Part shown: positions 1-64,000 of the stretch, in pieces
Layout of the letters: every line of letters begins with the position of its first letter
How positions within the stretch are numbered: position 1 is the first letter of the stretch
Source of the DNA: Candidatus Lloydbacteria bacterium
GTDB taxonomy: Bacteria > Patescibacteriota > Minisyncoccia > Phycocordibacterales > UBA6899
Reading direction: 5' to 3'
Length of the DNA stretch: 64,000 nucleotides
NCBI GenBank assembly: GCA_043719805.1
Contig: JAYSTI010000051.1
Location: 36,816-100,815, forward strand
Made by a program: the position numbers and the translations under genes
Notes under the pieces: generated by a model
What the model was told of the DNA's origin: nothing
What the model saw: only the letters and a program-made list of their open reading frames with translations
Database searches by the model: none

Positions 1-1172
1 ATACAAAACAGCAGAATCCCATCGAGCGAAAGGCGTACGGTGTCATCGAGCGAAAGTCTGTCTCGACACCGCTTCATACCGGTATCAAGGCTATCGACGG
101 CATGGTGCCTATCGGTCGCGGGCAGCGCGAGCTCATCATTGGTGACCGCCAGACCGGAAAGACTGTTATCGCCATCGACACCATCATCAATCAATTGAAT
201 GAGCCCGCGAAGGATAGACCCATTTGTATCTATGTCGCTATTGGGCAGAAGGAGTCCAAAGTAGCGCGTATCGTGCAGCAGCTCCGTGACCGTGGCGCGA
301 TGGAATACACCATCGTCGTCTCTGCCTCTTCTTCATCGTCCGCAGCACTCCAGTTTTTGGCGCCATTTGCAGGTGCTGCTATCGGAGAATATTTTATGGA
401 CGCCGGAAAGGACGCGCTCGTCATCTACGATGACCTTTCAAAACATGCCGTTGCATATCGCCAAATGTCGCTCCTCCTTCGCCGTCCACCGGGACGTGAA
501 GCCTATCCCGGAGACATTTTTTATCTTCACTCTCGCTTGCTCGAGCGTGCGGCACGCCTTTCCGACAAAATGGGCGGAGGGTCACTCACCGCACTTCCGA
601 TCATCGAAACTCAGGAGAACGATGTGTCCGCATATATTCCGACGAACGTTATCTCTATTACCGATGGACAGATTTATCTCGAAACCGATCTTTTCAACAA
701 AGGCATTCGCCCCGCAATCAACGTCGGAGTCTCAGTTTCCCGCGTTGGTTCGTCCGCACAGACAAAGGCAATGAAGAAAGTCGCAGGAAAGCTCCGTCTC
801 GAACTCGCGCAGTTTAGAGAGCTCGAAGCATTCGTACAATTCTCCTCAGACCTCGACGACGACACCAAGCGCCGTATTGAGAAGGGTAAGCTCATGGTGG
901 AAATTTTGAAGCAGGACAAGGCAGTCCCGATGCCGTTTGAAAGACAAGTCGCAATGATTTACCTCGCAGGCTCCGGCGTCTTTGACGATGCCGACAAGAC
1001 TCGCGTTGCAGAACTTGAAAAGGGCTTCTTCCTATTGTGTGAATCGCAATATGCAGAAGTGCTCGGTGTCATCGCGGCATCAGGAGAACTCTCCGACGTG
1101 TCACAGGCATCTCTCAAAGAAGCCGCCGCCGCATTTAAGGCAAAGCAGCCCGAGTTGTTCACCGACGCATAA
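1..1172 (+). CDS. atpA: F0F1 ATP synthase alpha subunit, 5' partial (continues upstream of window)
   Basis: Frame open from base 3; translation ...[32 protein letters not shown] (Walker A) ... typical alpha subunit; stop TAA at 1170-1172. Confidence 0.95.
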
Positions 1173-1175
1173 CAC

Positions 1176-2111
1176 ATGTCACTCAAAGCCGTAAAATCTA
1201 AAATAAAGTCGATCGACAAGACCCGCCAAGTCACGAAGGCAATGGAGGCGGTTTCGGCTGTGAAAATGCGCAAGAGCCAAGCGAGTGCAATTGGTGTTCG
1301 CCCGTACGCACTTTCGGCGCTTAAAATCCTCCGTAGTATTTCAGGCTCTATCGAGGCGACCAATCATCCGCTTGCAACAGTCCGCCCGATAAGGCGTACA
1401 TGCCTCATCATCATTTCCGGCGACAAGGGATTGGCGGGTAGCTACGGCTCGTCACTTCTCAAGCAGGTGTATAAGTTCATGGAGGAAAAGAAACTGACCA
1501 ACGAGAACACGAGCCTTATTTGTGTCGGTAAAAAAGCATATGAACATTTCAGCAAGCGCGGCTTTGAAGTCATAGCGCATTACGAAAAATGGAGCGATGC
1601 CATAAACTTCACCAACGTTGAGCCGCTCGCGAAAGAGGCAAAGAATCAGTTCGAGACCGGCCGTGCAGATCAGGTGTTCATCGTCTATACGAATTTTATT
1701 TCAACAATTATTCAACTCGTGTACGCGCGTCAACTTCTCCCTGTAACATATAAAGGTGTCGAAGATGTCGTTCGCGGCATAACTCCTGCGAAAGGAAAAT
1801 TTTCCGAAGTGGGACGCGATATCGACGCGAAAGATCCCGTTCGGGAATATTGCTTTGAGCCAAGCGCGGAATCCGTCCTTTCCCACTTGATTCCTACGCT
1901 ATTTAATGTACAAATATACCATTCCGTACTTGAGGCAAATGCATCCGAACATTCCGCTCGCATGATAGCCATGAAAAATGCCTCGGATAATGCAAAAGAA
2001 ATATCGCGAAGCCTAAAACTTCATTATAATAAAGTGCGGCAGTCGGCGATTACGAGAGAGGTTTCAGAAATCGTAGGAGGCATGGAGTCGATGAAAGTTG
2101 TAGATGCATAA
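1176..2111 (+). CDS. atpG: F0F1 ATP synthase gamma subunit
   Basis: MSLKAVKSKIKSIDKTRQVTKAMEAVSAVKMRK N-terminus and C-terminal helix typical of gamma; position between alpha and beta. Confidence 0.9.
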   Translation: MSLKAVKSKIKSIDKTRQVTKAMEAVSAVKMRKSQASAIGVRPYALSALKILRSISGSIEATNHPLATVRPIRRTCLIIISGDKGLAGSYGSSLLKQVYKFMEEKKLTNENTSLICVGKKAYEHFSKRGFEVIAHYEKWSDAINFTNVEPLAKEAKNQFETGRADQVFIVYTNFISTIIQLVYARQLLPVTYKGVEDVVRGITPAKGKFSEVGRDIDAKDPVREYCFEPSAESVLSHLIPTLFNVQIYHSVLEANASEHSARMIAMKNASDNAKEISRSLKLHYNKVRQSAITREVSEIVGGMESMKVVDA

Positions 2112-2135
2112 ACATATTAATAATAAAAAATAGAT

Positions 2136-3931
<1,796 letters not shown>

Positions 3932-4069
3932 TGTTTAATTTCGCGAATAATGAAAGCCTAAGGTCATTCTTTAGCCTTGGAAGGTGTGACCTTGAAGAAG
4001 TTGGCTTTCGCAACAAAGACTCGACCTCGCTCATTATCGAAATATATACACTAAGTTGGAAGCAAAAAT

Positions 4070-4303
4070 ATGAAACTCACCATCGCAAAAATAGACAAAA
4101 TACTTTGGTCCGGAGAAGCGGAGTCTGTCTCAGTGCCCGGCACCGACGGCATGATGACCATCCTTAGTCATCACATGCCACTTATCACTACGCTTGAAAA
4201 AGGGGAAATACGTGTGAAAACAAAGGAGGGAGGACTAGAGTCATTCCCTATCGAAAAAGGCATGCTCGAAGTCAACAAAGAGGAAACTGTCATCCTCGTC
4301 TAA
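4070..4303 (+). CDS. atpC: ATP synthase epsilon subunit, short form (beta-sandwich only, no C-terminal helical hairpin)
   Basis: MKLTIAKIDKILWSGEAESVSVPGTDGMMTILSHHMPLIT... epsilon N-domain; only 77 aa. Confidence 0.8.
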   Translation: MKLTIAKIDKILWSGEAESVSVPGTDGMMTILSHHMPLITTLEKGEIRVKTKEGGLESFPIEKGMLEVNKEETVILV

Positions 4304-4407
4304 TCTAAACTGCAGAGGTCCGTCCTCTCTAGTTTTTGGTTAAGTTGCTCTTGCATAATGCGGCGTTTTGCGGTAAAACTTTCATATTAATATTTTTTTA
4401 AAGCTTT

Positions 4408-4980
4408 ATGAATAAAAAGATACTTGTATCGGCGACAATGTTCGCGCTTGTGCTCGCGTATGTGCTACCGTTTTCAGTCAACGTCGGCCACATGCCCGAG
4501 GCATCAGCTGCGCAGTCAGACTATTTACTTGAACTCGACGGGATTGACGGAGAGTCAACTATCGAAGGTAAGGAAAAGCAGATGCAGATCGAAAGTTGGA
4601 GTTTTGGCGCATCAAACCCCACATCGGTAGGGAGTAGTGGTATGTCAGGAGGCAAAGTCTCGTTTCAGGACTTTCACTTCACCAAGCAAGTAGGCAAGGC
4701 TTCCCCGAAGCTCTTACTCGCGTGTGCAAGTGGTAAGCATATTCCTAAGGCAACACTTTCTGTTTTGCGCCCCGGTGCAGACCGTTCGATGATGTACATC
4801 AAGTACACATTTACAGACATCATGGTCACTTCCTGTAAGCAGTCTGCAGACCCGCTTATGGAATCAATCTCGTTTAATTATACAAAGATCGAGATGTCAT
4901 ACACCCCAATGACAAGCAGCGGCACCGCAGGTACGGCGGTTACAGCAGGGTGGGACCTCGGAAAGGGCAAGGCACTCTAG
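4408..4980 (+). CDS. Hcp-like (Hcp1/TssD family fold) protein with N-terminal Sec signal peptide
   Basis: Signal-peptide-like N-terminus MNKKILVSATMFALVLAYVL...SAAQS. Then the Hcp core pattern: LELDGIDGES..., ...SWSFG..., GGKVSFQDFHFTK, ASPKLLLACASGKHIPKATL..., ...TAGWDLGKGK. Confidence 0.6.
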   Translation: MNKKILVSATMFALVLAYVLPFSVNVGHMPEASAAQSDYLLELDGIDGESTIEGKEKQMQIESWSFGASNPTSVGSSGMSGGKVSFQDFHFTKQVGKASPKLLLACASGKHIPKATLSVLRPGADRSMMYIKYTFTDIMVTSCKQSADPLMESISFNYTKIEMSYTPMTSSGTAGTAVTAGWDLGKGKAL

Positions 4981-5002
4981 AAGTTTGCGGAAAATTTGAG
5001 TC

Positions 5003-5046
5003 AAAAACCCCCCTAGATTCTACCTCAGATTTTAGGGGTTTTTTGA
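5003..5046 (+). terminator. rho-independent terminator after Hcp-like gene
   Basis: aaaaacccccctag...ttttaggggtttttt GC stem flanked by A-tract and T-tract. Confidence 0.4.
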
Positions 5047-5122
5047 ACCAGAAAATACATTTTATCCAAGGGTACCTCTTGAAAATTTGGAGATACATAC
5101 AAGTTTCCCACAGGATATTCAT

Positions 5123-5160
5123 GAAATGTGCTTGCCAAGATGCACATTTTCTGCTATATT
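5123..5160 (+). promoter_or_regulatory. candidate sigma70-type promoter overlapped by an inverted repeat (possible operator)
   Basis: TTGCCA (5132-5137), 17-nt spacer, TATATT (5155-5160). Palindrome GAAATGTGC...GCACATTTTC (5123-5151) overlaps the -35 and spacer. Confidence 0.35.
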
Positions 5161-5294
5161 CCTCGCAAGTTCATTTCTATAAGGATTTTTGGAGGAAACG
5201 AACCGAGATCTCAAGCGCATAAATGCGTTTATGGTTTCTCTTATTTTGATTATCAAACCCGGCGCAATTCCGGAAATAAATTTAATAACAATAC

Positions 5295-8200
5295 ATGACC
5301 AAGTCATTATTTGTATCGTCAGGTTATCGCACAACGCTTCGTAAGCTTGCTGCGGGTTTTCTCATGCTCTCAATCAACCTCACCGGAGGCCTCGGAGCAC
5401 TTTTTTTAACAACCGAGGTTGCGTATGCAGTAGATGCTCGCCCGGACCTTACAATTACGAAAACACACGAAGGAAATACGTACCTTAATGGGAGTTTCAA
5501 ATGGAAACTCCGTGTGGCAAATGTTGGAAATGCAGATGCTGTTTTCGGTAAAAACAACACGCTACTCCATGACAACATGCCGAGCGTTGGTGTTAATGAT
5601 TATGGCTCACCAACCTACACCACTTCATCGGGAGTATCAGTGATTGGGTCTATTTCTTGTACTCAAGGTGGAAGTGACAATGAAAATTTAACTTGCAAAG
5701 TTAGTAACACAAATGGTGATAGCGTAAGAATGGCACCAAGCAGCTTTTTTGATGTATTTGTAGATGTGAATCCGAACTCCGTAGGAACACTCACAAATCC
5801 ACGCTCACAGGGAATCTGTGTTGTGGACAAAGCTAATTCGAGTGGAGATAGTATTGTAGATGAGTCAAACGAGAATAATAATACTTGCTCCAACAGCGTA
5901 ACGGTAATAAATTCACCAAAGACATTGGAGGTAACAAAGACTGGCAGCACGGGACTGGGCACTGTCTCAGCAACGGGTATCAACTGTGATGTTGCCAATA
6001 CAGACTGCTCAGAAACATACACGCACGGAACAAACGTTACGCTTTCTGCGGTCGCTGCTGTCGGCTCAACATTTACAGGATGGTCAGGTTCTGGTTGTTC
6101 AGGCATCAACCTCTGCTTCGTTTCGATGACAGCTGCAAAGACGGTCAACGCGACATTTACACTCAATTCGTATTTGCTCACTGCTGCTAAAATCGGCAAT
6201 GGATCAGGTGCTGTTTCCTCCAATCCTGCGGGCATAAATTTTGGTGACGACTCCTCTGAGTCGTACACTCACGGCACGGCAATCGTCATGACCGCTACTC
6301 CTGCTACTGGTTCTACCTTTGCAGGTTGGTCAGGAGGTGGATGCACAGGCACAGGCAGTACATGCACCGTGACACTTACGGCAGCAACGACGGTCACTGC
6401 ATCCTTTACTCTAAATAGCTACGGTGTCACTGCAGCAAAAGCTGGCAATGGTGACGGAACAATAACCTCAACCCCCGCAGGTATTAACTGCGGTACAGCT
6501 TGTAATGAAATATTTAGTTTCGGAGCCCTTGTCACACTTTCTGCTTCATCGATGACTGGTTCAACATTCGCTGGCTGGTCAGGAGGCGTATGTTCGGGTG
6601 CAATCTGCTCCTTTATTGTTGATGCAGCAAAGTCCGTTATTGGAACTTTCACGCTTAATACGCACACGCTCAATGTTGGTACAGTAGGACTCGGCTCAGT
6701 GTCCTCAAGTCCCGGACTGGGTATTTCTTGCCCTGGTGTCTGCATGGAAAGCTATGCACACGGCACTGACGTTACCCTCATCCCAACACCAAGCACGGGC
6801 TACGCATTCTTCGGATGGAGCGGCGCATGCACTGGAAGCGGTAGTTGCGTCGTTGACATGACAGAAGCAAGAGAAGTTGTCGCGACATTCTCTGCAATTC
6901 CTGCTGAGCCTTGCCCTTCGGGAACAACTGGACCAGGCGTACCAAATTGTGCACCAATTCCCCCACAATCGTGTGAGGAAAACACTTCGACAATGACCCG
7001 TGTTTCAAGTACGACAGATGTGACGGTGGGTACACCAACTGGCGGGGCCGCAGTTGCAGTAGGATTCATTCATAGCGAATGGACAGCTTCAATCCCCGGT
7101 GCAACTTGGATATGGAGTGAAAGCCCCGTCAGCAATATCGCAGTTGACCACATCGAGTCATTCTTTGATGTCTTCACAGTTGCAGGGACTCCAACAGGAG
7201 GTACGCTTACGGTAGCTGGTGATAATTCATTCGAGGTATATCTCAATGGCACGCAGATTTTACAGGACTCTTCAGGTACAACATTTGGCTCTGCAGTCTC
7301 TACTTCTACAGGTGTGTCACTTGTGGGCGGTCAGAATACACTTGAGTTCCGTGTAAAAAATTGGGGAGTAGGTAGTACACAAGCTAACCCCGCAGGACTT
7401 CTCTATAGCCTTACCGTAAACAAAAATGCTTGTGTGCCGGTAGTAGCTCCAGTCTGCGAGCAACAGGTTAATCTCATAGAAAACGGAGGATTTGAGGTAC
7501 CCACAGTTTTATCTTGGGAGATCATCCCGTTCACTAATGCTGCGCTCAAGTGGCTTGGTGCATTTGTTACCCCGGGCGGCCTAGGCAGATTTGGCCTCGA
7601 ACTTCAAGCGGGCGTGGCAGGTGCACCGCATAATGGCAGTGCGCAGCTTGCTGAACTCGATGGTGATCATCCCACACGCATCTATCAGGATGTCGCCACT
7701 ATCCCTGGCAATGACTATTCATTGACTTACTTCTTCTCGCCGCGCCCTGATACGCCTATCTCCGAGAATATTCTTGAGGTAGCGGTTGGGGGTACAGTTA
7801 TTGATACGCATACTGGGACTACCTCGGGAAACACTGTTTGGACACCGCACACCAAAACTTTTGTTGCAACGGCAACAGTCACGCGCGTCGCATTTGCCGA
7901 TATTGGCAATGACGACAGCGGTTCAACTGGTGGCCTCGGTTCATACCTCGACGACGTGAAGTTCAGCTGTGTTGGCGTGCACGTACCAAAGGCAACTGTT
8001 GTTGCAACAAAGATTGTTTGTGACGCTGAGTCCTATCTTCCGGACTGGAGTGGGCAGTCGCACGTGATTGGCGCAACAACAGCAGCGGACTTTGTCGCAG
8101 CAAGCGGCGGCAAGTGCCGCATCGCCCCTGAATGGAAGTTCCAGTGGTCTCCGACCTCAGCAGGGAACCCGGGGGACAATGTCACCGGGGAAGTTTCCGG

Positions 8201-9452
8201 TTGGACTACATTTACGTCTTCTGCGGTCATCACACTTGGTAGTATGACCAGCGTCTGGGTCCGTGAGGTCTATGATGCTGCGTACGTCGCGTTCGCCGGT
8301 ATCACCAACACTAATCCGGTGGTGAGCGCAGAAATGTACTGTAATGGTGATGTGTATCACTATGACAACCTCGACTATGCAAACGGCCTCACTGATGGTG
8401 GAACCGTCTACTGTGTCGCATTCAACGCACTGAAGCCCGTGGCTGATACCTCTATGTCCGTCACCGTCATAAAGCATGTCATCAATAACAACGGCGGAAC
8501 AAAGGATGCGGAGGACTTCACACTTCACATACGACAGCCGGCTGTTGACATGTGCACCAATGTAGATGGCATGCAGGAGACCGTACCCGTGGAGATGTAT
8601 CGAGAAGGTGGAATGTGTTTCCCGTATAGTCAAAATACGCTCAATACTATCTTCGACTGGTTCTCTGTAAAGACTGCTTACGCAATGCCAATAATGCAGG
8701 TACTCTTTTCACCACAGACATTCCAAGGAAGCGAAGGGGGAACCATGGTCTCCGTTGCTTACGAAACCGACTATGTCGTGACTGAAGACGCTGATGCACT
8801 GTACACCACAACCTATAGTGCTGATTGTACCGGTCATGTTTCTCCAGGACAGCACAAGACATGTACGGTGACAAACAACGATATAGCTCCTGTTGTGTCA
8901 CCACCAGGCGGTGGCGGTGGAAGCTCGACGTTTGACTATTGGGGTTGTACCAATCCTTCCGCATCAAACTTCAATGCGCTTGCAAATCGTGATGATAATT
9001 CCTGCAAGATCGGCGGAGGCAATGGCGGAGGATCTGAAATCCCGCCTCTAGCTCCTCAGGGTGAAGTCTTGGGTGCATCCACTGCGGAGCCTGAGCTCCC
9101 ACTTCCTGCAGGTTGCTCCGCGTACATTCTTACTTACCAGAAATTGGGCAGGAAGAATGATGTTGAGGATGTGAAGCGCCTCCAGACATTCTTGAACGAG
9201 AGCATGAGTGCAAATCTCCCTGTGTCCGGACTCTTTGGCTCAATGACGAAATCCTGGGTCAAGAAATTCCAGAAGGCGCATAGTGCCGAAATCATTCAGC
9301 CTTGGATTGACGCAGGTCACGACATGAGTGGTCTCAAAGATGGTTCAGGTGTCGTCTACAAGACGACAAAGCGCGCGATCAATATTGCAAAGTGTGCAAC
9401 GCTGAACGAGCCAATGCCTGACCTTGCGAACGACGGCGGAATGACAAATTAA
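5295..9452 (+). CDS. 1385-aa secreted/cell-surface protein with five modules: N-terminal signal/anchor, DUF11/CARDB-like domain, four InlB-B-repeat-like modules, beta-sandwich region, C-terminal peptidoglycan-binding-like domain
   Basis: Hydrophobic N-terminus. RPDLTITKTHEGNTY...RVANVGNADA (DUF11/CARDB-like). Four ~83-aa repeats of the form G.G.V...P.GI.C...C...Y.HGT.VTL.A.P..GSTF.GWSG..C.G...C.V.M. NGGFEVP jelly-roll-like segment. C-terminal LQTFLNE...VSGLFGSMTKSWVKKFQKAH resembling PG_binding_1. Confidence 0.8.
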   Translation: MTKSLFVSSGYRTTLRKLAAGFLMLSINLTGGLGALFLTTEVAYAVDARPDLTITKTHEGNTYLNGSFKWKLRVANVGNADAVFGKNNTLLHDNMPSVGVNDYGSPTYTTSSGVSVIGSISCTQGGSDNENLTCKVSNTNGDSVRMAPSSFFDVFVDVNPNSVGTLTNPRSQGICVVDKANSSGDSIVDESNENNNTCSNSVTVINSPKTLEVTKTGSTGLGTVSATGINCDVANTDCSETYTHGTNVTLSAVAAVGSTFTGWSGSGCSGINLCFVSMTAAKTVNATFTLNSYLLTAAKIGNGSGAVSSNPAGINFGDDSSESYTHGTAIVMTATPATGSTFAGWSGGGCTGTGSTCTVTLTAATTVTASFTLNSYGVTAAKAGNGDGTITSTPAGINCGTACNEIFSFGALVTLSASSMTGSTFAGWSGGVCSGAICSFIVDAAKSVIGTFTLNTHTLNVGTVGLGSVSSSPGLGISCPGVCMESYAHGTDVTLIPTPSTGYAFFGWSGACTGSGSCVVDMTEAREVVATFSAIPAEPCPSGTTGPGVPNCAPIPPQSCEENTSTMTRVSSTTDVTVGTPTGGAAVAVGFIHSEWTASIPGATWIWSESPVSNIAVDHIESFFDVFTVAGTPTGGTLTVAGDNSFEVYLNGTQILQDSSGTTFGSAVSTSTGVSLVGGQNTLEFRVKNWGVGSTQANPAGLLYSLTVNKNACVPVVAPVCEQQVNLIENGGFEVPTVLSWEIIPFTNAALKWLGAFVTPGGLGRFGLELQAGVAGAPHNGSAQLAELDGDHPTRIYQDVATIPGNDYSLTYFFSPRPDTPISENILEVAVGGTVIDTHTGTTSGNTVWTPHTKTFVATATVTRVAFADIGNDDSGSTGGLGSYLDDVKFSCVGVHVPKATVVATKIVCDAESYLPDWSGQSHVIGATTAADFVAASGGKCRIAPEWKFQWSPTSAGNPGDNVTGEVSGWTTFTSSAVITLGSMTSVWVREVYDAAYVAFAGITNTNPVVSAEMYCNGDVYHYDNLDYANGLTDGGTVYCVAFNALKPVADTSMSVTVIKHVINNNGGTKDAEDFTLHIRQPAVDMCTNVDGMQETVPVEMYREGGMCFPYSQNTLNTIFDWFSVKTAYAMPIMQVLFSPQTFQGSEGGTMVSVAYETDYVVTEDADALYTTTYSADCTGHVSPGQHKTCTVTNNDIAPVVSPPGGGGGSSTFDYWGCTNPSASNFNALANRDDNSCKIGGGNGGGSEIPPLAPQGEVLGASTAEPELPLPAGCSAYILTYQKLGRKNDVEDVKRLQTFLNESMSANLPVSGLFGSMTKSWVKKFQKAHSAEIIQPWIDAGHDMSGLKDGSGVVYKTTKRAINIAKCATLNEPMPDLANDGGMTN
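5922..6915 (+). repeat. four tandem InlB B-repeat-like protein modules (divergent at DNA level) inside the large surface protein gene
   Basis: Repeats begin TLEVTKTGSTG / LLTAAKIGNGSG / GVTAAKAGNGDG / TLNVGTVGLGS, each containing GWSG and paired Cys. Confidence 0.6.
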
Positions 9453-9474
9453 GACTCATTTCACCTTATGCAAT

Positions 9475-9500
9475 AAACCCCTCAATCTGAGGGTTTTTTG
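9475..9500 (+). terminator. rho-independent terminator after surface protein gene
   Basis: aaacccctcaatctgagggtttttt. Confidence 0.5.
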
Positions 9501-9554
9501 CTTACCCGCAAAACATTAGTTGTGCTATTTACAAATCTGTGATATAGTTTTTCA

Positions 9555-10619
9555 ATGATTAAGTGGACAAAAAGACACTTCATTCCGACAAGTGAAAATC
9601 AGTTCCAGCCGCACTTCTTGCGTCTCAAGGTGGCGCTCTCCATCTTTCTTCTCGTCGTAACCATTGAGGCAACGTACCTTCTTGCAACAATAGCGCTCCT
9701 GCCTAGGAGTGAGCAGTTTGCAGCAATTTTTGCAGCCGTACTTATCGATCAGACTAATCAAGTACGACAAACCGACAGCCTGAGCACACTGCGTACCAAT
9801 CCTCTCTTGGAGAATGCGGCGCGCATGAAGGCCGAAGACATGGCTGCTAAGGGATACTTTGCGCATAATGCTCCGGACGGTAAAACCCCCTGGTACTGGT
9901 TCGACATAGCGGGATATGACTACGCAGCGGCGGGGGAGAATCTTGCCGTAAATTTTACCGACTCAAAAGACGTGACGGAAGCGTGGATGCGCTCACCGGG
10001 GCATCGCGCAAACATCATGAGCGGAAATTATACTGAGATAGGCGTTGCAACCGCCGCAGGCACCTACAAAGGGAAGCCCGCTATTTTTGTTGTGCAAGCA
10101 TTCGGCCGACCTTCCATCATTGCGCGACAGATCGAGCAGACATCCTCGACGGTGGCATCATTGACCGCACTTATCACCGGCAGTAATGCGCCTACTGTAA
10201 AGGCCGTACCGTCGGCCCTCGTCATAAAAACTGTTCCACCGCCACTCGCTGTGCCCGTAATGCGGATTCCGCAGGTGACCCCGGTGTCGCGCGAGGCGAA
10301 CATTCCGACCACAACCACCGTCGCCGGAGCAGAAACTGCAAAGCTTGATGCAGGAAATATTGTTGTCGCTTCTGCGGCTCCGGTCGTTGCAGCCCAGCCC
10401 TCGCAAGTCGCAAGGATTATCGCTTCCCCGCGCAGTATGACGACGACAATCTTCCTTATTTTCGGTGCACTTTTGTCGCTCGCACTAGGACTAGCGATAT
10501 TCATCAAGATACGTATTCAGCATCCGCACATAATCGCCAATGGCGTCTTGCTCATCGCCATTATGATTTCACTCACGATGATAAATGCCATACTTATGGC
10601 GTCACGCGGTGCAATATAG
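9555..10619 (+). CDS. membrane-anchored CAP/SCP/PR-1 (YkwD-like) domain protein
   Basis: N-terminal TM; CAP core AEDMAAKGYFAHNAPDGKTPWYWFD...GENLAVNF...EAWMRSPGHRANIMSGNYTEIGVA; Pro/Ala/Val-rich linker; C-terminal TM helices. Confidence 0.75.
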   Translation: MIKWTKRHFIPTSENQFQPHFLRLKVALSIFLLVVTIEATYLLATIALLPRSEQFAAIFAAVLIDQTNQVRQTDSLSTLRTNPLLENAARMKAEDMAAKGYFAHNAPDGKTPWYWFDIAGYDYAAAGENLAVNFTDSKDVTEAWMRSPGHRANIMSGNYTEIGVATAAGTYKGKPAIFVVQAFGRPSIIARQIEQTSSTVASLTALITGSNAPTVKAVPSALVIKTVPPPLAVPVMRIPQVTPVSREANIPTTTTVAGAETAKLDAGNIVVASAAPVVAAQPSQVARIIASPRSMTTTIFLIFGALLSLALGLAIFIKIRIQHPHIIANGVLLIAIMISLTMINAILMASRGAI

Positions 10620-10647
10620 GTCTTGAGTTATTCAAATAATAAATTTT

Positions 10648-11850
10648 ATGGAAAAAAATATAAATGCCGTCGTTGTGATTATGGGAATTGTCGCAGTAAT
10701 CGCCCTCGGGGTTTATTTTTTTGGCACTGAAACAACTATGCCTCCCGGACTTATTCCTTCTCCCGTTGCGACAGATACCGTTTCCTCCGTGGTCCCTACT
10801 GTGCCCGTAGTGCCGGCAAATTTACGAACAACAATCGTGAAGGAACCCGTGATGACAAAAACAAAGTCAGCCGAAATAGCAATTGCAGGCAAGCGCGCAC
10901 CTGAACTTGTCCTATCGTCTGGATTCTCAAATACTGACCCGCTACTTATGAAGGATTTCATCGGGAAGAAGGTAGTCTTGGTGAATTTTTGGACAACCAC
11001 TTCGGTGAACTCGCTGCGCACCATGCCGTATCTGAATCAGTGGCATTTTAAATACAAAGACAAGGGCTTGGTCATTCTTTCCGTACACACACCACAGTTT
11101 GCCTTCGAGCGCTCCAAGGTCACCGTCGACAAGGTGGCATTTGTGCACAACATGCTCCATCCCATCATGCTCGACAATCAATTTGGGACTTGGAATGCAT
11201 GGCATAACACCATCTGGCCTTCACAGTACCTTGTTGATGTCAGCGGCAATATTGTTTACACGCACATGGGAGAGGGTGGTTACGAGGCTATGGAAACAAA
11301 GATCAATGAATTACTGACTGCGCGTGCAAGGAAATTAAATTTGCCAGTGGAAACATATGGCGCTTTCGAGGTTCCCGCCGCCGCACAGTTGGTGGATCTC
11401 ACGAAGATTAAGAGTGGCGATATGTACTTCGGTTCAGCACGTAACAACACGCTCGCGAACGGCACGCCGCTCACCGACGGCGCACAGTACATGAAACCAT
11501 TTACGACGGTCTTGCCCAATAAGATATACCTCACGGGTTCCTGGAATATTTCAAAGGAATTTGCACGGTCGGCGATTGAGAAAGATGTCATCACCTTCAA
11601 GTACAACGCAAAAAATGTTTACGTAGTACTTGGCTCAACCAACATGACAAAAGTGCGCGTGACGCTTGATGGGCAGCCCCTTGGCGACAACGCAGGAAAA
11701 GATATTCGTCTTGAGAATGGCATCAGCAGCATATATGTTACCGATGAACGAATTTATGAGATTGTGAAAGGTGTCGACTACGGAGAGCATACCGTTGAGT
11801 TGTACGTAGAGGGCTCCGGTCTAGAGGCGTTCATTGTCATGTTCGGTTAA
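10648..11850 (+). CDS. DipZ-like thioredoxin-fold (redoxin) protein with CxxC replaced by SxxS, plus C-terminal beta-sandwich domain
   Basis: N-terminal TM; VVLVNFWTTTSVNSLRTMPYLNQWHFKYKDKGLVILSVHTPQFAFE...WNAW...WPSQYLVD..G.IVYTHMGEGGYE matches the DipZ/redoxin thioredoxin-like family where the motif is WxxSCINC. Confidence 0.65.
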   Translation: MEKNINAVVVIMGIVAVIALGVYFFGTETTMPPGLIPSPVATDTVSSVVPTVPVVPANLRTTIVKEPVMTKTKSAEIAIAGKRAPELVLSSGFSNTDPLLMKDFIGKKVVLVNFWTTTSVNSLRTMPYLNQWHFKYKDKGLVILSVHTPQFAFERSKVTVDKVAFVHNMLHPIMLDNQFGTWNAWHNTIWPSQYLVDVSGNIVYTHMGEGGYEAMETKINELLTARARKLNLPVETYGAFEVPAAAQLVDLTKIKSGDMYFGSARNNTLANGTPLTDGAQYMKPFTTVLPNKIYLTGSWNISKEFARSAIEKDVITFKYNAKNVYVVLGSTNMTKVRVTLDGQPLGDNAGKDIRLENGISSIYVTDERIYEIVKGVDYGEHTVELYVEGSGLEAFIVMFG

Positions 11851-11882
11851 TCACAATCAACATATACATAAAGAATATCCAC

Positions 11883-12446
11883 ATGTTCAACCTGTGGATT
11901 TTTTTATATAATATGACAATGATAAACGAACAACTCGTAGGATACGTATCGGGGGAGCGTGTGCGTGGAGTTTCCGATGAAGCAATTAAGGCCGCACTTG
12001 CTGCGCAGGGGTGGAAGCCGGAGGACATCATGGCTTCGGTGGGTGGAGTTGGCGCTATTGCAAGTGGCCCAAGAGAATTATCATTCGGGAATTTATTTGA
12101 AGGACGATTGGGTCGCTGGCAATATTTTTTGACAAGCCTTTTGCTCGGCATTGCAGTTTTTGCAGTAGCCCTTTTGGTTGGTGTCGCCTCTCGTTCTTTG
12201 GGCGGGATATCTTTCTTAGTAGTAATAGCCGCTTACATAATTGCCGTACCGATCAGCATCTCACTCTCGGTGCGTCGCGCGCATGACATGAATTGGAGCG
12301 GTTGGTATGTTCTGTTCATGCTCGTTCCTTTTGTGAATTTCGTGTTTGCCCTGATCTTTCTTTTCAAACCAGGTACAGCGGGGGCAAATACCTACGGCCT
12401 ACCTCAGGGAGACCGCAATTTCAAAGATACGTTGTTAAATCAGTAG
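11883..12446 (+). CDS. DUF805-family inner membrane protein with N-terminal soluble extension
   Basis: RRAHDMNWSGWYVLFMLVPFVNFVFALIFLFKPGTAGANTYG typical DUF805 (YhaH-like); alternative start ATG at 11913. Confidence 0.55.
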   Translation: MFNLWIFLYNMTMINEQLVGYVSGERVRGVSDEAIKAALAAQGWKPEDIMASVGGVGAIASGPRELSFGNLFEGRLGRWQYFLTSLLLGIAVFAVALLVGVASRSLGGISFLVVIAAYIIAVPISISLSVRRAHDMNWSGWYVLFMLVPFVNFVFALIFLFKPGTAGANTYGLPQGDRNFKDTLLNQ

Positions 12447-12546
12447 TTTCCGGCACATAAGGCAGCCTTATGTAGTCTGTTATCCACAGACTGTGAACAG
12501 CTTATGCACAATTTTAAAGTGCGTTACTACTATTTTTCTCTTGCCT

Positions 12547-12555
12547 TGTTATAAT
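12547..12555 (+). promoter_or_regulatory. extended -10 promoter element (TGtTATAAT) driving riboswitch-metK transcript
   Basis: tgttataat at 12547-12555, ~15 nt upstream of riboswitch P1 region. Confidence 0.4.
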
Positions 12556-12569
12556 TCTCGTACAACCAA

Positions 12570-12700
12570 ATAGTGCTTTTATCGAGAGTGTGGAGTAGGG
12601 AATTGGCCCGACGATACCACCAGCAACCACCTTTGGAGAGGACCGGTGCTAAATCCAAGCCCCTATGGGGAAGATGAATGTGGTTGGAGGAATGATGGCA
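12570..12700 (+). promoter_or_regulatory. SAM-I (S-box) riboswitch
   Basis: cttttATCGAGAGtgtGGAGtAGGGAatTGGCCCGACGAtaCCacCAGCAACC...GGTGCTAAATCCaAGC matches the S-box consensus core (AUCnAGAGnnGGnGGAGGGAnnGGCCCgAuGAA...GCAACC...GGUGCUAAAUCC); immediately upstream of metK. Confidence 0.75.
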
Positions 12701-12702
12701 AC

Positions 12703-12742
12703 CAAAAAAGTCTTTCTGCAAAGGAAGGCTTTTTTGTTTTTT
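12703..12742 (+). terminator. riboswitch expression-platform intrinsic terminator
   Basis: aaaaaagtctttc-tgcaaa-ggaaggctttttt followed by gtttttt. Confidence 0.55.
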
Positions 12743-12788
12743 CTTGATTGCGCCTTGGATGTATTTTATTTTTTTAATCGCTTCGTCT

Positions 12789-13841
12789 ATGTCAAACGTT
12801 CAGAGTATTTATACGGTGGAGAGTGTTACAGAAGGTCATCCTGATAAAATGTGCGATCAGATATCAGATGCGGTTCTCGATGCATGCCTCGCGCAGGATC
12901 CGAAGAGTCGCGTTGCAATAGAAAGTTTTGGCGCGCATGGTTTGCTCGTCATCGGGGGGGAGCTCACAACTGATGCCACGATCGACGCCGAGACAATCGC
13001 GCGTGAGGTGTACAAGGACATCGGGTACGATGATGACCTAGAAATTATCACACGTATCGTGCAGCAGTCACCCGACATCGCGATGGGGGTTGACACTGAT
13101 GGTGCCGGCGATCAGGGTATCATGTATGGCTACGCGACAAATGAAACGCCCGAGTATCTTCCCGGCGGAATTACTCTGGTTCACAAGCTCACAAAGGGTT
13201 TGAGTGAACTTCGCAAAAGCGGGGAATTGGACTGGCTTCGACCCGACGGAAAGGCGCAGGTGACCATCGAAAACGGAAAGGTGCGCACCGTGCTGGTTTC
13301 AACGCAACACGCCGATTCGATTACTCAGCAGGAGATACGGCAGGCGCTCATCGATAAGCTCATCCGCCCACTCGTCGGTGACGTCGGTCGCATTGAGATA
13401 CTGGTCAATCCGACTGGCAGATTCGTTCAAGGGGGATTTGAGGCAGACACGGGGCTCACGGGCCGAAAGCTCATGGTAGACACGTATGGCGGCCTTGTGG
13501 CGCACGGAGGAGGGGCATTCTCGGGGAAAGACGCCACAAAAGTCGATCGTTCTGCGGCCTATATGGCCCGCTACGTCGCCAAGAATCTCGTTGCAAACAA
13601 ACATGCAAATGAGGCTACGGTATCGGTCGCTTACGCCATCGGGCACCCTCTGCCGCTTATGGTTTCTGCGATTGATGAAGATGGGCGCGACATCAGTGAG
13701 GCCGTCAAAAAACGATTTGATTTTCGCCCGAAAGCAATCATTCAACAATTGAATTTGCGCCGCCCCATCTATCGGCAAACTGCTTCATATGGTCACTTTG
13801 GTAAAGCAGGTCTTCCGTGGGAGGAGGTCATCAAGATGTAA
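12789..13841 (+). CDS. metK: S-adenosylmethionine synthetase
   Basis: ESVTEGHPDKMCDQISDAVLDA, GDQGIMYGYATNETPEYLP, DTYGG, GAFSGKDATKVDRSAAY motifs; start chosen at 12789 (ORF-track start 12744 would lie inside the riboswitch terminator). Confidence 0.9.
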   Translation: MSNVQSIYTVESVTEGHPDKMCDQISDAVLDACLAQDPKSRVAIESFGAHGLLVIGGELTTDATIDAETIAREVYKDIGYDDDLEIITRIVQQSPDIAMGVDTDGAGDQGIMYGYATNETPEYLPGGITLVHKLTKGLSELRKSGELDWLRPDGKAQVTIENGKVRTVLVSTQHADSITQQEIRQALIDKLIRPLVGDVGRIEILVNPTGRFVQGGFEADTGLTGRKLMVDTYGGLVAHGGGAFSGKDATKVDRSAAYMARYVAKNLVANKHANEATVSVAYAIGHPLPLMVSAIDEDGRDISEAVKKRFDFRPKAIIQQLNLRRPIYRQTASYGHFGKAGLPWEEVIKM

Positions 13842-14019
13842 AATAACCGAGTAGGCTTCTTACTGGAATTCAGGGAATGGCCGATTTCTTAATCGGAACC
13901 ACTCCCTCCCAGTTTGCCTTGTCTTCAAGGCTAGGCACTTCGGGAAACCCGGGCTTCCATGGGAAGAGGTCATAACAATGTAAGGTGACCACCGTAAAAA
14001 AATAGGATATTTGAGAAAA

Positions 14020-14044
14020 AACACCCTACATTAAGTAGGGTGTT
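14020..14044. terminator. bidirectional hairpin terminator between metK and the convergent membrane protein gene
   Basis: aacaccctac-attaa-gtagggtgtt perfect 10-bp stem, A-tract on the 5' side (T-tract for minus strand). Confidence 0.5.
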
Positions 14045-14561
14045 GTGTTTGTGGGAGCGGGTCGCACGCATCAAGCAGGAGGCATGCCCAAATCAGAATG
14101 GCGGTCAGGCTTGAAACAGCCATGTAGACGAGAATAACCGTGTCGCCGATGCGTTCCGGGAAGCTGAGCGCAAGGAAGCCGAATGAAACGAAGAGGAGGA
14201 CAATGCTCGTTAGCATCGAAAGTCGAATGCGCATGAGGATGTAACTTTCTCGAGCGGGGTTCGCTTCTTTGTTTGTCGCCCGCCCTTTTGATTTTGCGAG
14301 TGCGTTGTCGCTATAGAAAAAAGACAAATAAAAAGAATAGCCGCACATCGCAAATATAATTACGTTGCGAAACGTGCCTTGCGATACGTGATGCATTTCG
14401 TCGAGTAGTACGAAGAGCATGAGAAATGCTGCAAAGAATCCTGTGAGCAGCTTGAGCCAGAAAAAATTCGTTTTCCCTGTCACTCGTTCGAATCGGTGGC
14501 ATGCCGTTTCAATGGTCCGAACACAGATGAGATCAAAGAGCGTGAGCGTGTTCATGAACAC
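14031..14561 (-). CDS. hypothetical polytopic membrane protein
   Basis: 176-aa ORF with 4-5 hydrophobic helices; no recognisable motif. Confidence 0.4.
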   Translation of the reverse strand: MFMNTLTLFDLICVRTIETACHRFERVTGKTNFFWLKLLTGFFAAFLMLFVLLDEMHHVSQGTFRNVIIFAMCGYSFYLSFFYSDNALAKSKGRATNKEANPARESYILMRIRLSMLTSIVLLFVSFGFLALSFPERIGDTVILVYMAVSSLTAILIWACLLLDACDPLPQTQHPT

Positions 14562-14658
14562 CCTTTCGTGTGTTTCTCTTACCCTTTGATACCATCTGGA
14601 GAATAGTTGTCAATGAGTTTTCAATAAAAAAACCGGATCATGTGATCCGGTCAGTGCG

Positions 14659-16194
14659 TTAGAGCACTTCTTCTGCGAACGATGCCAACCGCGAGCGTTC
14701 ACCGCCCTTCAGTGTGATGTGCCCGACGAAAGGACATCCCTTGAAGCGATCAACGACGTAGGTGAGACCCGAGCTACCTTCCGTAAGGTACGGAGTGTCA
14801 ATCTGCGCCAGATTGCCGAGAAGCACGATCTTTGTGCCATCGCCGGCGCGGGTGATGAGCGTCTTCGCCTGCTTCGGCGTGAGATTCTGCGCCTCGTCAA
14901 TGATGACCCACTTGTTGAGGAACGTTCTCCCGCGCATGAAGTTGAGTGACTTGATCTTGACGCGATCGCCGAACCCCTTGTTCTGTCGGACGTCTGCGGC
15001 GACACCGGAGCCCTTCGAGCTGTGAGCTTTCAGGAGTGTCTCGGGGTTGCCGTTAAGCACCTCCAGATTGTCATAGAGTGCGCCCATCCAAGGCTCCATC
15101 TTCTCTTCTTCGGAACCGGGCAGGAAGCCGATGTCATCTCCGACAGGAACAGTTGCTCTTGTCATGATGATGTCGTTTTTCCCCGCAAGTCCTGCTGCGA
15201 GCGCAAGGAGCGTTTTGCCGCTACCAGCGATGCCGACAAGGCTCACGAAATCGACGTCAGGATTCATGAGCAAGTTGAGCGCAAAGTTCTGCTCGCGATT
15301 GCGCGCGACGATGCCCATGACGCTGTGCTCTTTGGATCCATGACTGGTTAGCACCTGAAGAACTGCCTCTTTTGCCGATGCTTCTCGTACGACGGCATGA
15401 AAGTCTTGCTCAGCACTTTCGTGGAAGACGAATTGGTTGACCCGCATTTGCACGCAGATCTTTCCTCGGACCACGCACACTTTGCCTTGCTCCGTCCAAT
15501 CGACTTCAGTGGTCATCCAAAAGTTCTTCGGCAGTTCCAAGGAGCCGGTATACAGGAGGTCGATGTCCTGGAGCACCTTGTCGTTCTTGTAATCTTCGAC
15601 CACAAGTCCGAGCGCACGAGCTTTGACGCGCATGTTGATGTCGTTGGACACCAGAACAACATTGCGTCCGGGTTCACGTAGGCGGAGGGCTTGGACGACG
15701 CCGAGAATTTGGTTGTCCGCCTTTCCGTCAGGAAGATCTGCCGGAAGTTTGACTCCGGGAAGATTCGTCTGGAAGAAGAGCCTTCCGGTGGCATTGAGAT
15801 GCCCGGTTCCGTTCAGTAGATAGCCCTTCGACATCGCCGTGATGTCGCTACTCGGAATCTTCGACAGAAGAGCGTCGAGATCACGAGTTACTTGGCGTAC
15901 GTTGCGCGCCTCCTCGGTCATGCCTTTCTTGTGGCCATCGAGCTCTTCGAGCGTGATCATGGGCAGATAGACGTCATGCTCTTCAAAGCGGAAGAGTGCT
16001 GACGGGTCATGCATGAGGACGTTCGTGTCGAGCACGAACAGGCTTGCCGGTTTTTTGCTCATAGCCCCTGTCTTTGTTGGTGAGGGCGATTTGGTCGCCT
16101 TTGTTACCTTTGTGCTTGGCGCAATCTCGCTTTGTGCGAGGACAGAGGAAGGCAGACTAGCAGCCTTCTTGACTGGCGGCTTGGGCAGTGGCAT
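14659..16194 (-). CDS. PhoH-like ATPase with N-terminal PIN domain (PhoH2/YlaK family)
   Basis: PIN signature VLDTNVLMHDP...LEELDGHKK; ATPase Walker A GIAGSGKTLLALAAGL and Walker B VIIDEAQN; likely true start at internal ATG 16062 preceded by AGGGG Shine-Dalgarno-like, the 44-aa K/P/S/T-rich extension is doubtful. Confidence 0.8.
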   Translation of the reverse strand: MPLPKPPVKKAASLPSSVLAQSEIAPSTKVTKATKSPSPTKTGAMSKKPASLFVLDTNVLMHDPSALFRFEEHDVYLPMITLEELDGHKKGMTEEARNVRQVTRDLDALLSKIPSSDITAMSKGYLLNGTGHLNATGRLFFQTNLPGVKLPADLPDGKADNQILGVVQALRLREPGRNVVLVSNDINMRVKARALGLVVEDYKNDKVLQDIDLLYTGSLELPKNFWMTTEVDWTEQGKVCVVRGKICVQMRVNQFVFHESAEQDFHAVVREASAKEAVLQVLTSHGSKEHSVMGIVARNREQNFALNLLMNPDVDFVSLVGIAGSGKTLLALAAGLAGKNDIIMTRATVPVGDDIGFLPGSEEEKMEPWMGALYDNLEVLNGNPETLLKAHSSKGSGVAADVRQNKGFGDRVKIKSLNFMRGRTFLNKWVIIDEAQNLTPKQAKTLITRAGDGTKIVLLGNLAQIDTPYLTEGSSGLTYVVDRFKGCPFVGHITLKGGERSRLASFAEEVL

Positions 16195-16307
16195 GTGATA
16201 CCTCAGGTTGGTTGATGAAAATGAACTCCCGTTCTCAAACTACAACGATTTCATATTTACGCAAGGCCTAACTATGCTACAATGGTTTTCAAGTACAAAA
16301 AGCACAA

Positions 16308-18125
16308 ATGGATCAAGCACCACTACAACTTGGAAGGAATGTTTTGAAGGAAGCAGGGCAGCCGCACGGAGGGGCTTTCATGTTGGTTCTCACCCCGATC
16401 ATTCTTTTCGGATGGGCCATTGGCATTGGCTGGCTCTCATACGTGCTCCCCGGGTCTGCCTACTCAAGTTACACATGGGAGATAATTAGTGGGATTGGTG
16501 CAATTCTTGCTTTTATTGTTACATTCATCCTTTTTTTAATATTACCGAAGTACCTTCAATTTTCTAAGCGTGCGAGCGTGGCGGTCGAGAGCACTGCAAC
16601 AAAGGGTGCGCGCTATGTCCGTGCTTTAATAGGGTCTGGTCTTGGATTCTGGGATCTCGATATTAAGTCCGGTGAACTGTTCATGTCCGGAAGTATGATG
16701 AGCATGCTTGGTTACGCTGACCGTGACAAGCTTGCGAATTTTCAATTCTGGCTAGAGAACGTGCATCCGGAAGATGCTGAGGGCCTCAAGCGCACAATGG
16801 AATACGCAATCGACAAACGCACTCCGGATTATTCCATTGAGTACCGCATGAAAAGATCAAATGGGGAATACGTATGGGTTGCTGATAAGGGGCGGGCTAT
16901 TACCGATCCTGCGACCGGGAAGGCTCTCCAACTCGCAGGTGTAACGCAGGATATTTCAAATGTAAAGCGTGTTCAGGAGGTGCTCGAAAGCAGAACACTC
17001 GAACTCGAAGGGGCACAGAACAAGATTGAACAAGAAATCCAAAACGTGCGCAAGTTCCAAAGGGCCGTTGATTCATCAACAGAAGCCGTGTTCATTACTT
17101 CTCCTGACGGAGCGATTGTTTACGTCAATCCGGCCTGGATGGCCCTCAACGGCTATACCGAAGACGAGGCGCTCGGAAGAAATCCACGCCTATTGCGTAG
17201 TGGCGACTCGAAACCGGACGTTTTTATTGCTATGTGGGAGAAAATTTCCGCAGGTGTCCCTTTTCATACCGAAGACGTTGTGAATCGTCGTAAAGACGGT
17301 TCAATCTATCAGGCGGAATTGTCTATCTCCCCGATACGAGAAGGAGCACAGACGTTGTTCTACGTTGCCCTGTGTCAAGACATTACACTTCGTAAAGACG
17401 TTGACCGCGCCAAGACGGAGTTTGTCTCACTTGCATCGCATCAGTTACGAACCCCGCTTTCCGCTATTCGCTGGTATTCAGAGATGTTGCTTTCGAAGTA
17501 CGTAGGGGAGTTGAACGAAAAACAGCGTCAATACGTAAAGGAAATCTACTCCGGAAATCTCCGCATGGTTGAGCTGGTGAATGCACTGTTGAATGTTTCA
17601 CGCATCGACCTCGGCACGTTCGCCGTTGAGCCGGAGCCGGTCAATCTCGTCGAAATATGCGATAGCGTCATATCGGAGCTTACGCCGCAGATAAATGAGC
17701 GCACGCAGACTATCGAGCGTATTTTTGGTGGCGCTCCGGCCACGTACATCGCAGACCCGAAGCTTATTCGTATCGTATTTCAGAATTTTCTCTCCAACTC
17801 GGTCAAATATACACAGGCGGGGGGTCACGTCATCGCAGAAATCGGAACACGGGAGAACAGCTTATATATTCGCGTGTCCGACAACGGTTATGGCATTCCA
17901 AAAGCGCAGCACGCCAAGATATTTGAAAAGCTTTTCCGTGCAGATAACGTAAGACAAAAGGATACCGAGGGTACGGGGCTTGGTATGTATATTGTCAAAG
18001 CAATAGTGGAGTCATCGGGGGGCAAGATTTGGTTTGAGTCCGAGGAAAACAAGGGGACTACGTTCCATGTGATGTCGCCGATGAGCGGTATGACCAAAAA
18101 GACGGGTATGCGGGGGCTAACTTAG
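16308..18125 (+). CDS. sensor histidine kinase with N-terminal TM helices and PAS domains
   Basis: two TM segments, PAS-like repeats, HisKA H-box FVSLASHQLRTPLSAIRWYSEML, HATPase_c N/G boxes (LSNSVKYT, DNGYGIP, GTGLGM). Confidence 0.85.
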   Translation: MDQAPLQLGRNVLKEAGQPHGGAFMLVLTPIILFGWAIGIGWLSYVLPGSAYSSYTWEIISGIGAILAFIVTFILFLILPKYLQFSKRASVAVESTATKGARYVRALIGSGLGFWDLDIKSGELFMSGSMMSMLGYADRDKLANFQFWLENVHPEDAEGLKRTMEYAIDKRTPDYSIEYRMKRSNGEYVWVADKGRAITDPATGKALQLAGVTQDISNVKRVQEVLESRTLELEGAQNKIEQEIQNVRKFQRAVDSSTEAVFITSPDGAIVYVNPAWMALNGYTEDEALGRNPRLLRSGDSKPDVFIAMWEKISAGVPFHTEDVVNRRKDGSIYQAELSISPIREGAQTLFYVALCQDITLRKDVDRAKTEFVSLASHQLRTPLSAIRWYSEMLLSKYVGELNEKQRQYVKEIYSGNLRMVELVNALLNVSRIDLGTFAVEPEPVNLVEICDSVISELTPQINERTQTIERIFGGAPATYIADPKLIRIVFQNFLSNSVKYTQAGGHVIAEIGTRENSLYIRVSDNGYGIPKAQHAKIFEKLFRADNVRQKDTEGTGLGMYIVKAIVESSGGKIWFESEENKGTTFHVMSPMSGMTKKTGMRGLT

Positions 18126-18162
18126 TGGATAGCCCTATTCGCTTAAAAAAGAACGTGGTAGG

Positions 18163-18576
18163 ATGAACAACATGGAAGAAGTTAAAAAAATGAAAATATT
18201 AATTCTTGAAGATGAGCGACAGCTTGCAAAAGCGGTGCGCGATGCTTTTACGGAGCGCGGATTTGAGGCGATAGTTGTCGCGACGGTGAGTGACGGAATA
18301 AAACAGCTTGAAAATCTCAAAATGGTCGACATCGTCTGGCTCGATCACTACTTACTCGGAGCAGAGAATGGCCTCGACTTCGTTGTTCAATTAAAAAATC
18401 ATCCCACCTGGAAAAATATCCCCATCTTTGTTGTATCCAACAACGCATCGACGACGAACATTCGTTCCTATATTCAGCTTGGTGTCACAAATTATTATAC
18501 AAAAGCAGATTACGACATCAGTCAGATTATCAACGACATCAAATACTCACTGCAGCAAAAAACACCCGCGCAATAA
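18163..18576 (+). CDS. single-domain response regulator (receiver only)
   Basis: ILILEDE...VDIVWLDHYL...IFVVSN...YYTKAD receiver signature, no output domain. Confidence 0.75.
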   Translation: MNNMEEVKKMKILILEDERQLAKAVRDAFTERGFEAIVVATVSDGIKQLENLKMVDIVWLDHYLLGAENGLDFVVQLKNHPTWKNIPIFVVSNNASTTNIRSYIQLGVTNYYTKADYDISQIINDIKYSLQQKTPAQ

Positions 18577-18588
18577 CGACTTGAGACC

Positions 18589-18981
18589 ATGACAGAACTA
18601 CTCAATAAAAAAATATTAATAGTTGAAGATGAGGCCCCGTTGCGTAATGCGGTCACTGATATTTTGACATTCGAGGGGTTTACTGTCTTTCAGGGAAAGA
18701 ATGGGCAGGAGGGACTCGACATCGCGCTTCTCGAGCACCCCGACCTTATCCTCCTCGACCTTATGATGCCCGTCATGGACGGACTTACGATGCTTGAGAA
18801 ACTTCGCCAAGATCCGTTATACGGGAAGAGTGCCGCCGTTATTTTGCTTACCAACATCAATGACCCGGACAAGGTCGCCCAGGCGACCGAGGCAGGGTCC
18901 TATGATTTTTTGGTGAAATCAGATTGGAATATCGAGGATGTTGTGAAAAAAATAAAAGGCCGTCTTGGGCTTCCTTTGTAG
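18589..18981 (+). CDS. single-domain response regulator (receiver only)
   Basis: KILIVEDEAPLR...DLILLDLMMPVMDGLTML...LLTNI receiver signature. Confidence 0.8.
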   Translation: MTELLNKKILIVEDEAPLRNAVTDILTFEGFTVFQGKNGQEGLDIALLEHPDLILLDLMMPVMDGLTMLEKLRQDPLYGKSAAVILLTNINDPDKVAQATEAGSYDFLVKSDWNIEDVVKKIKGRLGLPL

Positions 18982-19033
18982 TCTTTGTCGTCTTTGTCGT
19001 AAAAATATAATTTTAAAAGAAATAAAAATAATT

Positions 19034-19414
19034 ATGGACAAGAAGCACATTTTAGTTGTTGAAGATGAGTTGCCACTTAGACAAGTCCTTGCAGACAAGC
19101 TCACAGACGAAGGTTTTGAAGTGACGAAGGCGCTGAACGGTGAGCAGGGGCTTAAATTGGCATTGGAGCTTCACCCCGATCTCATTCTTCTTGACCTCGT
19201 TATGCCCGTTATGGACGGACTTACGATGCTTGAAGAGCTGCGACGTGATGAAGATTACGGAAAATTCGCGCCGGTTATTTTGCTCACAAATATCAACGAC
19301 CAAGACCGAGTTGCGCAGGCGACCGAGGCGGGTTCTTATGATTACCTCGTGAAGGCAGACTGGGACCTCAACGACGTCGTGAAGCGCGTCAGAGCCAGAC
19401 TGTCTATCGGATAG
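19034..19414 (+). CDS. single-domain response regulator (receiver only), close paralog of 18589-18981
   Basis: HILVVEDELPLR...DLILLDLVMPVMDGLTMLEEL...LLTNINDQDRVAQATEAGSYDYLVKADWDL nearly colinear with preceding gene; start taken at ATG 19034 (ORF-track 18965 is an upstream alternative start). Confidence 0.8.
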   Translation: MDKKHILVVEDELPLRQVLADKLTDEGFEVTKALNGEQGLKLALELHPDLILLDLVMPVMDGLTMLEELRRDEDYGKFAPVILLTNINDQDRVAQATEAGSYDYLVKADWDLNDVVKRVRARLSIG

Positions 19415-19458
19415 TGTTAATTCGGTCAAAATACGTGTGCCGCTAGGCGCATAGTATT

Positions 19459-19487
19459 TTGCAAATATAAAACAAAAAGATTATACT
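19459..19487 (+). promoter_or_regulatory. candidate promoter TTGCAA-17-TATACT placed 6 nt before the ATG (leaderless transcript)
   Basis: TTGCAA 19459-19464, 17-nt spacer, TATACT 19482-19487, ATG at 19494. Confidence 0.4.
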
Positions 19488-19493
19488 CCCACC

Positions 19494-19721
19494 ATGTTTA
19501 AAGAATTTTTAATGAAGAAGCTCATTGCGTCCAAGCTTGGCAACATGCCAAAAGATCAGCAAGAAAAGATCATTGGTCTTGTCACCAAGAATCCAAAATT
19601 GTTTGAAGAGATTGCAATAAAAATTAAAAAGAAGACCGATTCCGGAGCAAATCAGATGATGGCAACAACGACCGTCATGAAGGAGTACGCGCCACAGATT
19701 CAGAAGCTGATGTCGGAGTAG
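19494..19721 (+). CDS. hypothetical small basic protein (75 aa)
   Basis: ORF immediately downstream of candidate promoter; K-rich, no motif recognised. Confidence 0.35.
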   Translation: MFKEFLMKKLIASKLGNMPKDQQEKIIGLVTKNPKLFEEIAIKIKKKTDSGANQMMATTTVMKEYAPQIQKLMSE

Positions 19722-19765
19722 TCTGGAAACCTCCCTGTCATTTCCCGAATCGTGTGGAATACCAA

Positions 19766-19801
19766 AAGTGAAACTCACTTGTCGTCACTAGTTGTTTTTT
19801 T
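19766..19801 (+). terminator. candidate intrinsic terminator
   Basis: aagtga-aac-tcactt / tcact hairpin followed by gttgttttttt. Confidence 0.3.
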
Positions 19802-20033
19802 GCTTAAAAAAGACCCAGGCCACTTGCTCCGATGATTGCAATCGTAGACGGATAAAACAAGTCGCGTAGTTTCACTACCATGACATTTCTCCAGGGTTTG
19901 CTCCGGCGGGAACGGTAAGTTACAAGGTACTTCTTGCCCCGATTTACCACAAAAATGTTTTTGGCAAAAAATATTTCGTCAATGAACGATGTTCATTTTC
20001 GACAAATTCTTTATTGCAAAAAATGTGTGTCCG

Positions 20034-21032
20034 TTACTTTTTTTTGCGTAATTCAGTTTTCGATGAATAGTATGAGAATGCCACAAAAAATAGTCCGATG
20101 AGACCTGTGAACACCTCGGGGATAGGCACGATGAGTCCACCGAGCATTGCGAGTGCGAGTCCAAGTATTGCCCAGTGCGCGCCGTGCTCCAGATAGGGAA
20201 GCGCATCGAGCATGCGTTCACGAACGAGAAATATGGTAAGTGACCGCACGAAGAATGCACCTATTCCGAGTCCTATGCCGATGACAACGAGGTTGGTTGA
20301 AAGGGCAAAGGCGCCGACAACACCGTCGAGAGAAAATGCGGAGTCAAGAATATTGAGATAGACAAAAAGCGCGAGACTGCTTCCGGCAACATCTTTTGCC
20401 TCAACGTCGAAAGAGCTCGCAACGCCTTCTATCACAATAAAAAGTATTGCCCCTATCAATCCTGCAAAAAGCACCGTCGCCTGGTGAGACGCGTCGACGA
20501 GGGCTGAAAGTCCCGCGAGTGCAATAAGCGCCAGTGCGACCTCAACTGCCTCAATGCTTCCCCAGCGCGCTAAATGACGTTCAATCGCCCGTATCCAATG
20601 CACCACCTTCCGTGCATCAAAGAAGTATTTGAGTGAAACGAGAAGGAGAAACATCCCGCCAAATGCACCGATTGCATAGTGCGCATTTGCAACCATCGTG
20701 GCATAGGTGGTCGGGTCGCTAATGGCAAGTTTCGCGATAAGCCAAGGCGATGCGCCCACGCTTGCCGCAACAATGAGGATAGGAAGAAATACTCGTGTTC
20801 CAAAGACTGCAACGAGGATGCCCCAAGTAAGGAAACGCTTTTGCCACACTGCGTTCATGCGTTTCAGAATCTTTGCATTCACAACGGCGTTGTCAAAAGA
20901 AAGTGTGACTTCGAGGATGGCAAGAAGTCCCGTAATGAAGAGCGCCCTTACTCCACCAAAATAATACGCGCAAAATAACCCAAGTACCGTTACAATTCCC
21001 GATGTAAGAAAAAGTCTGTATTTCATGAGCAC
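20034..21032 (-). CDS. integral membrane protein, TerC/DUF475-like
   Basis: LEVTLSFDNAVVNAKILKRMNAVWQKRFLTWGILVAVFGTRVF motif pair repeated (LEHGAHWAILGLAL...), ~9 TM helices. Confidence 0.5.
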   Translation of the reverse strand: MLMKYRLFLTSGIVTVLGLFCAYYFGGVRALFITGLLAILEVTLSFDNAVVNAKILKRMNAVWQKRFLTWGILVAVFGTRVFLPILIVAASVGASPWLIAKLAISDPTTYATMVANAHYAIGAFGGMFLLLVSLKYFFDARKVVHWIRAIERHLARWGSIEAVEVALALIALAGLSALVDASHQATVLFAGLIGAILFIVIEGVASSFDVEAKDVAGSSLALFVYLNILDSAFSLDGVVGAFALSTNLVVIGIGLGIGAFFVRSLTIFLVRERMLDALPYLEHGAHWAILGLALAMLGGLIVPIPEVFTGLIGLFFVAFSYYSSKTELRKKK

Positions 21033-21472
21033 AGAATATCACGAATGCCAAAATTTTTCATTCCTCCCTGCATAATCCTAGATTCTTGTCCGGGAATGTT
21101 CTCCTCCGTTTACTATGTCAACATCAGTAGTCATGGAGAGAATTCTACTCAACATGCTTCTGAAAGCTCTGCTCCGAAGGTGATTCCGTTCTCATTCACG
21201 ATAAATCCCACTCCGCCATAGTGGTGGCGACCGCAACATTTATAACCCTAAGATTGTGAGATGATTTGGGCAGATGTCCAATTATCGCAAAATATGCAAC
21301 GGCTTACTGATTGGCAAAATGCAAAAATTCATATTACAAAAACAAACTTATATTCTCGTCGGACATTGCGCTAAAAGGCAATTTTGTGTTCCACTGGCAC
21401 CAGCTTGTAATCATTTCTACTTTGATACGGCATATATAATGGAATTACTCTTTCTTAAATAAGCGAACATAC

Positions 21473-21721
21473 ATGGGAATTATTTTGTAGATAATATTTG
21501 GGGCGCTGGTCGGCTGGATTGCTTCAATGCTGATGCACACAAATGCCGAACAAGGAGCACTCACGAACATTGCTGTTGGAGTGATTGGTGCTGTCATTGG
21601 CCGTTGGATTATGAGCGTTATCGGGAAAAGCGGGGTAGGAGGATTAAATTTGTACAGTTTTCTCGTTGCCCTGCTCGGTGCGTGTGTACTCATTATCATC
21701 CTGAAAATGATACGGCGGTGA
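21473..21721 (+). pseudogene. GlsB/YeaQ/YmgE-family small membrane protein with in-frame TAG at codon 6 (likely TGG to TAG)
   Basis: ATG GGA ATT ATT TTG TAG ATA ATA TTT GGG... reads MGIIL*IIFGALVGWIASMLM..., matching the family N-terminus MGI(L/I)sWIIFG; rest of protein (GVIGAVIGRWIMSVIG...GACVLIIILKMIRR) intact; internal ATG at 21527. Confidence 0.45.
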
Positions 21722-21747
21722 TATAAATTACTTTTATCACCACAAAC

Positions 21748-22107
21748 ATGGACTCATATAACTCTCCGACAACCAAATCAATATTTAGAGGGACTCAAAT
21801 TACCTGGTACCCCCTTTCACTTCTTGAGGTGTTGCTGTCATTCCGCTTTGTTCTCAAGCTCGTTGGGGCAAACGCAGAAGCAAGCTTCACAAGTATTATT
21901 TACTCTCTTACGTGGCCATTTACCGTTCCGTTTCTGTCGGTATTTCCAAAGACCACAATGCTCGGTAGTATTCTGGAGTGGACAACCCTGCTGGCGATGC
22001 TCGTCTATTGGATGATTGCTATTGCAATTATTCGATTGCTCGTACTCAGCAAAACGGTCTCTACACCCGAAGCTGCCGCAAAACTTGATGAGCAGGCAAA
22101 AATATGA
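21748..22107 (+). CDS. YggT-family membrane protein
   Basis: LLEVLLSFRFVLKLVGAN...IIYSLTWPFTVPFLSVFP pattern. Confidence 0.5.
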   Translation: MDSYNSPTTKSIFRGTQITWYPLSLLEVLLSFRFVLKLVGANAEASFTSIIYSLTWPFTVPFLSVFPKTTMLGSILEWTTLLAMLVYWMIAIAIIRLLVLSKTVSTPEAAAKLDEQAKI

Positions 22108-22919
22108 AAAATATTATTAAAAAGTATACACGTGAAATCATTGCGGTAGCCGCTGTGTTGTTGATAGTGTTTACCTTGGCATTTGCCGACAAAACGGCGG
22201 AACCCAAACCGGAACAGTTCGCATGCAGCGAAGAAGCGAAAATCTGCCCTGACGGTAGTTCGGTTGGCCGCACTGGCCCTAGCTGCGCATTTGCAGAGTG
22301 CCCCGCACCTGCAGCAACTACCTCAACAACAGACCCCGCAACACCCCCGACACCGGAGCCTACGAAACCGCAAATACTTGCGTACGGGAATGTATTTCTT
22401 CAGGCAGGGGAAACCATCACATATCCTGATATTTCCGTGACACTACTACGCGTAACCGAAGACAGCCGCTGTGCGCCAGATGTGACCTGTGTCTGGGCAG
22501 GAACACTGAAAGCAGAGTTTCAGGTCGTCGCGCGTGGCAAGACGAGCACCACTATGATAGAGCTGGGAAAGTCAGTGGCCATAAATAATCTCACACTGAC
22601 GATTGTTTCCGCGTCACCATATCCCAAATCAACAAAACAAATTGCTCCTGATGAATATCGCTTGACTTTGAGTGCGCAGAAGAAAATCACGGTGAGTCCA
22701 ACTCCAGCAACGAAACCCATTCAATCCGCTTGTTATGTCGGAGGGTGTTCTGGGGAGATATGTTCAGACCAAAAGGATATGGCGTCTAATTGTATGTACC
22801 GCGAAGAATTCGCCTGCTATCGCATGACCACTTGTGAGCGCCAAACGAGCGGGGTATGCGGCTGGACTGAAACCCCCGCCCTCAAGGCGTGCCTCCTTAG
22901 CCCCATTCAAGTCCAATAA
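22104..22919 (+). CDS. secreted/anchored cysteine-rich hypothetical protein
   Basis: N-terminal TM/signal, Pro/Thr-rich linker, N-terminal CxxxxxxC...C...C cluster and C-terminal 8-Cys module (ACYVGGCSGEICSD...CMYREEFACYRMTTCERQTSGVCGW). Confidence 0.4.
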   Translation: MKNIIKKYTREIIAVAAVLLIVFTLAFADKTAEPKPEQFACSEEAKICPDGSSVGRTGPSCAFAECPAPAATTSTTDPATPPTPEPTKPQILAYGNVFLQAGETITYPDISVTLLRVTEDSRCAPDVTCVWAGTLKAEFQVVARGKTSTTMIELGKSVAINNLTLTIVSASPYPKSTKQIAPDEYRLTLSAQKKITVSPTPATKPIQSACYVGGCSGEICSDQKDMASNCMYREEFACYRMTTCERQTSGVCGWTETPALKACLLSPIQVQ

Positions 22920-22980
22920 ACATTTTTAGCAAATCCGACTTCGCGTGCGAGTATTCGTAGATTCTTCACCCAAAATCGTC

Positions 22981-23018
22981 TATACTGTGAGTTATGTCAC
23001 TATCAGTAGGTTTGGTGT
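22981..23018 (+). promoter_or_regulatory. duplicated copy of the ychF promoter -10 plus first eight codons (MSLSVGLV then TGA)
   Basis: TATACT gtgagttATGTCACTATCaGTAGG vs ychF TAGTAT gtcgagtATGTCACTATCcGTAGG at 27408-27437. Confidence 0.4.
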
Positions 23019-23354
23019 GAGCACTACCCGACATGCTCCTCCGCCCGGAATCGAGGATAAGTTGCTACAATTCTCCTTTACGATAGATTTCCCGTCACCA
23101 CTTCAGCGTGGAGCAGATTACGCTTTTAGGCCTCATGCAGGGCAAATTTGAGCTATGAAATGGTGCCCTCACCATCACTGTCCTTTCATAGAATTAGGGT
23201 AATATTGTACCCATAACCATGAGGGAAACCCTGGTGCATATTCGTATGCATTGGGGGCTTTTTCTTTTTAGACAACTTTTCTTGTTCATCGTGCTATAAT
23301 AACAAATCAATCGTATTCCCGTTTCCCCATTTATCGTTTTCAGAATGAGCAATT

Positions 23355-24119
23355 ATGAAAAAAATTTTTAAAAGAAAAAGCATACTACTGAAAACACTCC
23401 CGTTTGTGGTGGGAATTGTAGTGTTAAAATATGCCTTGCATGTGTTTGGCTTTGAGTTTGTTGAACTCAACGCCCTTTTCACTTCTTTTATCGCTGCGAA
23501 TGTGTTTCTACTCGGCTTTCTTATGGCAGGTGTGCTTACAGACTTTAAGGAAAGCGAAAAGCTCCCAGGAGAAATGTCTGTGAGCTTGGAGTCAATAGCG
23601 GACGAAGCGCAAATGCTCTATAAAACAAAGAAGCTTAAAGTGGCGGAGGAATGCGTGGAGCATGTACATTTGCTGATTTTGTGTCTCAAGGGATGGTTCC
23701 ATAAAAAAGAACGTACGCGCACCGTGTTCAAACTTCTTTCAGAATTAAATCCATTTTTTTCTGCTTTTGAACCACATACGCAGGCAAATTTTATTGTCCG
23801 CTTGAAACAAGAACAGGCCAATATTCGTCGCATTGTTACGAGGATAGATGCAATTAGAGACACCTCATTTATTTCTTCCGGATATCGTATCGCAGAAGTG
23901 AATTCCGTCCTCCTTATCCTTGGTCTTATTACGCTCAGACTTGACCCATTTATAAATTCACTATTTTTAACTGGATCGATTTCATTGTTATTCTTATACA
24001 TGATGTTTCTCATTAAAGATCTTGATGATCCATTCGGATTCCACCACAAAGATTCGGTTGAAAATGTATCCATAAAAACAATTGAAGATTTAGAGGAAAG
24101 ATTAAAAGGGGATATGTAA
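23355..24119 (+). CDS. hypothetical membrane protein (2+2 TM with central soluble domain)
   Basis: hydrophobic helices at both ends; no motif recognised. Confidence 0.4.
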   Translation: MKKIFKRKSILLKTLPFVVGIVVLKYALHVFGFEFVELNALFTSFIAANVFLLGFLMAGVLTDFKESEKLPGEMSVSLESIADEAQMLYKTKKLKVAEECVEHVHLLILCLKGWFHKKERTRTVFKLLSELNPFFSAFEPHTQANFIVRLKQEQANIRRIVTRIDAIRDTSFISSGYRIAEVNSVLLILGLITLRLDPFINSLFLTGSISLLFLYMMFLIKDLDDPFGFHHKDSVENVSIKTIEDLEERLKGDM

Positions 24120-24195
24120 AAAATCTCACATTGTGGCACACGGTGGAGTGCGTGCTACGATAGAGTGATTCACTCCATGGGGTATCCGCACGCGC

Positions 24196-26970
24196 TTGAA
24201 CAGCGTGACTCATTATCAAAAATCCTATCCACCACTGCAAAACAATATGAAAATATCAAAATATATTTCACGAATATTTCTTCTAGGATTAGTTGCACTA
24301 GTTGTACTTTTTTCTAACATCGTCGCCTTCGTTACTGATTGGTGGTGGTTCTCCGAAGTCGGCTATACACAGATATTCACTACGTCCTTGGTCGCGAAAA
24401 TAGCTCTGTTCTCCGGCGTCACAGTGCTTGCTGCTTCTTTTCTGATTTCAAGTTTTCTTCTTGCGGCCCGCTCGAAAATTTCTTGGATGGCCGTATTGCC
24501 GGAGTCATTAGTGGGTCGACCGATGAGTATCGACGTTCGCTTCATAAAAAAAATTATTTTTGCATTCGGACTCGCGACCGCAGTCTTTTTCGGAACGGTC
24601 GCTGCCACAAACTGGCTCGAGGTATTAAGACATTTGTCAGCGTCATCCTTTGGTACCGTAGACCCTATTTTCAACAAGGACATAGGCTTTTATTTATTTT
24701 CTTTGCCTTTCTTTCAGGTTGCATTGGGAATGTTAAAATCTCTCGTCGTTGTAGCGCTCGGCGGCTCTGCATTAATATATTATTTGCGTGGCAGCCTTCA
24801 TATCCCGGGCATTTCATGGTTTGGGCGGATGCATATTGATCGCGGAGCAAGAATTCACATCGGCATCTTGCTTGCAATGTTATTACTTGCTGTTGCTGGA
24901 GGAGTCTATCTCTCTCGCTTTGCACTGCTCACGAGTCAGTCCGGACTCGTCTTTGGGGTCACCTACACCGATGCAACAGTCAGGATGTTCACACTTTGGG
25001 CGAGCACCGGTACTGCACTTTTGGGTGTGGTCGCCGCCATGCTTTGGGCGTGGAAGGGAAGGTTGTCGCTCTTCATGGGAATTGTTTCGCTTTATGTTAT
25101 CGTAGGTGTAGCTGGGACATTGGTCCCAGCGATTGTGCAAAAGCTCGCAGTGAATCCAAACGAACTTGTGAAGGAGACTCCATTTATTAAACACAATATC
25201 AGCGCGACGCGTGTGGCTTTTGCGCTCGATCGAATTGAGGAACGAGAAATCTCGGGGGATAAGCCCATAACCGCAGCCGATATTTCAGCCAACAATCTCA
25301 CAATCAAAAATGTGCGCCTTTGGGATAGAACACCTCTCCTCTCGACCTTCTCTCAAATACAGGAAATCAGAACGTACTACGAGTTTGCACAGGTAGATAA
25401 CGACCGTTATTTTATAGACGGTGAAATTCGCCAAATCATGCTTTCTCCACGCGAGCTTGCATCCGCAAGTTTGCCAAACAGAAATTGGATAAATGAGCGA
25501 CTGACGTTTACTCACGGGTACGGTGTCGCAGCAGGACCGGTGAACCAAGTTACTCCCGAGGGGTTACCCGTACTTTTCGTCAAGGATTTACCTCCCAAAT
25601 CCGACGTAAAGGAGCTCGAAATAACTCGACCAGAAATCTACTTTGGGGAACTTTCAAACGACTACGTAATCACCAAAACAAAATCACTCGAGTTCGACTA
25701 TCCCAAGGGTGAAGAAAATGTTTATGCTGTATATGAGGGTACAGGCGGAGTCGAGCTGAACTCCTTCCTTAAGCGTATTTTCTATGCAGTGAAGTTCCGC
25801 TCACTCGAACTCGTTTTGTCCAACGACATAGAAAAAGAGAGTCGCATACTCTACGAGCGAAGGATTAGTGAACGTATTACGAAGGTCGCACCGTTTCTTA
25901 CCCTCGACAGAGATCCGTATATTGTGATTGCAGATGGTAAGGTCTATTGGATTGCCGATGCGTACACTACGAGCAACAAGTATCCATATTCCCAGCCACA
26001 ACGATTAAACGGAAAGAGTGTAAATTATGTGAGAAACTCCGTAAAAGTAATCGTCGATGCACACAGTGGGAGTATTGCTTTCTATCAGGCAGACGTGGAG
26101 GATCCGATCATAAACACATACGCTAAGATATTCCCGGGAGCATTTCGTCCGATAGCAGATATTCCCGAGAGCCTTGTTCCTCACTTGCGCTACCCTGAAG
26201 ATATCTTTACGCTCCAAACTGCAGCGTATTCTGTCTACCATATGGATGATCCGCAGATTTTCTACAACAAAGAAGACCAGTGGGAAATTCCGACAATCCC
26301 CACAGAGGGGGAGGCCGTGTCATCAGAAAAAATCCCACCAATGCAGCCTCGTCACATCATCATGAAGCTACCGGGAGAAAAAAACGAAGAATATGTCTTG
26401 ATGTTGCCTTTTACACCCCGTGCAAAAGACAATCTCTCTTCTTGGATGGTCGCCCGCAATGACGGAGAAAACTACGGCAAGTTACTGGTCTATCGTTTCC
26501 CCAAAGATAAGCTCGTCTTTGGTCCCAAGCAGGTCATCGGGAGAATTAACCAAGATTCAGAAATTAGCCAGCAGATTTCTTTATGGAGCCAAGGTGGCTC
26601 GCAGGTGATTCAAGGACCGCTTTTGGTCATCCCCATCGAAGAATCACTTTTGTATGTGCGCCCGCTCTATCTCAAAGCACAGGCAGGCAAAATTCCCGAA
26701 TTGAAGCGGGTGATTGTGGCATATGAAAATAAAATTGCCATGGAGGAAACACTGGAGGAGGGGCTGGCAAATATCTTTGGGAGCGGAGCGGGAGGTAGGC
26801 CCAAGGGGAGTAATGCAATTAAGCCACCGTTTCCGCAAACTGTTGGTGATCAAGTGCGATGGAGAAAGGCAGCCGAAACATATGAGGAGGCGCTCCGCGC
26901 ACAACGTGAAGGCGACTGGGAGCGCTACGGTGAGGAAATCAGGCTGTTGGGTGAAATACTGAAACAATAG
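24196..26970 (+). CDS. UPF0182-family large membrane protein
   Basis: N-terminal multi-TM region with VTDWWWFSEVGYTQIFTTSLVAKIALF hallmark, ~900 aa; alternative start at ATG 24247. Confidence 0.75.
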   Translation: MNSVTHYQKSYPPLQNNMKISKYISRIFLLGLVALVVLFSNIVAFVTDWWWFSEVGYTQIFTTSLVAKIALFSGVTVLAASFLISSFLLAARSKISWMAVLPESLVGRPMSIDVRFIKKIIFAFGLATAVFFGTVAATNWLEVLRHLSASSFGTVDPIFNKDIGFYLFSLPFFQVALGMLKSLVVVALGGSALIYYLRGSLHIPGISWFGRMHIDRGARIHIGILLAMLLLAVAGGVYLSRFALLTSQSGLVFGVTYTDATVRMFTLWASTGTALLGVVAAMLWAWKGRLSLFMGIVSLYVIVGVAGTLVPAIVQKLAVNPNELVKETPFIKHNISATRVAFALDRIEEREISGDKPITAADISANNLTIKNVRLWDRTPLLSTFSQIQEIRTYYEFAQVDNDRYFIDGEIRQIMLSPRELASASLPNRNWINERLTFTHGYGVAAGPVNQVTPEGLPVLFVKDLPPKSDVKELEITRPEIYFGELSNDYVITKTKSLEFDYPKGEENVYAVYEGTGGVELNSFLKRIFYAVKFRSLELVLSNDIEKESRILYERRISERITKVAPFLTLDRDPYIVIADGKVYWIADAYTTSNKYPYSQPQRLNGKSVNYVRNSVKVIVDAHSGSIAFYQADVEDPIINTYAKIFPGAFRPIADIPESLVPHLRYPEDIFTLQTAAYSVYHMDDPQIFYNKEDQWEIPTIPTEGEAVSSEKIPPMQPRHIIMKLPGEKNEEYVLMLPFTPRAKDNLSSWMVARNDGENYGKLLVYRFPKDKLVFGPKQVIGRINQDSEISQQISLWSQGGSQVIQGPLLVIPIEESLLYVRPLYLKAQAGKIPELKRVIVAYENKIAMEETLEEGLANIFGSGAGGRPKGSNAIKPPFPQTVGDQVRWRKAAETYEEALRAQREGDWERYGEEIRLLGEILKQ

Positions 26971-27041
26971 AGAGGAAGGAAGGATGGACTAGTCGACACC
27001 TGTGGAAAAGAAAAATTACGAGATATGTTATTATCCTCTTT

Positions 27042-27263
27042 ATGGCTCACAAAAAACACAAAGATTTTAAGTACTTTGTGCGCACACTCTCCGTCGTGTT
27101 TGGCCTCGTCATTGTATGGCGAGGCATATGGCACTTACTCGACGCCTTTGAAGACGCATATTTTGGCGGAGAAGTGTTCTGGACCTCACTTGTGGGCATA
27201 GTTATCGGCATACTCCTTTTGTATATTCCCGATCATGATCTCAAGGAAATCGAGAAACTCTAA
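27042..27263 (+). CDS. hypothetical small membrane protein
   Basis: 73 aa, two hydrophobic helices. Confidence 0.3.
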   Translation: MAHKKHKDFKYFVRTLSVVFGLVIVWRGIWHLLDAFEDAYFGGEVFWTSLVGIVIGILLLYIPDHDLKEIEKL

Positions 27264-27385
27264 TCAACACCATCTAAGCCGAACAATAACTCTCATTACT
27301 TATTATTCAGGGGTAATTGCTATTTTTGGAAGGAGAGACTGGATTGAAACATTCCCATTTGACAAAAACATTAAAACTTGAAATT

Positions 27386-27413
27386 TTGATATTTAGTCCG
27401 AATGGGTTAGTAT
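27386..27413 (+). promoter_or_regulatory. candidate ychF promoter TTGATA-16-TAGTAT, implies near-leaderless mRNA
   Basis: TTGATA 27386-27391, TAGTAT 27408-27413, ATG 27421. Confidence 0.35.
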
Positions 27414-27420
27414 GTCGAGT

Positions 27421-28518
27421 ATGTCACTATCCGTAGGAATCGTCGGACTTCCAAACGTCGGTAAATCGACGCTCTTCAAGGCTTTGACGAAAAAGCCCGT
27501 GCTTATCGCGAATTATCCCTTTGCAACGATAGATCCGTCAGTAGGCATCGTGGAGGTTCCTGATGCTCGCTTCGGGCAGCTTTCAGAATTTTCACATTCA
27601 AAAAAAACAGTCCCGGCTATTGTCGAGTTTGTGGACATTGCTGGACTCGTAAAGGGAGCATCAGAGGGTGAGGGGCTGGGAAATAAATTCCTTGCAAACA
27701 TTCGCGAGACTGATGCCATAGCAGAGGTTGTACGCATCTTTGATAGTAGCGACATCATTCACGTCGACGGAAAGATAGACCCACTTTCGGATGTTTCCAC
27801 GATCAATCTTGAGCTTGTCATTGCCGATCTTCAAACCGTAACAAAGCGTATCGACTCAATTGCGAAGGAGGTCCAGCGCGGAGACAAGGTGCTCGCAAAA
27901 GAGCATGCCGCTTTGGTAAAAGTGTTTATGAAACTTGAGCGAGGATTTATGGCAAGCAAGGCTGATCTCGATAACGATGAAGTGCGCATTGTAAAAATGG
28001 CGAATCTTCTTACCATTAAACCCATCTTGTACATTTTGAATAAAATGGCGGGAGGAAAAAATCTCGATGAACTGAATGACGAGCGTTTTCATAAACTCAT
28101 AGCGCATTTCAAGGAGAATGGAGACCAATATGTCATTGTCGACGCAAAGATAGAAGAAGAACTCAGTGAGTTTGAGGGCGAGGAGCGGCAGATGTTTGCA
28201 ACAGAGCTTGGCGCCTCCGGAGACGGAGTCGACGAACTCATCGTTGCTGCATACAAACTCCTCGGGCTCATGACCTATTTCACAACAGGGGAGGATGAGT
28301 CACGTGCGTGGACCATCAAGGCGGGCTCAACTGCACCGGTTGCAGGCATGGCCATTCATACAGATTTTAAAGAAAAATTCATTCGTGCCGAGGTCGTCAA
28401 CTGGAAAGCACTCCTCGATTCCGGCTCATATGGAGCGGCGCGCGAAAAAGGCTTGGTGAAAACTGAAGGAAAAGAATACATCGTCAAGGACGGTGACGTT
28501 ATTGAGTTTAAGATATAA
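27421..28518 (+). CDS. ychF: redox-regulated ribosome-binding ATPase YchF
   Basis: MSLSVGIVGLPNVGKSTLFKALT G1 motif, ANYPFATIDP, TGS domain at C-terminus; ORF-track start 27412 overlaps the -10 so 27421 preferred. Confidence 0.9.
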   Translation: MSLSVGIVGLPNVGKSTLFKALTKKPVLIANYPFATIDPSVGIVEVPDARFGQLSEFSHSKKTVPAIVEFVDIAGLVKGASEGEGLGNKFLANIRETDAIAEVVRIFDSSDIIHVDGKIDPLSDVSTINLELVIADLQTVTKRIDSIAKEVQRGDKVLAKEHAALVKVFMKLERGFMASKADLDNDEVRIVKMANLLTIKPILYILNKMAGGKNLDELNDERFHKLIAHFKENGDQYVIVDAKIEEELSEFEGEERQMFATELGASGDGVDELIVAAYKLLGLMTYFTTGEDESRAWTIKAGSTAPVAGMAIHTDFKEKFIRAEVVNWKALLDSGSYGAAREKGLVKTEGKEYIVKDGDVIEFKI

Positions 28519-28545
28519 AAAAAGGCCCTCATCGGGGCCCTTCGT
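28519..28545. terminator. hairpin between ychF and convergent small gene
   Basis: aaaaaaaggccc-tcatcg-gggcccttcg. Confidence 0.3.
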
Positions 28546-28750
28546 CTCGCTTCTTCAAGTCCCATGCCATCCACGGGACGAGTATCGCGACGCAGATGCC
28601 GCAGAGGTACAAGTACCAGCGATGTTCGCTCCAGAGCCATTGGGCAACTGATGATGCGCCCGCGAGAACTACCACGAGGATGAGAAGGCTCACGACGCCT
28701 TCGAAGCCGTTGTGACGAAGCCACAGGTTGATGGCGGCGATTGTGTCCAT
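28529..28750 (-). CDS. hypothetical small membrane protein (73 aa) in GC-richer segment
   Basis: two hydrophobic helices; ORF confined to a locally GC-rich stretch. Confidence 0.35.
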   Translation of the reverse strand: MDTIAAINLWLRHNGFEGVVSLLILVVVLAGASSVAQWLWSEHRWYLYLCGICVAILVPWMAWDLKKRDEGPR

Positions 28751-28760
28751 GCGGTTCCTC

Positions 28761-28979
28761 CTAGTTGTGCGGCGTGTAGGTGGGGTCTTCCCTGGCCATC
28801 TTCGCGATTCGCAGGGCGTAGTCCTCGAGCGACTCGTCGCCTTCGATTTCAGGATCTTCTGCGGGCATGTCCTTGGTGGGCATCCCCCTCAGGTGGAAGA
28901 AGATGGTGACCATGAGGATGATGATCAGGACGAGCATGCCCCACATGAGGTATTGCGCAAGTGGTGAGGTTGGTGGCAC
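28761..28979 (-). CDS. hypothetical small membrane protein (72 aa) in GC-richer segment
   Basis: one TM helix then acidic tail (EDPEIEGDESLEDY). Confidence 0.35.
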   Translation of the reverse strand: MPPTSPLAQYLMWGMLVLIIILMVTIFFHLRGMPTKDMPAEDPEIEGDESLEDYALRIAKMAREDPTYTPHN

Positions 28980-29102
28980 TGAATTCTCCAGTCAACAAAG
29001 TTACAGAAACGGGTTGTGAGTCTGAGCAAATAGTATCATGCTAAATCACATTTGTAAAGCGCCATTGCGGATAAGGGCCATGATGGCTTATTATATATAT
29101 CA

Positions 29103-31583
29103 ATGCGCGAGTACGACCACAAAAAAATAGAGGGGAAATGGCTCAAGGAGTGGAAAAAATCCGCTCTTTATAGAACCGAAGATGGTAGCTCTAAGCCCAA
29201 GTGCTTTGTGCTTGATGAGTTCCCTTATCCTTCAGGAGAAGGGCTCCACACGGGTCATACGCGCATTTACACTGCAAGCGACATCTATGCACGCCTGAAA
29301 CGCATGCAGGGCTTTAATGTGCTGCATCCGAGCGGCTGGGACGCATTTGGCCTCCCCGCAGAGCAATACGCCATCAAAAACAAAGTACACCCGTCACTGT
29401 CAGTTAAGAAAAACACGGAACGCTATAAGAGCCAGATGGATCGCGTCGGATTGTCCTATGACTGGGAGCGCGAAATAAACACTACAGATCCTGAGTTCTA
29501 CAAATGGACGCAGTGGATATTCTTAAAACTCCACGAAAAAGGACTTGCATTTGAGTCGTTCGAGCCTATCAATTGGTGTCCAACGTGCCAGACCGGACTC
29601 GCGAACGAGGATCTTGAGGCAGGAAAATGCGAGCGGTGTGGTACGGATGTTTTAAAAAAACCGATGCGACAATGGGTGCTCAAGATTACCGACTACGCAG
29701 AACGACTCATCAATGACCTCGACCTCCTCGATTGGCCGGAGTCGATGAAAGACGCACAGCGCAACTGGATTGGGAAGAGCGAAGGAGCGTTGCTTCATTT
29801 TAACATTCAGGGTTTTGATGCTCATGTGACAGTGTTTACTACGCGACCCGATACAGTGTGCGGAGCAACATATCTCGTACTTTCTCCCGAGCATGCGCTT
29901 GTGGACGCACTTTCTCCGCTCATTACCAATATGGACGATGTGAGGGCCTACCGAGTTACGGCAGGACAGAAGACGGAGATAGATCGCACAACAGAAGGAA
30001 AAGAAAAGACCGGTGTATCTCTAGAGGGCATCGTCGCCTTGAATCCCATAACCAACGAACAGATGCCTGTTTTCATTGCCGATTATGTTCTTGGACATGT
30101 GGGTGTCGGCGCAATCATGGCGGTACCCGCACACGACCTTCGCGATTTTGATTTTGCGAAAAAATTTAACCTGCCTACTAAAGCTGTCGTCTTAAGTGAA
30201 AATGTTTTAACGAAAGAAGAATTAGTGGAACTGAGAGAGGGCAAATTATCGCTTCGCACCGAGAGGAAGATTGGCGCCCATGAAGAGCACATCAAAAAAA
30301 ATGGGCCGGATGCAGGTACGGGATTTCTTATTAATTCCGGCGAGTATAACAGCATCAGCTCCGCCGAAGCAAAAACGAAGATCGTTGCCGACCTTGGGGG
30401 GAGAGTAAAGGTTACTTACAAACTCCGCGATTGGGTATTTTCACGTCAGCGATATTGGGGGGAGCCTATTCCCATTGTGCACTGCGGGAAGTGTGGTGTT
30501 GTGCCCGTCCCCGAAGCTGAGCTTCCCGTGCTTCTGCCTGATGTGCAGTCGTATGCTCCGACGGGAACAGGTGAGTCCCCACTCGCGCTTATTGAGGAAT
30601 GGGTGAATACGCCATGTCCAAAATGTGGAGAAGCGGCAAAAAGAGAAACAAACACCATGCCGCAATGGGCAGGTTCTTCGTGGTACTACTTGCGCTTCAT
30701 GGATCCGAAAAATTCTACCGCACTGGTCAACCCTGAAAAAGAAAAATATTGGTCTCCCGTTGATGTGTATGTCGGCGGCGCAGAGCACGTGACAAGGCAT
30801 CTTATCTATGCGCGTTTTTGGCACAAATTCCTTTTTGATATCGGCGTAGTGTCTTCCTATGAACCCTTTAAGCGTCGACGCGGCGTCGGGCTTGTGCTTG
30901 GTGAAGGCGGAGTGAAGATGAGCAAGCGTTTGGGAAATGTCATTAACCCCGATGACGTAATCGAAAGATTTGGTGCGGACACATTGCGCATCTATGAAAT
31001 GTTCATGGGCCCCTTCGGTCAAGCGATACCTTGGTCAACAGAAAATTTGATTGGCGCTCGACGTTTCGTTGAGCGAGTCTGGCGACTTCAGGAAAAAGCC
31101 GATTACCTGTCAAAAGAGGATAGGGATACAGAAATACTTCGACATCAAACAATTAAGAAAGTCACAGAGGACATTGAGGGTTTTGCGTTCAATACGGCAA
31201 TATCACAACTCATGATATATGTGAATCACCTTGAAAAATTGTCGTCGGTACACGTGGACATGTTTGAGGAGCTACTCATTCTTCTCGCACCGTTTGCACC
31301 GTTTGCGACCGAGGAGATTTGGAATGACCTGGAGCATGCCGAGTCGGTCCACCTCGCGGCGTGGCCGATATTTGATGAGAAAAAAACGATTTCGGACACG
31401 GTAATGATTGCAGTTCAAGTCAATGGAAAACTTCGGGACACTTTTTCTGTCACGCGCGGATCAAGTGAAGAGTCGGTAGTTGCGACTGCGCTTGCAAGTG
31501 AAATCGTTGTTAAATGGCTTCAGGATAAAGAGGTAAAAAAGATCATTTTTGTGAAAGATAAACTCGTAAGTATCGTGGTGTAA
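29103..31583 (+). CDS. leuS: leucyl-tRNA synthetase
   Basis: PYPSGEGLHTGH class I motif, editing domain, KMSKRLGN (KMSKS). Confidence 0.95.
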   Translation: MREYDHKKIEGKWLKEWKKSALYRTEDGSSKPKCFVLDEFPYPSGEGLHTGHTRIYTASDIYARLKRMQGFNVLHPSGWDAFGLPAEQYAIKNKVHPSLSVKKNTERYKSQMDRVGLSYDWEREINTTDPEFYKWTQWIFLKLHEKGLAFESFEPINWCPTCQTGLANEDLEAGKCERCGTDVLKKPMRQWVLKITDYAERLINDLDLLDWPESMKDAQRNWIGKSEGALLHFNIQGFDAHVTVFTTRPDTVCGATYLVLSPEHALVDALSPLITNMDDVRAYRVTAGQKTEIDRTTEGKEKTGVSLEGIVALNPITNEQMPVFIADYVLGHVGVGAIMAVPAHDLRDFDFAKKFNLPTKAVVLSENVLTKEELVELREGKLSLRTERKIGAHEEHIKKNGPDAGTGFLINSGEYNSISSAEAKTKIVADLGGRVKVTYKLRDWVFSRQRYWGEPIPIVHCGKCGVVPVPEAELPVLLPDVQSYAPTGTGESPLALIEEWVNTPCPKCGEAAKRETNTMPQWAGSSWYYLRFMDPKNSTALVNPEKEKYWSPVDVYVGGAEHVTRHLIYARFWHKFLFDIGVVSSYEPFKRRRGVGLVLGEGGVKMSKRLGNVINPDDVIERFGADTLRIYEMFMGPFGQAIPWSTENLIGARRFVERVWRLQEKADYLSKEDRDTEILRHQTIKKVTEDIEGFAFNTAISQLMIYVNHLEKLSSVHVDMFEELLILLAPFAPFATEEIWNDLEHAESVHLAAWPIFDEKKTISDTVMIAVQVNGKLRDTFSVTRGSSEESVVATALASEIVVKWLQDKEVKKIIFVKDKLVSIVV

Positions 31584-31770
31584 TATAGGCCGTTGTCCGA
31601 ATGTGCCTAAGATTGGCCATTCTTGAGTCGGGCTACAATCCACCTCGAGGAAGACGAAGGTACTTGACAATATTCCTGCTGGTGCTAAAACTATAAACAA
31701 CCGAGTATTGAAGGCAATCTGTCAATACCGAGCGAGTCATTATTTTTTTGTTTATTTATTTTTCAATTTT

Positions 31771-32805
31771 ATGGGAAACGTCAGCATATCGTTCAAACCG
31801 AAGTTGGTCACAAAGCATTTTCTTGGAGTGCTACCGCGCCGTGCTCAAGACGTAATCACCAAGCGATACGGCCTTGGTACTGAAACAAAAAAAATGACAC
31901 TCGAGTCAATCGGGGAGAACTACGGAATCACACGTGAGCGCGTACGGCAGATTGAAAATTTTGCACTCACCACAATTCGCAAGTCCGACGTCTTCAAGGA
32001 AGAGATGCCCGTTTTCGACGAATTGCGTCAGAGCATGATTTCGATGGGCTCAATCGTTCCGGAGAATGATTTTCTGATAGGCGTTTCGAGCGACAAGGCG
32101 AGCCAGAATCACATCCACTTCCTTTTGGTTCTTGGTGACCTTTTCACGAAGCACAAGGAAGATGATGACTTTGCGCATCGTTGGAGCACCGACCCTGAAA
32201 CGGCGACCAAGGTACATGAATCCCTTCGCAAGCTCTACTCGTCTTTGAATGACGACGACCTCATCGAAGAGTCAAAGATGATTGAACGTTTCCTCAACCA
32301 CGTAAAAGATGTTTCTGAGGAGTACAAGAACGAAGAGATTCTTCGTCGCTGGCTTTCGCTCTCAAAGAAAATGGGAAAGAATCCGCTTGGAGAATGGGGT
32401 ATGGCCTCATCGCCGAATGTATCGGCGCGCGGTGTGCGTGATTATGCTTTCCTCGTGTTGCGTAAGCACGGATCCCCGATGCATTTCACTGAGGTGGCAA
32501 AGGCTATCGGCTCACACTTTGACAAGCAGGCGCACATTGCAACGACACACAACGAGCTCATTAAGGACAAGCGATTCGTACTCGTCGGACGCGGACTCTA
32601 CGCGCTTTCTGAGTGGGGATATTCCACCGGAGTTGTGCGAGATGTCATCGGCGAAATACTCAAGAAAAGCGGCCCGCTAACACGCGAGGAGGTTGTCGAC
32701 AAAGTGATGCGCGAGCGTTACGTCAAGCCGAATACCATCCTCGTTAATCTTCAGAATCCGAAGTATTTCAAGAAAAACAAAGAGGGAAAGTACTCAATCG
32801 CATAA
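31771..32805 (+). CDS. sigma-70 region-4-like HTH fused to C-terminal HARE-HTH domain protein
   Basis: LPRRAQDVITKRYGLGTETKKMTLESIGENYGITRERVRQIENFAL (sigma70 r4 pattern); C-terminal LVLRKHGSPMHFTEVAKAIG...RFVLVGRGLYALSEWGY (HARE-HTH pattern); ORF-track start 31708 is an upstream alternative. Confidence 0.55.
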   Translation: MGNVSISFKPKLVTKHFLGVLPRRAQDVITKRYGLGTETKKMTLESIGENYGITRERVRQIENFALTTIRKSDVFKEEMPVFDELRQSMISMGSIVPENDFLIGVSSDKASQNHIHFLLVLGDLFTKHKEDDDFAHRWSTDPETATKVHESLRKLYSSLNDDDLIEESKMIERFLNHVKDVSEEYKNEEILRRWLSLSKKMGKNPLGEWGMASSPNVSARGVRDYAFLVLRKHGSPMHFTEVAKAIGSHFDKQAHIATTHNELIKDKRFVLVGRGLYALSEWGYSTGVVRDVIGEILKKSGPLTREEVVDKVMRERYVKPNTILVNLQNPKYFKKNKEGKYSIA

Positions 32806-32822
32806 CAGTTTAAAAATAGAAA

Positions 32823-34112
32823 ATGCCGCCCGATCGGGCGGCATTTTCGTTCCACAAATATGTAATATACGATATACTCAAACTTATGTTTGATGCGATA
32901 AACATTTTTTTTGATAAGCCATTTTTTCATGTCCTCGGGCAGATATACGACGTTGTCGCTTTTTTTGCGTTCATTTGGGGCCCTCTGCTTGCGATATGGC
33001 TTGCGCAAAAACTTTGGCTAGAATATATACGCATGGATTTTGTCCGCAAGAGTTTTGATTTTGTTCTACTCGAAATAAAACTCCCTCGGGTTATCGATAA
33101 AACTCCAATGGCCATGGAGCTTGTATTGCAGTCATTACACCAAGGCGGCTCATTTAACTGGTACGAGAAGTGGTGGCTCGGCAAAGTTAAACCTTGGTTT
33201 TCACTCGAAATAGTTTCCATTGAAGGCAATGTAAAATTATTGATACGCACACCATCCAAATTCAAGAAGATTATTGAGAGTCATATCTATGCCCAGTATC
33301 CGGATATCGAAGTGGTCGAAGTGCAGGACTATATTTCCTTAGCGCCGTACATCCACGAAAAAAACGAGTGGAGCCTGTGGGGGTGTGAATTTAAGCTTAC
33401 AAAACCGGACCCGTTTCCCATCAAGACATATATAGATTACGGGCTTGATTCAACGATGACAAAAGAAGAATTCAAGAGTGACCCGATCACTTCTATGATT
33501 GAGTTTTTGGGAAGCATCGGACGCGGGCAACAGATTTGGATGCAGATACTTGTGCAGGCGAACGGCGATCGGTATTCTACTCCGGGAAAATGGTTTAAGA
33601 AACACAATTGGAAAGATGAGGGTGGGAGGCTGATCAAAGAGATGCAGGCAAAACATACAGGACTCGATGCGCCGAAGCCTACGAAGTCTGAGCAGGAGGC
33701 AATGGCGGCCATTGAGCGATCGCTTGCGAAGATTGGTTTTGATTGCGGTATTCGTACTATTTACATCGCACAGAAAGACTATTTTGATCCTTCCAATATC
33801 GCAGGCATTACCGGCACTTTTCGTCAGTACAGCTCGCCGACACTGAACGGCTTCAAACCGTCAAATTCTCCGGGTTTTGACTACCCATGGCAGGACTATC
33901 ATGAGTGGCGTGAAACAAAACAAAAAAGAAAGTTGTTTGATGCCTATGTGCGCCGTTCATATTTCTATGCACCGTACAAGAAGACGCCATTTGTCCTCAA
34001 CTCAGAGGAGCTTGCAACTATTTATCACTTTCCTGGTGGTGTCGCAGAAACACCGACGTTTAATCGCGTTGAGTCAAGGAAGGGCGAACCTCCGGCTAAT
34101 CTCCCAATATAA
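32823..34112 (+). CDS. conserved hypothetical protein with N-terminal TM helix
   Basis: 429 aa; YDVVAFFAFIWGPLLAIWLAQKLW hydrophobic segment; no catalytic motif recognised. Confidence 0.4.
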   Translation: MPPDRAAFSFHKYVIYDILKLMFDAINIFFDKPFFHVLGQIYDVVAFFAFIWGPLLAIWLAQKLWLEYIRMDFVRKSFDFVLLEIKLPRVIDKTPMAMELVLQSLHQGGSFNWYEKWWLGKVKPWFSLEIVSIEGNVKLLIRTPSKFKKIIESHIYAQYPDIEVVEVQDYISLAPYIHEKNEWSLWGCEFKLTKPDPFPIKTYIDYGLDSTMTKEEFKSDPITSMIEFLGSIGRGQQIWMQILVQANGDRYSTPGKWFKKHNWKDEGGRLIKEMQAKHTGLDAPKPTKSEQEAMAAIERSLAKIGFDCGIRTIYIAQKDYFDPSNIAGITGTFRQYSSPTLNGFKPSNSPGFDYPWQDYHEWRETKQKRKLFDAYVRRSYFYAPYKKTPFVLNSEELATIYHFPGGVAETPTFNRVESRKGEPPANLPI

Positions 34113-35120
34113 ATGGAAGAAGATATCGTTGACTTACGTGAGCCGACCGTTGCAGTCGCACCCAAAAGGAGAAGGGTTTTCACCGCGGCATTTGTGGTTC
34201 TTTTATGTTTCTTCTTTGGGGGTGTCATGTTTCTCTGGAGCGTAATTCAACCACCTGAGATGTTTCCCGAAACAGTCGTCGTGGAAATTCCTGTTGGGTT
34301 TACCGCGCGTGGAGTGGGAGAGATATTGCAATACCACGGCATCATTCGCTCACCGTTACTTTTTCGCACTCTTGTGCGCTTATCCGGGAAGGAGACCGAG
34401 ATACAGTCGGGCGCATTTCTATTTTCAGAAAAAATGGATTTGCTTCAGGTGACGAGTAAGATGCTTGCGGGCGAGAGAGGTATCTCGCGCATTCGTCTCA
34501 CCGTTCCGGAGGGACTAACGATAAAGCAGCTTGCACGTCTGGTTGCGACAAATTTGCCAAACGTCTCGGAGGGTGAGTTTTTGAATGAAGCAAAAGGATG
34601 GGAGGGCTATCTTTTTCCGGACACGTATTTTTTCTTCTCAAACGCTACGACCGGCCCGGTCATTGTCGCGATGGAAGAGAATTTTGCCATCAAAACTAAT
34701 GATCTAAAAGGCGAGTCGCTGGGTCTCGGAAAGAAGTGGCAAGACATCGTCACGATGGCTTCCATAATTGAAGAAGAAACGGTTTCTGATGTCGACCAAC
34801 GCATGGTCTCAGGCATCCTCTGGAATCGTATTAATATAGGCATGCGGTTGCAGGTAGACGCATCGTTTGCCTATCTTCTCGGAAAACCAACAAGTGAGAT
34901 ATCGACCGCTGACCTTCTGCTTGATTCGCCATATAATACCTATCGTTACGCAGGATTACCCCCTGCGCCGATATCAAACCCCGGCCTTCGCGCTATTGGG
35001 GCAGCGCTTTATCCGGCACCCTCTTCGTACCTCTATTATCTTTCGGACAAAGACGGAGTTTTGCACTACGCAAAGACTTTTGAAGAACACAAGTTGAACA
35101 AAGCGAAGTATTTGTATTAA
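34113..35120 (+). CDS. mltG: endolytic murein transglycosylase MltG (YceG family)
   Basis: N-terminal TM, LTVPEGLTIKQLARL, C-terminal ...YYLSDKDGVLHYAKTFEEH. Confidence 0.85.
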   Translation: MEEDIVDLREPTVAVAPKRRRVFTAAFVVLLCFFFGGVMFLWSVIQPPEMFPETVVVEIPVGFTARGVGEILQYHGIIRSPLLFRTLVRLSGKETEIQSGAFLFSEKMDLLQVTSKMLAGERGISRIRLTVPEGLTIKQLARLVATNLPNVSEGEFLNEAKGWEGYLFPDTYFFFSNATTGPVIVAMEENFAIKTNDLKGESLGLGKKWQDIVTMASIIEEETVSDVDQRMVSGILWNRINIGMRLQVDASFAYLLGKPTSEISTADLLLDSPYNTYRYAGLPPAPISNPGLRAIGAALYPAPSSYLYYLSDKDGVLHYAKTFEEHKLNKAKYLY

Positions 35121-35131
35121 GATGGCACCAA

Positions 35132-36499
35132 ATGGATATTAACAAGATTACCAAAGCGCATTTTATCGGCATAGGGGGAATAGGAGTTTCAGCCATTGCG
35201 CGGATGTTTTCAGATAAGGGAATTGTTGTCATAGGCTCCGATGTTACGCTGCCTGAACCCGGAGCGCTTCCACTCGATGGGAGATATTTTGAAGGACATG
35301 ACGCAGTGAACGTTACCGCAGATACGTCTGTCATCATTTATTCACCTGCAGTGCCACCGACAAACCCGGAACGCGTTCGAGGGCACGAGATTGGCATCCC
35401 CGAGCTCTCATATCCGGAAGCACTAGCGTTGGTGACCAAAAATAGCGACACGATTGCCGTGTCGGGCACTCATGGCAAATCCACAACGACCGCACTTCTT
35501 GGGAAGCTATTTCAAGCGGGAGGAATGGACGCATCGGTCATCGTCGGTGCCGAAGTGGCGGGGTGGGACCGAAATTACCACAAGGGTAGAGGCGACATGT
35601 TCATCGTAGAAGCATGTGAATATCGAAGAAATATGATGTTTCTTTCTCCGCAAGCAATATTGCTCACAAATCTCGAGCTTGATCATCCCGACTATTACAA
35701 AGATCTTGCCGACGTAAAGAGTGCGTTTAGGGATTACATCGAAAAACTTTCAGGAGAAGATTTACTGATAATAAATAACGATGACGCAAATATTCGTGAC
35801 ATCGTAAAGAACTTTGATGCCATTATGGTGCGCTACGGCGTCGGTGGCGGAGCAGATCTCGTTGCGCGGAACATTGCAGAAGGTGAGACGGAGCAATCAT
35901 TCGAGCTCGTCTGGAAGGGCACGTCCTTGGGGAATTTTACGACGCCAATGCCTGGACTCTACAACATCTACAACATTCTCGCCGCTTGTGCGACTTATCT
36001 CGCATACGGCGGAGGGAGGGATGCCATCCAACCCGTGCTGACAAAATTTGTCGGCGTAGGAAGGCGATTTGAAATTGTCGGGAATTTGGGCGATGCGGTC
36101 GTAGTGTCTGACTATGCACATCATCCCACGGCGCTCAAGGCGGTCGTTGAGGCTGCGCAGTCTCGTTACAAGGGCAAGAATTTGCTCACCGTATTTCGCC
36201 CTCACCACCGAGAGCGCACAATAAAACTTATGGACGAATTTGTGGAGACGATGCTCGCAATTCCCCACAGCATACTTATTGAGATTTACGACGTCGCCGG
36301 ACGAGACGAAGATACACCCGTGAGTTCCCGTGACATCATTCACCACGTGTTCAAGCACGATCCGCAGAAAGATATAATTTACGCCAAAGATCTTTCAGAA
36401 GCAGAAGAACTGATACGGAGTCAGGCGCACCTCTTTGATGTCGTCCTCGTTGTCGGCGCAGGCGATGCGGATCAGCTTGCCAAGAGACTTATATTGTAA
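35132..36499 (+). CDS. murC: UDP-N-acetylmuramate--L-alanine ligase
   Basis: HFIGIGGIGVSAIARMF, GTHGKSTTTALL Mur ligase P-loop, DYAHHP. Confidence 0.9.
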   Translation: MDINKITKAHFIGIGGIGVSAIARMFSDKGIVVIGSDVTLPEPGALPLDGRYFEGHDAVNVTADTSVIIYSPAVPPTNPERVRGHEIGIPELSYPEALALVTKNSDTIAVSGTHGKSTTTALLGKLFQAGGMDASVIVGAEVAGWDRNYHKGRGDMFIVEACEYRRNMMFLSPQAILLTNLELDHPDYYKDLADVKSAFRDYIEKLSGEDLLIINNDDANIRDIVKNFDAIMVRYGVGGGADLVARNIAEGETEQSFELVWKGTSLGNFTTPMPGLYNIYNILAACATYLAYGGGRDAIQPVLTKFVGVGRRFEIVGNLGDAVVVSDYAHHPTALKAVVEAAQSRYKGKNLLTVFRPHHRERTIKLMDEFVETMLAIPHSILIEIYDVAGRDEDTPVSSRDIIHHVFKHDPQKDIIYAKDLSEAEELIRSQAHLFDVVLVVGAGDADQLAKRLIL

Positions 36500-36530
36500 A
36501 GTTGGCATACTGAATATAAGTAACGCTCAT

Positions 36531-37088
36531 ATGAAAAATAGCCTCCTCGCTTTTGTTGATCTCGAAATGACCGGACTTGAGCCATTCCGCCACGAAATAA
36601 TTGAAATCGGGATAGTTCTTGCTGCGCAAAAAAACGGCCCTAACGGAAAACAGGTATTAGAACTGGTGTCGGAGCACAACATCCAACTTATTCCCACGCA
36701 TATTGAAAACGCAGACCCAAAAGGTCTTGAGGTGAACAAGTATCACACACGCGACTGGAGCCTTGCGGTTCCGCAAAAGGAGGGACTCGAGCATGCGGCG
36801 ATGCTCCTAAGAGATACTGTTTTCATCGCCCAGAACGTCGCACATGATTGGTCGTTCCTCTCGTACGCAGGCAAAGAGCACGGTATCGACTTTGATATGA
36901 CGGTCCATTACCACAAGCTCGACCTCGCTTCTATGGCATTCGGTAAAATGTATCATGACGTACGACTTTTCAAATTTAGCTTGAGGGAGTTGACGGAGTA
37001 TTTTGAAGTGAAAAATATCAATGCACATACCGCCCTTGCAGACGCTCGCGCAACATTCGAGGTGTGCAAGAAATTACTCGCGTCTTAG
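36531..37088 (+). CDS. DEDDh 3'-5' exonuclease (DnaQ-like/oligoribonuclease-like)
   Basis: Exo I FVDLEMTGLEP, Exo II AQNVAHDWSFL, Exo III HTALADARA. Confidence 0.7.
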   Translation: MKNSLLAFVDLEMTGLEPFRHEIIEIGIVLAAQKNGPNGKQVLELVSEHNIQLIPTHIENADPKGLEVNKYHTRDWSLAVPQKEGLEHAAMLLRDTVFIAQNVAHDWSFLSYAGKEHGIDFDMTVHYHKLDLASMAFGKMYHDVRLFKFSLRELTEYFEVKNINAHTALADARATFEVCKKLLAS

Positions 37089-37131
37089 TGCTATCCTTCT
37101 TGTTTTTTGCAACGCGTGTTAGTTTGTGTAC

Positions 37132-38274
37132 ATGATGGAAAAAAAGAAGAAAATATTCGTCGGAATGAGCGGGGGAGTTGACTCTTCTGTTTCTGCGGCA
37201 CTGCTACAAAAGGCTACACCAAATAATTTTGAGAAATTATTTGGTCGCCCGACCCCAGTGGGGTTTAGGGGGTATGAAGTGGTTGGTGTCTTCATCAAAG
37301 TCTGGCAAGCGGATTTCCTTCCATGCACTTGGCGCGAAGAGCGGCGCGAAGCAATGCGCGCCGCGGCACACATTGGCGTTCCTCTCATTACGCTCGATTT
37401 GGAAAAAGCATATAAAGAAGAGGTTGTGGATTATATGATTCGCGAATACGGGGCAGGGAGAGTCCCGAATCCTGACGTTATGTGCAATAAGCACGTAAAA
37501 TTTGGCGCATTTCTCGATTTCGCTAAGCGAAACGGCGCAGATGCTATCGCCACTGGTCATTATGCCCGAGTCGAACACGTACAAAGTCCGTCTTTGTACA
37601 AATTGCTCGCAGGGGTGGACAAAGAGAAAGATCAGTCATATTTTTTATGGACACTGGCACAAGAACAGCTTGCGCACACCATGTTTCCTGTGGGACACCT
37701 TCAAAAATCTGAAGTGCGGAAGCTTGCCAAAGAGTTTGCCCTCCCCAATGCAGAAAAAAAAGACAGCCAAGGTTTGTGTTTCATGGGTGCGGTCGACATG
37801 GCGGATTTTCTCAAACATTATGTGCATGCAGTGCCTGGTCCCGTGCTCGATGTAGAAGGAACCATAATTGGAACTCATGATGGCGCAATGCTCTACACCA
37901 TCGGGCAACGTCACGGGTTTCAGACGACAAAACAAAGTGCACATGAGTCGCCGCTGTTTGTTGTGAGTAAAGATCTCTCAAAAAACACCATCACCGTTTC
38001 GGTGTCGGCAAGTTCGATATCGCCGATGGGCATAGACCGACTTCAGCTAACGCAGATGAATTGGATTCCTACAATCCCGGATGCGCAGGTGGCGCGTGAA
38101 TCATCCGTGCGCATTCGTTATCGCGGTGCGCCTCACAAGGTCACCGCAATTGAGTTTACAAATGATGAAGTGATTGTCACGCTGACAAGAAATGACGAAT
38201 ATATTGCCGCCGGTCAATCGGCAGTATTCTATGATGGAGAAACCTGTTTGGGAGGCGGGGTTATCAATGCATAG
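37132..38274 (+). CDS. mnmA: tRNA 2-thiouridine(34) synthase MnmA
   Basis: PP-loop [22 protein letters not shown]-terminal beta-barrel; ~20-aa insertion after PP-loop. Confidence 0.9.
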
Positions 38275-38312
38275 TGTTGCAGAAGAGGTGTCACGTGAGG
38301 TATTATTTGTCC

Positions 38313-38798
38313 ATGAATCGAAAACTAACATACACCATTTCAGTGGTAGCACTCTTGTTTGTCGCGTATTTTATTTATTGGAATGATGAACAAAAAAATC
38401 CCGTGCAACCCGATGCACCGTTAGTTCAAAATTTACCATTAACCACAGAAACAAAAGTCATGAATAATGAAACAGAAGGATTGCTTATTGAAACAATTAT
38501 TGCGGGTAGTGGTGAGGGCGCACAGAATGGTCAGACGGTAGAGGTGGATTACACAGGCACGTTAACGAACGGAACTGTCTTTGACTCAAGTATTCCTCGG
38601 GGACAGCCGTTCACAGTGCATCTTGGTAAGGGGGAGGTAATTAAAGGCTGGGATCTTGGACTTTTGGGAATGAGGGTAGGTGAAAAGAGGAAGCTTACCA
38701 TTCCATCGGACCTTGCATATGGGAAAGGTGGTTTTCCCGGAGTTATCCCGCCGAATGCGACACTTATTTTTGAAGTTACACTAAAAGCGATAAAATAA
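38313..38798 (+). CDS. membrane-anchored FKBP-type peptidyl-prolyl cis-trans isomerase
   Basis: N-terminal TM; [16 protein letters not shown]...[29 protein letters not shown]...ATLIFEVTL. Confidence 0.85.
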
Positions 38799-38803
38799 TA
38801 TCC

Positions 38804-39253
38804 ATGACGAAATGGTTGTTCCTTGTCGTACTTGTAGTTGCCGGAGGAGTTCTCGGATTTCTTTATGTAAATCTTGATAAGGTTGAAGTTCCTTTGAATA
38901 TTTCTGATTCAGATACAGCGGCGAATGAGGTAGTTGTTACGCACGCATTCAAAGACGGTGCGCATCGGTTTTCCGGTGAGTTCAAGCTTCCTCACTCCTG
39001 CTATTCTACTGACGCAATCACGGTGATTGACCCAAAAAAGATAAACGCGCTCATTATCCAAATAGCGACGCGAGATCGCTCACTTGAATGGTCTCCATGT
39101 GCAATTTATACTACCAGATACGAATTCATTGTTATTGCCGACGAGCCCGAAAATATTTCGTTCACACTCGAAATCGGCGGCAAACAACAACGAATAAGCG
39201 TCAAGGAGGTGAGCTGGGAAAGTTCCAGTGGAGCCATCATCAGGACCCTCTGA
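38804..39253 (+). CDS. hypothetical membrane-anchored protein
   Basis: N-terminal TM, 149 aa. Confidence 0.35.
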   Translation: MTKWLFLVVLVVAGGVLGFLYVNLDKVEVPLNISDSDTAANEVVVTHAFKDGAHRFSGEFKLPHSCYSTDAITVIDPKKINALIIQIATRDRSLEWSPCAIYTTRYEFIVIADEPENISFTLEIGGKQQRISVKEVSWESSSGAIIRTL

Positions 39254-39258
39254 TATAT

Positions 39259-40110
39259 ATGAGTACATATCAACAGACATCAATATCAGTTGTAAAAAAT
39301 ACCGGTGAACGCGAGGCCTGGGACAGGGGCAAACTTGAACGTTCGCTTCGTTTTGCTAAAGCGCCAAATGAACTTATCGATGAAATCGTCTTACATGTTG
39401 AAAAGGACATCCACGACGGAATGCGTACTGTGGACATCTATGAACATGCGTTCGACCTTCTCAAGCGCTATCATCGCCCAGCCGCTGCAGAGTACAGCAT
39501 CAAAAGAGCCATCCAGCAGCTTGGACCGTCAGGATTTCCTTTCGAACGTTTCATCGCAAGAATTCTTGAAGCACAAGGATACGCCACGCGTGTCGGCGTT
39601 ATGGTTCGTGGTGTTTGCGTCACACACGAAGTAGATGTCGTCGCAGAAAAACAAGACGAGCGAATACTCGTTGAGGCAAAATTTCATAATTCAGCATCAA
39701 TAAAATCAGACGTTAAGGTGGCACTCTACGTGCACGCGCGATTCCAAGATATTCAAAAGAGGCTCGATTTGGAAGGGGACAAGGAACGCTATACTCATGC
39801 GTGGCTTATTACCAATACCGAGTTTACCTCCCAGGCGATTCAGTATGCAAATTGCGTTGGCATGGCGCTTACGGGATGGAATTATCCGAAGGGGCGTACC
39901 TTGCAAGACCTGATACAGGCGACACAGACTCATCCCGTTACTTGTATGACAACTCTTACCGACAGACAAAAAATTGAATTGCTTAATCATGGCACTGTCC
40001 TTTGCCGAGAGGTCATCGACGAGCCCTCTCGCCTGGCTAAGATCGGGATAGGGAAGCTGCAAATTGATTCTATCCTCTCAGAAGGGAGGTCGCTTTGTGC
40101 AATGAAGTAG
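39259..40110 (+). CDS. ATP-cone domain fused to Mrr-like (PD-(D/E)xK) restriction-endonuclease-fold domain
   Basis: N-terminal VVKNTGEREAWDRGKLERSL...IDEIVLHVEK (ATP-cone-like); HEVDVVAEKQDERILVEAKFH (D..E.K nuclease core). Confidence 0.6.
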   Translation: MSTYQQTSISVVKNTGEREAWDRGKLERSLRFAKAPNELIDEIVLHVEKDIHDGMRTVDIYEHAFDLLKRYHRPAAAEYSIKRAIQQLGPSGFPFERFIARILEAQGYATRVGVMVRGVCVTHEVDVVAEKQDERILVEAKFHNSASIKSDVKVALYVHARFQDIQKRLDLEGDKERYTHAWLITNTEFTSQAIQYANCVGMALTGWNYPKGRTLQDLIQATQTHPVTCMTTLTDRQKIELLNHGTVLCREVIDEPSRLAKIGIGKLQIDSILSEGRSLCAMK

Positions 40111-40166
40111 CAATTTGATTACTCCGTGTCTACCGTGCCGACTAAGGCTGTTGTCAACGCGTTTGA

Positions 40167-40703
40167 GTGGGGTATAATGGCAACCATATGGAACTATTTG
40201 CAGTATCGCAATGGGAAATAATTCTTCGTCTCACTGTTGCCGTCGTCCTTGGGCTCGTGGTGGGGGCTGAGCGTTCGCGCGTGGGAAAACGTGCCGGCAT
40301 GCGCACCTACGCGTTAGTTTGTCTTGGTGCTGCACTCTTTATCATTATTGCGGGAATGGTCTCAGTGCAATATGCCGATACTTTTGTTTTTGATCCGCTA
40401 CGCGTTGCCTCACAGGTTGTTGTCGGTATCGGCTTTCTCGGTGCGGGAGTTATCTATGTTCAGCGACAAGTGCTCACCGGGCTTACTACTGCGGCAGGTC
40501 TGTGGGTTGTCGCGGGTGTCGGCGCCGCCTGCGGATACGGTTTCTATCCGATAGCAACATACGTGACGTTTCTTACGCTAGTTGTCTTCGAGGGACTTTG
40601 GTATGTTGAGGAGCGATTCATTCGCACTGCACGAACAGATATCGAGACGGATTTTATTCAAAGTGCTACGCATGGCCAAAAACCGCATGAAGACGAAGGT
40701 TAG
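40167..40703 (+). CDS. MgtC/SapB-family membrane protein
   Basis: ILRLTVAVVLGLVVGAERSRVGKRAGMRTYALVCLGAALF. Confidence 0.75.
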   Translation: MGYNGNHMELFAVSQWEIILRLTVAVVLGLVVGAERSRVGKRAGMRTYALVCLGAALFIIIAGMVSVQYADTFVFDPLRVASQVVVGIGFLGAGVIYVQRQVLTGLTTAAGLWVVAGVGAACGYGFYPIATYVTFLTLVVFEGLWYVEERFIRTARTDIETDFIQSATHGQKPHEDEG

Positions 40704-41553
40704 AAAGGCGGTCATTGCAGTTGCGGGAAGCGGTACGCGTTTCTTGCCCGCAACAAAAGCTCAACCGAAGGAGATGCTGCCTATCGTCGACAAGCCCATT
40801 GTCCAGTATGTTGTCGAGGAATTGGTGGAAGCGGGAATAACAGACATAATTCTTGTAACGAAGTGGGACAAAAAAACTCTTGAGGACCACTTTGACCGCT
40901 CAATGGAATTGGAACACTCGCTTGAGCAGTCTGGAAAATTAAAAATGCTAAACGATATCCGCAAGATATCTTCAATGGCGAATTTTATTTACGTACGCCA
41001 AAAGGGCCCGTATGGCAACGGCACCCCGATACTTTCCGCTGCAAGTCTTTTGAACGACGAGCCATTCGTTTTTGCGTGGGGAGATGATCTCGTTCTTTCC
41101 AAAGAATCATTTACGAAGCAGCTTATCGACAACTACGAGACGCATTCCTCCCCAGTCATCGGAGTGCAAAAGGTGGATCGCGAGCACGTGAACCGCTACG
41201 GTATCGTGAAGCTCAAGAAAGGAACTCGTGAAATGGAGCATGTTGTCGAAAAGCCGAGTATTGAAACTGCGCCTTCACAACTCGCTCAATTCGGACGAAT
41301 GATACTCACGCCCGAGATTGTCCGCATTCTTCAAAAAACAAAACTGGGGAAGGGAGGGGAACTCTGGGTTACCGACGCCATCAGTGAATACATAAAACGC
41401 GGAGGCAAGTTCATGGTTGAAGAAGTAAGGGATGGGAAATGGCTTACGACGGGTGACCCGCTCAACTATCTTAAGGCTATGGTTGACTACGCATTGGTGC
41501 GCGAGGATTTGGGTGATGAATTTCGGGCATACCTGAAAGCATTGCATCTCTAA
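40672..41553 (+). CDS. galU: UTP--glucose-1-phosphate uridylyltransferase
   Basis: KAVIAVAGSGTRFLPATKAQPKEMLPIVDKPIVQYVVEE; overlaps mgtC-like 3' end by 32 nt. Confidence 0.85.
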   Translation: MAKNRMKTKVRKAVIAVAGSGTRFLPATKAQPKEMLPIVDKPIVQYVVEELVEAGITDIILVTKWDKKTLEDHFDRSMELEHSLEQSGKLKMLNDIRKISSMANFIYVRQKGPYGNGTPILSAASLLNDEPFVFAWGDDLVLSKESFTKQLIDNYETHSSPVIGVQKVDREHVNRYGIVKLKKGTREMEHVVEKPSIETAPSQLAQFGRMILTPEIVRILQKTKLGKGGELWVTDAISEYIKRGGKFMVEEVRDGKWLTTGDPLNYLKAMVDYALVREDLGDEFRAYLKALHL

Positions 41554-41661
41554 TTCTCCCTACCACATGCACTCAATAAACACTTGCGCACCTTCTCTTT
41601 TTTCAACGCCATTGCTTGGTGAATCTTGTGTTGCGGAATTCCTTTTCGTGGGAACAATTTT

Positions 41662-42678
41662 ATGACAAAAGACAGCTCGAAACATATTGTTGGTTTTTTC
41701 CCGGTTGCACTTGCACTTATCGGAAATTTTTTTGTCGCAATAATTAAATTTATCGGTTTTTTGATGTCAGGTTCCGGTGCAATGTTTTCTGAATCTGTGC
41801 ATAGTTTCGCGGATACACTGAATCAGGCGTTGCTTCTCCTGGGTATTCGCCGTTCAATGCGTCGCGCTGATGAGGAATTTTCGTATGGATACGGTAAAGA
41901 GCGTTTTTTTTGGGCGCTCATTTCTGCCTGCGGAATATTTTTCCTTGGCGCAGGAGTTACCGTATATCACGGCGTTGAATTACTTATAACAGGCGAGGTC
42001 CCCGAGCTCTCCCCGATGATATTTGTGATTCTTCTTGTTTCATTTGTCATTGAAACTCTTACGCTATATATCGCATGCCGTGAGTTAATGCGTGGTAACC
42101 ACAACCGCACATTTGCCGAATCCCTGCAGCATGGTGACCCCAGCACAATTGCAGTCCTTTATGAGGATGGGGTTGCCGTCATCGGAGTGCTCGTTGCACT
42201 CGTAAGCTTGATATTGACCGCGCTGACCGGCAATCCGGTTTGGGATGCACTTGGCTCGATACTCATTGGCATATTGCTTGGCGTCGTTGCCATAGTTCTT
42301 ATAAGAAAGAATCGTAAATATTTAATCGGGGTAAATATTCCTGACGAAATAAAAGAGCGCATCATTAAGATACTAGAGGCGGACCCTACTATTGACCGCG
42401 TGCTCGACTTCAAATCCTCAGTCCTCGATGTGGGCATCTACCACATTAAGTGCGAGGTGGAATTCAACGGGTCTGCCCTCATGAATGAAATTGTCAAAAG
42501 AGGCGAATTGCGCGAGGAATATGAGTCAATTCGTGACGATTATTCGGAGTTCTTGAAGCTTGTCGTCGGCTATTTCGGCAGAGTACCAAGACTCATGGGT
42601 TCTCACATCGACAAACTCGAAAAACGTGTCCAGAAAGAAATACCTGAGATAAAGCATATAGACATTGAAATTAATTAA
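41662..42678 (+). CDS. cation diffusion facilitator (CDF) family transporter
   Basis: HSFADTLNQALLLLG, six TM helices, C-terminal cytoplasmic domain. Confidence 0.8.
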   Translation: MTKDSSKHIVGFFPVALALIGNFFVAIIKFIGFLMSGSGAMFSESVHSFADTLNQALLLLGIRRSMRRADEEFSYGYGKERFFWALISACGIFFLGAGVTVYHGVELLITGEVPELSPMIFVILLVSFVIETLTLYIACRELMRGNHNRTFAESLQHGDPSTIAVLYEDGVAVIGVLVALVSLILTALTGNPVWDALGSILIGILLGVVAIVLIRKNRKYLIGVNIPDEIKERIIKILEADPTIDRVLDFKSSVLDVGIYHIKCEVEFNGSALMNEIVKRGELREEYESIRDDYSEFLKLVVGYFGRVPRLMGSHIDKLEKRVQKEIPEIKHIDIEIN

Positions 42679-42787
42679 TATAACTATCGTTATATCGATG
42701 GTGTAAGGTGTTTTCGCAAGCATTCGGTTACGCTTATCGGCAACCTCCTCGCATTTCACTAGTTATTTTCGTATACTGTTCATAAAT

Positions 42788-44257
42788 ATGGCACACTTAT
42801 TGTTCGGTCTGCTCAAATTTGTACTCGTATTAACAGTATTTACAGCCGCATATCAGTGGTGGCGACCTTTGCCCAACGAGCTTCTTCCGTCCTCAGTCGA
42901 ATATTCCGTGCCGGACGCGAGTGTGCATTTTCTTGCCGACTATACTTATGTCAACAAGGACGGAGTGCGTATCGTTGAGCAAAAAATCTGGGACAAGGCG
43001 TTCACACTGATTAGCGGTGCAAAACGTTTCATGCTTTTTGATTTCTATCTTTTCAATGATTTTCAACCTCGTATACCTGAGACGGCACGTGCGCTTTCGA
43101 CGGAGTTGGCGTTAAAAATTAGTGATAAACTTTCGATGAATAGGCACATTGCCACCGTGTTTATTACGGACCCCATTAACATGCTCTATGGCGGCGCACT
43201 ATCAGCCCAAATAATCATGATGAGAAAGGCTGGGGTCGTTGTCGTCGAAACAGATCTCTCTGTTCTCCGTGATCCAAATCTCCTATTTTCATCAATCTGG
43301 AGACCACTTATTTCATGGTGGGGAAACTCAGATACCGGTGGGTGGCTTCCTCATCCATTTCAGGACGGCGGGAATAAGGCCACACTCCGTACTTGGCTCA
43401 GCTTGTACAATCTCAAGGGAAATGAGCGAAACATCATGGTTGTCGATCAGGCCATCGGGAAGGCTGAGCGCGGTGAAATACACAAGATGGTTACCCTGGT
43501 GACTTCAGCAAATCCTGCCGACAGAGAAAGCGCAAACAGCAATGTGGCGCTTGTGGTCAGCGATAGTATTTGGAAAGATGTCGTCGAGGCAGGACGGCGT
43601 CTCGCGGAAGTATCTGGTTCAGCAATTGTTGGTTACGATTCTTCGCGCGTACTCGATGAAACAGGCTCAGTGCACGTGCAACTACTTACTGAGACGAAGA
43701 TACGAGAAACTGTGTTGCGCTTGCTGGAAAGTGCAAAACGCGGTGATGCATTCAATATTGCAATGTTTCACTTGAGTGAGCGAGACATCATCGCGGCAAT
43801 TATAGACGCCTCAAACAGGGGCGCGATTATACACATCATTCTTGACCCCGGTCAGGCAACATCAAGTAGCGTGTTTAATGGCATTCCGAATCGCCCCGTA
43901 GCGAGGGAGTTGACCGCCAAATCAATTGGCGGCATCACGGTACGCTGGTGTGATACTCACGGCGAAGAATGCCATGCCAATTTCTTTTCCGGGCAAACTG
44001 CATCTTCGTCGTTTTTGATGATTGGTTCCGCAAGTTTAACCAGAAGAGATCTCAACGGGTACAACCTCCAGGCGGACATTTTTGCGTGGTCGGACAAGCC
44101 GTTCACTGCATACAAAGACGGCATGAAGTATTTTGACCGCTTATGGAGCAATACGGACGGCATATTTACGACTTCCTATGATGTGTATGCTGACAATTCA
44201 ATATGGAAGTCTTCAATTTATCGCATGATGGAGAGGACAGGACTTAGCACCTTCTAA
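42788..44257 (+). CDS. membrane-anchored phospholipase-D-superfamily protein with both HKD motifs degenerate
   Basis: motif 1 ERNIMVVD (H-x-K-x4-D pattern with H to E, K to N); motif 2 HANFFSGQ...IGSASLTRR (K to N, D to Q). Confidence 0.5.
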   Translation: MAHLLFGLLKFVLVLTVFTAAYQWWRPLPNELLPSSVEYSVPDASVHFLADYTYVNKDGVRIVEQKIWDKAFTLISGAKRFMLFDFYLFNDFQPRIPETARALSTELALKISDKLSMNRHIATVFITDPINMLYGGALSAQIIMMRKAGVVVVETDLSVLRDPNLLFSSIWRPLISWWGNSDTGGWLPHPFQDGGNKATLRTWLSLYNLKGNERNIMVVDQAIGKAERGEIHKMVTLVTSANPADRESANSNVALVVSDSIWKDVVEAGRRLAEVSGSAIVGYDSSRVLDETGSVHVQLLTETKIRETVLRLLESAKRGDAFNIAMFHLSERDIIAAIIDASNRGAIIHIILDPGQATSSSVFNGIPNRPVARELTAKSIGGITVRWCDTHGEECHANFFSGQTASSSFLMIGSASLTRRDLNGYNLQADIFAWSDKPFTAYKDGMKYFDRLWSNTDGIFTTSYDVYADNSIWKSSIYRMMERTGLSTF

Positions 44258-44286
44258 TATTATTGTTGTGCTATAGTTGAATCAAT

Positions 44287-44991
44287 ATGAAAATACTTAT
44301 TAAATTGTCGGGTGAAAGTTTGAGTGGTTCAAACAAAGAGGGTGATAGGCAGTTCAGCGAACCGACGCTGGGAAATATTGTCGAGCAAATCAAGACGCTG
44401 CAATTTGCAAAACATCAGATTGCACTCGTCATCGGTGGAGGAAATTTATTTCGCGGGCACGAGCTCACCGGTAAACTTTCTATCGAGCGCCCGACGGCGG
44501 ACTACATCGGCATGCTCGCAACAGTACAAAATGCACTCATTCTTCGTGACTTTTTTGAATCCAAGGGTGTCGAGACGAGGGTTTCTTCGGCAATAACGAT
44601 GCCCCAGATTTGCGAAGGATACATTCCGAAACGTGTCGAACGACACATGAACAAAGGACGAGTAGTCATTTTTGCCGCAGGACTTGGTGCTCCGTACTTC
44701 ACCACCGATTCAACTTCGGTACAGCGCGCACTTGAAATGAAGGCAGATATTCTCATCATGGCCAAGAACGGTGTCGATGGTCTGTACACTGCCGACCCAG
44801 GAATCGACAAGAAGGCCGTATTCATCAAAGTGACGACCGCAAGCGAGGTCCTCGAGAAAAACCTCAAGGCAGCAGACCAGTCCGCAATTGCACTTGCAAA
44901 GGAGCATGGGCTTTTGATTAAGGTCATCGGTGTTCCCGACATTGCGCGCGCACTTGATCCGACCGTAGGCTCGATCATTAAACCGGAATAG
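44287..44991 (+). CDS. pyrH: uridylate (UMP) kinase
   Basis: ILIKLSGESL...LVIGGGNLFRG...TTDS. Confidence 0.9.
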   Translation: MKILIKLSGESLSGSNKEGDRQFSEPTLGNIVEQIKTLQFAKHQIALVIGGGNLFRGHELTGKLSIERPTADYIGMLATVQNALILRDFFESKGVETRVSSAITMPQICEGYIPKRVERHMNKGRVVIFAAGLGAPYFTTDSTSVQRALEMKADILIMAKNGVDGLYTADPGIDKKAVFIKVTTASEVLEKNLKAADQSAIALAKEHGLLIKVIGVPDIARALDPTVGSIIKPE

Positions 44992-44996
44992 ATTAC

Positions 44997-45362
44997 ATGA
45001 ACTACGAAGACGATTTTATCAGCGATGAAGATGACGGCGCAGCAGAGCTTCGCGCAGAGCTCATCAGCAACATCGAGTTGTGTCGTCTGGAAAACCAAGA
45101 ATATCCAAGCATCAATGGAGTTGAGCTTGAAGCGGCACTTCGGAATTATCTGGAGCTGAGTGATGCGCTGTCTTCGCTTAATGAGCATGAGGCGGAACAA
45201 TTCGCCGGCATTGAAAATGAGCTGCGCGTTCTGAACGTAAAGATTCATGAACTCACAAGAATTCTTAGCAGTGAACGCTTGGCGCGCCCGGCGACGACGA
45301 CCGAGAGTCAAGGTGAGGCGAATGAAGTTTTTGTATTTCCCGAGCACGCAACCTTAAATTAA
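44997..45362 (+). CDS. hypothetical acidic coiled-coil protein
   Basis: 121 aa, E/D/L-rich, no motif. Confidence 0.35.
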   Translation: MNYEDDFISDEDDGAAELRAELISNIELCRLENQEYPSINGVELEAALRNYLELSDALSSLNEHEAEQFAGIENELRVLNVKIHELTRILSSERLARPATTTESQGEANEVFVFPEHATLN

Positions 45363-45364
45363 AT

Positions 45365-45916
45365 ATGGAAACAGATATTGAACATGCGATAGTAATGATT
45401 GCCGAAGGTGGAGTCGGCGTACTTCCTACAGATACTATCTATGGACTTGTTGCGTCCGCATTCAACGTAGACGCAATCGATCGCATCTACGACCTGAAAC
45501 AGCGCGATTCCAAGAAGCCACTCATTGTTCTGATCTCAGATATTTTACAGCTTGAACAATTTGGTGTGGTCGTTTCTGATGCGTTAATCACAACGCTTGA
45601 AACATATTGGCCGGGTCCGTATTCGGTTATTCTTCCAACCGACGACGAGCAATTTGAATACCTTCACAGGGGAGCTAACACCATAGCCTTTCGCTTGCCC
45701 GACAACGAACAGCTACGGGAGGTCGTTAACGCCGTGGGTCCCATCGTTGCGCCGTCAGCAAACGTCGAGGGCATGCCTCCTGCAGGAACTACCCAAGAAG
45801 CACGTTCATATTTTGGTACCGATGTTGATTTTTATGTAGACGGAGATGAATTGCGAGGCAATCCTTCGACTATTATTTCATTCGATGGAGGCGAGGTGGT
45901 CATTGAACGGGAATAG
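45365..45916 (+). CDS. tsaC: L-threonylcarbamoyladenylate synthase (YrdC/TsaC domain)
   Basis: LPTDTIYGLVASAFNVDAIDRIYDLKQRDSKKPLIVLISD. Confidence 0.8.
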   Translation: METDIEHAIVMIAEGGVGVLPTDTIYGLVASAFNVDAIDRIYDLKQRDSKKPLIVLISDILQLEQFGVVVSDALITTLETYWPGPYSVILPTDDEQFEYLHRGANTIAFRLPDNEQLREVVNAVGPIVAPSANVEGMPPAGTTQEARSYFGTDVDFYVDGDELRGNPSTIISFDGGEVVIERE

Positions 45917-45958
45917 CACCCACTTGTGTGTCATATAAAAAATGGATAGTATGGCCAC

Positions 45959-46378
45959 ATGACTAGAGATGCAAAATCAACAATTATGATTATCGAAGAT
46001 GATGCAATGCTTACGAAAATGTTTGAGCATCTTTTTGGAGTTAATAACTATAATGTCGTAACTGCATGCGACGGCCAGGATGCTATCGAAAAATCGAAGA
46101 TCCTGTCACCACCAACCATTATCTTACTTGATCTCATGATGCCGCGCGTTGACGGTTTTGAAGTTTTGGCAGTTTTTAAACGAGATGAGGAGTGGAAGAG
46201 TGTTCCGATTGTTGTTTTTTCAAATTTGGGAGATGAGCCGGATATAGGAAGAGCGATTAAAATGGGAGCGGAGGAGTATATGATAAAGAGCCAGTTTAGT
46301 CCTAAGGAAGTTGTTGCGCGGATTAGTGAAATAATTGCAGTGCATGGCGCAGGCGGGCCAGCAGATAAAGTTTTTTAG
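45959..46378 (+). CDS. orphan single-domain response regulator (receiver only)
   Basis: IMIIEDDAML...IILLDLMMPRVDGFEVL...VVFSNL...MIKS. Confidence 0.75.
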   Translation: MTRDAKSTIMIIEDDAMLTKMFEHLFGVNNYNVVTACDGQDAIEKSKILSPPTIILLDLMMPRVDGFEVLAVFKRDEEWKSVPIVVFSNLGDEPDIGRAIKMGAEEYMIKSQFSPKEVVARISEIIAVHGAGGPADKVF

Positions 46379-46437
46379 CGAGCAAAGAAGAACGAGCTTC
46401 CCATTAATATATAAAGTATTGAATAATTTGTGTCACC

Positions 46438-48270
46438 ATGGCTATGCTAACCTCAACTGAAATTCGTTCACGGTTCCTGGCATTTTTCAAGGAACGCGGT
46501 CACGCCATCATACCGAGCGCACCGCTCATACCTCTTAATGATGCTTCGGTGCTTTTCAATACGGCAGGAATGCAGCCTCTGGTGCCCTATCTTCTTGGAG
46601 AGCCGCATCCGGCCGGAGTGCGTCTTGCAAACAGCCAAAAGTGCGTGCGCACACAAGACATTGAAGAGATCGGCGATAACACACACGATACGTTTTTTGA
46701 AATGTTGGGCAATTGGTCGTTGGGAGACTACTTTAAAAAAGAAGCCATAAATTGGAGTTATGAATTCCTTACATCAAAAGAATTGGGGCTCAGCCTTGAT
46801 CCAAATCGTCTTTACGTGACTGTTTTTGGTGGCAATACCGATGCACCGAGAGACGACGAGGCACACATGATATGGAAAGAAATTTTTGAAAATGCCGGAG
46901 TAATAGGGGAGCGCATCTACTTCATGACGGCGGATGTAAAGGGGAAGGAGCCAAATTGGTGGAGTGCCGGCGACTCTGGTCCGTGCGGTCCTGATACCGA
47001 AATGTTCTACGATGTTACGGGAAATCTCAACAAAGGAATGACTAAGGCAGAATACATGACTGCAGACGACAAACAGCATGTCGTCGAGATTTGGAATGAC
47101 GTATTCATGGAATATCTCAAGAAAGACGGAATGGTGGTCGGAAAGCTCGAGAAACAAAATGTGGACACGGGAAGTGGGCTTGAGCGCGTCACTATGGTAT
47201 CGCAAGGAAAGGACAATATTTTTGCAACGGATATGTTTTCTGGAATGATGAAGATCATTTCCGATAATGCATCCACATACAATGAACGCTCGGCGCGCAT
47301 CGTCGCTGACCATATTCGCACGTCAGTATTTCTTATTGCTGATGGCGTTACACCCTCAAATACCGACCAAGGATACATTTTGCGCCGTCTCTTAAGACGC
47401 GCAGTGCGCTACTCTGACGTCCTTGTACTCAGGGGGGGATTTGATGCGCTCATCGAGGAGGTGGCAAAAACATATGAAGGTGTATATGAAAATGTTTCCG
47501 CAAATCTCATGCAGATTAAAAAAGAGGTCAAGGATGAGGAGGAGCGATTCCGAAAAACGCTTACCGCTGGAATGAAGGAATTTGAACGATTTTCTCATGA
47601 AAAACGTATTTCTGGAACTGATGCTTTTATTTTGTTTTCTACATTCGGGTTTCCATTTGAACTCACTAAAGAACTTGCAGCAGAAAGAAACATAGAAATG
47701 ATGGAGGAGTATGATTTTTATGACCAAATGAAAAAACACCAGAATCTCTCTCGTGCAGGGTCGGAACAAAAATTTAAGGGTGGTCTTGCCGACGATTCCG
47801 CAGAGACAGTTCGTCTCCATACCGCACACCACCTGCTTCTACGCGCATTACAGATCGTACTGGGCCCCGACGTCCATCAACGTGGCTCAAATATCACCGG
47901 AGAGCGCTTGCGCATTGATTTTGCTTCTCCGGCAAAATTGACTGACGAACAGAAAAAGGCAGTGGAAGACATCGTCAATGAAAAAATTGCTGAAGATTTG
48001 CCGGTTATAAAAACTGAAATGACCCTTGAGGAGGCTGAAAAGCTCGGTGCAGAGCACGAGTTTGGCGCAAAGTATCCTGAGCGAGTCTCCGTTTACTCTG
48101 TCGGGCCAAAGGATGCGACTCCGGAGAATCCGCAACTCGACAAACGCTTCTCTGTGGAATTTTGTGGTGGGCCGCACGTCACCCACACCGGCGAATTAGG
48201 GAGGTTCCGCATCCTCAAAGAAGAGGCATCAAGCCAAGGTGTGCGCAGAATAAAGGCCATACTTGAATAG
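46438..48270 (+). CDS. alaS: alanyl-tRNA synthetase, short form (610 aa; lacks C-terminal extension)
   Basis: class II AlaRS N-terminus RSRFLAFFKERGHAIIPSAPLIP...LFNTAGMQPL; editing-domain HxxxH (HTAHHLLLRAL). Confidence 0.9.
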   Translation: MAMLTSTEIRSRFLAFFKERGHAIIPSAPLIPLNDASVLFNTAGMQPLVPYLLGEPHPAGVRLANSQKCVRTQDIEEIGDNTHDTFFEMLGNWSLGDYFKKEAINWSYEFLTSKELGLSLDPNRLYVTVFGGNTDAPRDDEAHMIWKEIFENAGVIGERIYFMTADVKGKEPNWWSAGDSGPCGPDTEMFYDVTGNLNKGMTKAEYMTADDKQHVVEIWNDVFMEYLKKDGMVVGKLEKQNVDTGSGLERVTMVSQGKDNIFATDMFSGMMKIISDNASTYNERSARIVADHIRTSVFLIADGVTPSNTDQGYILRRLLRRAVRYSDVLVLRGGFDALIEEVAKTYEGVYENVSANLMQIKKEVKDEEERFRKTLTAGMKEFERFSHEKRISGTDAFILFSTFGFPFELTKELAAERNIEMMEEYDFYDQMKKHQNLSRAGSEQKFKGGLADDSAETVRLHTAHHLLLRALQIVLGPDVHQRGSNITGERLRIDFASPAKLTDEQKKAVEDIVNEKIAEDLPVIKTEMTLEEAEKLGAEHEFGAKYPERVSVYSVGPKDATPENPQLDKRFSVEFCGGPHVTHTGELGRFRILKEEASSQGVRRIKAILE

Positions 48271-48344
48271 TGCGCTGCATTTATGTAAAAGAAATGCCAC
48301 TTTCTGAAGTGGTGCATTTCGCACGGCGGCATCGTCCTCGATGC

Positions 48345-48393
48345 TAGCGGCCAGCAGTCAGGGTGTGCGGAGAATTAAAGCAGTACTCGAATA
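48345..48393 (+). other. degenerate duplicate of the alaS 3' end
   Basis: agt cag ggt gtg cgg aga att aaa gca gta ctc gaa tag = SQGVRRIKAVLE* versus alaS C-terminus SQGVRRIKAILE* 75 nt upstream. Confidence 0.5.
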
Positions 48394-48430
48394 GCGCACA
48401 AGTAAATACCCACAGGCGGGAGGTATTTGT

Positions 48431-49654
48431 TTGGGGAAGGCGTGGTATAATTTTTGCATGTCGATATTTCACCGCAAGCTAAAAAGCGGGCAACATTTCA
48501 TCATCATTTTTGATATTGGTAGTGCTTCGATTGGAGGTGCTTTTGTGAGCATCGATCCGACGCGAATTCCCGAAGTGATATTTTCGATACGACGTGATAT
48601 TCCATTTCAGGAAAAGCTCAGTTTTGAGCGATTTCTTGCTTCGATGATTGCCACAATGAAGGAAATGTTTGAGACAATGCAAAAGGCCGGTGGAGGGGTG
48701 AAGGTGGATCAGGCATACTGTATCCTCGCCTCTCCTTGGTACGCCTCGCAGACCAGACTTGTTCACTACAATCAGCCAACCCCGTTCTTGGTTACGGAAA
48801 AGGGCCTTTCGAAACTCATTCAAAAGGAGATCGGGCTTTTCAGAGATTCGAAACTTTTTGAGCACGCAAAGATTGACAATACTCCTCCGGAGATAATGGA
48901 ATCAAAAAGTATTCAGTTGAAACTCAATGGATATGAGGTAAAAAACCCTTTTGGAAAACGCGCCTCCGAGCTCGAAATTGCCTTGTACATCAGCATGATT
49001 CCGGCAAATATTTTTTCATCGATTAGTGATGTCATTACACAGTTTTGGCATATTCCCAAAGTGCATTTTTCATCGTTCTCATTTACTGCGTTCGACACGA
49101 TTAGAGATATCTTTGCTGATGAATCTAGTTTTTTGTTCATGGACATCTCCGGAGAAGTGACAGACATTTCACTCGCAAAAGACAACGTGCTACTTGAGTC
49201 CATATCATTTCCTGCGGGGAAAAACATGCTCATTCGATCTCTCATTAAGGGCATGCACTCAACTCCTACTGCGGCAACGTCAGAAATGAGGTTGTATTTA
49301 GAAGGAAAATTCAGCCGAGAGCACGCAAAACAAATTGAAGATATACTTAGTGTGGAGACAAAAGAGTGGAAGATATTTTTTGAAGACGCACTTTCCCAAT
49401 TCGCCACAGAATTTCCAATTCCCAGAACATTATTTTATACTGCAGACGATGATGTAACGAAATGGTTCGAGGGGGCGATTCATCAGGCAAATTTCAAACG
49501 CTTTTCACAGGACGAGGGGCAATTTATAGTGCGGTCTTTGGGGAATGCATTTCTGAGTAAATTCATTCAAGTTCAGGAGCCTGACTTCCAAGACCCATTC
49601 CTTGCTATCGAAACGATATTTGCAAATAAACTCACTTCATTATCAAAAAAATAA
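48431..49654 (+). CDS. actin-fold ATPase-like protein (FtsA/PilM-like)
   Basis: phosphate-1-like IIIFDIGSASIGGAFV and phosphate-2-like FLFMDISGEVTDISLAKDN motifs. Confidence 0.45.
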   Translation: MGKAWYNFCMSIFHRKLKSGQHFIIIFDIGSASIGGAFVSIDPTRIPEVIFSIRRDIPFQEKLSFERFLASMIATMKEMFETMQKAGGGVKVDQAYCILASPWYASQTRLVHYNQPTPFLVTEKGLSKLIQKEIGLFRDSKLFEHAKIDNTPPEIMESKSIQLKLNGYEVKNPFGKRASELEIALYISMIPANIFSSISDVITQFWHIPKVHFSSFSFTAFDTIRDIFADESSFLFMDISGEVTDISLAKDNVLLESISFPAGKNMLIRSLIKGMHSTPTAATSEMRLYLEGKFSREHAKQIEDILSVETKEWKIFFEDALSQFATEFPIPRTLFYTADDDVTKWFEGAIHQANFKRFSQDEGQFIVRSLGNAFLSKFIQVQEPDFQDPFLAIETIFANKLTSLSKK

Positions 49655-49664
49655 GCTCATCATT

Positions 49665-51263
49665 ATGGCTAAATATTTAATTCAAGATATTATTCCTCCA
49701 GAGAAAAGTGGACAAAGCAAGGTAAGTGTAAAAATAATTCACCACAAGGCACCGGAGAAAACCCATGCACATGCTACGCACCGTGCAGTTGTGCACACCT
49801 CCGTACACCATGCCAAAAAAAGTGTTCATGAGACGCACGTTGAGGAATTGGAGATTAGCGATGAAGAGCAGGTGGTTATTGAGAATCCAAAGTCGATGAT
49901 TCTTGACCAACTGAATGGCAAAGATGCCGTGGAGCCGGAACAGCCCGAGGTGAAGCATGAGCAAAATTATTTCTCAAGCGATCCGGAACCTGAAGTGGCC
50001 GCAAAAACCTGGCCTTATAAAAAGAGCGAGGAACGGGTCGGGGCGTATGTTCCACCATCGTCAAACATGAATTTTACCCATAGAGAGGGCCGCTCGGGCA
50101 ATCGGTCGTCTTGGATGGGTGGATGGATGCCATGGATTGTCGGCGTAGCATTTTTGGGCATTGGTCTCGTTGTGGGAATGAATTACTTTTCCGGTGCAAC
50201 CATTACCGTGCTCCCCAAACGAGGTGCCATACCAATGGACCAAAAAATGACAATCCTAAAAAGTCCCCTGAATGGTGAGCTGTCCTTTTCTGTCATGAAA
50301 ATTGTTCTTGAAGAAACACGAGAAGTGCCCGCCACCGGTGAAAAAGCTGTCACTGCGAAAGCCTCGGGAAAAATCATAGTCTACAACACTCAGTCTCTAC
50401 CACAGCGACTGATAAAAAATACTAGGTTTCAAAGCCCGTCAGGAAAAATTTACCGTATCAATGATTCAATTACTGTACCCAAGGCCACCGTTAAGGCCGG
50501 AAAAACTACGCCGGGAAGTTTCGGGGTTACTGTTTACGCAGATGAAGCCGGACCAGATTTCAACAGCGCCCCAGTTGACTTTACTGTCCCCGGACTGAAG
50601 GGTTCGCCGACGTTCGATAAAGTATATGCACGTTCCAACGGGCCGCTGGCCGGAGGTGCATCAGGAACCATAAAGAGCGTTTCGGATCTTGACCTTAAGC
50701 AGGCAAGCGATGATCTTCGCATACAACTTGAAACAAAGCTTCGCACCAAAGCGCGCAGCGACTTGGGCCCAAGTCAGATCGGCTATGACCAGGGGATGGT
50801 CGTTGAGCTTGCGGATGCCGCTCTTTCAAAGGCCCCTTCTTCGAGCCCGGATAAGGCGGTTGTCTCACAGACTGGCACTTTATACTTTCTTACGATGAAC
50901 AGGGATGAGCTGACGCGTGCAATTGTGCGCTCGCTTATACCTACTTGGAACGGGGAGGACGTCACAATCACCAATCTTGAAACCATAGAGCTTGGTTTGA
51001 CTGAATCGGGTGGCGAAATACTCTGGAAAAGCGAGAAACTTGATATTTCGATGAAGGGCACTCCGGCACTTGATTGGAAGATTAACGAATCTGCGATAAA
51101 AAAAGTATTACTAGGTGCACCAAAAGATAGCTTTAATGCTATTCTTGCCCAGTTCTCCACAATAGATCGCGCCAAGGCAACGATTCATCCGGTTTGGAAG
51201 CGTTCGTTCCCATCTAAAGAAAAGGATATCGTCATTGTGGTAGTTGACGCCATGCCGAATTAG
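49665..51263 (+). CDS. hypothetical bitopic membrane protein with large C-terminal extracytoplasmic domain
   Basis: basic/His-rich N-terminal ~170 aa, single TM WMPWIVGVAFLGIGLVVGMNYF, ~340-aa C-terminal domain. Confidence 0.4.
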   Translation: MAKYLIQDIIPPEKSGQSKVSVKIIHHKAPEKTHAHATHRAVVHTSVHHAKKSVHETHVEELEISDEEQVVIENPKSMILDQLNGKDAVEPEQPEVKHEQNYFSSDPEPEVAAKTWPYKKSEERVGAYVPPSSNMNFTHREGRSGNRSSWMGGWMPWIVGVAFLGIGLVVGMNYFSGATITVLPKRGAIPMDQKMTILKSPLNGELSFSVMKIVLEETREVPATGEKAVTAKASGKIIVYNTQSLPQRLIKNTRFQSPSGKIYRINDSITVPKATVKAGKTTPGSFGVTVYADEAGPDFNSAPVDFTVPGLKGSPTFDKVYARSNGPLAGGASGTIKSVSDLDLKQASDDLRIQLETKLRTKARSDLGPSQIGYDQGMVVELADAALSKAPSSSPDKAVVSQTGTLYFLTMNRDELTRAIVRSLIPTWNGEDVTITNLETIELGLTESGGEILWKSEKLDISMKGTPALDWKINESAIKKVLLGAPKDSFNAILAQFSTIDRAKATIHPVWKRSFPSKEKDIVIVVVDAMPN

Positions 51264-51356
51264 GACTCAACATGAGCGTATTTGACCATTTTGGCGTACA
51301 TACTTGCCTAATGCTCAAAAAATGAGAGCTATTCACACATTAGCAGCAAAAGGGGC

Positions 51357-51385
51357 TTGACCAACTTAAATGCCTCTGCTAGTAT
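51357..51385 (+). promoter_or_regulatory. candidate promoter TTGACC-17-TAGTAT upstream of infA-rpmJ-rpsM-rpsK-rpsD-rpoA-rplQ
   Basis: TTGACC 51357-51362, TAGTAT 51380-51385. Confidence 0.4.
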
Positions 51386-51404
51386 CTGGACACCCATTTT
51401 TGAC

Positions 51405-51623
51405 ATGAGTGACGACAAGCAAAAGGAGTCGACGATCTTAGGAACGATCATCGAAGCTCTCCCAAACACAATGTTTCGTGTCCAGACCGAAACTGGACCG
51501 GAAGTACTTGCGTACCTTTCTGGAAAAATGCGTATCCATCGTATTAAGGTTCTTGTTGGTGACAAGGTGTCGCTGGAAGATAATCCTTATGGTGGGAAAT
51601 TGAGAATCGTTAAACGAATGTAA
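51405..51623 (+). CDS. infA: translation initiation factor IF-1
   Basis: MSDDKQKESTILGTIIEALPNTMFRVQTETGPEVLAYLSGKMRIHRIKVLVGDKV. Confidence 0.85.
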   Translation: MSDDKQKESTILGTIIEALPNTMFRVQTETGPEVLAYLSGKMRIHRIKVLVGDKVSLEDNPYGGKLRIVKRM

Positions 51624-51689
51624 TTTGAGTCTAATGAGACAATCTCGTACGACAATCGTGCCGTATCGAGTCTTGTTTTTATCACATAT

Positions 51690-51803
51690 ATGCGCGTAAG
51701 AGCTTCAGTTAAAAAAATTTGTGCGAAATGTAAATCCGTCAGACGTCGGGGGAATATTTACGTTATCTGCGAGAATCCCCGACATAAGCAAAAGCAAGGC
51801 TAA
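51690..51803 (+). CDS. rpmJ: 50S ribosomal protein L36 (37 aa; below ORF-track cutoff)
   Basis: ATG at 51690; [37 protein letters not shown], canonical L36 with C..C...C..H zinc ribbon. Confidence 0.85.
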
Positions 51804-51814
51804 TTTTTTCTATT

Positions 51815-52195
51815 ATGCGTATCCTTGGTATTACCGTTCCGGAGAATAAACAATTGTGGGTTGGACTCACCGTTTTTTATGGTATCGGATTCATGACGGC
51901 AAAGAAGATTTTAAAAGAGGCTGGAGTACCGGAGACAAAAAAGCCGGCGGAAATTTCAACCGACGAAGAGGCGAAAATTCGTAAGCAAATTGAGGGCATG
52001 AAGATCGAAGGTGATCTCAAGCGGGAAAAGGCAGCGAACATCAAGCGTTTAAAAGATATAAAATCCTACCGAGGAATGCGTCATTCTCGCGGGCTCCCAT
52101 CGAGAGGGCAGCGCACGAAGACCAACTCGCGTACAGTAAGAGGAAATGTACGAAAGACGATGGGCAGCGGTCGACGCAAGCTCGAAAAGAAATAA
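51815..52195 (+). CDS. rpsM: 30S ribosomal protein S13
   Basis: MRILGITVPENKQ...GIG...RGQRTKTNSRT. Confidence 0.9.
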   Translation: MRILGITVPENKQLWVGLTVFYGIGFMTAKKILKEAGVPETKKPAEISTDEEAKIRKQIEGMKIEGDLKREKAANIKRLKDIKSYRGMRHSRGLPSRGQRTKTNSRTVRGNVRKTMGSGRRKLEKK

Positions 52196-52226
52196 TCAAT
52201 GACATTAACAGCGTAAGCAACGAACA

Positions 52227-52661
52227 ATGGGTAAGAAACGAATAGTCAAAAAGGCGGGAGGCAGCGTAGACCAAGGACTTAAGGCACGCTCTCTTTCTCG
52301 TGTGCCAAAAAAGAAAATCTCGCATGCGATCCTCAACATTCAGTCGACCTACAACAACACCATTGTGTCGCTTGCGGACTCTGAGGGCAAAGTGCTTATG
52401 TGGTCAACCTCCGGTTCTCTCGGATTTAATGGCGCAAAAAAAGGCACACCGTTCGCAGCAGCAAAGATCGGTGAACTTCTCGCTGAAAAGGCACAGCTGA
52501 TGGGACTCAAGTCTGTAGATGCAATTGTGAAGGGCGTAGGATCAGGTCGTGAATCTGCAATCCGCGCGTTCATCGCAAAAGGCGTAGAAATCACCTCAAT
52601 CAAAGATAAGACCCCAGTTCCTCACAATGGCCCACGAGCCAAAAAGCCTCGTCGCATTTAA
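52227..52661 (+). CDS. rpsK: 30S ribosomal protein S11
   Basis: AILNIQSTYNNTIVSLADSEGKVLMWSTSGSLGFNGAKKGTPFAA. Confidence 0.9.
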   Translation: MGKKRIVKKAGGSVDQGLKARSLSRVPKKKISHAILNIQSTYNNTIVSLADSEGKVLMWSTSGSLGFNGAKKGTPFAAAKIGELLAEKAQLMGLKSVDAIVKGVGSGRESAIRAFIAKGVEITSIKDKTPVPHNGPRAKKPRRI

Positions 52662-52679
52662 TATTTTTTTATCACCATC

Positions 52680-53288
52680 ATGAGCAGAGTTAAATGTAAA
52701 GTTTGTCGTCGTCTCGGAGAATCCATTTGTGGACGCAAGAAGTGCGCCATAATTAACCGCCCGATGCCTCCTGGAAAGCCCATCAGCGAGCGCAAGCACC
52801 GGAGTATGGTCACAGAGTATGGTATTCAGCTCAAGGAGAAACAAAAGTTACGCAGGACTTATGGAGTTTCTGAAAAGCAATTCCGTAGTTATGTCAAAAA
52901 AGCAGCAGATGAGAAGGGCTCACCCGTTGATAACTTGATTGAAAATCTTGAACGTCGCTTGGACAACGTAGTGTACCGTCTTGGGTTTGCCGTGAACCGT
53001 ACGCAGGCAAGGCAGATGGTATCACACGGACACTTTGTAATTGGAAAAAGAAAAATTACCATCCCTTCATATCGCGTAACTCTTGGTGAAATTGTGACAG
53101 TTCGTGAGGGTAGTAGGAAATCTTCTCTTTTCGCAAACGCTTCAGAAACATTAAGTAAGCATTCAGCTCCCGAATGGCTAAACTTTGATCCCACCAAGCT
53201 TACCGCCGTCGTGAAGGGGACTCCAAAATATGACAAGAACACTCTGAGTTTCAACGTACAGTCCGTTATTGAGTTCTACAGTCGCTAG
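52680..53288 (+). CDS. rpsD: 30S ribosomal protein S4 (zinc-ribbon type)
   Basis: CKVCRRLGESICGRKKC Cys4, S4 RNA-binding domain. Confidence 0.9.
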   Translation: MSRVKCKVCRRLGESICGRKKCAIINRPMPPGKPISERKHRSMVTEYGIQLKEKQKLRRTYGVSEKQFRSYVKKAADEKGSPVDNLIENLERRLDNVVYRLGFAVNRTQARQMVSHGHFVIGKRKITIPSYRVTLGEIVTVREGSRKSSLFANASETLSKHSAPEWLNFDPTKLTAVVKGTPKYDKNTLSFNVQSVIEFYSR

Positions 53289-53356
53289 TCAACCACTAGG
53301 AGGTGTTGTATAATATTTTAGCAAAGTCGAAATTAGCCCTTGTTATTAAGCCTTAA

Positions 53357-54343
53357 TTGCCAATTGCCATGCCTGACTACAATGTCGCGTTGCCATCGAA
53401 GCCAAAACCTATCCGTGAGGAAGGTTCTATGGGAGTGTACGAGATAGAGGGACTTTACCCCGGGTACGGTCATACCCTAGGAAACTCACTGCGACGCATC
53501 ATTCTTTCATCGCTGCCCGGTGCTGCGCTCACATCGCTTAAGATTGATGGTGTTTTGCATGAATTTTCAACGATTGATGGAATGAAGGAGGATGTCATTA
53601 CTTTTATTTTGAACCTGAAGAAGGTGCGCATCAAGATGCACACCGACGAGCCTCAGACGATTACCTTGTCTCTTAAGGGAGCAAAGAAAGTAACTGCAAA
53701 GGACCTCACCATCGGTGGTCAGGTAGAAATTTTGAACCCCGATCAGTACATCTGTGAGCTTACAGACAAGAATGCGGCCATCAATGCAGAGATAAGGGTT
53801 GAAAAAGGTCTTGGATATCTTGCAAAGGAGGCAATTCAGAAAGAGAAGGTTGAAATTGGTACAATTGCACTTGATGCGGCATTCACTCCAATCCGTCGTG
53901 TAAACTACGAAGTCGAGACAATGCGCGTTGGGGATAGAACTGACTACAATCGTTTGAAAATCACCATTGAGACCGACGGAACACTTACACCACGCTCAGC
54001 CGTTGAGAACGCCATCGAGATTATGATTCACCAGCTAAAGGCAATCATCGGCTTTAAGGAAGAGGAACTCATCAGCGAAGTTGTTCCTGAAATGTCACCG
54101 GAGTCTGAAGAGTCCACTGAAGGAGAAGGGGGGGTTGATACCGAATTTTTGAAGACTCGCATTGACTCACTCGACCTTTCCGCGCGCACTCAGAATGCGC
54201 TCACTGGAGCCAATATCCGCACCGTCGGAGGACTCGTCCGCAAGAAGGAGGAGGACCTGATGGACCTTGACGGACTTGGAGAAAAGGGAGTTCAGGAGAT
54301 TAAGCGTGCGCTGTCAAACTTTGGCGTCACGCTGAAGCAATAA
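53357..54343 (+). CDS. rpoA: DNA-directed RNA polymerase alpha subunit
   Basis: GYGHTLGNSLRRIILSSLPGAALTSLKIDGVLHEFS...; C-terminal domain. Confidence 0.9.
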   Translation: MPIAMPDYNVALPSKPKPIREEGSMGVYEIEGLYPGYGHTLGNSLRRIILSSLPGAALTSLKIDGVLHEFSTIDGMKEDVITFILNLKKVRIKMHTDEPQTITLSLKGAKKVTAKDLTIGGQVEILNPDQYICELTDKNAAINAEIRVEKGLGYLAKEAIQKEKVEIGTIALDAAFTPIRRVNYEVETMRVGDRTDYNRLKITIETDGTLTPRSAVENAIEIMIHQLKAIIGFKEEELISEVVPEMSPESEESTEGEGGVDTEFLKTRIDSLDLSARTQNALTGANIRTVGGLVRKKEEDLMDLDGLGEKGVQEIKRALSNFGVTLKQ

Positions 54344-54378
54344 TTTAGATTTACCGGTAATCATTACTAAACACGCAT

Positions 54379-54738
54379 ATGAGACATCACAACAAAAACA
54401 AGAAATTCGGACGACAGGCGGGAGTACGTGAGGCACTCATGCGTTCTTTAGTGCTCTCACTTTTGACGCACGAAAAGATAATGACCACCGAGGCAAAGGC
54501 AAAGGCATTGCGACCTTTGGTTGAGAAGATGATTTCGAAGGCGCGTGAGGGTGGAGTACCGGTCGTACGACTCATCAAGTCGCGTCTTTACAACAACATC
54601 GACATCACCAACAAGCTTGTGAAGGAGATCGCACCACGATACATCGATCGCAAAGGCGGATACACGCGCATTACAAAGATCGGACAGCGAAGCGGTCGAG
54701 GTGACGCAAGTCCACTTGCAACGATCGAACTTATTTAA
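54379..54738 (+). CDS. rplQ: 50S ribosomal protein L17
   Basis: MRHHNKNKKFGRQAGVREALMRSLVLSLLTHEKIMTTEAKAKALRP. Confidence 0.9.
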   Translation: MRHHNKNKKFGRQAGVREALMRSLVLSLLTHEKIMTTEAKAKALRPLVEKMISKAREGGVPVVRLIKSRLYNNIDITNKLVKEIAPRYIDRKGGYTRITKIGQRSGRGDASPLATIELI

Positions 54739-54760
54739 TTCTTACCAAAAGAACACCACC

Positions 54761-55105
54761 ATGGAACATGTCATAGACGCAACAGGAAGAGCTCTCGGTC
54801 GAGTCGCAAGCGAAGCGGCCTCAGTCCTTTTGGCTAAGAACACGACTTCAGGCGCAAAGAACGTTGTGGCAAATGTCACGGTTCGCGTGAAGAATGCGAG
54901 TGCGCTTGCCATCTCGGTCAAGAAAATGAAGCAGAAGACCTATCACAGTCACAGTGGTTACCTTGGTAGTGACCGCGCACTTACGTTGAGCCACATCATC
55001 GAGAAGAAGGGCCACGGTGAAGCGCTCATCCGCGCCGTCAAGGGAATGCTTCCGACAAACACACTTCGCGACAAGAGACTTAAACATTTAATTATTGAAG
55101 ACTAA
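54761..55105 (+). CDS. rplM: 50S ribosomal protein L13
   Basis: VIDATGRALGRVASEAA...AVKGMLPTNTLRDKRLKHL; start at ATG 54761 (track start 54701 would overlap rplQ). Confidence 0.85.
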   Translation: MEHVIDATGRALGRVASEAASVLLAKNTTSGAKNVVANVTVRVKNASALAISVKKMKQKTYHSHSGYLGSDRALTLSHIIEKKGHGEALIRAVKGMLPTNTLRDKRLKHLIIED

Positions 55106-55109
55106 ACGT

Positions 55110-55571
55110 ATGTCTACAGCAGCAACACCAAAACCAAAATCCGCAGCAAAGCCCGCAACAAAAGCGGCTGCGAAAGGCACCGCGAGGTACATCGAAGCAG
55201 TGGGGCGCCGAAAGACCGCGATTGCTCGTGTGCGCGCCACAGAGTCGACAAAGAACTCATTCAAGGTCAACGACCGCACTCTTGAAAGCTACTTTGGCAC
55301 AATGGAGCTCCAGTCAATCGTCAATGCGCCGCTGGATCGCGATGGATTTGTCGTAAAGTACTCTGTTACCGTAAAGGTGGTTGGTGGCGGTATCCATGCA
55401 CAGGCTGAGGCTATCCGACACGGACTTTCACGCATCATCGTCATGGAGGACGCAGAGCAGAAGGCTGAACTCAAGAAGCTTGGATTCATTCGCCGCGACC
55501 CGCGCAAGAAAGAGCGCAAGCATTTCGGACTCAAGAAGGCACGTAAAGCCTCCCAGTGGTCCAAGCGTTAA
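55110..55571 (+). CDS. rpsI: 30S ribosomal protein S9
   Basis: GRRKTAIARVRA...GGGIHAQAEAIRHGLSR...RRDPRKKERKHFGLKKARKASQWSKR. Confidence 0.9.
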   Translation: MSTAATPKPKSAAKPATKAAAKGTARYIEAVGRRKTAIARVRATESTKNSFKVNDRTLESYFGTMELQSIVNAPLDRDGFVVKYSVTVKVVGGGIHAQAEAIRHGLSRIIVMEDAEQKAELKKLGFIRRDPRKKERKHFGLKKARKASQWSKR

Positions 55572-55738
55572 TCACAAAATTTGGGCAAATTTCTTTGTTG
55601 ACTGCGGCGCGAGTCCGGTGAACATATCGCTCAATGTCCACTCGGACATCGCATCTTTGTCGCATCGAACTTCATCCCAAATTACGTGATTAAGAGTTTT
55701 TTGATATTCACTTTATTTTTTGATACACTCAAGCTAAT

Positions 55739-56377
55739 ATGGACGATAAACAAAAAGGAGACATCGGGGGTGATTCAACCAAGGGCTATAACCTTGGTGG
55801 TGGAGTCGATATCGTGAGTGCGATGGACGACGCTGATGACGTCCAAATAGAGTCATATAACGATGACGTAGACGGAGGAGGGGAAATGACCCCGCAGGAC
55901 CACATTAAGCGTCTGCGTGAGAAGCTCCGCACGTCCAATGCAGAAAGGCAGGAATATCTCGACGGCTGGCAGAGACTGAAGGCGGACTATGTCAATTACA
56001 AGAAACGAGAAGATGAAAGTAAGAGTGAGTTTTTGAAATTTGCACGCGAAGGTTTGATTGGCGATTTACTACCCGTGCTTGAGAGTTTTCACATGGCATT
56101 TGCCAACAAGGAAGCATGGGCCAAAGTAGACCCAACATGGAGAGTCGGTGTGGAGTACATACACACCCAATTACTTCAGGTGCTTGCCGGCCACGGACTC
56201 ACCGAGCTTGATCCTACGGGGTTGCCTTTTAATCCAAACGAGCACACGTCAATTGGCACCGTTCCTACGGACGACGCCTCACTTGACCACAAAATCGCCG
56301 AGGTCGCTCAGTTGGGCTATCGATTGGCCGGAAAACTCATCAGGTCGCCGAGAGTGAAAATTTACGCTAAGGCATAA
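55739..56377 (+). CDS. grpE: nucleotide exchange factor GrpE
   Basis: coiled-coil LKADYVNYKKR...LLPVLESFHMAF... Confidence 0.85.
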   Translation: MDDKQKGDIGGDSTKGYNLGGGVDIVSAMDDADDVQIESYNDDVDGGGEMTPQDHIKRLREKLRTSNAERQEYLDGWQRLKADYVNYKKREDESKSEFLKFAREGLIGDLLPVLESFHMAFANKEAWAKVDPTWRVGVEYIHTQLLQVLAGHGLTELDPTGLPFNPNEHTSIGTVPTDDASLDHKIAEVAQLGYRLAGKLIRSPRVKIYAKA

Positions 56378-56476
56378 TACTATGCAACCTTTTGACAAAA
56401 GAGCAAGTAACAGTGTATACCTAGTTCTGTGCTCGATTTAAATTAACAATTTTATTCATATTTCACATTCAATCAT

Positions 56477-58369
56477 ATGGCAAAAGTACTTGGAATTGAC
56501 TTGGGGACGACAAACTCGGCGATGGCTATCGTAGAGGCCGGCGAGCCGAAGATAGTCGAAAACATTGAAGGCGTACGCACAACGCCGTCTATTATTGCAC
56601 TCTCAAAGACAGGTGAGCGCTTGGTTGGTCTTTCCGCAAAGCGCCAGGCGGTGACGAATCCTGAGAATACACTGTACGAAATCAAGCGTCTTATCGGGCA
56701 CAGCTTCGAAGAAGAGTCTGTTCAGCGCGACCAGAAGGTTGCCGCGTTCAAAATTGAGCGCGGGGACAATGGCGGCGTGAAGGTGAAAATGGGAGACAAG
56801 TATTTCCGCCCGGAAGAAATCTCGGCTATGGTGCTTTCGAAATTGAAGGCAGATGCTGAGGCAAAGATTGGAGAGACAATCACTGATGCGGTCATCACCG
56901 TACCTGCGTACTTCAACGATGCACAACGGCAGGCGACCAAAGACGCTGGAACAATTGCGGGATTCAACGTACTGCGCATAATCAATGAACCAACGGCTGC
57001 CGCACTCGCCTATGGATTCGACAAGAAAAAGAATGAGAAGATCGTCGTTTACGATTTCGGAGGAGGAACGTTTGATGTTTCTGTTCTTGAGGTCGGTGAC
57101 GATGTGATTGAAGTGAAATCCACCGATGGAGACAGTCATATGGGTGGCGGTGACATTGATCAAAAGATTATGGCTTGGATTGTTGCTGAATTCAAAAAAG
57201 AGTCAGGCATCGACGTTTCAAAGGACGTCCTTGCAACACAGCGATTGAAAGAGGCTGCAGAAAAGACAAAGCATGAGCTTTCAAATATTCCTGAGTCTGA
57301 AATTAATATTCCGTTCATCACCTCAAATGCCGACGGACCAAAGCATCTTCTCCTCAAGATGTCCCGTGCAAAGCTTGAAGAACTTGCAATGGAGTACGTA
57401 GACCGCTCAATAGAGATAACCAAGCGCGCTCTGGAGGCCTCAGGGCTCAAGGTGGGTGATATCAACGAGATATTGCTCGTTGGGGGCCAGACGCGCATGC
57501 CGCTCATGATAGCGCGCGTGAAGGAATTTTTTGGAAAGGAGCCGAACCGTACCATCAATCCGGACGAAGTCGTTGCGGTTGGTGCGGCAATTCAGGGTGG
57601 AATTTTGAAGGGCGACGTGAAAGACATTCTTTTGCTAGACGTGATTCCACTATCATTTGGGATTGAAACAATGGGAGGTATCGCCACGAAATTGATTGAG
57701 CGAAACACCACTATTCCTGCGTCACGCTCACAGATATTCTCTACTGCGGCAGACAACCAGACATCTGTTGAGGTGCACGTGTATCAGGGAGAACGAGGAA
57801 TGGCGACAGACAACAAGTCACTAGGCCGATTTATTCTCGACGGCATTCCGCCGGCACCGCGTGGTATGCCTCAGGTTGAAGTTACCTTCGATGTCGATGT
57901 GAATGGTATTCTTTCGGTCAAAGCAAAAGACAAGACATCAGGCAAAGAGCAATCCATTCGCATCGAAGCACGTTCATCGCTTTCAAAGGATGATATCGAG
58001 CGAATGAAGAAAGAGGCGGAGGTTCATGCGGATGCGGACAAACTGAAGCAAGAGGCCGTTGAGGTCAAGAATATCGCTGAGACGCTCGTATATACAGCGG
58101 AGAAGGCACTCAAGGACAACGGCGACAAGATTCCCGCAGACATCATGGCGGATGTCGAGGCAAAGATTGCGGAGGTCAAAAAGGTCAAGGACGGCACCGA
58201 CATGGAGGCCACCAAGAAAGCCACCGAGGAACTATCTACTCATTTGCAAAAAATCGGTGAAGCAATGGCAAAAGAGGCAAGTACGCACGAGGGTGTGCCG
58301 CAGACGCCACCCGAGGAAGGCGCTCCGGATGCCGGCACCCCACCGGAGGGGAAGGTGCACGACGTCTAA
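56477..58369 (+). CDS. dnaK: molecular chaperone DnaK (Hsp70)
   Basis: [41 protein letters not shown]. Confidence 0.95.
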
Positions 58370-58375
58370 CAAGAG

Positions 58376-58413
58376 CAAAAAGACCGAGCAGCAATGCTCG
58401 GTCCTTTTGTTTA
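58376..58413 (+). terminator. strong rho-independent terminator after dnaK
   Basis: aaaaGACCGAGCA-gcaa-TGCTCGGTC-cttttgttt, perfect 9-bp GC-rich stem. Confidence 0.6.
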
Positions 58414-58428
58414 TCAAATTTTCCGACA

Positions 58429-58452
58429 AAAAAACCCTACCGAAGTAGGGCC
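58429..58452 (-). terminator. hairpin terminator for the minus-strand small gene; sequence-related to the 14020 hairpin
   Basis: aaaaaaaccctac-cgaa-gtaggg (T-tract on minus strand). Confidence 0.45.
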
Positions 58453-58472
58453 GTGAGGTTGCGAGCGTTGGC

Positions 58473-58730
58473 TCAGGAATTCGTCAAAGGTGCCGGACGA
58501 ATGTGTTCTTGGGTTTCATCCGCGTACACCGCGAACCCACCTTGAACGAGCTTGTTGAACCAGCGCCGCACCGTCTGAATCGAACGGCCCGTATCACCGG
58601 CCACGGGGTGAACGTGAAGTCCGCCATGAAAGGCGAGGCGACTTTTCATCGCAGGCTCCCAGCCTTTCTTGAGCTCGTCATTCCAAAGTGCTTCTGCGTG
58701 ATCTTTTTTTGCCATTCCTGTTCCTTTCAA
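58473..58730 (-). CDS. hypothetical small protein (possible HTH) in GC-richer insertion between dnaK and dnaJ
   Basis: 85-aa ORF; ...TGRSIQTVRRWFNKL helix-turn-helix-like segment; weak. Confidence 0.3.
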   Translation of the reverse strand: MKGTGMAKKDHAEALWNDELKKGWEPAMKSRLAFHGGLHVHPVAGDTGRSIQTVRRWFNKLVQGGFAVYADETQEHIRPAPLTNS

Positions 58731-58759
58731 AGTGCCGTTAGGGGGCTGTTACCGGCTGT

Positions 58760-59011
58760 TTAGCCTGCCTTATGCCATTTCTTAGCATAAAGGTATTCAA
58801 AAATAGCGAGGGCGACAAGGCAAACGACCGCTGGCAATGCCACCTCCTTCTCGGTGTATTCTCCCTGAAAGAAAATGAGGACACAAACAACAAGCAGACC
58901 AACTGTTGAAATACCCAACTCCGTGAAATATCTGCGCCAATTGAACATTACAATCTCCTGAAAGGCGAACCTGCCTGTCAGTATGATAGCAGAAATATTT
59001 GCACTTGTCAA
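58760..59011 (-). CDS. hypothetical small membrane protein
   Basis: 83-aa ORF with two hydrophobic helices. Confidence 0.3.
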   Translation of the reverse strand: MTSANISAIILTGRFAFQEIVMFNWRRYFTELGISTVGLLVVCVLIFFQGEYTEKEVALPAVVCLVALAIFEYLYAKKWHKAG

Positions 59012-59041
59012 ACAAGGCAGCTATCTGTATAATGCCCCCGT

Positions 59042-60115
59042 ATGGCAAAAGACTATTACGAAATACTGGGTGTCCAAAAGAGCGCCACGAAGGAGGAGCT
59101 GAAAAAGGCATTCCACAAACTCGCACACAAATATCACCCTGACAAGGCTGGCGGGGACGAAAAGAAATTCAAAGAAATGAATGAGGCGTATCAAGTGCTC
59201 TCTGACGATTCAAAGCGTAGCCAGTACGACCAGTACGGCAGCGCATCATTCGACGGCGGACCACCACCCAGCAGTGGATTTGGTGGGCAGGGGCATGGTG
59301 GCTCGGGATTTGAGGGTGTGGACCTTGGGGATATTTTCAACGATTTCTTCGGTGCGGGATTTAATGGGGGAGGAGGACCTCGCGTTGAGCGCGGTCGTGA
59401 TATCTCCGTAGATATTGAAATTACCTTTGAAGAGAGCATCTTCGGTGCGAAGCGCAAAGTACTTCTCGGAAAAACATCGTCCTGTGATACTTGCCATGGA
59501 AGCGGGGCAAAGCCCGGTACGAAACTCAAAAAGTGCGCTACCTGTAGCGGCAAAGGTCGCGTCAATGAGCTACGCAAATCATTTCTTGGCACATTCTCCA
59601 CCGTAACAACTTGTAATGTGTGCCAAGGGGTAGGCGAAATTCCTGAAGAAAAATGCAAAACATGCTCCGGAATGGGTGTGGTCAAAAAACAAGAAGAAAT
59701 CGAGATCAATGTCCCCGTCGGCATCAACGCAGGAGAGATGTTGCGCATGAGCGGAAGGGGCGAGGCGGTTTCGCGCGGGATAGCGGGCGACCTATACATA
59801 AAGGTCCACGTGAAGCCCCACGCGCTCTACCATCGTGAAGGAAATAATCTTGTCATGAATCTCGACGTCAAACTTTCCGATGCGCTTCTTGGTGCGACGT
59901 ACAAAATTGTGGCCCTCGACGGCAAATCTCTTGATGTGAAAATTCCGGAAGGAGTGAAATTTGGAGACATACTGCGTCTCAAAGAAAAAGGAATCGCAAG
60001 TTCCGGTCGTATGCGTACCGGTGACACTCTCATTCACGTAAACATCAAAACCCCCACCCGTCTTTCCGGCAAAGCAAAAAAGTTAATTGAGGAACTGAAG
60101 CAAGAGGGGATGTGA
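59042..60115 (+). CDS. dnaJ: molecular chaperone DnaJ
   Basis: J-domain HPD (KYHPDKA), G/F-rich linker, four CxxCxGxG zinc-finger repeats. Confidence 0.9.
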   Translation: MAKDYYEILGVQKSATKEELKKAFHKLAHKYHPDKAGGDEKKFKEMNEAYQVLSDDSKRSQYDQYGSASFDGGPPPSSGFGGQGHGGSGFEGVDLGDIFNDFFGAGFNGGGGPRVERGRDISVDIEITFEESIFGAKRKVLLGKTSSCDTCHGSGAKPGTKLKKCATCSGKGRVNELRKSFLGTFSTVTTCNVCQGVGEIPEEKCKTCSGMGVVKKQEEIEINVPVGINAGEMLRMSGRGEAVSRGIAGDLYIKVHVKPHALYHREGNNLVMNLDVKLSDALLGATYKIVALDGKSLDVKIPEGVKFGDILRLKEKGIASSGRMRTGDTLIHVNIKTPTRLSGKAKKLIEELKQEGM

Positions 60116-60182
60116 GGCATTAAATTTTCCCAAATGCAGTTCATTTCTGTATAATGGGCTTAGTCGACACAATCGACGACAT

Positions 60183-61772
60183 ATGAACACATTAAAAAAA
60201 ACTAAGACGTCGCGTGAGAAAAAAATTATTGATATTGATGGGTCATCGCTTACCGTTGCTGACGTTTGGTCAATCATCGATTCGCCTCACGTAAAAGTGA
60301 CGGTAAAAAAGAATATTCACAATATCGTCGCATCATACAAATTTCTCCATGAACGTGCGCAGAACCAGATCATTTACGGAGTCAACACGGGCTTTGGGCC
60401 TATGGCATCACGCATTATCGATAAACATAGTCTTGCGCAATTGCAAAAGAACTTAGTTCGCTCTCATGCGAGTGGTGCGGGGGAGCCAATAAGGCAAGAT
60501 TACGTTCTTTCTTCAATGGTTATTCGATTGAATACCTTGGCGAAAGGTGTTTCGGGGGTTTCGCTTCCGCTCCTTCGTCAACTCGAAGCATTCATAAATC
60601 ACCGCATAATTCCGATTATTCCGGAGCATGGGGCCGTTGGTACGAGCGGTGACCTCGTACAACTCGCGCACATTGCGCTCACCCTCATAGGAGAAGGCGA
60701 GGTTTTTTACCGAGGAAAGCGGCAAGCAACAAAAAAAGTCCTCGCAAGGCTCAAGATCGCACCTTACGTACTTGAGATAAAGGAAGGAATTTCATTGATA
60801 AATGGGACATCGGTCATGGCGGGAATCTCAACCATTCTCCTTCGTGACGCACTCCGATTGACTTCGCTCTCAATTCACCTTGGCGCTTTTGCGCTTGAGA
60901 CTATTGGTGCATACAATGACAGCATCGCAAGCGAGCTACATGCTCTACGTCCACATCCGGGGCAACGTCAAACTGCGGCAACTTTGAGAAAACTTCTTCA
61001 TGACTCCAAGCGTCTGCGCGTCCGATATCCAAAAGGTGCACAGATGGACGCATTGCGGGACGAAACCTTTGCTGTTCCGAAGGCAATTCAAGACGTGTAT
61101 TCGTTCCGGTGTATTCCACAGGTAATTGGTCCTCTCGTCGATTCGGTCGCCCATGCGGAGGGAGTAATCAATATTGAGATAAACTCTGCAACCGACAATC
61201 CACTCATCAGTGTAAAACAAAAGCGTTTTCTCCACGGCGGTAACTTTCATGGCGACTATATCGCCACAATGATTGACCAGTTGAAAATACCAATAATTAA
61301 ATCTTCACTACTTTCGGAGCGTCGTACTAATTACCTTCTGGACGAAAATGTAAACGGTATTTTTTCGCCCTTTCTCAATCTCAATACACCCGGACTCACA
61401 CTTGCACTCCAGGGCCTACAGTTCGTTGCAACCTCGACCGTCGCCCAAAATCAAACATTTGCATACCCACATTCCATCCACACAATCTCCACGAACGGCT
61501 CAAATCAAGACATCGTCAGCATGGGCACTGATGCCGCACTCATACTCGCTCGGGTTATTGAAAATGTGTACATCGTCTATGCCATCGAACTCATCACACT
61601 ATTGCAAGCGTCAGATGTCATTAACGACAAAGAGAGCTATTCTAGTTCAAGCCAAAAACTCTATAGGGAGGCGAGAAAGATCTCGTCATTAGTTAAAGAA
61701 GACCGCTCTCTTGCTCCAGACGTAGCGCACATTGTAAGTTTTCTGAAAAAATTCGACTCAAAGAATAATTGA
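60183..61772 (+). CDS. MIO-type aromatic amino acid ammonia-lyase/aminomutase family protein (HAL/PAL family) with Thr-Ser-Gly at the MIO position
   Basis: GVNTGFGPMASRII, EHGAVGTSGDLVQLAHIALTLIGEGE, SLINGTS... colinear with histidine/phenylalanine ammonia-lyases. Confidence 0.8.
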   Translation: MNTLKKTKTSREKKIIDIDGSSLTVADVWSIIDSPHVKVTVKKNIHNIVASYKFLHERAQNQIIYGVNTGFGPMASRIIDKHSLAQLQKNLVRSHASGAGEPIRQDYVLSSMVIRLNTLAKGVSGVSLPLLRQLEAFINHRIIPIIPEHGAVGTSGDLVQLAHIALTLIGEGEVFYRGKRQATKKVLARLKIAPYVLEIKEGISLINGTSVMAGISTILLRDALRLTSLSIHLGAFALETIGAYNDSIASELHALRPHPGQRQTAATLRKLLHDSKRLRVRYPKGAQMDALRDETFAVPKAIQDVYSFRCIPQVIGPLVDSVAHAEGVINIEINSATDNPLISVKQKRFLHGGNFHGDYIATMIDQLKIPIIKSSLLSERRTNYLLDENVNGIFSPFLNLNTPGLTLALQGLQFVATSTVAQNQTFAYPHSIHTISTNGSNQDIVSMGTDAALILARVIENVYIVYAIELITLLQASDVINDKESYSSSSQKLYREARKISSLVKEDRSLAPDVAHIVSFLKKFDSKNN

Positions 61773-63343
61773 ACATGGCGAACCGACGTTCAAGCAAAAA
61801 TAGACAATCTCCAAAAAACTCCGCATGTTTTGCGAGCGACTTTGAGCACCCAAACGATATTCTTCATTTTTTTTCATTTGACATAGAGTCTTTTGAAAAG
61901 AGACTATCCAAGGAACCTGAAGAATATTGGCGCAACAAAGGAGTGAAAAAGGCCCTTGACCTTTTTCATGCTGCGGCAAAGAGAGTGCCAGCTTATAAAG
62001 ATTTTTTGAAAAAGCACAGAGTTCATCCAGGAAAAATCAAAACGATTCGTGATTTTCAAAGCGTACCGATAACCGACAAAAAAAATTACATTGAAAAATA
62101 TAGTCTACCAAACAGAATGTGGGACGGAAGGATGCCCAACAATGGGGTTATAGCAGCAAGCTCAGGAACGACCGGCACGCCAAAGTTTTGGCCTCGTAGT
62201 TTTTCGCAAGAGTTTGAGGCGGCGGTATTGCATGAGCTTATCTATCGAAATTTTTTTCACATCAGTCATTTAAAAACACTTCTCATTGTGGGTTTTCCAG
62301 TTGGGTTAAATGTTTCCGGAATGGCGACGGTGTTCCCAAGCTACCTTGTTGCGGCACGTGGCTACCCACTCACAGTTGCACCGATCGGAACAAACAAAGC
62401 AGAGATACTTCGCGTACTCGAGGCAACGCATGACTCCTACGATCAAGTTATCCTTGCGGCACATCCATTTTTTGCAAAGGATATCATGGAAAGCTATGTG
62501 AAGTCAGGGGCCAAAAAGCTTCGGGTACCTGTCAGATTTCTCTTTGCAAGTGAAGCGTTCGGTGAGACTTGGCGGGAATATCTTTTGTCATTTTCAACCG
62601 ATGTACACGCGACATCGGCTATGAGTGTGTACGGATGCGCCGACATGCTTCTTGTGGGCACTGAAACTCCACTAAGCATTAAAATCAAACGTCTTGCTGA
62701 AAATGACCAGGCATTTGCATTGGAGCTTTTTCAAAGACCAATTGTACCGGCCCTGTTTCAATATAACCCGCTTCTTCGATACGCAGAGTCAATAAATGGA
62801 AAATTACTCTTCACCTCGGCAAGCGGTGCCCCGCTTGTTCGCTTTAGCCCAGGAGATACTGGCACAGTGATTGCATATGAAGATGTGCTTAAGAAAACGA
62901 CAAGTATTGTATCGAGAAAAAATTTGTTCCGCGGAATACTTGACTGGAAACTTCCGTTTATTATGCTACACGGGAGAAGCGATTTTACGCTTCCTTTTTA
63001 TTTTGCCTTTATTGATCCAATCCACATCAAGCTCGCACTGGAACATTCGGAGTTTTTCGGAAAAATTACCGGAAAATTTACCCTGCGAAACCCAAGTCCA
63101 GGATCAGAAAAACAGACCCTCGAGATACATATCGAGTTAGGTGATGAAGTCAAAGGAGGGGAGGGACTGCGACGTTCACTCGGGCGAAGAGTCACTCAGT
63201 CGCTGCGAGAGCGTGACTACCGATATGAATATATGTGCAGCGTCTTAAAAAAGCATATTACTCCCAAAGTCACCCTCTGGCCGTATAAACATGACAAGTA
63301 TTTTAAGGCAGGTCAGAAACCAAAATATATTAGCGAAACATGA
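61769..63343 (+). CDS. PaaK-like adenylate-forming enzyme (phenylacetate-CoA ligase / F390 synthetase / CapK family)
   Basis: IAASSGTTGTPKFWPRS AMP-binding P-loop, RFSPGDTG; start overlaps upstream stop by 4 nt. Confidence 0.7.
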   Translation: MNMANRRSSKNRQSPKNSACFASDFEHPNDILHFFSFDIESFEKRLSKEPEEYWRNKGVKKALDLFHAAAKRVPAYKDFLKKHRVHPGKIKTIRDFQSVPITDKKNYIEKYSLPNRMWDGRMPNNGVIAASSGTTGTPKFWPRSFSQEFEAAVLHELIYRNFFHISHLKTLLIVGFPVGLNVSGMATVFPSYLVAARGYPLTVAPIGTNKAEILRVLEATHDSYDQVILAAHPFFAKDIMESYVKSGAKKLRVPVRFLFASEAFGETWREYLLSFSTDVHATSAMSVYGCADMLLVGTETPLSIKIKRLAENDQAFALELFQRPIVPALFQYNPLLRYAESINGKLLFTSASGAPLVRFSPGDTGTVIAYEDVLKKTTSIVSRKNLFRGILDWKLPFIMLHGRSDFTLPFYFAFIDPIHIKLALEHSEFFGKITGKFTLRNPSPGSEKQTLEIHIELGDEVKGGEGLRRSLGRRVTQSLRERDYRYEYMCSVLKKHITPKVTLWPYKHDKYFKAGQKPKYISET

Positions 63344-64000
63344 CAAAAGACAAACTATATCAGCAACTAAAAAAAGTAAAAGATGATAACACTTCCCGCC
63401 CCTTACTTTTTGATCTTTCTAAGTCAAAAGATCAAAAAAGGGTGGGGAGTCTCCTGAGTAAGGGAAAAATATTTCGTATCATTGACGAATACAAAACGCA
63501 GAGCAGAGAACATTTTGCTTTATCAAATCCCGGGCTGTTTCATGCTCGTAATTTTGAAAAAAAATTTGAAAATCATCTGAGTGCCCTTGGGGAAGAGGGA
63601 CCAATTACATGGCGTGGGAGGTGGGTTTATTATCCGTGGAATGGCACACTCGTCCACATTCTTGAAGAAAAAGAATATACGGAAGTTCGTACTGCCCGAA
63701 ATCGCTACCTCATTTCTGACACAGAGCAGAAAAAGTTTTATGCGACTTGCGTGTCTATCGCCGGTCTTTCAGTTGGCTATAGCATTTTACTAGCAATCGT
63801 TCTCGAGGGTGGATGTCGTCGCATTAAACTTGCTGATGGCGACAACCTTGATCTTTCGAACATGAACCGTATTCCAGTCGGAGTCGAAAATATTGGCCTT
63901 CATAAAACACATCTTGCCGCTCGGCAAATCTATGCGATAAACCCATATGCGAAAATCGAGCTATTTTCAAAGGGGATTAATAAAAATAATCTAAATAAAT
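63340..64000 (+). CDS. ThiF/E1-like adenylyltransferase-fold protein with N-terminal extension, 3' partial (runs off window)
   Basis: ATGA overlap with previous gene; frame open to window end; Rossmann IAGLSVGYSILLAIVLEGGCRRIKLADGDNLDLSNMNRIPVG typical of ThiF/MoeB/E1 family. Confidence 0.6.
   Translation, partial: MTKDKLYQQLKKVKDDNTSRPLLFDLSKSKDQKRVGSLLSKGKIFRIIDEYKTQSREHFALSNPGLFHARNFEKKFENHLSALGEEGPITWRGRWVYYPWNGTLVHILEEKEYTEVRTARNRYLISDTEQKKFYATCVSIAGLSVGYSILLAIVLEGGCRRIKLADGDNLDLSNMNRIPVGVENIGLHKTHLAARQIYAINPYAKIELFSKGINKNNLNK

Follow-up and report, generated by a model that had tools for sequence, protein, structure and literature searches.

The gene at positions 4408..4980 (+) of the window (the whole 64-kb stretch of DNA that was analysed) encodes an Hcp protein behind a conserved Sec-type signal, and its product is probably exported by Sec, cleaved by signal peptidase I (SPase I) and not dependent on a type VI secretion system (T6SS), most likely forming rings outside the membrane. 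Hcp is defined in textbooks as a signal-less protein, and Hcp found outside the cell is the standard assay of an active T6SS. The open reading frame starts with ATG, ends with the stop codon at 4978-4980 and specifies a precursor of 190 aa; the ORF list and the translation agree on this with the original prediction. The exact 190-aa protein is also encoded, in an identical gene context, on a 123.5 kb NCBI contig and on two Logan contigs.

A genuine homolog of Hcp/TssD occupies residues ~37-190. The mature domain (4510..4977, +; ~156 aa, 16.7 kDa, pI ~7) matches the Pfam family PF05638, T6SS_HCP, at 4528-4902 (2e-35; 122.3 bits against a cut-off of 23.5), and the match extends from residue 41 to 165 and over profile positions 2-129 of 129. 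The NCBIfam model for TssD, TIGR03344 (VI_effect_Hcp1), scores 58.7 bits (E 6.3e-16) and misses its cut-off of 58.9 by 0.2 bits. Searches of the PDB with phmmer returned Hcp1/Hcp2 at 3.5e-25 and Pseudomonas aeruginosa Hcp1 (1y12) at 2.9e-24, and the mature domain is 45-50% identical to canonical signal-less Hcps of Acidobacteriota and Planctomycetota. All of the motifs that had first suggested an alignment with Hcp (LELDGIDGES, SWSFG, GGKVSFQDFHFTK, ASPKLLLACASGKHIPKATL and TAGWDLGKGK) are present in the translation.

The predicted structure supports the same assignment. The AF2 model, with an overall pLDDT of 81 and a core mostly >90, shows the Hcp beta-barrel together with its single helix and extended hairpin; in the core, the majority of 10-residue blocks lie at pLDDT 83-98, the loop at 71-80 has 54 and the block 121-130 has 77. 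A Foldseek comparison against the PDB, in line with the structural check that the original prediction had proposed, gave 4w64_A at E 1.1e-15 and a TM score of up to 0.94 to crystal Hcp1 (4tv4_B, TMt 0.94, rmsd 1.4; 1y12, TMt 0.88-0.90). The top 50 matches were all Hcp, and the top PDB matches were T6SS Hcps, with no phage tubes among them. The Hcp fold claimed for the mature part is thus borne out by profile, sequence and predicted structure. Within the clade, conservation peaks in the extended hairpin segment SWSFGASNPTSVGSGGMSAGKV-FQDF. Several positions conserved in canonical Hcps (R120, K121, G123 and Q168) are changed here, so that the assembly properties of this protein may differ from those of canonical Hcp. 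A few sites were found to be conserved solely in canonical Hcps when these were compared with the signal-bearing ones, a comparison that is only suggestive because the two groups differ in diversity.

The N-terminus has the n/h/c anatomy of a predicted Sec/SPase I signal peptide, residues 1-34 (4408..4509, +), with predicted cleavage after A34 (or A35). The n-region MNKK (+2) is followed by an h-region of 18 residues (5-22) and by a c-region with Pro30 at -5 and A32-S-A34; in order, the chain reads MNKK, ILVSATMFALVLAYVLPF, and then SVNVGHMPEASA and AQS on the two sides of the predicted cut. The hydrophobic stretch ILVSATMFALVLAYVLPF has a mean Kyte-Doolittle value of 2.27, and its best hydrophobic 12-mer reaches 2.59. 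A positively charged n-region, an h-region within 7-20 residues and a polar c-region with small residues at -3/-1 are the features of a class 1 signal. Inspection of the translation revealed no Cys in residues 1-40, and therefore no lipobox, and neither RR nor a pilin motif of the G-F-T-L-I-E type; the signal is not of the lipoprotein, Tat or class III pilin kind. Alignment with signal-less Hcps places the A-x-A site directly against the canonical Hcp N-terminus. The junction P-E-A-x-A-[AS]-Q-S-D-Y is kept in 12 clade members, in which A34 is invariant, position 32 is small in 10 and Pro stands at -5 in nine, and the c-region of the CPR clade is long (12 residues).

Several observations indicate that the extension is translated. 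Codons 2-36 have dN/dS ratios of 0.09-0.28, with synonymous sites near saturation, and the start ATG-AAY-AAA-AAR is conserved, whereas Met28 is replaced by V, I or T in relatives. Purifying selection on the extension and conservation of its ATG imply translation, and a start-codon artefact was rejected on the same evidence. These data support a conserved, translated Sec-type signal, whose cleavage is argued from its anatomy. The cleavable Sec signal of ~33 aa in the original prediction therefore stands as to type, on anatomy, dN/dS and conservation, and needs correction as to length, since the extension comprises 34-36 residues. In the AF2 model the N-terminus has pLDDT <50, and residues 4-18 form a helix. 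Pairwise identity is the same in the extension as in the mature part (0.63 vs 0.63), and Y18-x-L-P-(F)-S23 is invariant. Such constraint goes beyond the demands of a generic signal and would be compatible as well with a membrane anchor that is retained, or with specific sorting.

The hcp gene is native and monocistronic. Its GC (0.496) and GC3 (0.555) equal those of neighbouring genes, which rules out a recent horizontal island. A consensus scan placed a terminator-like hairpin with a T-run (4314..4336, +) 3' of atpC, between the ATP synthase operon and hcp, and an intrinsic terminator (5001..5046, +) 3' of hcp, in which a CCCCUAG...UUAGGGG stem is followed by UUUUUU. The latter folds as RNA at -18.7 kcal/mol (z = -3.99), and 0 of 200 shuffles were equally stable.

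The host is a Parcubacteria (CPR) genome near Lloydbacteria. The best named matches of its DnaK are Parcubacteria (89%) and Lloydbacteria (75-81%), and the nearest Hcp loci belong to Lloydbacteria and Parcubacteria as well. Contamination or misbinning from a diderm was ruled out: hcp directly follows the ATP synthase operon in a 64-kb housekeeping block, and DnaK is that of Parcubacteria/Lloydbacteria. No T6SS family was detected among the 57 scanned ORFs of the window, which are housekeeping or unannotated, in agreement with the original prediction, and no vgrG or PAAR gene accompanies this hcp among them. At related CPR and archaeal loci, T6SS genes (tssA-M, clpV, vgrG) were likewise absent within ~10 kb. 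A functional T6SS tube component is signal-less, polymerises in the cytoplasm within a TssB/C sheath and co-occurs with core T6SS genes; the present gene encodes a signal and has no such genes around it in the window. CPR bacteria such as Parcubacteria have small genomes and are not known to have a T6SS, and it is on this background that genome-wide absence rests, because 64 kb was examined.

The combination of Hcp and signal is not a singular fusion but belongs to a large class whose members are scattered across taxa. Among the nearest single-domain relatives, 69 of 186 bear a signal. Hcps with signals come from seven CPR genomes, from Nitrosarchaeum/Nitrosopumilaceae archaea and from several diderm lineages, and are in every case either orphans or parts of paralog arrays. 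In the seven CPR genomes the ORF has stayed intact (50-100% identity), and dN/dS is low across signal and core alike. Separate lineages have unrelated signal sequences, all of which end in small-x-small just before DY(F/Y/L)LK. The archaeal copies lie in clearly archaeal neighbourhoods and have 5-6 residues between the h-region and the first Hcp strand, a spacing that, judged from the sequences, would leave too little room for an anchor that stays attached. Clustering of ORFs within ~7 kb at 22 loci yielded no conserved partner genes except Hcp paralogs. A neighbour-joining (NJ) tree of 182 cores has about 15 changes of signal state and 24 pure signal-bearing groups in a patchy distribution. 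With 150 residues to build on, the resolution of the tree is poor, and it only suggests, in place of one origin of the signal, multiple gains or losses.

The closest relatives by summed score, in a library of 1.8 billion proteins, are single-chain 6xHcp proteins (P0121 and others) with six tandem Hcp domains in 1000-2164 aa, which carry either the Planctomycetes surface-export motif RRLxxExLExRxLLA or an RTX/serralysin-type C-terminus. The predicted model of one of them has a pTM of 0.73 over 1125 residues. These proteins independently suggest that the six-fold ring is the unit under selection outside the T6SS. No description of them was found in the searched literature, and searches for signal-peptide, Sec-dependent, T6SS-independent, CPR, Thaumarchaeota/AOA or tandem Hcps found nothing relevant; the polymorphic-toxin survey of Zhang et al. 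(2012) mentions Hcp1 solely as T6SS-linked. Given that Sec-signal Hcps are translated, locally free of T6SS genes and recurrent across lineages, Hcp appears to have a second, undescribed exported role.

The neighbouring gene raises the question of a partner. It encodes a cell-wall surface protein of 1385 aa (5295..9452, +) in which Pfam and NCBIfam identify a signal peptide, four Flg_new_2 repeats, DUF642/choice-of-anchor C and PG_binding_1. The position of hcp directly upstream of this ORF, as originally described, is real, but the two genes are not co-transcribed: an operon was rejected because the intergenic stretch holds the strong terminator (z = -4) as well as a promoter-like site for the second gene (5132..5160, +; TTGCCA-17-TATATT with extended TG, 10/12 matches in the scan, a consensus match only). 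Homologs of the 1385-aa protein adjoin hcp at loci L003, L004, L005/L086, L094 and L095 in varying number and order. In seven CPR genomes hcp lies within about one gene of members of this family (big1385; 377-1709 aa), which stand upstream of hcp in L005 and on both sides in L095. At L085 a 9.6-kb insertion has parted hcp from atpC and left it beside a surface-protein gene. It could be supposed from this persistence, despite varying number, size and side, that Hcp is dedicated to the giant Flg_new_2/DUF642/PG-binding proteins next to it, serving them as chaperone or as assembly ring within a single functional module. We hold this to be distinctly unlikely. All seven loci share one block of synteny, bounded by the atp operon and the CAP/thioredoxin genes, and common descent may be enough to account for the adjacency; the transcription signals separate the genes; and no giant-protein homolog stands beside the signal-bearing Hcps of archaea, other CPR lineages or diderms at the loci examined. 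The co-occurrence that the original prediction proposed to look for in related genomes is thus confined to a single CPR clade with shared synteny, and the link to the giant protein is syntenic rather than operonic.

The other alternatives concern the fate of the N-terminus and of the protein itself. It is unlikely, though worth weighing, that the signal is an uncleaved anchor, which would make a type II membrane protein with its Hcp domain displayed outside, held by a tether of 12 residues, where it might offer neighbouring wall-bound surface proteins a place to dock. The h-region is near transmembrane length, the AF2 helix falls within the extension, a 12-residue spacer precedes the Hcp core, and conservation in the extension equals that in the mature domain, Y18, L20, P21 and S23 being invariant. 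Against these stand a textbook SPase I site at the canonical start (A34, the small residue at 32 and Pro at -5), the short classical signals of other lineages, which are almost without a spacer, and the need to pack six anchors at one face of each ring. We consider it very improbable that the gene encodes an ordinary T6SS tube protein, with the machine elsewhere in the genome and the extension an annotation artefact ahead of an internal start. Genomes with a T6SS often contain orphan hcp genes, the inspection covered 64 kb, and similarity to the canonical Hcps of T6SS-bearing soil bacteria is high (45-50%); yet the extension is under purifying selection from a conserved first ATG with Met28 variable, the host belongs to a group in which no T6SS is described, Nitrosopumilaceae archaea share the architecture, and a Sec signal would take the protein out of the cytoplasm, where tubes polymerise. 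There is scarcely any likelihood that the gene is a decaying, functionless relic of a horizontally acquired hcp with a fortuitously hydrophobic N-terminus. Its orphan state without conserved partners and the patchy signal on the tree would agree with decay, but the intact ORF and low dN/dS in seven CPR genomes, a composition equal to that of its neighbours, a strong terminator of its own and the independent recurrence of the architecture in many lineages argue otherwise.

Under the explanation that we favour, Sec export followed by cleavage, the N-terminal signal peptide would direct the precursor to the Sec translocon, and the unfolded chain would pass the single cytoplasmic membrane of the Parcubacteria (CPR) cell. 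SPase I would then cut after the conserved A-x-A (A32-S-A34) and free a protein of ~156 residues, the N-terminus of which would lie within one or two residues of the canonical Hcp start. Outside the membrane this protein would fold into the Hcp beta-barrel, and hexameric Hcp-type rings would most likely assemble, without the type VI machine, in the cell-wall zone or the medium, where the exported ring would serve as a binding or scaffold module. Export and cleavage, the ring, and its binding or building role are all inferred. The case for a ring, which in the Hcp/TssD family is a homohexamer able to stack into a tube, comes from the conserved hairpin SWSFGASNPTSVGSGGMSAGKV-FQDF and from natural chains of six Hcp domains behind export signals.

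A broader proposition, which we offer as a doubtful one, is that exported Hcp rings are a widespread and unrecognised class of extracytoplasmic rings or tubes that left the T6SS several times, by way of Sec (CPR, AOA), the Planctomycetes signal, or RTX/T1SS-type export of single-chain hexamers. In an episymbiont-type cell a surface ring of this kind might, by stacking, build a conduit or scaffold outside the cell for cell-cell contact, or else be a "sponge" whose lumen binds the T6SS effectors of neighbours. The sponge would capture Hcp-dependent effectors injected by Acidobacteriota and Planctomycetota, whose Hcps are only ~50% diverged.

These observations have consequences for annotation as well as for CPR biology. 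Sec-signal Hcps make up a conserved class in organisms (CPR, Nitrosopumilaceae) that lack an outer membrane and have no known T6SS; automated annotations as "T6SS tube protein" are misleading in such genomes, and the presence of hcp is unusable as a T6SS marker in metagenomes. The Hcp ring would seem to have been co-opted for an extracellular role, and a candidate well-folded, abundant surface component is added to the CPR, whose host-interaction machinery is largely uncharted.

Comparison with known systems places the protein within the canonical Hcp/TssD family (PA0085, 1y12; PF05638, TIGR03344), with which it shares the fold, the hairpin and the GKV-FQD, ASP-L and GKHI motifs. Canonical Hcps begin with Met and 2-3 residues, whereas here a Sec-type signal of 34 residues precedes the domain, changes affect the "RK-GG" loop and Q168, a shortened loop follows strand 128-146, and the gene, a monocistronic orphan, lies in 64 kb of CPR genome that showed no T6SS genes. 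The orphan hcp and hcp-vgrG islands of T6SS-positive Proteobacteria likewise stand alone, away from the T6SS cluster, but their Hcps are signal-less, usually have vgrG, effector or immunity genes as partners, and are fired by a T6SS elsewhere; the present gene has no vgrG or PAAR and its product is predicted to be routed to Sec. "Evolved" Hcps (Hcp-ET) resemble it in that a terminal segment added to the Hcp core changes its use, although that extension is a C-terminal, T6SS-dependent toxin and the one described here is an N-terminal export signal with no extra domain. Phage and eCIS tail tubes (T4 gp19, lambda gpV, Afp1/PVC1) are stacked hexameric rings of the same ancient tube fold superfamily, but they belong to different sequence families, form on baseplates in the cytoplasm and do not travel through Sec. 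The 6xHcp proteins resemble this one in having Hcp domains with predicted export routes apart from the T6SS; they differ in covalently linking six domains, in their export signals and in their hosts, which are diderm Planctomycetes and others.

The open reading frame at 4408-4980 on the forward strand starts with ATG and encodes 190 residues, and its translation contains all of the motifs quoted in the original prediction of an Hcp fold for the mature part. Residues 41-165 align to Pfam T6SS_HCP from profile position 2 to 129 of 129, with E = 2e-35 and a score of 122 bits where the cut-off is 23.5; the narrower TssD model, NCBIfam TIGR03344, scores 58.7 bits, 0.2 bits under its cut-off. A phmmer search of PDB sequences returned Hcp proteins only, the best being Salmonella Hcp2/Hcp1 (3.5e-25), with P. 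aeruginosa Hcp1 (1y12) at 2.9e-24; these alignments begin at query residue 35-38 and chain residue 4. The AlphaFold2 model, built with 84 homologs as input, has a mean pLDDT of 81. Within the Hcp core, 10-residue blocks mostly score 83-98; lower values occur in the extended hairpin's long loop, 71-80 (54), and in block 121-130 (77), and residues 1-35 fall below 50, with a helix at 4-18. Foldseek placed Hcp structures in all of the top 50 positions against the PDB (4w64, E = 1.1e-15; 4tv4, TM 0.94 and rmsd 1.4 Å; 1y12, TM ~0.9). Because Pfam, phmmer, the structural model and Foldseek agree, the assignment to Hcp is secure.

In alignments the product carries 34-36 residues more at its N-terminus than signal-less Hcps, which start M-A-x-(x)-D-Y-F-L-K. 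This extension fits the predicted Sec-type signal, is slightly longer than the ~33 residues first proposed, and is supported as a signal by its three-part anatomy, its A-x-A position, low dN/dS and a conserved start. The n-region is MNKK (charge +2), the 18-residue hydrophobic core is ILVSATMFALVLAYVLPF (mean Kyte-Doolittle 2.27), and the polar c-region is SVNVGHMPEASA, with Pro at -5 and Ala at -3 and -1. We infer a Sec/SPase I signal from this anatomy, and from anatomy and comparison together cleavage is predicted; the residues after the predicted cut, AQSDY, would put the mature N-terminus within 1-2 residues of that of canonical Hcp. The extension has no Cys, hence no lipobox, and no twin arginine. 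The same layout occurs in twelve relatives (52-100% identity), among which M1, K4, L14, Y18, L20, P21, S23 and A34 are invariant.

The extension is translated. For codons 2-36, compared among the window and four related genomes, pS is 0.66-0.72 relative to the window (near saturation) and ranges from 0.45 to fully saturated across all pairs, while pN is low (0.13-0.38); the resulting dN/dS of 0.09-0.28 equals the range of the adjoining Hcp core. The start ATG-AAY-AAA-AAR is kept in relatives. An internal start at Met28, the only plausible one, is ruled out by these ratios and by the variability of that position, where most relatives have V, I, T or a different residue. Mean pairwise identity is as high in the extension as in the mature part (0.63 vs 0.63), so that a retained anchor, or sorting of a more specific kind, is a possible alternative to a cleaved signal.

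A second alternative is that hcp is the dedicated partner of the 1385-aa protein encoded downstream (5295-9452, forward strand). This neighbour has a signal peptide, four Flg_new_2 repeats, a DUF642/choice-of-anchor C domain and a C-terminal PG_binding_1 domain, and is a wall-associated surface protein. In seven CPR-clade genomes (the window and, by locus, L003/L085, L004/L083, L005, L086, L094 and L095) hcp sits between the atp operon and CAP/thioredoxin-like/DUF805/metK genes. A gene of the giant protein's family adjoins hcp, or lies 1-2 small ORFs off, in 7/7 of them; these genes encode 377-1709 aa, are sometimes split, and flank hcp on the upstream side, the downstream side or both. At L085, even with a 9.6-kb insertion after atpC, hcp is still beside the surface-protein gene. 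The expected co-occurrence therefore exists within the clade and is compatible with a functional link, but inherited synteny explains the adjacency equally well, and the link to signal-bearing hcp is absent from all other lineages examined. We regard a dedicated partnership as quite unlikely.

Gene organisation at the locus also separates the two genes. The order before hcp is atpA-atpG-(119-aa ORF)-atpD-atpC, with a terminator-like hairpin after atpC (4314-4328). The end of hcp is marked by a strong intrinsic terminator at about 5001-5046, a hairpin of -18.7 kcal/mol (z = -4.0) with a U-run behind it, and a promoter-like site, TTGCCA-17-TATATT (5132-5160), precedes the 1385-aa gene. Because of these flanking terminators and the promoter-like site, hcp looks monocistronic; it is the upstream neighbour of the giant gene, as originally noted, but separate transcription units are indicated and a shared operon is ruled out. 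Recent import of hcp is likewise ruled out, since its GC (0.496) and GC3 (0.555) match those of neighbouring genes. The A/T-rich element CATATTA(A/T)T at 4383-4391 (forward strand), 17-25 nt upstream of the hcp ATG, recurs ~17-31 nt upstream in relatives (L003, L004) and could represent a -10 box followed by a short leader; it was not called by the promoter scan, and no Shine-Dalgarno-like sequence was found upstream of the ATG.

Other features lie around hcp in the window. The 119-aa ORF between atpG and atpD (2136-2495, forward) has no Pfam match, and an ORF of 119-120 aa occupies this position at L083, L086 and L001/L002 (three related CPR genomes with called genes covering this stretch of the operon, of which L001/L002 belongs to the window's own organism). 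The epsilon subunit of the ATP synthase (4070-4303, forward) has only 77 aa, a beta-sandwich domain without the usual C-terminal helical hairpin; the short form also occurs in related CPR genomes, and L086 has two 77-aa ORFs at that spot. Downstream of the giant protein lie genes for a CAP/SCP-domain protein (9555-10619), a membrane-anchored thioredoxin-like protein (Redoxin + Thioredoxin_10; 10648-11850) and a DUF805 protein (11883-12446), all on the forward strand, which form with hcp a conserved exported/membrane-protein cluster in related CPR genomes. A SAM (S-box) riboswitch (12576-12680, forward; 55.9 bits) immediately precedes metK (12744-13841) and is the sole Rfam match in the 64-kb window, with no tRNA or rRNA.

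Pfam scans of 57 window ORFs detected no T6SS family besides Hcp, in line with what was originally noted. The ORFs had no match or housekeeping functions only, including ATP synthase, MetK, PhoH, a histidine kinase, response regulators, LeuRS, AlaRS, a Mur ligase, YceG, ribosomal proteins, RpoA and GrpE-DnaK-DnaJ. Among genomes, the hcp locus is closest to that of a Candidatus Lloydbacteria MAG (81%) and to those of further MAGs with the same synteny, and the best named DnaK matches are Parcubacteria GW2011_GWA2_47_7 (89%) and Lloydbacteria (75-81%); on these matches the host is evidently a Parcubacteria (CPR/Patescibacteria) bacterium. Small genomes are typical of CPR bacteria, and an outer-membrane-spanning T6SS is not known from them.

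Signal-bearing Hcps are widespread. A word-indexed protein search with the hcp product found 279 homologs, with the full-length architecture in the top 12. Other sub-groups carry unrelated signals, each ending right before the Hcp start, at junctions such as MTTKTILLVMASVFIIGFSAQNAFA|ASDYFLK, MSKIWLIPLLFTILFTSSFGNAFA|AVDYFLK and MKRKLLITLLSAFAFAGSLQA|AADYLLE. Of 186 single-domain relatives (matches <300 aa from two protein searches), 69 carry an extension that includes a hydrophobic 12-mer (Kyte-Doolittle >=1.8), 109 lack one and the status of 8 is unclear, in a sample that is biased because the query contained its own signal. Among one-genome-per-species contigs the split tracks taxonomy. Extended forms occur in CPR bacteria (Lloydbacteria, Parcubacteria, Staskawiczbacteria, Paceibacterota and three further MAGs), archaea (Nitrosarchaeum, Nitrososphaeraceae, Nitrosopumilaceae) and some diderms (Novosphingobium, Verrucomicrobiota, Kapaibacterium, Saprospiraceae and 1 of 2 Gammaproteobacteria MAGs). 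About 55 loci have the canonical start, 2-3 residues before the core, mostly in Bryobacterales and other Acidobacteriota, Planctomycetota, Burkholderiales and Gemmatimonadota.

The archaeal neighbourhoods are clearly archaeal (family-B DNA polymerase, ThrRS with an archaeal editing domain, Cdc6/Orc1) and usually hold a divergent pair of signal-bearing paralogs of 181-184 and 248-252 aa (L092:7169-7915, reverse, and L092:8001-8546, forward; also L007, L008 and L010), arranged in tandem at L096. Two to four tandem signal-bearing paralogs occur at L012 (9869-11417), L060 (8028-9883), L064 (2578-3931), L096 and L165 (5450-8578). Most array members at L165, L012, L064 and L060 have an evident signal peptide, and the second copy at L012 bears an additional TSP3_bac repeat; these four arrays possibly form hetero-oligomeric exported rings. 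Clustering of all ORFs within ~7 kb of 22 signal-bearing Hcps revealed no gene family shared across lineages but Hcp itself. In a weak neighbour-joining tree of 182 cores, signal-bearing forms fall in 24 groups with ~15 state changes, which suggests repeated gain or loss of the signal.

The top-ranking matches in an exhaustive representative search were proteins of 1000-2164 aa with exactly six Hcp domains (P0121-P0152 and others, all outside the window; locus L091:8001-11378); forms with 2-5 domains also exist. P0121 matches PF05638 in six stretches (4.8e-213), its neighbours are PSCyt2, PSD1 and DUF1501 genes, and no T6SS genes lie within 8 kb. Its AlphaFold2 model (pTM 0.73 over 1125 residues) indicates a fixed inter-domain arrangement and is consistent with a single-chain ring. 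Many six-domain proteins have RRLxxExLExRxLLA at the N-terminus, a motif that PMC8567305, with reference to Studholme et al. 2004, gives as a signal for export to the cell surface in Planctomycetes. Others (P0136, P0149, P0164, P0172, P0195 and P0260) have no N-terminal signal. P0136 combines Big_13 Ig-like domains with a serralysin-type Peptidase_M10_C C-terminal domain and the remaining five open with GGxGxD-like repeats, a pattern seen in type I substrates, which suggests that Hcp rings are secreted by a type I (RTX-type) route. Together these proteins show that Hcp domains are repeatedly coupled to non-T6SS export routes, with six as the preferred copy number.

The best-supported reading of the 4408-4980 product is a Sec-exported, cleaved Hcp, probably hexameric and independent of any T6SS. 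The precursor would pass through Sec and be cut after A34 by signal peptidase I, and the mature protein would fold into the Hcp barrel outside the membrane, where barrels would probably assemble as hexameric rings acting independently of any T6SS. Rings are proposed because the clade's most conserved segment is the family's oligomerisation hairpin, because identity to canonical Hcps is high (45-50%), and because exactly-six-domain proteins head the exhaustive search. Such a ring might, speculatively, carry or chaperone secreted proteins, build a structural scaffold or tube, act as an adhesin, or take up incoming Hcp-dependent effectors like a sponge. Positions conserved only in canonical forms are relaxed or changed in signal-bearing cores: the R120-K121-x-G123 loop (nt ~4765-4776; R/K-P-S/G-A-D in the CPR clade), Q168 (nt 4909-4911), G80 and Q87. 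Loss of T6SS-specific constraints or contacts is only suggested by this comparison, because the two groups differ in diversity.

A full-text search, with most subscription journals outside its scope, returned nothing relevant on signal-peptide, Sec-dependent or T6SS-independent Hcp, on Hcp in CPR or AOA, or on tandem Hcp, and no paper in the literature searched combined Hcp, 'candidate phyla radiation' and type VI secretion. Databases label such proteins merely 'type VI secretion system tube protein Hcp' (for example HXV39253.1, from a Nitrosopumilaceae archaeon). The surprise of a probably exported orphan Hcp is real, general and directly testable. The hcp product shares sequence and fold family with canonical Hcp/TssD. 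It differs from the T6SS tube subunit in having none of that subunit's associated T6SS core genes in the window, and in bearing a predicted signal peptide, which the tube subunit by definition lacks.

Follow-up and report, generated by a model that had tools for sequence, protein, structure and literature searches.

A probable wall-anchored, modular multi-lectin surface protein of a Patescibacteria bacterium

Gene content and organization of the locus

The window (the whole stretch of DNA analyzed, 64,000 nucleotides) carries a large gene at 5295–9452, whose product is identical to a protein in public assemblies (P0001), and three neighboring genes; the locus adjoins the atp operon and metK.

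4408–4980, + strand: variable neighbor, an Hcp1 homologue whose N-terminus carries a signal-like segment
5003–5046, + strand: terminator-like hairpin, AAAAACCCC / GGGGTTTTT followed by a T-run, at the end of the upstream Hcp-like gene
5124–5149, no strand assigned: perfect 8-bp inverted repeat, AAATGTGC-N10-GCACATTT, overlapping the -35 element, probably non-functional
5132–5160, + strand: promoter-like TTGCCA-17-TATATT with extended -10 TG, 10 of 12 matches
5166–5200, + strand: conserved leader motif, CAAGTTCATTTC...TGGAGGAAACG, directly 3' of the -10 element
5295–9452, + strand: open reading frame, ATG start, 1385 aa, stop codon within the coordinates
9479–9503, + strand: terminator-like hairpin, CCCTCAATCTGAGGG then TTTTTTGCTT, 3' of the large gene
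9555–10619, + strand: membrane-anchored CAP/YkwD-family protein (profile match and membrane segment)
10648–11850, + strand: membrane-anchored Redoxin + Thioredoxin_10 protein, thioredoxin-like and cysteine-less, with SVNS in place of CxxC

The first hairpin stands between the Hcp-like gene and the large gene, and because terminator-like hairpins flank the latter on both sides, it is probably a monocistronic unit. The order large gene, CAP, thioredoxin-like gene is conserved: CAP lies downstream of the large gene in L004, L006, L007, and L008, the thioredoxin-like gene adjoins CAP in L004, L007, and L008, and the order is kept in L007 despite an otherwise different neighborhood. The sequence-only reading had joined these genes and the Hcp-like gene into one contiguous extracytoplasmic module (4408–11850). 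This view holds for the export or membrane segments, which are present in all four products, and for the linkage of CAP and the thioredoxin-like gene, but not for the Hcp-like gene, found in only two of six loci (the window and L008/L009). Such a module may have a role in host attachment.

Upstream region

Ten promoter-like sites were observed in an 8.5-kb region against 11.2 expected, so the promoter motif alone, proposed earlier for this gene, does not rise above chance. Support for it comes from conservation in relatives of the -35 element (CTTGC in L003, L004, L007, and L008) and of the leader motif, which is common to the window and the same four loci and had no match in Rfam.

An inverted repeat with 9-bp arms (5123–5151) had also been described and taken to suggest repressor control; the perfect arms are 8 bp long (5124–5131 and 5142–5149). 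Control of expression by a repressor binding this repeat over the -35 element is improbable. The -35 hexamer is indeed flanked by a perfect repeat, but about 0.2 such repeats (8-bp arms within 60 nt) are expected by chance in the 320-nt spacer by our own estimate, which places it at about chance level, and it is absent from five orthologous upstream regions, including those of L003, L004, L007, and L008, where the -35 element and the leader motif stay.

Export signal and C-terminal wall-binding module

Profile searches and structure prediction support the earlier reading of the product as an adhesin-type surface protein that is secreted, is built of several modules, and has a peptidoglycan-binding one at its C-terminus. 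Its modules are as follows.

5295–5429, + strand: predicted signal peptide, aa 1–45, with basic n-region, hydrophobic aa 18–38, and AYA|V
5430–5918, + strand: CARDB-like domain, about 160 aa (aa 46–208), distal tip, linked to CARDB via the homologue P0221
5919–6170, + strand: InlB B-repeat 1, aa 209–292, Flg_new_2
6171–6419, + strand: InlB B-repeat 2, aa 293–375, Flg_new_2, without the first Cys pair
6420–6662, + strand: InlB B-repeat 3, aa 376–456, Flg_new_2
6663–6899, + strand: InlB B-repeat 4, aa 457–535, Flg_new_2
6900–6971, + strand: Pro/Cys-rich linker, aa 536–559
6972–7442, + strand: X1, CBM67-like calcium-type lectin module, aa 560–716, candidate Ca2+/sugar dyad D643-N644
7443–7982, + strand: DUF642/choice-of-anchor-C-like module, aa 717–896, NGGFEVP at its start
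7983–8450, + strand: X2, beta-sandwich domain of about 155 aa without a database model, aa 897–1052 (AF2)
8451–8894, + strand: X3, SpaA/prealbumin-like domain split by a Cys-containing insertion of about 65 aa, aa 1053–1200
8895–9080, + strand: Gly-rich linkers around a Cys-bounded mini-module of about 30 aa (WGCTNPSASNFNALANRDDNSC), which occurs in 10 relatives
9081–9449, + strand: C module, three-helix domain of PG_binding_1 type carrying a loop insertion and the conserved Cys pair C1274/C1367, proposed wall anchor

The only hydrophobic segment of the protein (aa 18–38) is followed by AYA, and the product is therefore predicted to be exported and not cytoplasmic. There is no further membrane segment in the 1385-aa protein, and neither an LPXTG sorting signal nor a C-terminal membrane segment was found.

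The C-terminal PG_binding_1-like segment noticed from the sequence was confirmed by Pfam, by profile matches in the PDB, and by the predicted fold. Against a Pfam cut-off of 23, PG_binding_1 reaches 27.9 bits when the segment is searched alone and 23.6 bits when the whole protein is, and 36 of 36 members of the C-module family match it. In the PDB, the C-module profile matches peptidoglycan-binding domains that belong to endolysins and carboxypeptidases (7rum, 2.8e-6; 4xxt; 1lbu; 3bkh), and the module as modeled by AF2 (pLDDT 85) can be superposed on 5tv7, 6tci, and 5nm7 with a probability of 0.97–0.99 and TM of about 0.5, the Foldseek E-values being weak (at least 0.5) because the domain is small. 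However the other modules are arranged, the C module nearly always closes the chain in the relatives, which number about 100.

Non-covalent wall anchors of monoderms usually have a terminal wall-binding module behind flexible Gly linkers, and the C-terminus of the protein follows this design, which argues for binding to its own wall. The C module could alternatively bind the wall of a partner, and PG_binding_1 is mostly found in wall hydrolases. It is decidedly unlikely, however, that it binds host or prey peptidoglycan with the C-terminus distal while an uncleaved N-terminal segment retains the protein. In favor of it stand the length of the hydrophobic segment (about 21 residues) and the conservation of the signal-peptide region, which, as the best-conserved N-terminal part, is 87% identical among orthologues despite the swap of the adjoining domain; a host-attachment role for peptidoglycan-binding domains was also proposed by Kuroda et al. 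On the other side, AYA|V behind the hydrophobic core suits a signal-peptidase site, the variable modules would come to lie under the wall at the membrane, where their variability is hard to rationalize, and the Paceibacteria hosts known in PMC10936435 are archaea, which are without murein.

N-terminal tip and InlB B-repeats

The N-terminal domain had been proposed to be CARDB/DUF11-like. DUF11 gave no match in the Pfam profile search, and CARDB itself stays under its cut-off of 22.7 (15 bits, E 0.029). The domain can be called CARDB-like only via the intermediate homologue P0221 (35–40% identity, E 2e-19), which passes CARDB with 43.7 bits (E 3.3e-11). This domain type was seen in 721 cluster representatives, with up to 14 tandem copies. 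The four InlB B-repeat-like repeats stand as described: they match Flg_new_2, the divergent InlB B-repeat, with E 3.5e-31 (107 bits, Pfam cut-off 23.6), and each contains GWSG. Their pairwise identity is only 30–51%, so they are old duplicates.

Lectin-type modules X1 and DUF642

The protein alone has no significant sequence match in the PDB, and the link of X1 to CBM67 comes from the family profile (A7), which matches a lectin from Pleurotus ostreatus, the oyster mushroom (6t1d/6kbj, E 2e-13), and, in SaRha78A, its CBM67 region (3w5m residues 134–232, E 3e-12). Glyco_hydro_2_N and Bac_rhamnosid_N (Pfam) gave sub-threshold matches in a few members of the family. The DN dyad does not vary among 30 X1 copies; in the alignment it shares its position with D179-N180 of 3w5m and DD of the Pleurotus lectin, and residues of this column in CBM67 and the lectin bind Ca2+ and sugar (PMC11512411, PMC4690510). 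X1 thus keeps a candidate Asp-Asn sugar/Ca2+ dyad of CBM67-like lectins and is predicted to be Ca2+-dependent. Unlike the CBM67 of SaRha78A, it is not joined to a GH78 enzyme, and it carries an NPAGLLY motif and is bounded by a Cys pair of its own (C560/C713).

The following jelly-roll, CBM-like segment with NGGFEVP at its opening was borne out by the profile search as DUF642 (PF04862), with 27.0 bits exactly at the Pfam cut-off of 27. More than 40 relatives carry a precomputed match to this family. TIGR04362 (choice-of-anchor C) reaches 47 bits, under its cut-off of 120.

X2, X3, and the mini-module

X2 had no match among Pfam, NCBIfam, and PDB sequences. The AF2 model (pLDDT 88) is an all-beta sandwich, and its best Foldseek matches, which are weak, are Gram-positive pilin/adhesin domains (TM at most 0.38, E at least 6e-3). 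Over 84 copies, four Cys, K906, N1044, E991, and E1013 are invariant. The start of X3 matches SpaA_2 (Pfam, E 4e-4) and its end DUF7601 (E 2e-3), both under the cut-off; P0025 matches positions 2–115 of the DUF7601 profile, likewise under the cut-off (E 0.005). The mini-module had no match in Pfam and NCBIfam.

Searches of Pfam and NCBIfam found no catalytic domain in the protein. It is very improbable that the protein is an extracellular enzyme, such as a cell-wall hydrolase, with X2 or the X3 insertion as catalytic domain. Wall hydrolases typically carry PG_binding_1, proteins of this kind are termed "extracellular enzymes" in PMC10936435, and Glu, Asp, and Asn residues are invariant in X2; its predicted sandwich, however, is like pilin domains and not a hydrolase fold, its occurrence among relatives in as many as four tandem copies within one protein is the behavior of a repeat and not of an enzyme, and no hydrolase family was matched in the Pfam, NCBIfam, and PDB searches.

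Relatives and module exchange

About 100 relatives shuffle these modules, and all those with a source name are Patescibacteria, consistent with the reduced genome in which the sequence-only reading had placed the protein. Judged by these named homologues, the source of the window is apparently an ultra-small (Patescibacteria/CPR) bacterium too. Six genomes compared at the syntenic locus keep X1-DUF642-(X2)-X3-mini-C (X2 is missing from P0025), and the N-terminal part is swapped, the syntenic relatives being 47–67% identical over the C-terminal 832 aa. The N-terminal variants are the CARDB-like domain with four repeats (window), an unrelated sequence in its place with three repeats (P0007, P0025), and forms without repeats (P0122, P0123).

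Two CBM-type modules, of kinds otherwise joined to glycoside hydrolases, a housekeeping locus beside the atp operon and metK, and a conserved, strong-looking promoter would suit a structural envelope component, or a scaffold that captures polysaccharides from the environment or orders the cell's own surface glycans, and not cell-cell adhesion. This is rather unlikely, for the protein and the locus contain no catalytic or transporter partner, and the swapping of distal modules among close relatives is more to be expected of a specificity determinant than of a structural protein.

Comparison with known systems

Non-covalently wall-anchored surface proteins of monoderms include Listeria InlB and others anchored by GW, LysM, SH3b, CWB, or SLH modules (PMC5817068). 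The window protein resembles them in its signal peptide, in a passenger that consists of repeats and binding modules, in its C-terminal wall-binding module, and in the InlB B-repeat itself, but its anchor is PG_binding_1 and not GW, LysM, or SLH, it has no LRR/internalin domains, its passenger is lectin-rich, and the organism is a CPR bacterium. With sortase-anchored pilins and MSCRAMM adhesins (CnaA/CnaB: RrgB, Spy0128, SpaA) it shares an Ig-like/prealbumin-like stalk, and, as in isopeptide-bonded domains, X2 and X3 have invariant Lys (first strand), Asn (last strand), and Glu, which are candidate residues only. It differs from the sortase-anchored pilins in having neither LPXTG nor a C-terminal membrane segment, and its domains contain disulfides.

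The closest architecture, X1, DUF642, X2, SpaA-like, and terminal PG_binding_1, is that of Patescibacteria/Paceibacteria proteins named "peptidoglycan-binding protein," "DUF642 domain-containing protein," or "choice-of-anchor C family protein," no member of which is characterized experimentally; to this core the window member adds the CARDB-like tip and the four InlB B-repeats. Methanogen-parasitizing Paceibacteria highly express extracellular proteins with peptidoglycan-binding domains, of unknown function, for which host attachment was proposed (PMC10936435), a class likened to the window protein by description and not by sequence.

Proposed function

The protein is best read, with a probability of about 0.6, as a Sec-exported, non-covalently wall-anchored, modular multi-lectin surface protein or adhesin of a Patescibacteria (CPR) bacterium. 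The N-terminal signal peptide would direct export, and the C-terminal PG_binding_1 module, on its Gly-rich linkers, would bind the cell's own peptidoglycan, so that the remaining chain would project outward. From the wall, X3 and X2 would form a stalk, followed by the DUF642 and CBM67-like lectin modules, the four InlB B-repeats, and the CARDB-like tip. The protein belongs to a class already noticed yet uncharacterized. Its lectin modules, together with the exchangeable distal part, may bind glycans on the surface of partner or host cells, and the specificity of the adhesin would be changed through module exchange.

Domain architecture and export signal

The ORF proposed by the sequence-only reading is present as described, at 5295..9452 (+), with an ATG start and 1385 aa. 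An identical public protein (P0001) has the same gene neighbours in one NCBI assembly and two Logan run assemblies, and no paralogues of the gene occur within the window. Thr, Gly, Ser and Val are abundant in the protein, and its 36 Cys fall into pairs domain by domain, a composition typical for extracellular repeat proteins. Hydrophobicity is confined to one segment, aa 18-38, with Arg/Lys before it and AYA|V after it, and the protein is therefore predicted to carry a signal peptide, not to be cytoplasmic. Whole-protein phmmer against PDB sequences gave no match.

Because InlB-repeat proteins of Myxococcota and other phyla swamped the whole-protein homologue search, in which P0007 and P0025 were the only true orthologues, the search was repeated with aa 554-1385. 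The non-repeat remainder was split into pieces, each mapped onto about 100 proteins resembling the C-terminal 832 aa. All source-named relatives are Patescibacteria (Patescibacteria group, Ca. Pacebacteria/Paceibacterota, Minisyncoccia). Features in the central part of the protein are:

aa 209-292, 293-375, 376-456 and 457-535: InlB B-repeats 1-4, with GWSG in all
about aa 896-1052 (window 7983-8450, +): X2, new domain family candidate
aa 1201-1262: Gly-rich linkers around a small Cys-bounded motif (mini)

The InlB B-repeats are confirmed by PF18998 (Flg_new_2), which matches four stretches with 107.4 bits against a cut-off of 23.6 (E 3.5e-31), and also by PF09479 (Flg_new; 37.5 bits vs 27) and TIGR02543 (23.4 bits vs 20.95). 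The repeats share 30-51% identity in protein and 51-58% in DNA, and hence are old duplicates; the DNA values rule out a recent expansion.

The N-terminal domain had been read as CARDB- or DUF11-like. DUF11 (PF01345) gave no match to the isolated domain at E up to 10, and CARDB (PF07705) matched it below threshold only (15 bits vs 22.7, E 0.029, profile positions 1-36 only). The link to CARDB comes through the homologous protein P0221, which has two tandem copies of the domain (35-40% identical, E 2e-19) and passes CARDB with 43.7 bits at profile positions 38-100. The window domain and P0221 jointly span the whole profile, with an insertion between. Since P0221 passes CARDB, the domain is by sequence best regarded as CARDB-like but enlarged (~160 aa). 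A word-index search with the N-domain alignment gave one protein only; exhaustive search showed wide spread, with 721 cluster representatives, in which the domain often stands in long tandem series (as many as 14 copies).

Lectin-type modules

The domain following the repeats, X1 (aa 560-716), gives no significant match to PDB as a single window sequence, and its tie to CBM67 comes from the family profile. The 30-copy profile matches a Pleurotus ostreatus lectin (6t1d/6kbj, E 2e-13) and residues 134-232 of the Streptomyces avermitilis rhamnosidase SaRha78A (3w5m, E 3.1e-12), read here as the CBM67 module of that enzyme. The rhamnosidase carries a calcium-dependent, sugar-binding CBM67 (PMC4690510, PMC11512411). 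D643-N644 is invariant across X1 copies and falls in the same column as D179-N180 of 3w5m and the DD of the lectin; the equivalent Asp pair of the related lectin Shictin, D43/D44, takes part in Ca2+-mediated sugar binding (PMC11512411). From these profile matches and the shared column, X1 is classified as a CBM67-like lectin module with a candidate Ca2+/sugar dyad. A few X1 copies also show sub-threshold matches to Glyco_hydro_2_N and Bac_rhamnosid_N.

The NGGFEVP segment, described earlier as a CBM-like jelly-roll, opens a match to DUF642 (PF04862) that lies exactly at the Pfam cut-off (27.0 bits vs 27) and covers profile positions 66-147 only. PF04862 is present in many relatives of the protein. 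TIGR04362 (choice-of-anchor C) reached 47.2 bits vs a cut-off of 120.

Profile searches found no catalytic family in the protein, and on this ground an enzyme reading is rejected; that an enzyme is hidden in it is highly improbable, as no catalytic family was matched. A structural or glycan-scavenging role, in place of partner binding, is unlikely.

Pilin-like domains of the proposed stalk

X2 has no relative in Pfam (2025 copy; member scan), NCBIfam, or PDB (profile), and it is considered a candidate new domain family because Pfam (2025 copy) and NCBIfam hold no model for it. A structure model made with 32 homologues shows a beta-sandwich with one helix (pLDDT 88). The best Foldseek matches in PDB, all weak (E at least 6e-3, TM at most 0.38), are Gram-positive pilin and adhesin domains, including RrgB D1, a Mobiluncus adhesin, Spy0125 and T-antigens. 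Foldseek against viral models (BFVD) gave nothing significant, weak beta-sandwich matches only. Across 84 copies, K906, N1044, E991 and E1013 are kept in 83-84, and four Cys likewise vary little or not at all; in the model K906 lies in the first strand and N1044 in the last. This Lys/Asn/Glu set resembles the pattern of isopeptide-bonded pilin domains, in a comparison made by residues with a weak fold match. Other Patescibacteria proteins (P0151, P0164, P0180) carry as many as four X2 copies in tandem.

X3 (aa 1053-1200) has a SpaA_2-like start and a DUF7601/SpaA_4-like end, with a Cys-containing insertion of ~65 aa between. Both matches stay below cut-off (SpaA_2, 21.3 bits vs 25; DUF7601, 19.1 bits vs 27), and the likeness to the SpaA/prealbumin-like fold (PF19403, PF24514, PF24547) consists of resemblances only. 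K1060, N1194 and E1164 are invariant in 8/8 copies, and relatives, P0139 among them, pass SpaA_4 in other domains.

C-terminal peptidoglycan-binding module

The C-terminal PG_binding_1 domain (PF01471) recognized from the sequence alone exceeds its cut-off of 23 both in the whole protein (23.6 bits) and as an isolated segment (27.9 bits). The match spans profile positions 3-41 of 57, ending after helix 2 because a loop of ~15 residues is inserted before helix 3. All aligned relatives match the same family (36/36; best E 7.5e-10), and the family profile of this C module finds in PDB the PG-binding domains of endolysins (7rum and phiKZ gp144, 3bkh), the D-Ala-D-Ala carboxypeptidase 1lbu, and SleB. 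The AF2 model (pLDDT 85) has helices at module residues 29-43, 55-78 and 95-105, forming a three-helix bundle as in solved PG-binding domains. The best Foldseek matches are all PG_binding_1 domains (5tv7, 6tci, 5nm7, CtpB) with probability 0.93-0.99; for 5tv7 (TM 0.51, rmsd 2.4) and 6tci (TMt 0.78) the probability was 0.97-0.99, at an E of ~0.5. C1274 and C1367, a conserved Cys pair, probably hold the module together.

Throughout the family the C module almost always comes last, whereas X1, DUF642, X2 and SpaA-like domains differ in order and number; to judge by this constant terminal place, it behaves as an anchor, not as a passenger. An LPXTG motif with hydrophobic segment and basic tail was not found at the C-terminus, which reads ...DLANDGGMTN, and the sole LPxxG of the protein (LPVSG, aa 1308) lies within the PG-binding domain. 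A sortase-anchored (LPXTG) Gram-positive adhesin or pilin is thus ruled out by the lack of both LPXTG and C-terminal hydrophobic segment.

The C module probably binds the cell's own murein, considering the usual anchor logic of monoderms and the archaeal, murein-free nature of documented Paceibacteria hosts. Non-covalent wall anchors in monoderms usually bind the own wall (PMC5817068, and general knowledge), and the one set of hosts documented for Paceibacteria consists of murein-free archaea (PMC10936435). A chain of reversed topology, whose PG-binding module would target a bacterial host, is quite unlikely.

Constant core and variable tip at a conserved locus

Six genomes keep the locus in synteny, in the order atp operon, big gene (that of the surface protein), CAP/YkwD, usually Redoxin+Thioredoxin_10, DUF805, and metK with a SAM riboswitch. 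X1-DUF642-(X2)-X3-mini-C is the constant part in all six locus proteins, and the N-terminal part differs as follows.

Length and N-terminal part of the locus proteins
P0001 (window), 1385 aa: CARDB-like domain and 4 InlB repeats
P0007, 1488 aa: unrelated sequence and 3 repeats
P0025, 1265 aa: unrelated sequence and 3 repeats
P0124, 1339 aa: 2 repeats and SpaA-like domain
P0122, 952 aa: without repeats
P0123, 1233 aa: without repeats

The signal peptide is 87% identical among the window protein, P0007 and P0025, although the adjoining domain is unrelated, so the N-terminal swap has the look of cassettes exchanged between conserved flanks.

Transcription unit and leader

The promoter-like TTGCCA-17-TATATT is present at 5132-5160, with TG. 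Sites of this kind are no more frequent in the region than expected (10, with 11.2 expected), and this one gains its credibility from a -35 element and an adjoining downstream sequence that are conserved in four compared loci (L003, L004, L007, L008), not from motif frequency. The overlapping inverted repeat, taken earlier to have 9-bp arms and to suggest repressor control, has arms of 8 bp (5124-5131 and 5142-5149); it is at about chance level in that spacer and absent from relatives, so repressor control through it is unsupported.

A leader motif, CAAGTTCATTTC...TGGAGGAAACG (5166-5200), lies directly after the -10 element and is conserved in five genomes; an Rfam search of the leader gave no match. 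It is followed by two small hairpins (5213-5230 and 5266-5280), and one leader hairpin shows a compensatory change (CCGG..CCGG in the window, ACGG..CCGT in L003 and L004). No Shine-Dalgarno sequence precedes the start codon. Public gene calls of P0007 and P0025 begin 42 codons too early, within the leader (L003 6206-6331 and L004 374-499). Their extension, MLSxSSFSWRKRAK..., corresponds in the window to a closed, non-coding frame, and hence MT(K/T)SLF is the real start. Since terminator-like hairpins lie on both sides (5003-5046 upstream, 9479-9503 downstream), the gene is probably monocistronic.

Neighbouring genes

The genes at 4408-11850 had been proposed to form a contiguous extracytoplasmic module. 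The CAP and thioredoxin-like part of this proposal stands: CAP, the thioredoxin-like gene and DUF805 follow in succession with ~30-nt spacing, and in L007 the big gene, CAP and Thioredoxin_10 stay together within a different neighbourhood, which argues for a functional link among the three. The Hcp-like gene, in contrast, is found in 2/6 loci only (window 4408-4980, +; L008 6204-6779), between atpC and the big gene. Its product is a full-length homologue of Hcp1, the T6SS tube protein (Pfam E 2e-35; solved Hcp1 5xeu, E 3.5e-25), with a hydrophobic, signal-like N-terminal extension of ~35 aa; identity between the two copies is 66%. The window ORFs that were scanned include no T6SS genes. It is unusual for an Hcp to carry a Sec-type signal, and literature searches on Patescibacteria with Hcp and on such a signal found none.

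The gene called a dead thioredoxin, at 10648-11850 (+), encodes a membrane-anchored Redoxin+Thioredoxin_10 protein in which CxxC is replaced by SVNS. Orthologues adjoining the big gene have SxxS or TxxS (L004 5428-6621, L007 12240-13484, L008 11983-13182), and for this reason the cysteine-less state is read from the sequences as conserved in the clade, not as a sequencing error. A contig search anchored on this neighbour found one distant, non-syntenic locus, L005, whose homologue (3789-4994) keeps CINC.

Other elements observed in the window are:

12576-12680 (+): SAM-I riboswitch, 55.9 bits vs gathering 44.4, upstream of metK (12744-13841)
12703-12736: terminator-like hairpin by the riboswitch and metK
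46438-48270 (+): alanyl-tRNA synthetase ORF of 610 aa only, with catalytic and SAD domains; its C-terminus looks short

Proposed function and significance

In its predicted features the protein combines an export signal with an extreme C-terminal PG_binding_1 domain, and lectin-type with adhesin-type modules without a catalytic family; the anchor-proximal core is constant and the distal part variable. The chain would project outward from the wall, its lectin modules would bind glycans on a partner's surface, and binding specificity would be retuned by swapping modules. By analogy, the protein may work like non-covalently anchored Gram-positive surface adhesins; it shares the B-repeat with InlB and differs from LPXTG proteins in having no LPXTG.

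A more far-reaching reading, given a probability of roughly one in four, is that the locus is a host-specificity determinant of an episymbiotic Patescibacterium. It would encode a wall-anchored multi-lectin adhesin with distal cassettes exchanged between two conserved flanks, the signal peptide and the X1-DUF642 core, and a stalk with X2, an undescribed Patescibacteria-centred domain family that both disulfides and a Lys-Asn isopeptide bond would stabilise; the membrane-anchored CAP and the cysteine-less thioredoxin-fold protein would be its partners.

The class is already visible in databases under generic names ("peptidoglycan-binding", "DUF642"), and to our knowledge no member has been characterized. 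Literature searches on Patescibacteria with DUF642 found none. Paceibacteria with archaeal hosts have highly expressed extracellular proteins with PG-binding domains, possibly for host attachment (PMC10936435). The new points are modest: the CBM67-like assignment with its conserved Ca2+/sugar dyad, X2, a domain without database model whose conserved residues recall those of pilin domains, and a layout of constant core and variable tip at a conserved locus.

Were this merely a generic envelope protein, the finding would be routine. Host recognition and holding by ultra-small CPR/Patescibacteria is little known beyond a few Saccharibacteria models, and the class is abundant and reportedly highly expressed in archaeon-parasitising Paceibacteria (PMC10936435). 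Its dissection yields experimental handles, namely a predicted terminal murein anchor, a constant core that includes a CBM67-like Ca2+ lectin, an unassigned pilin-like domain and a swappable tip.
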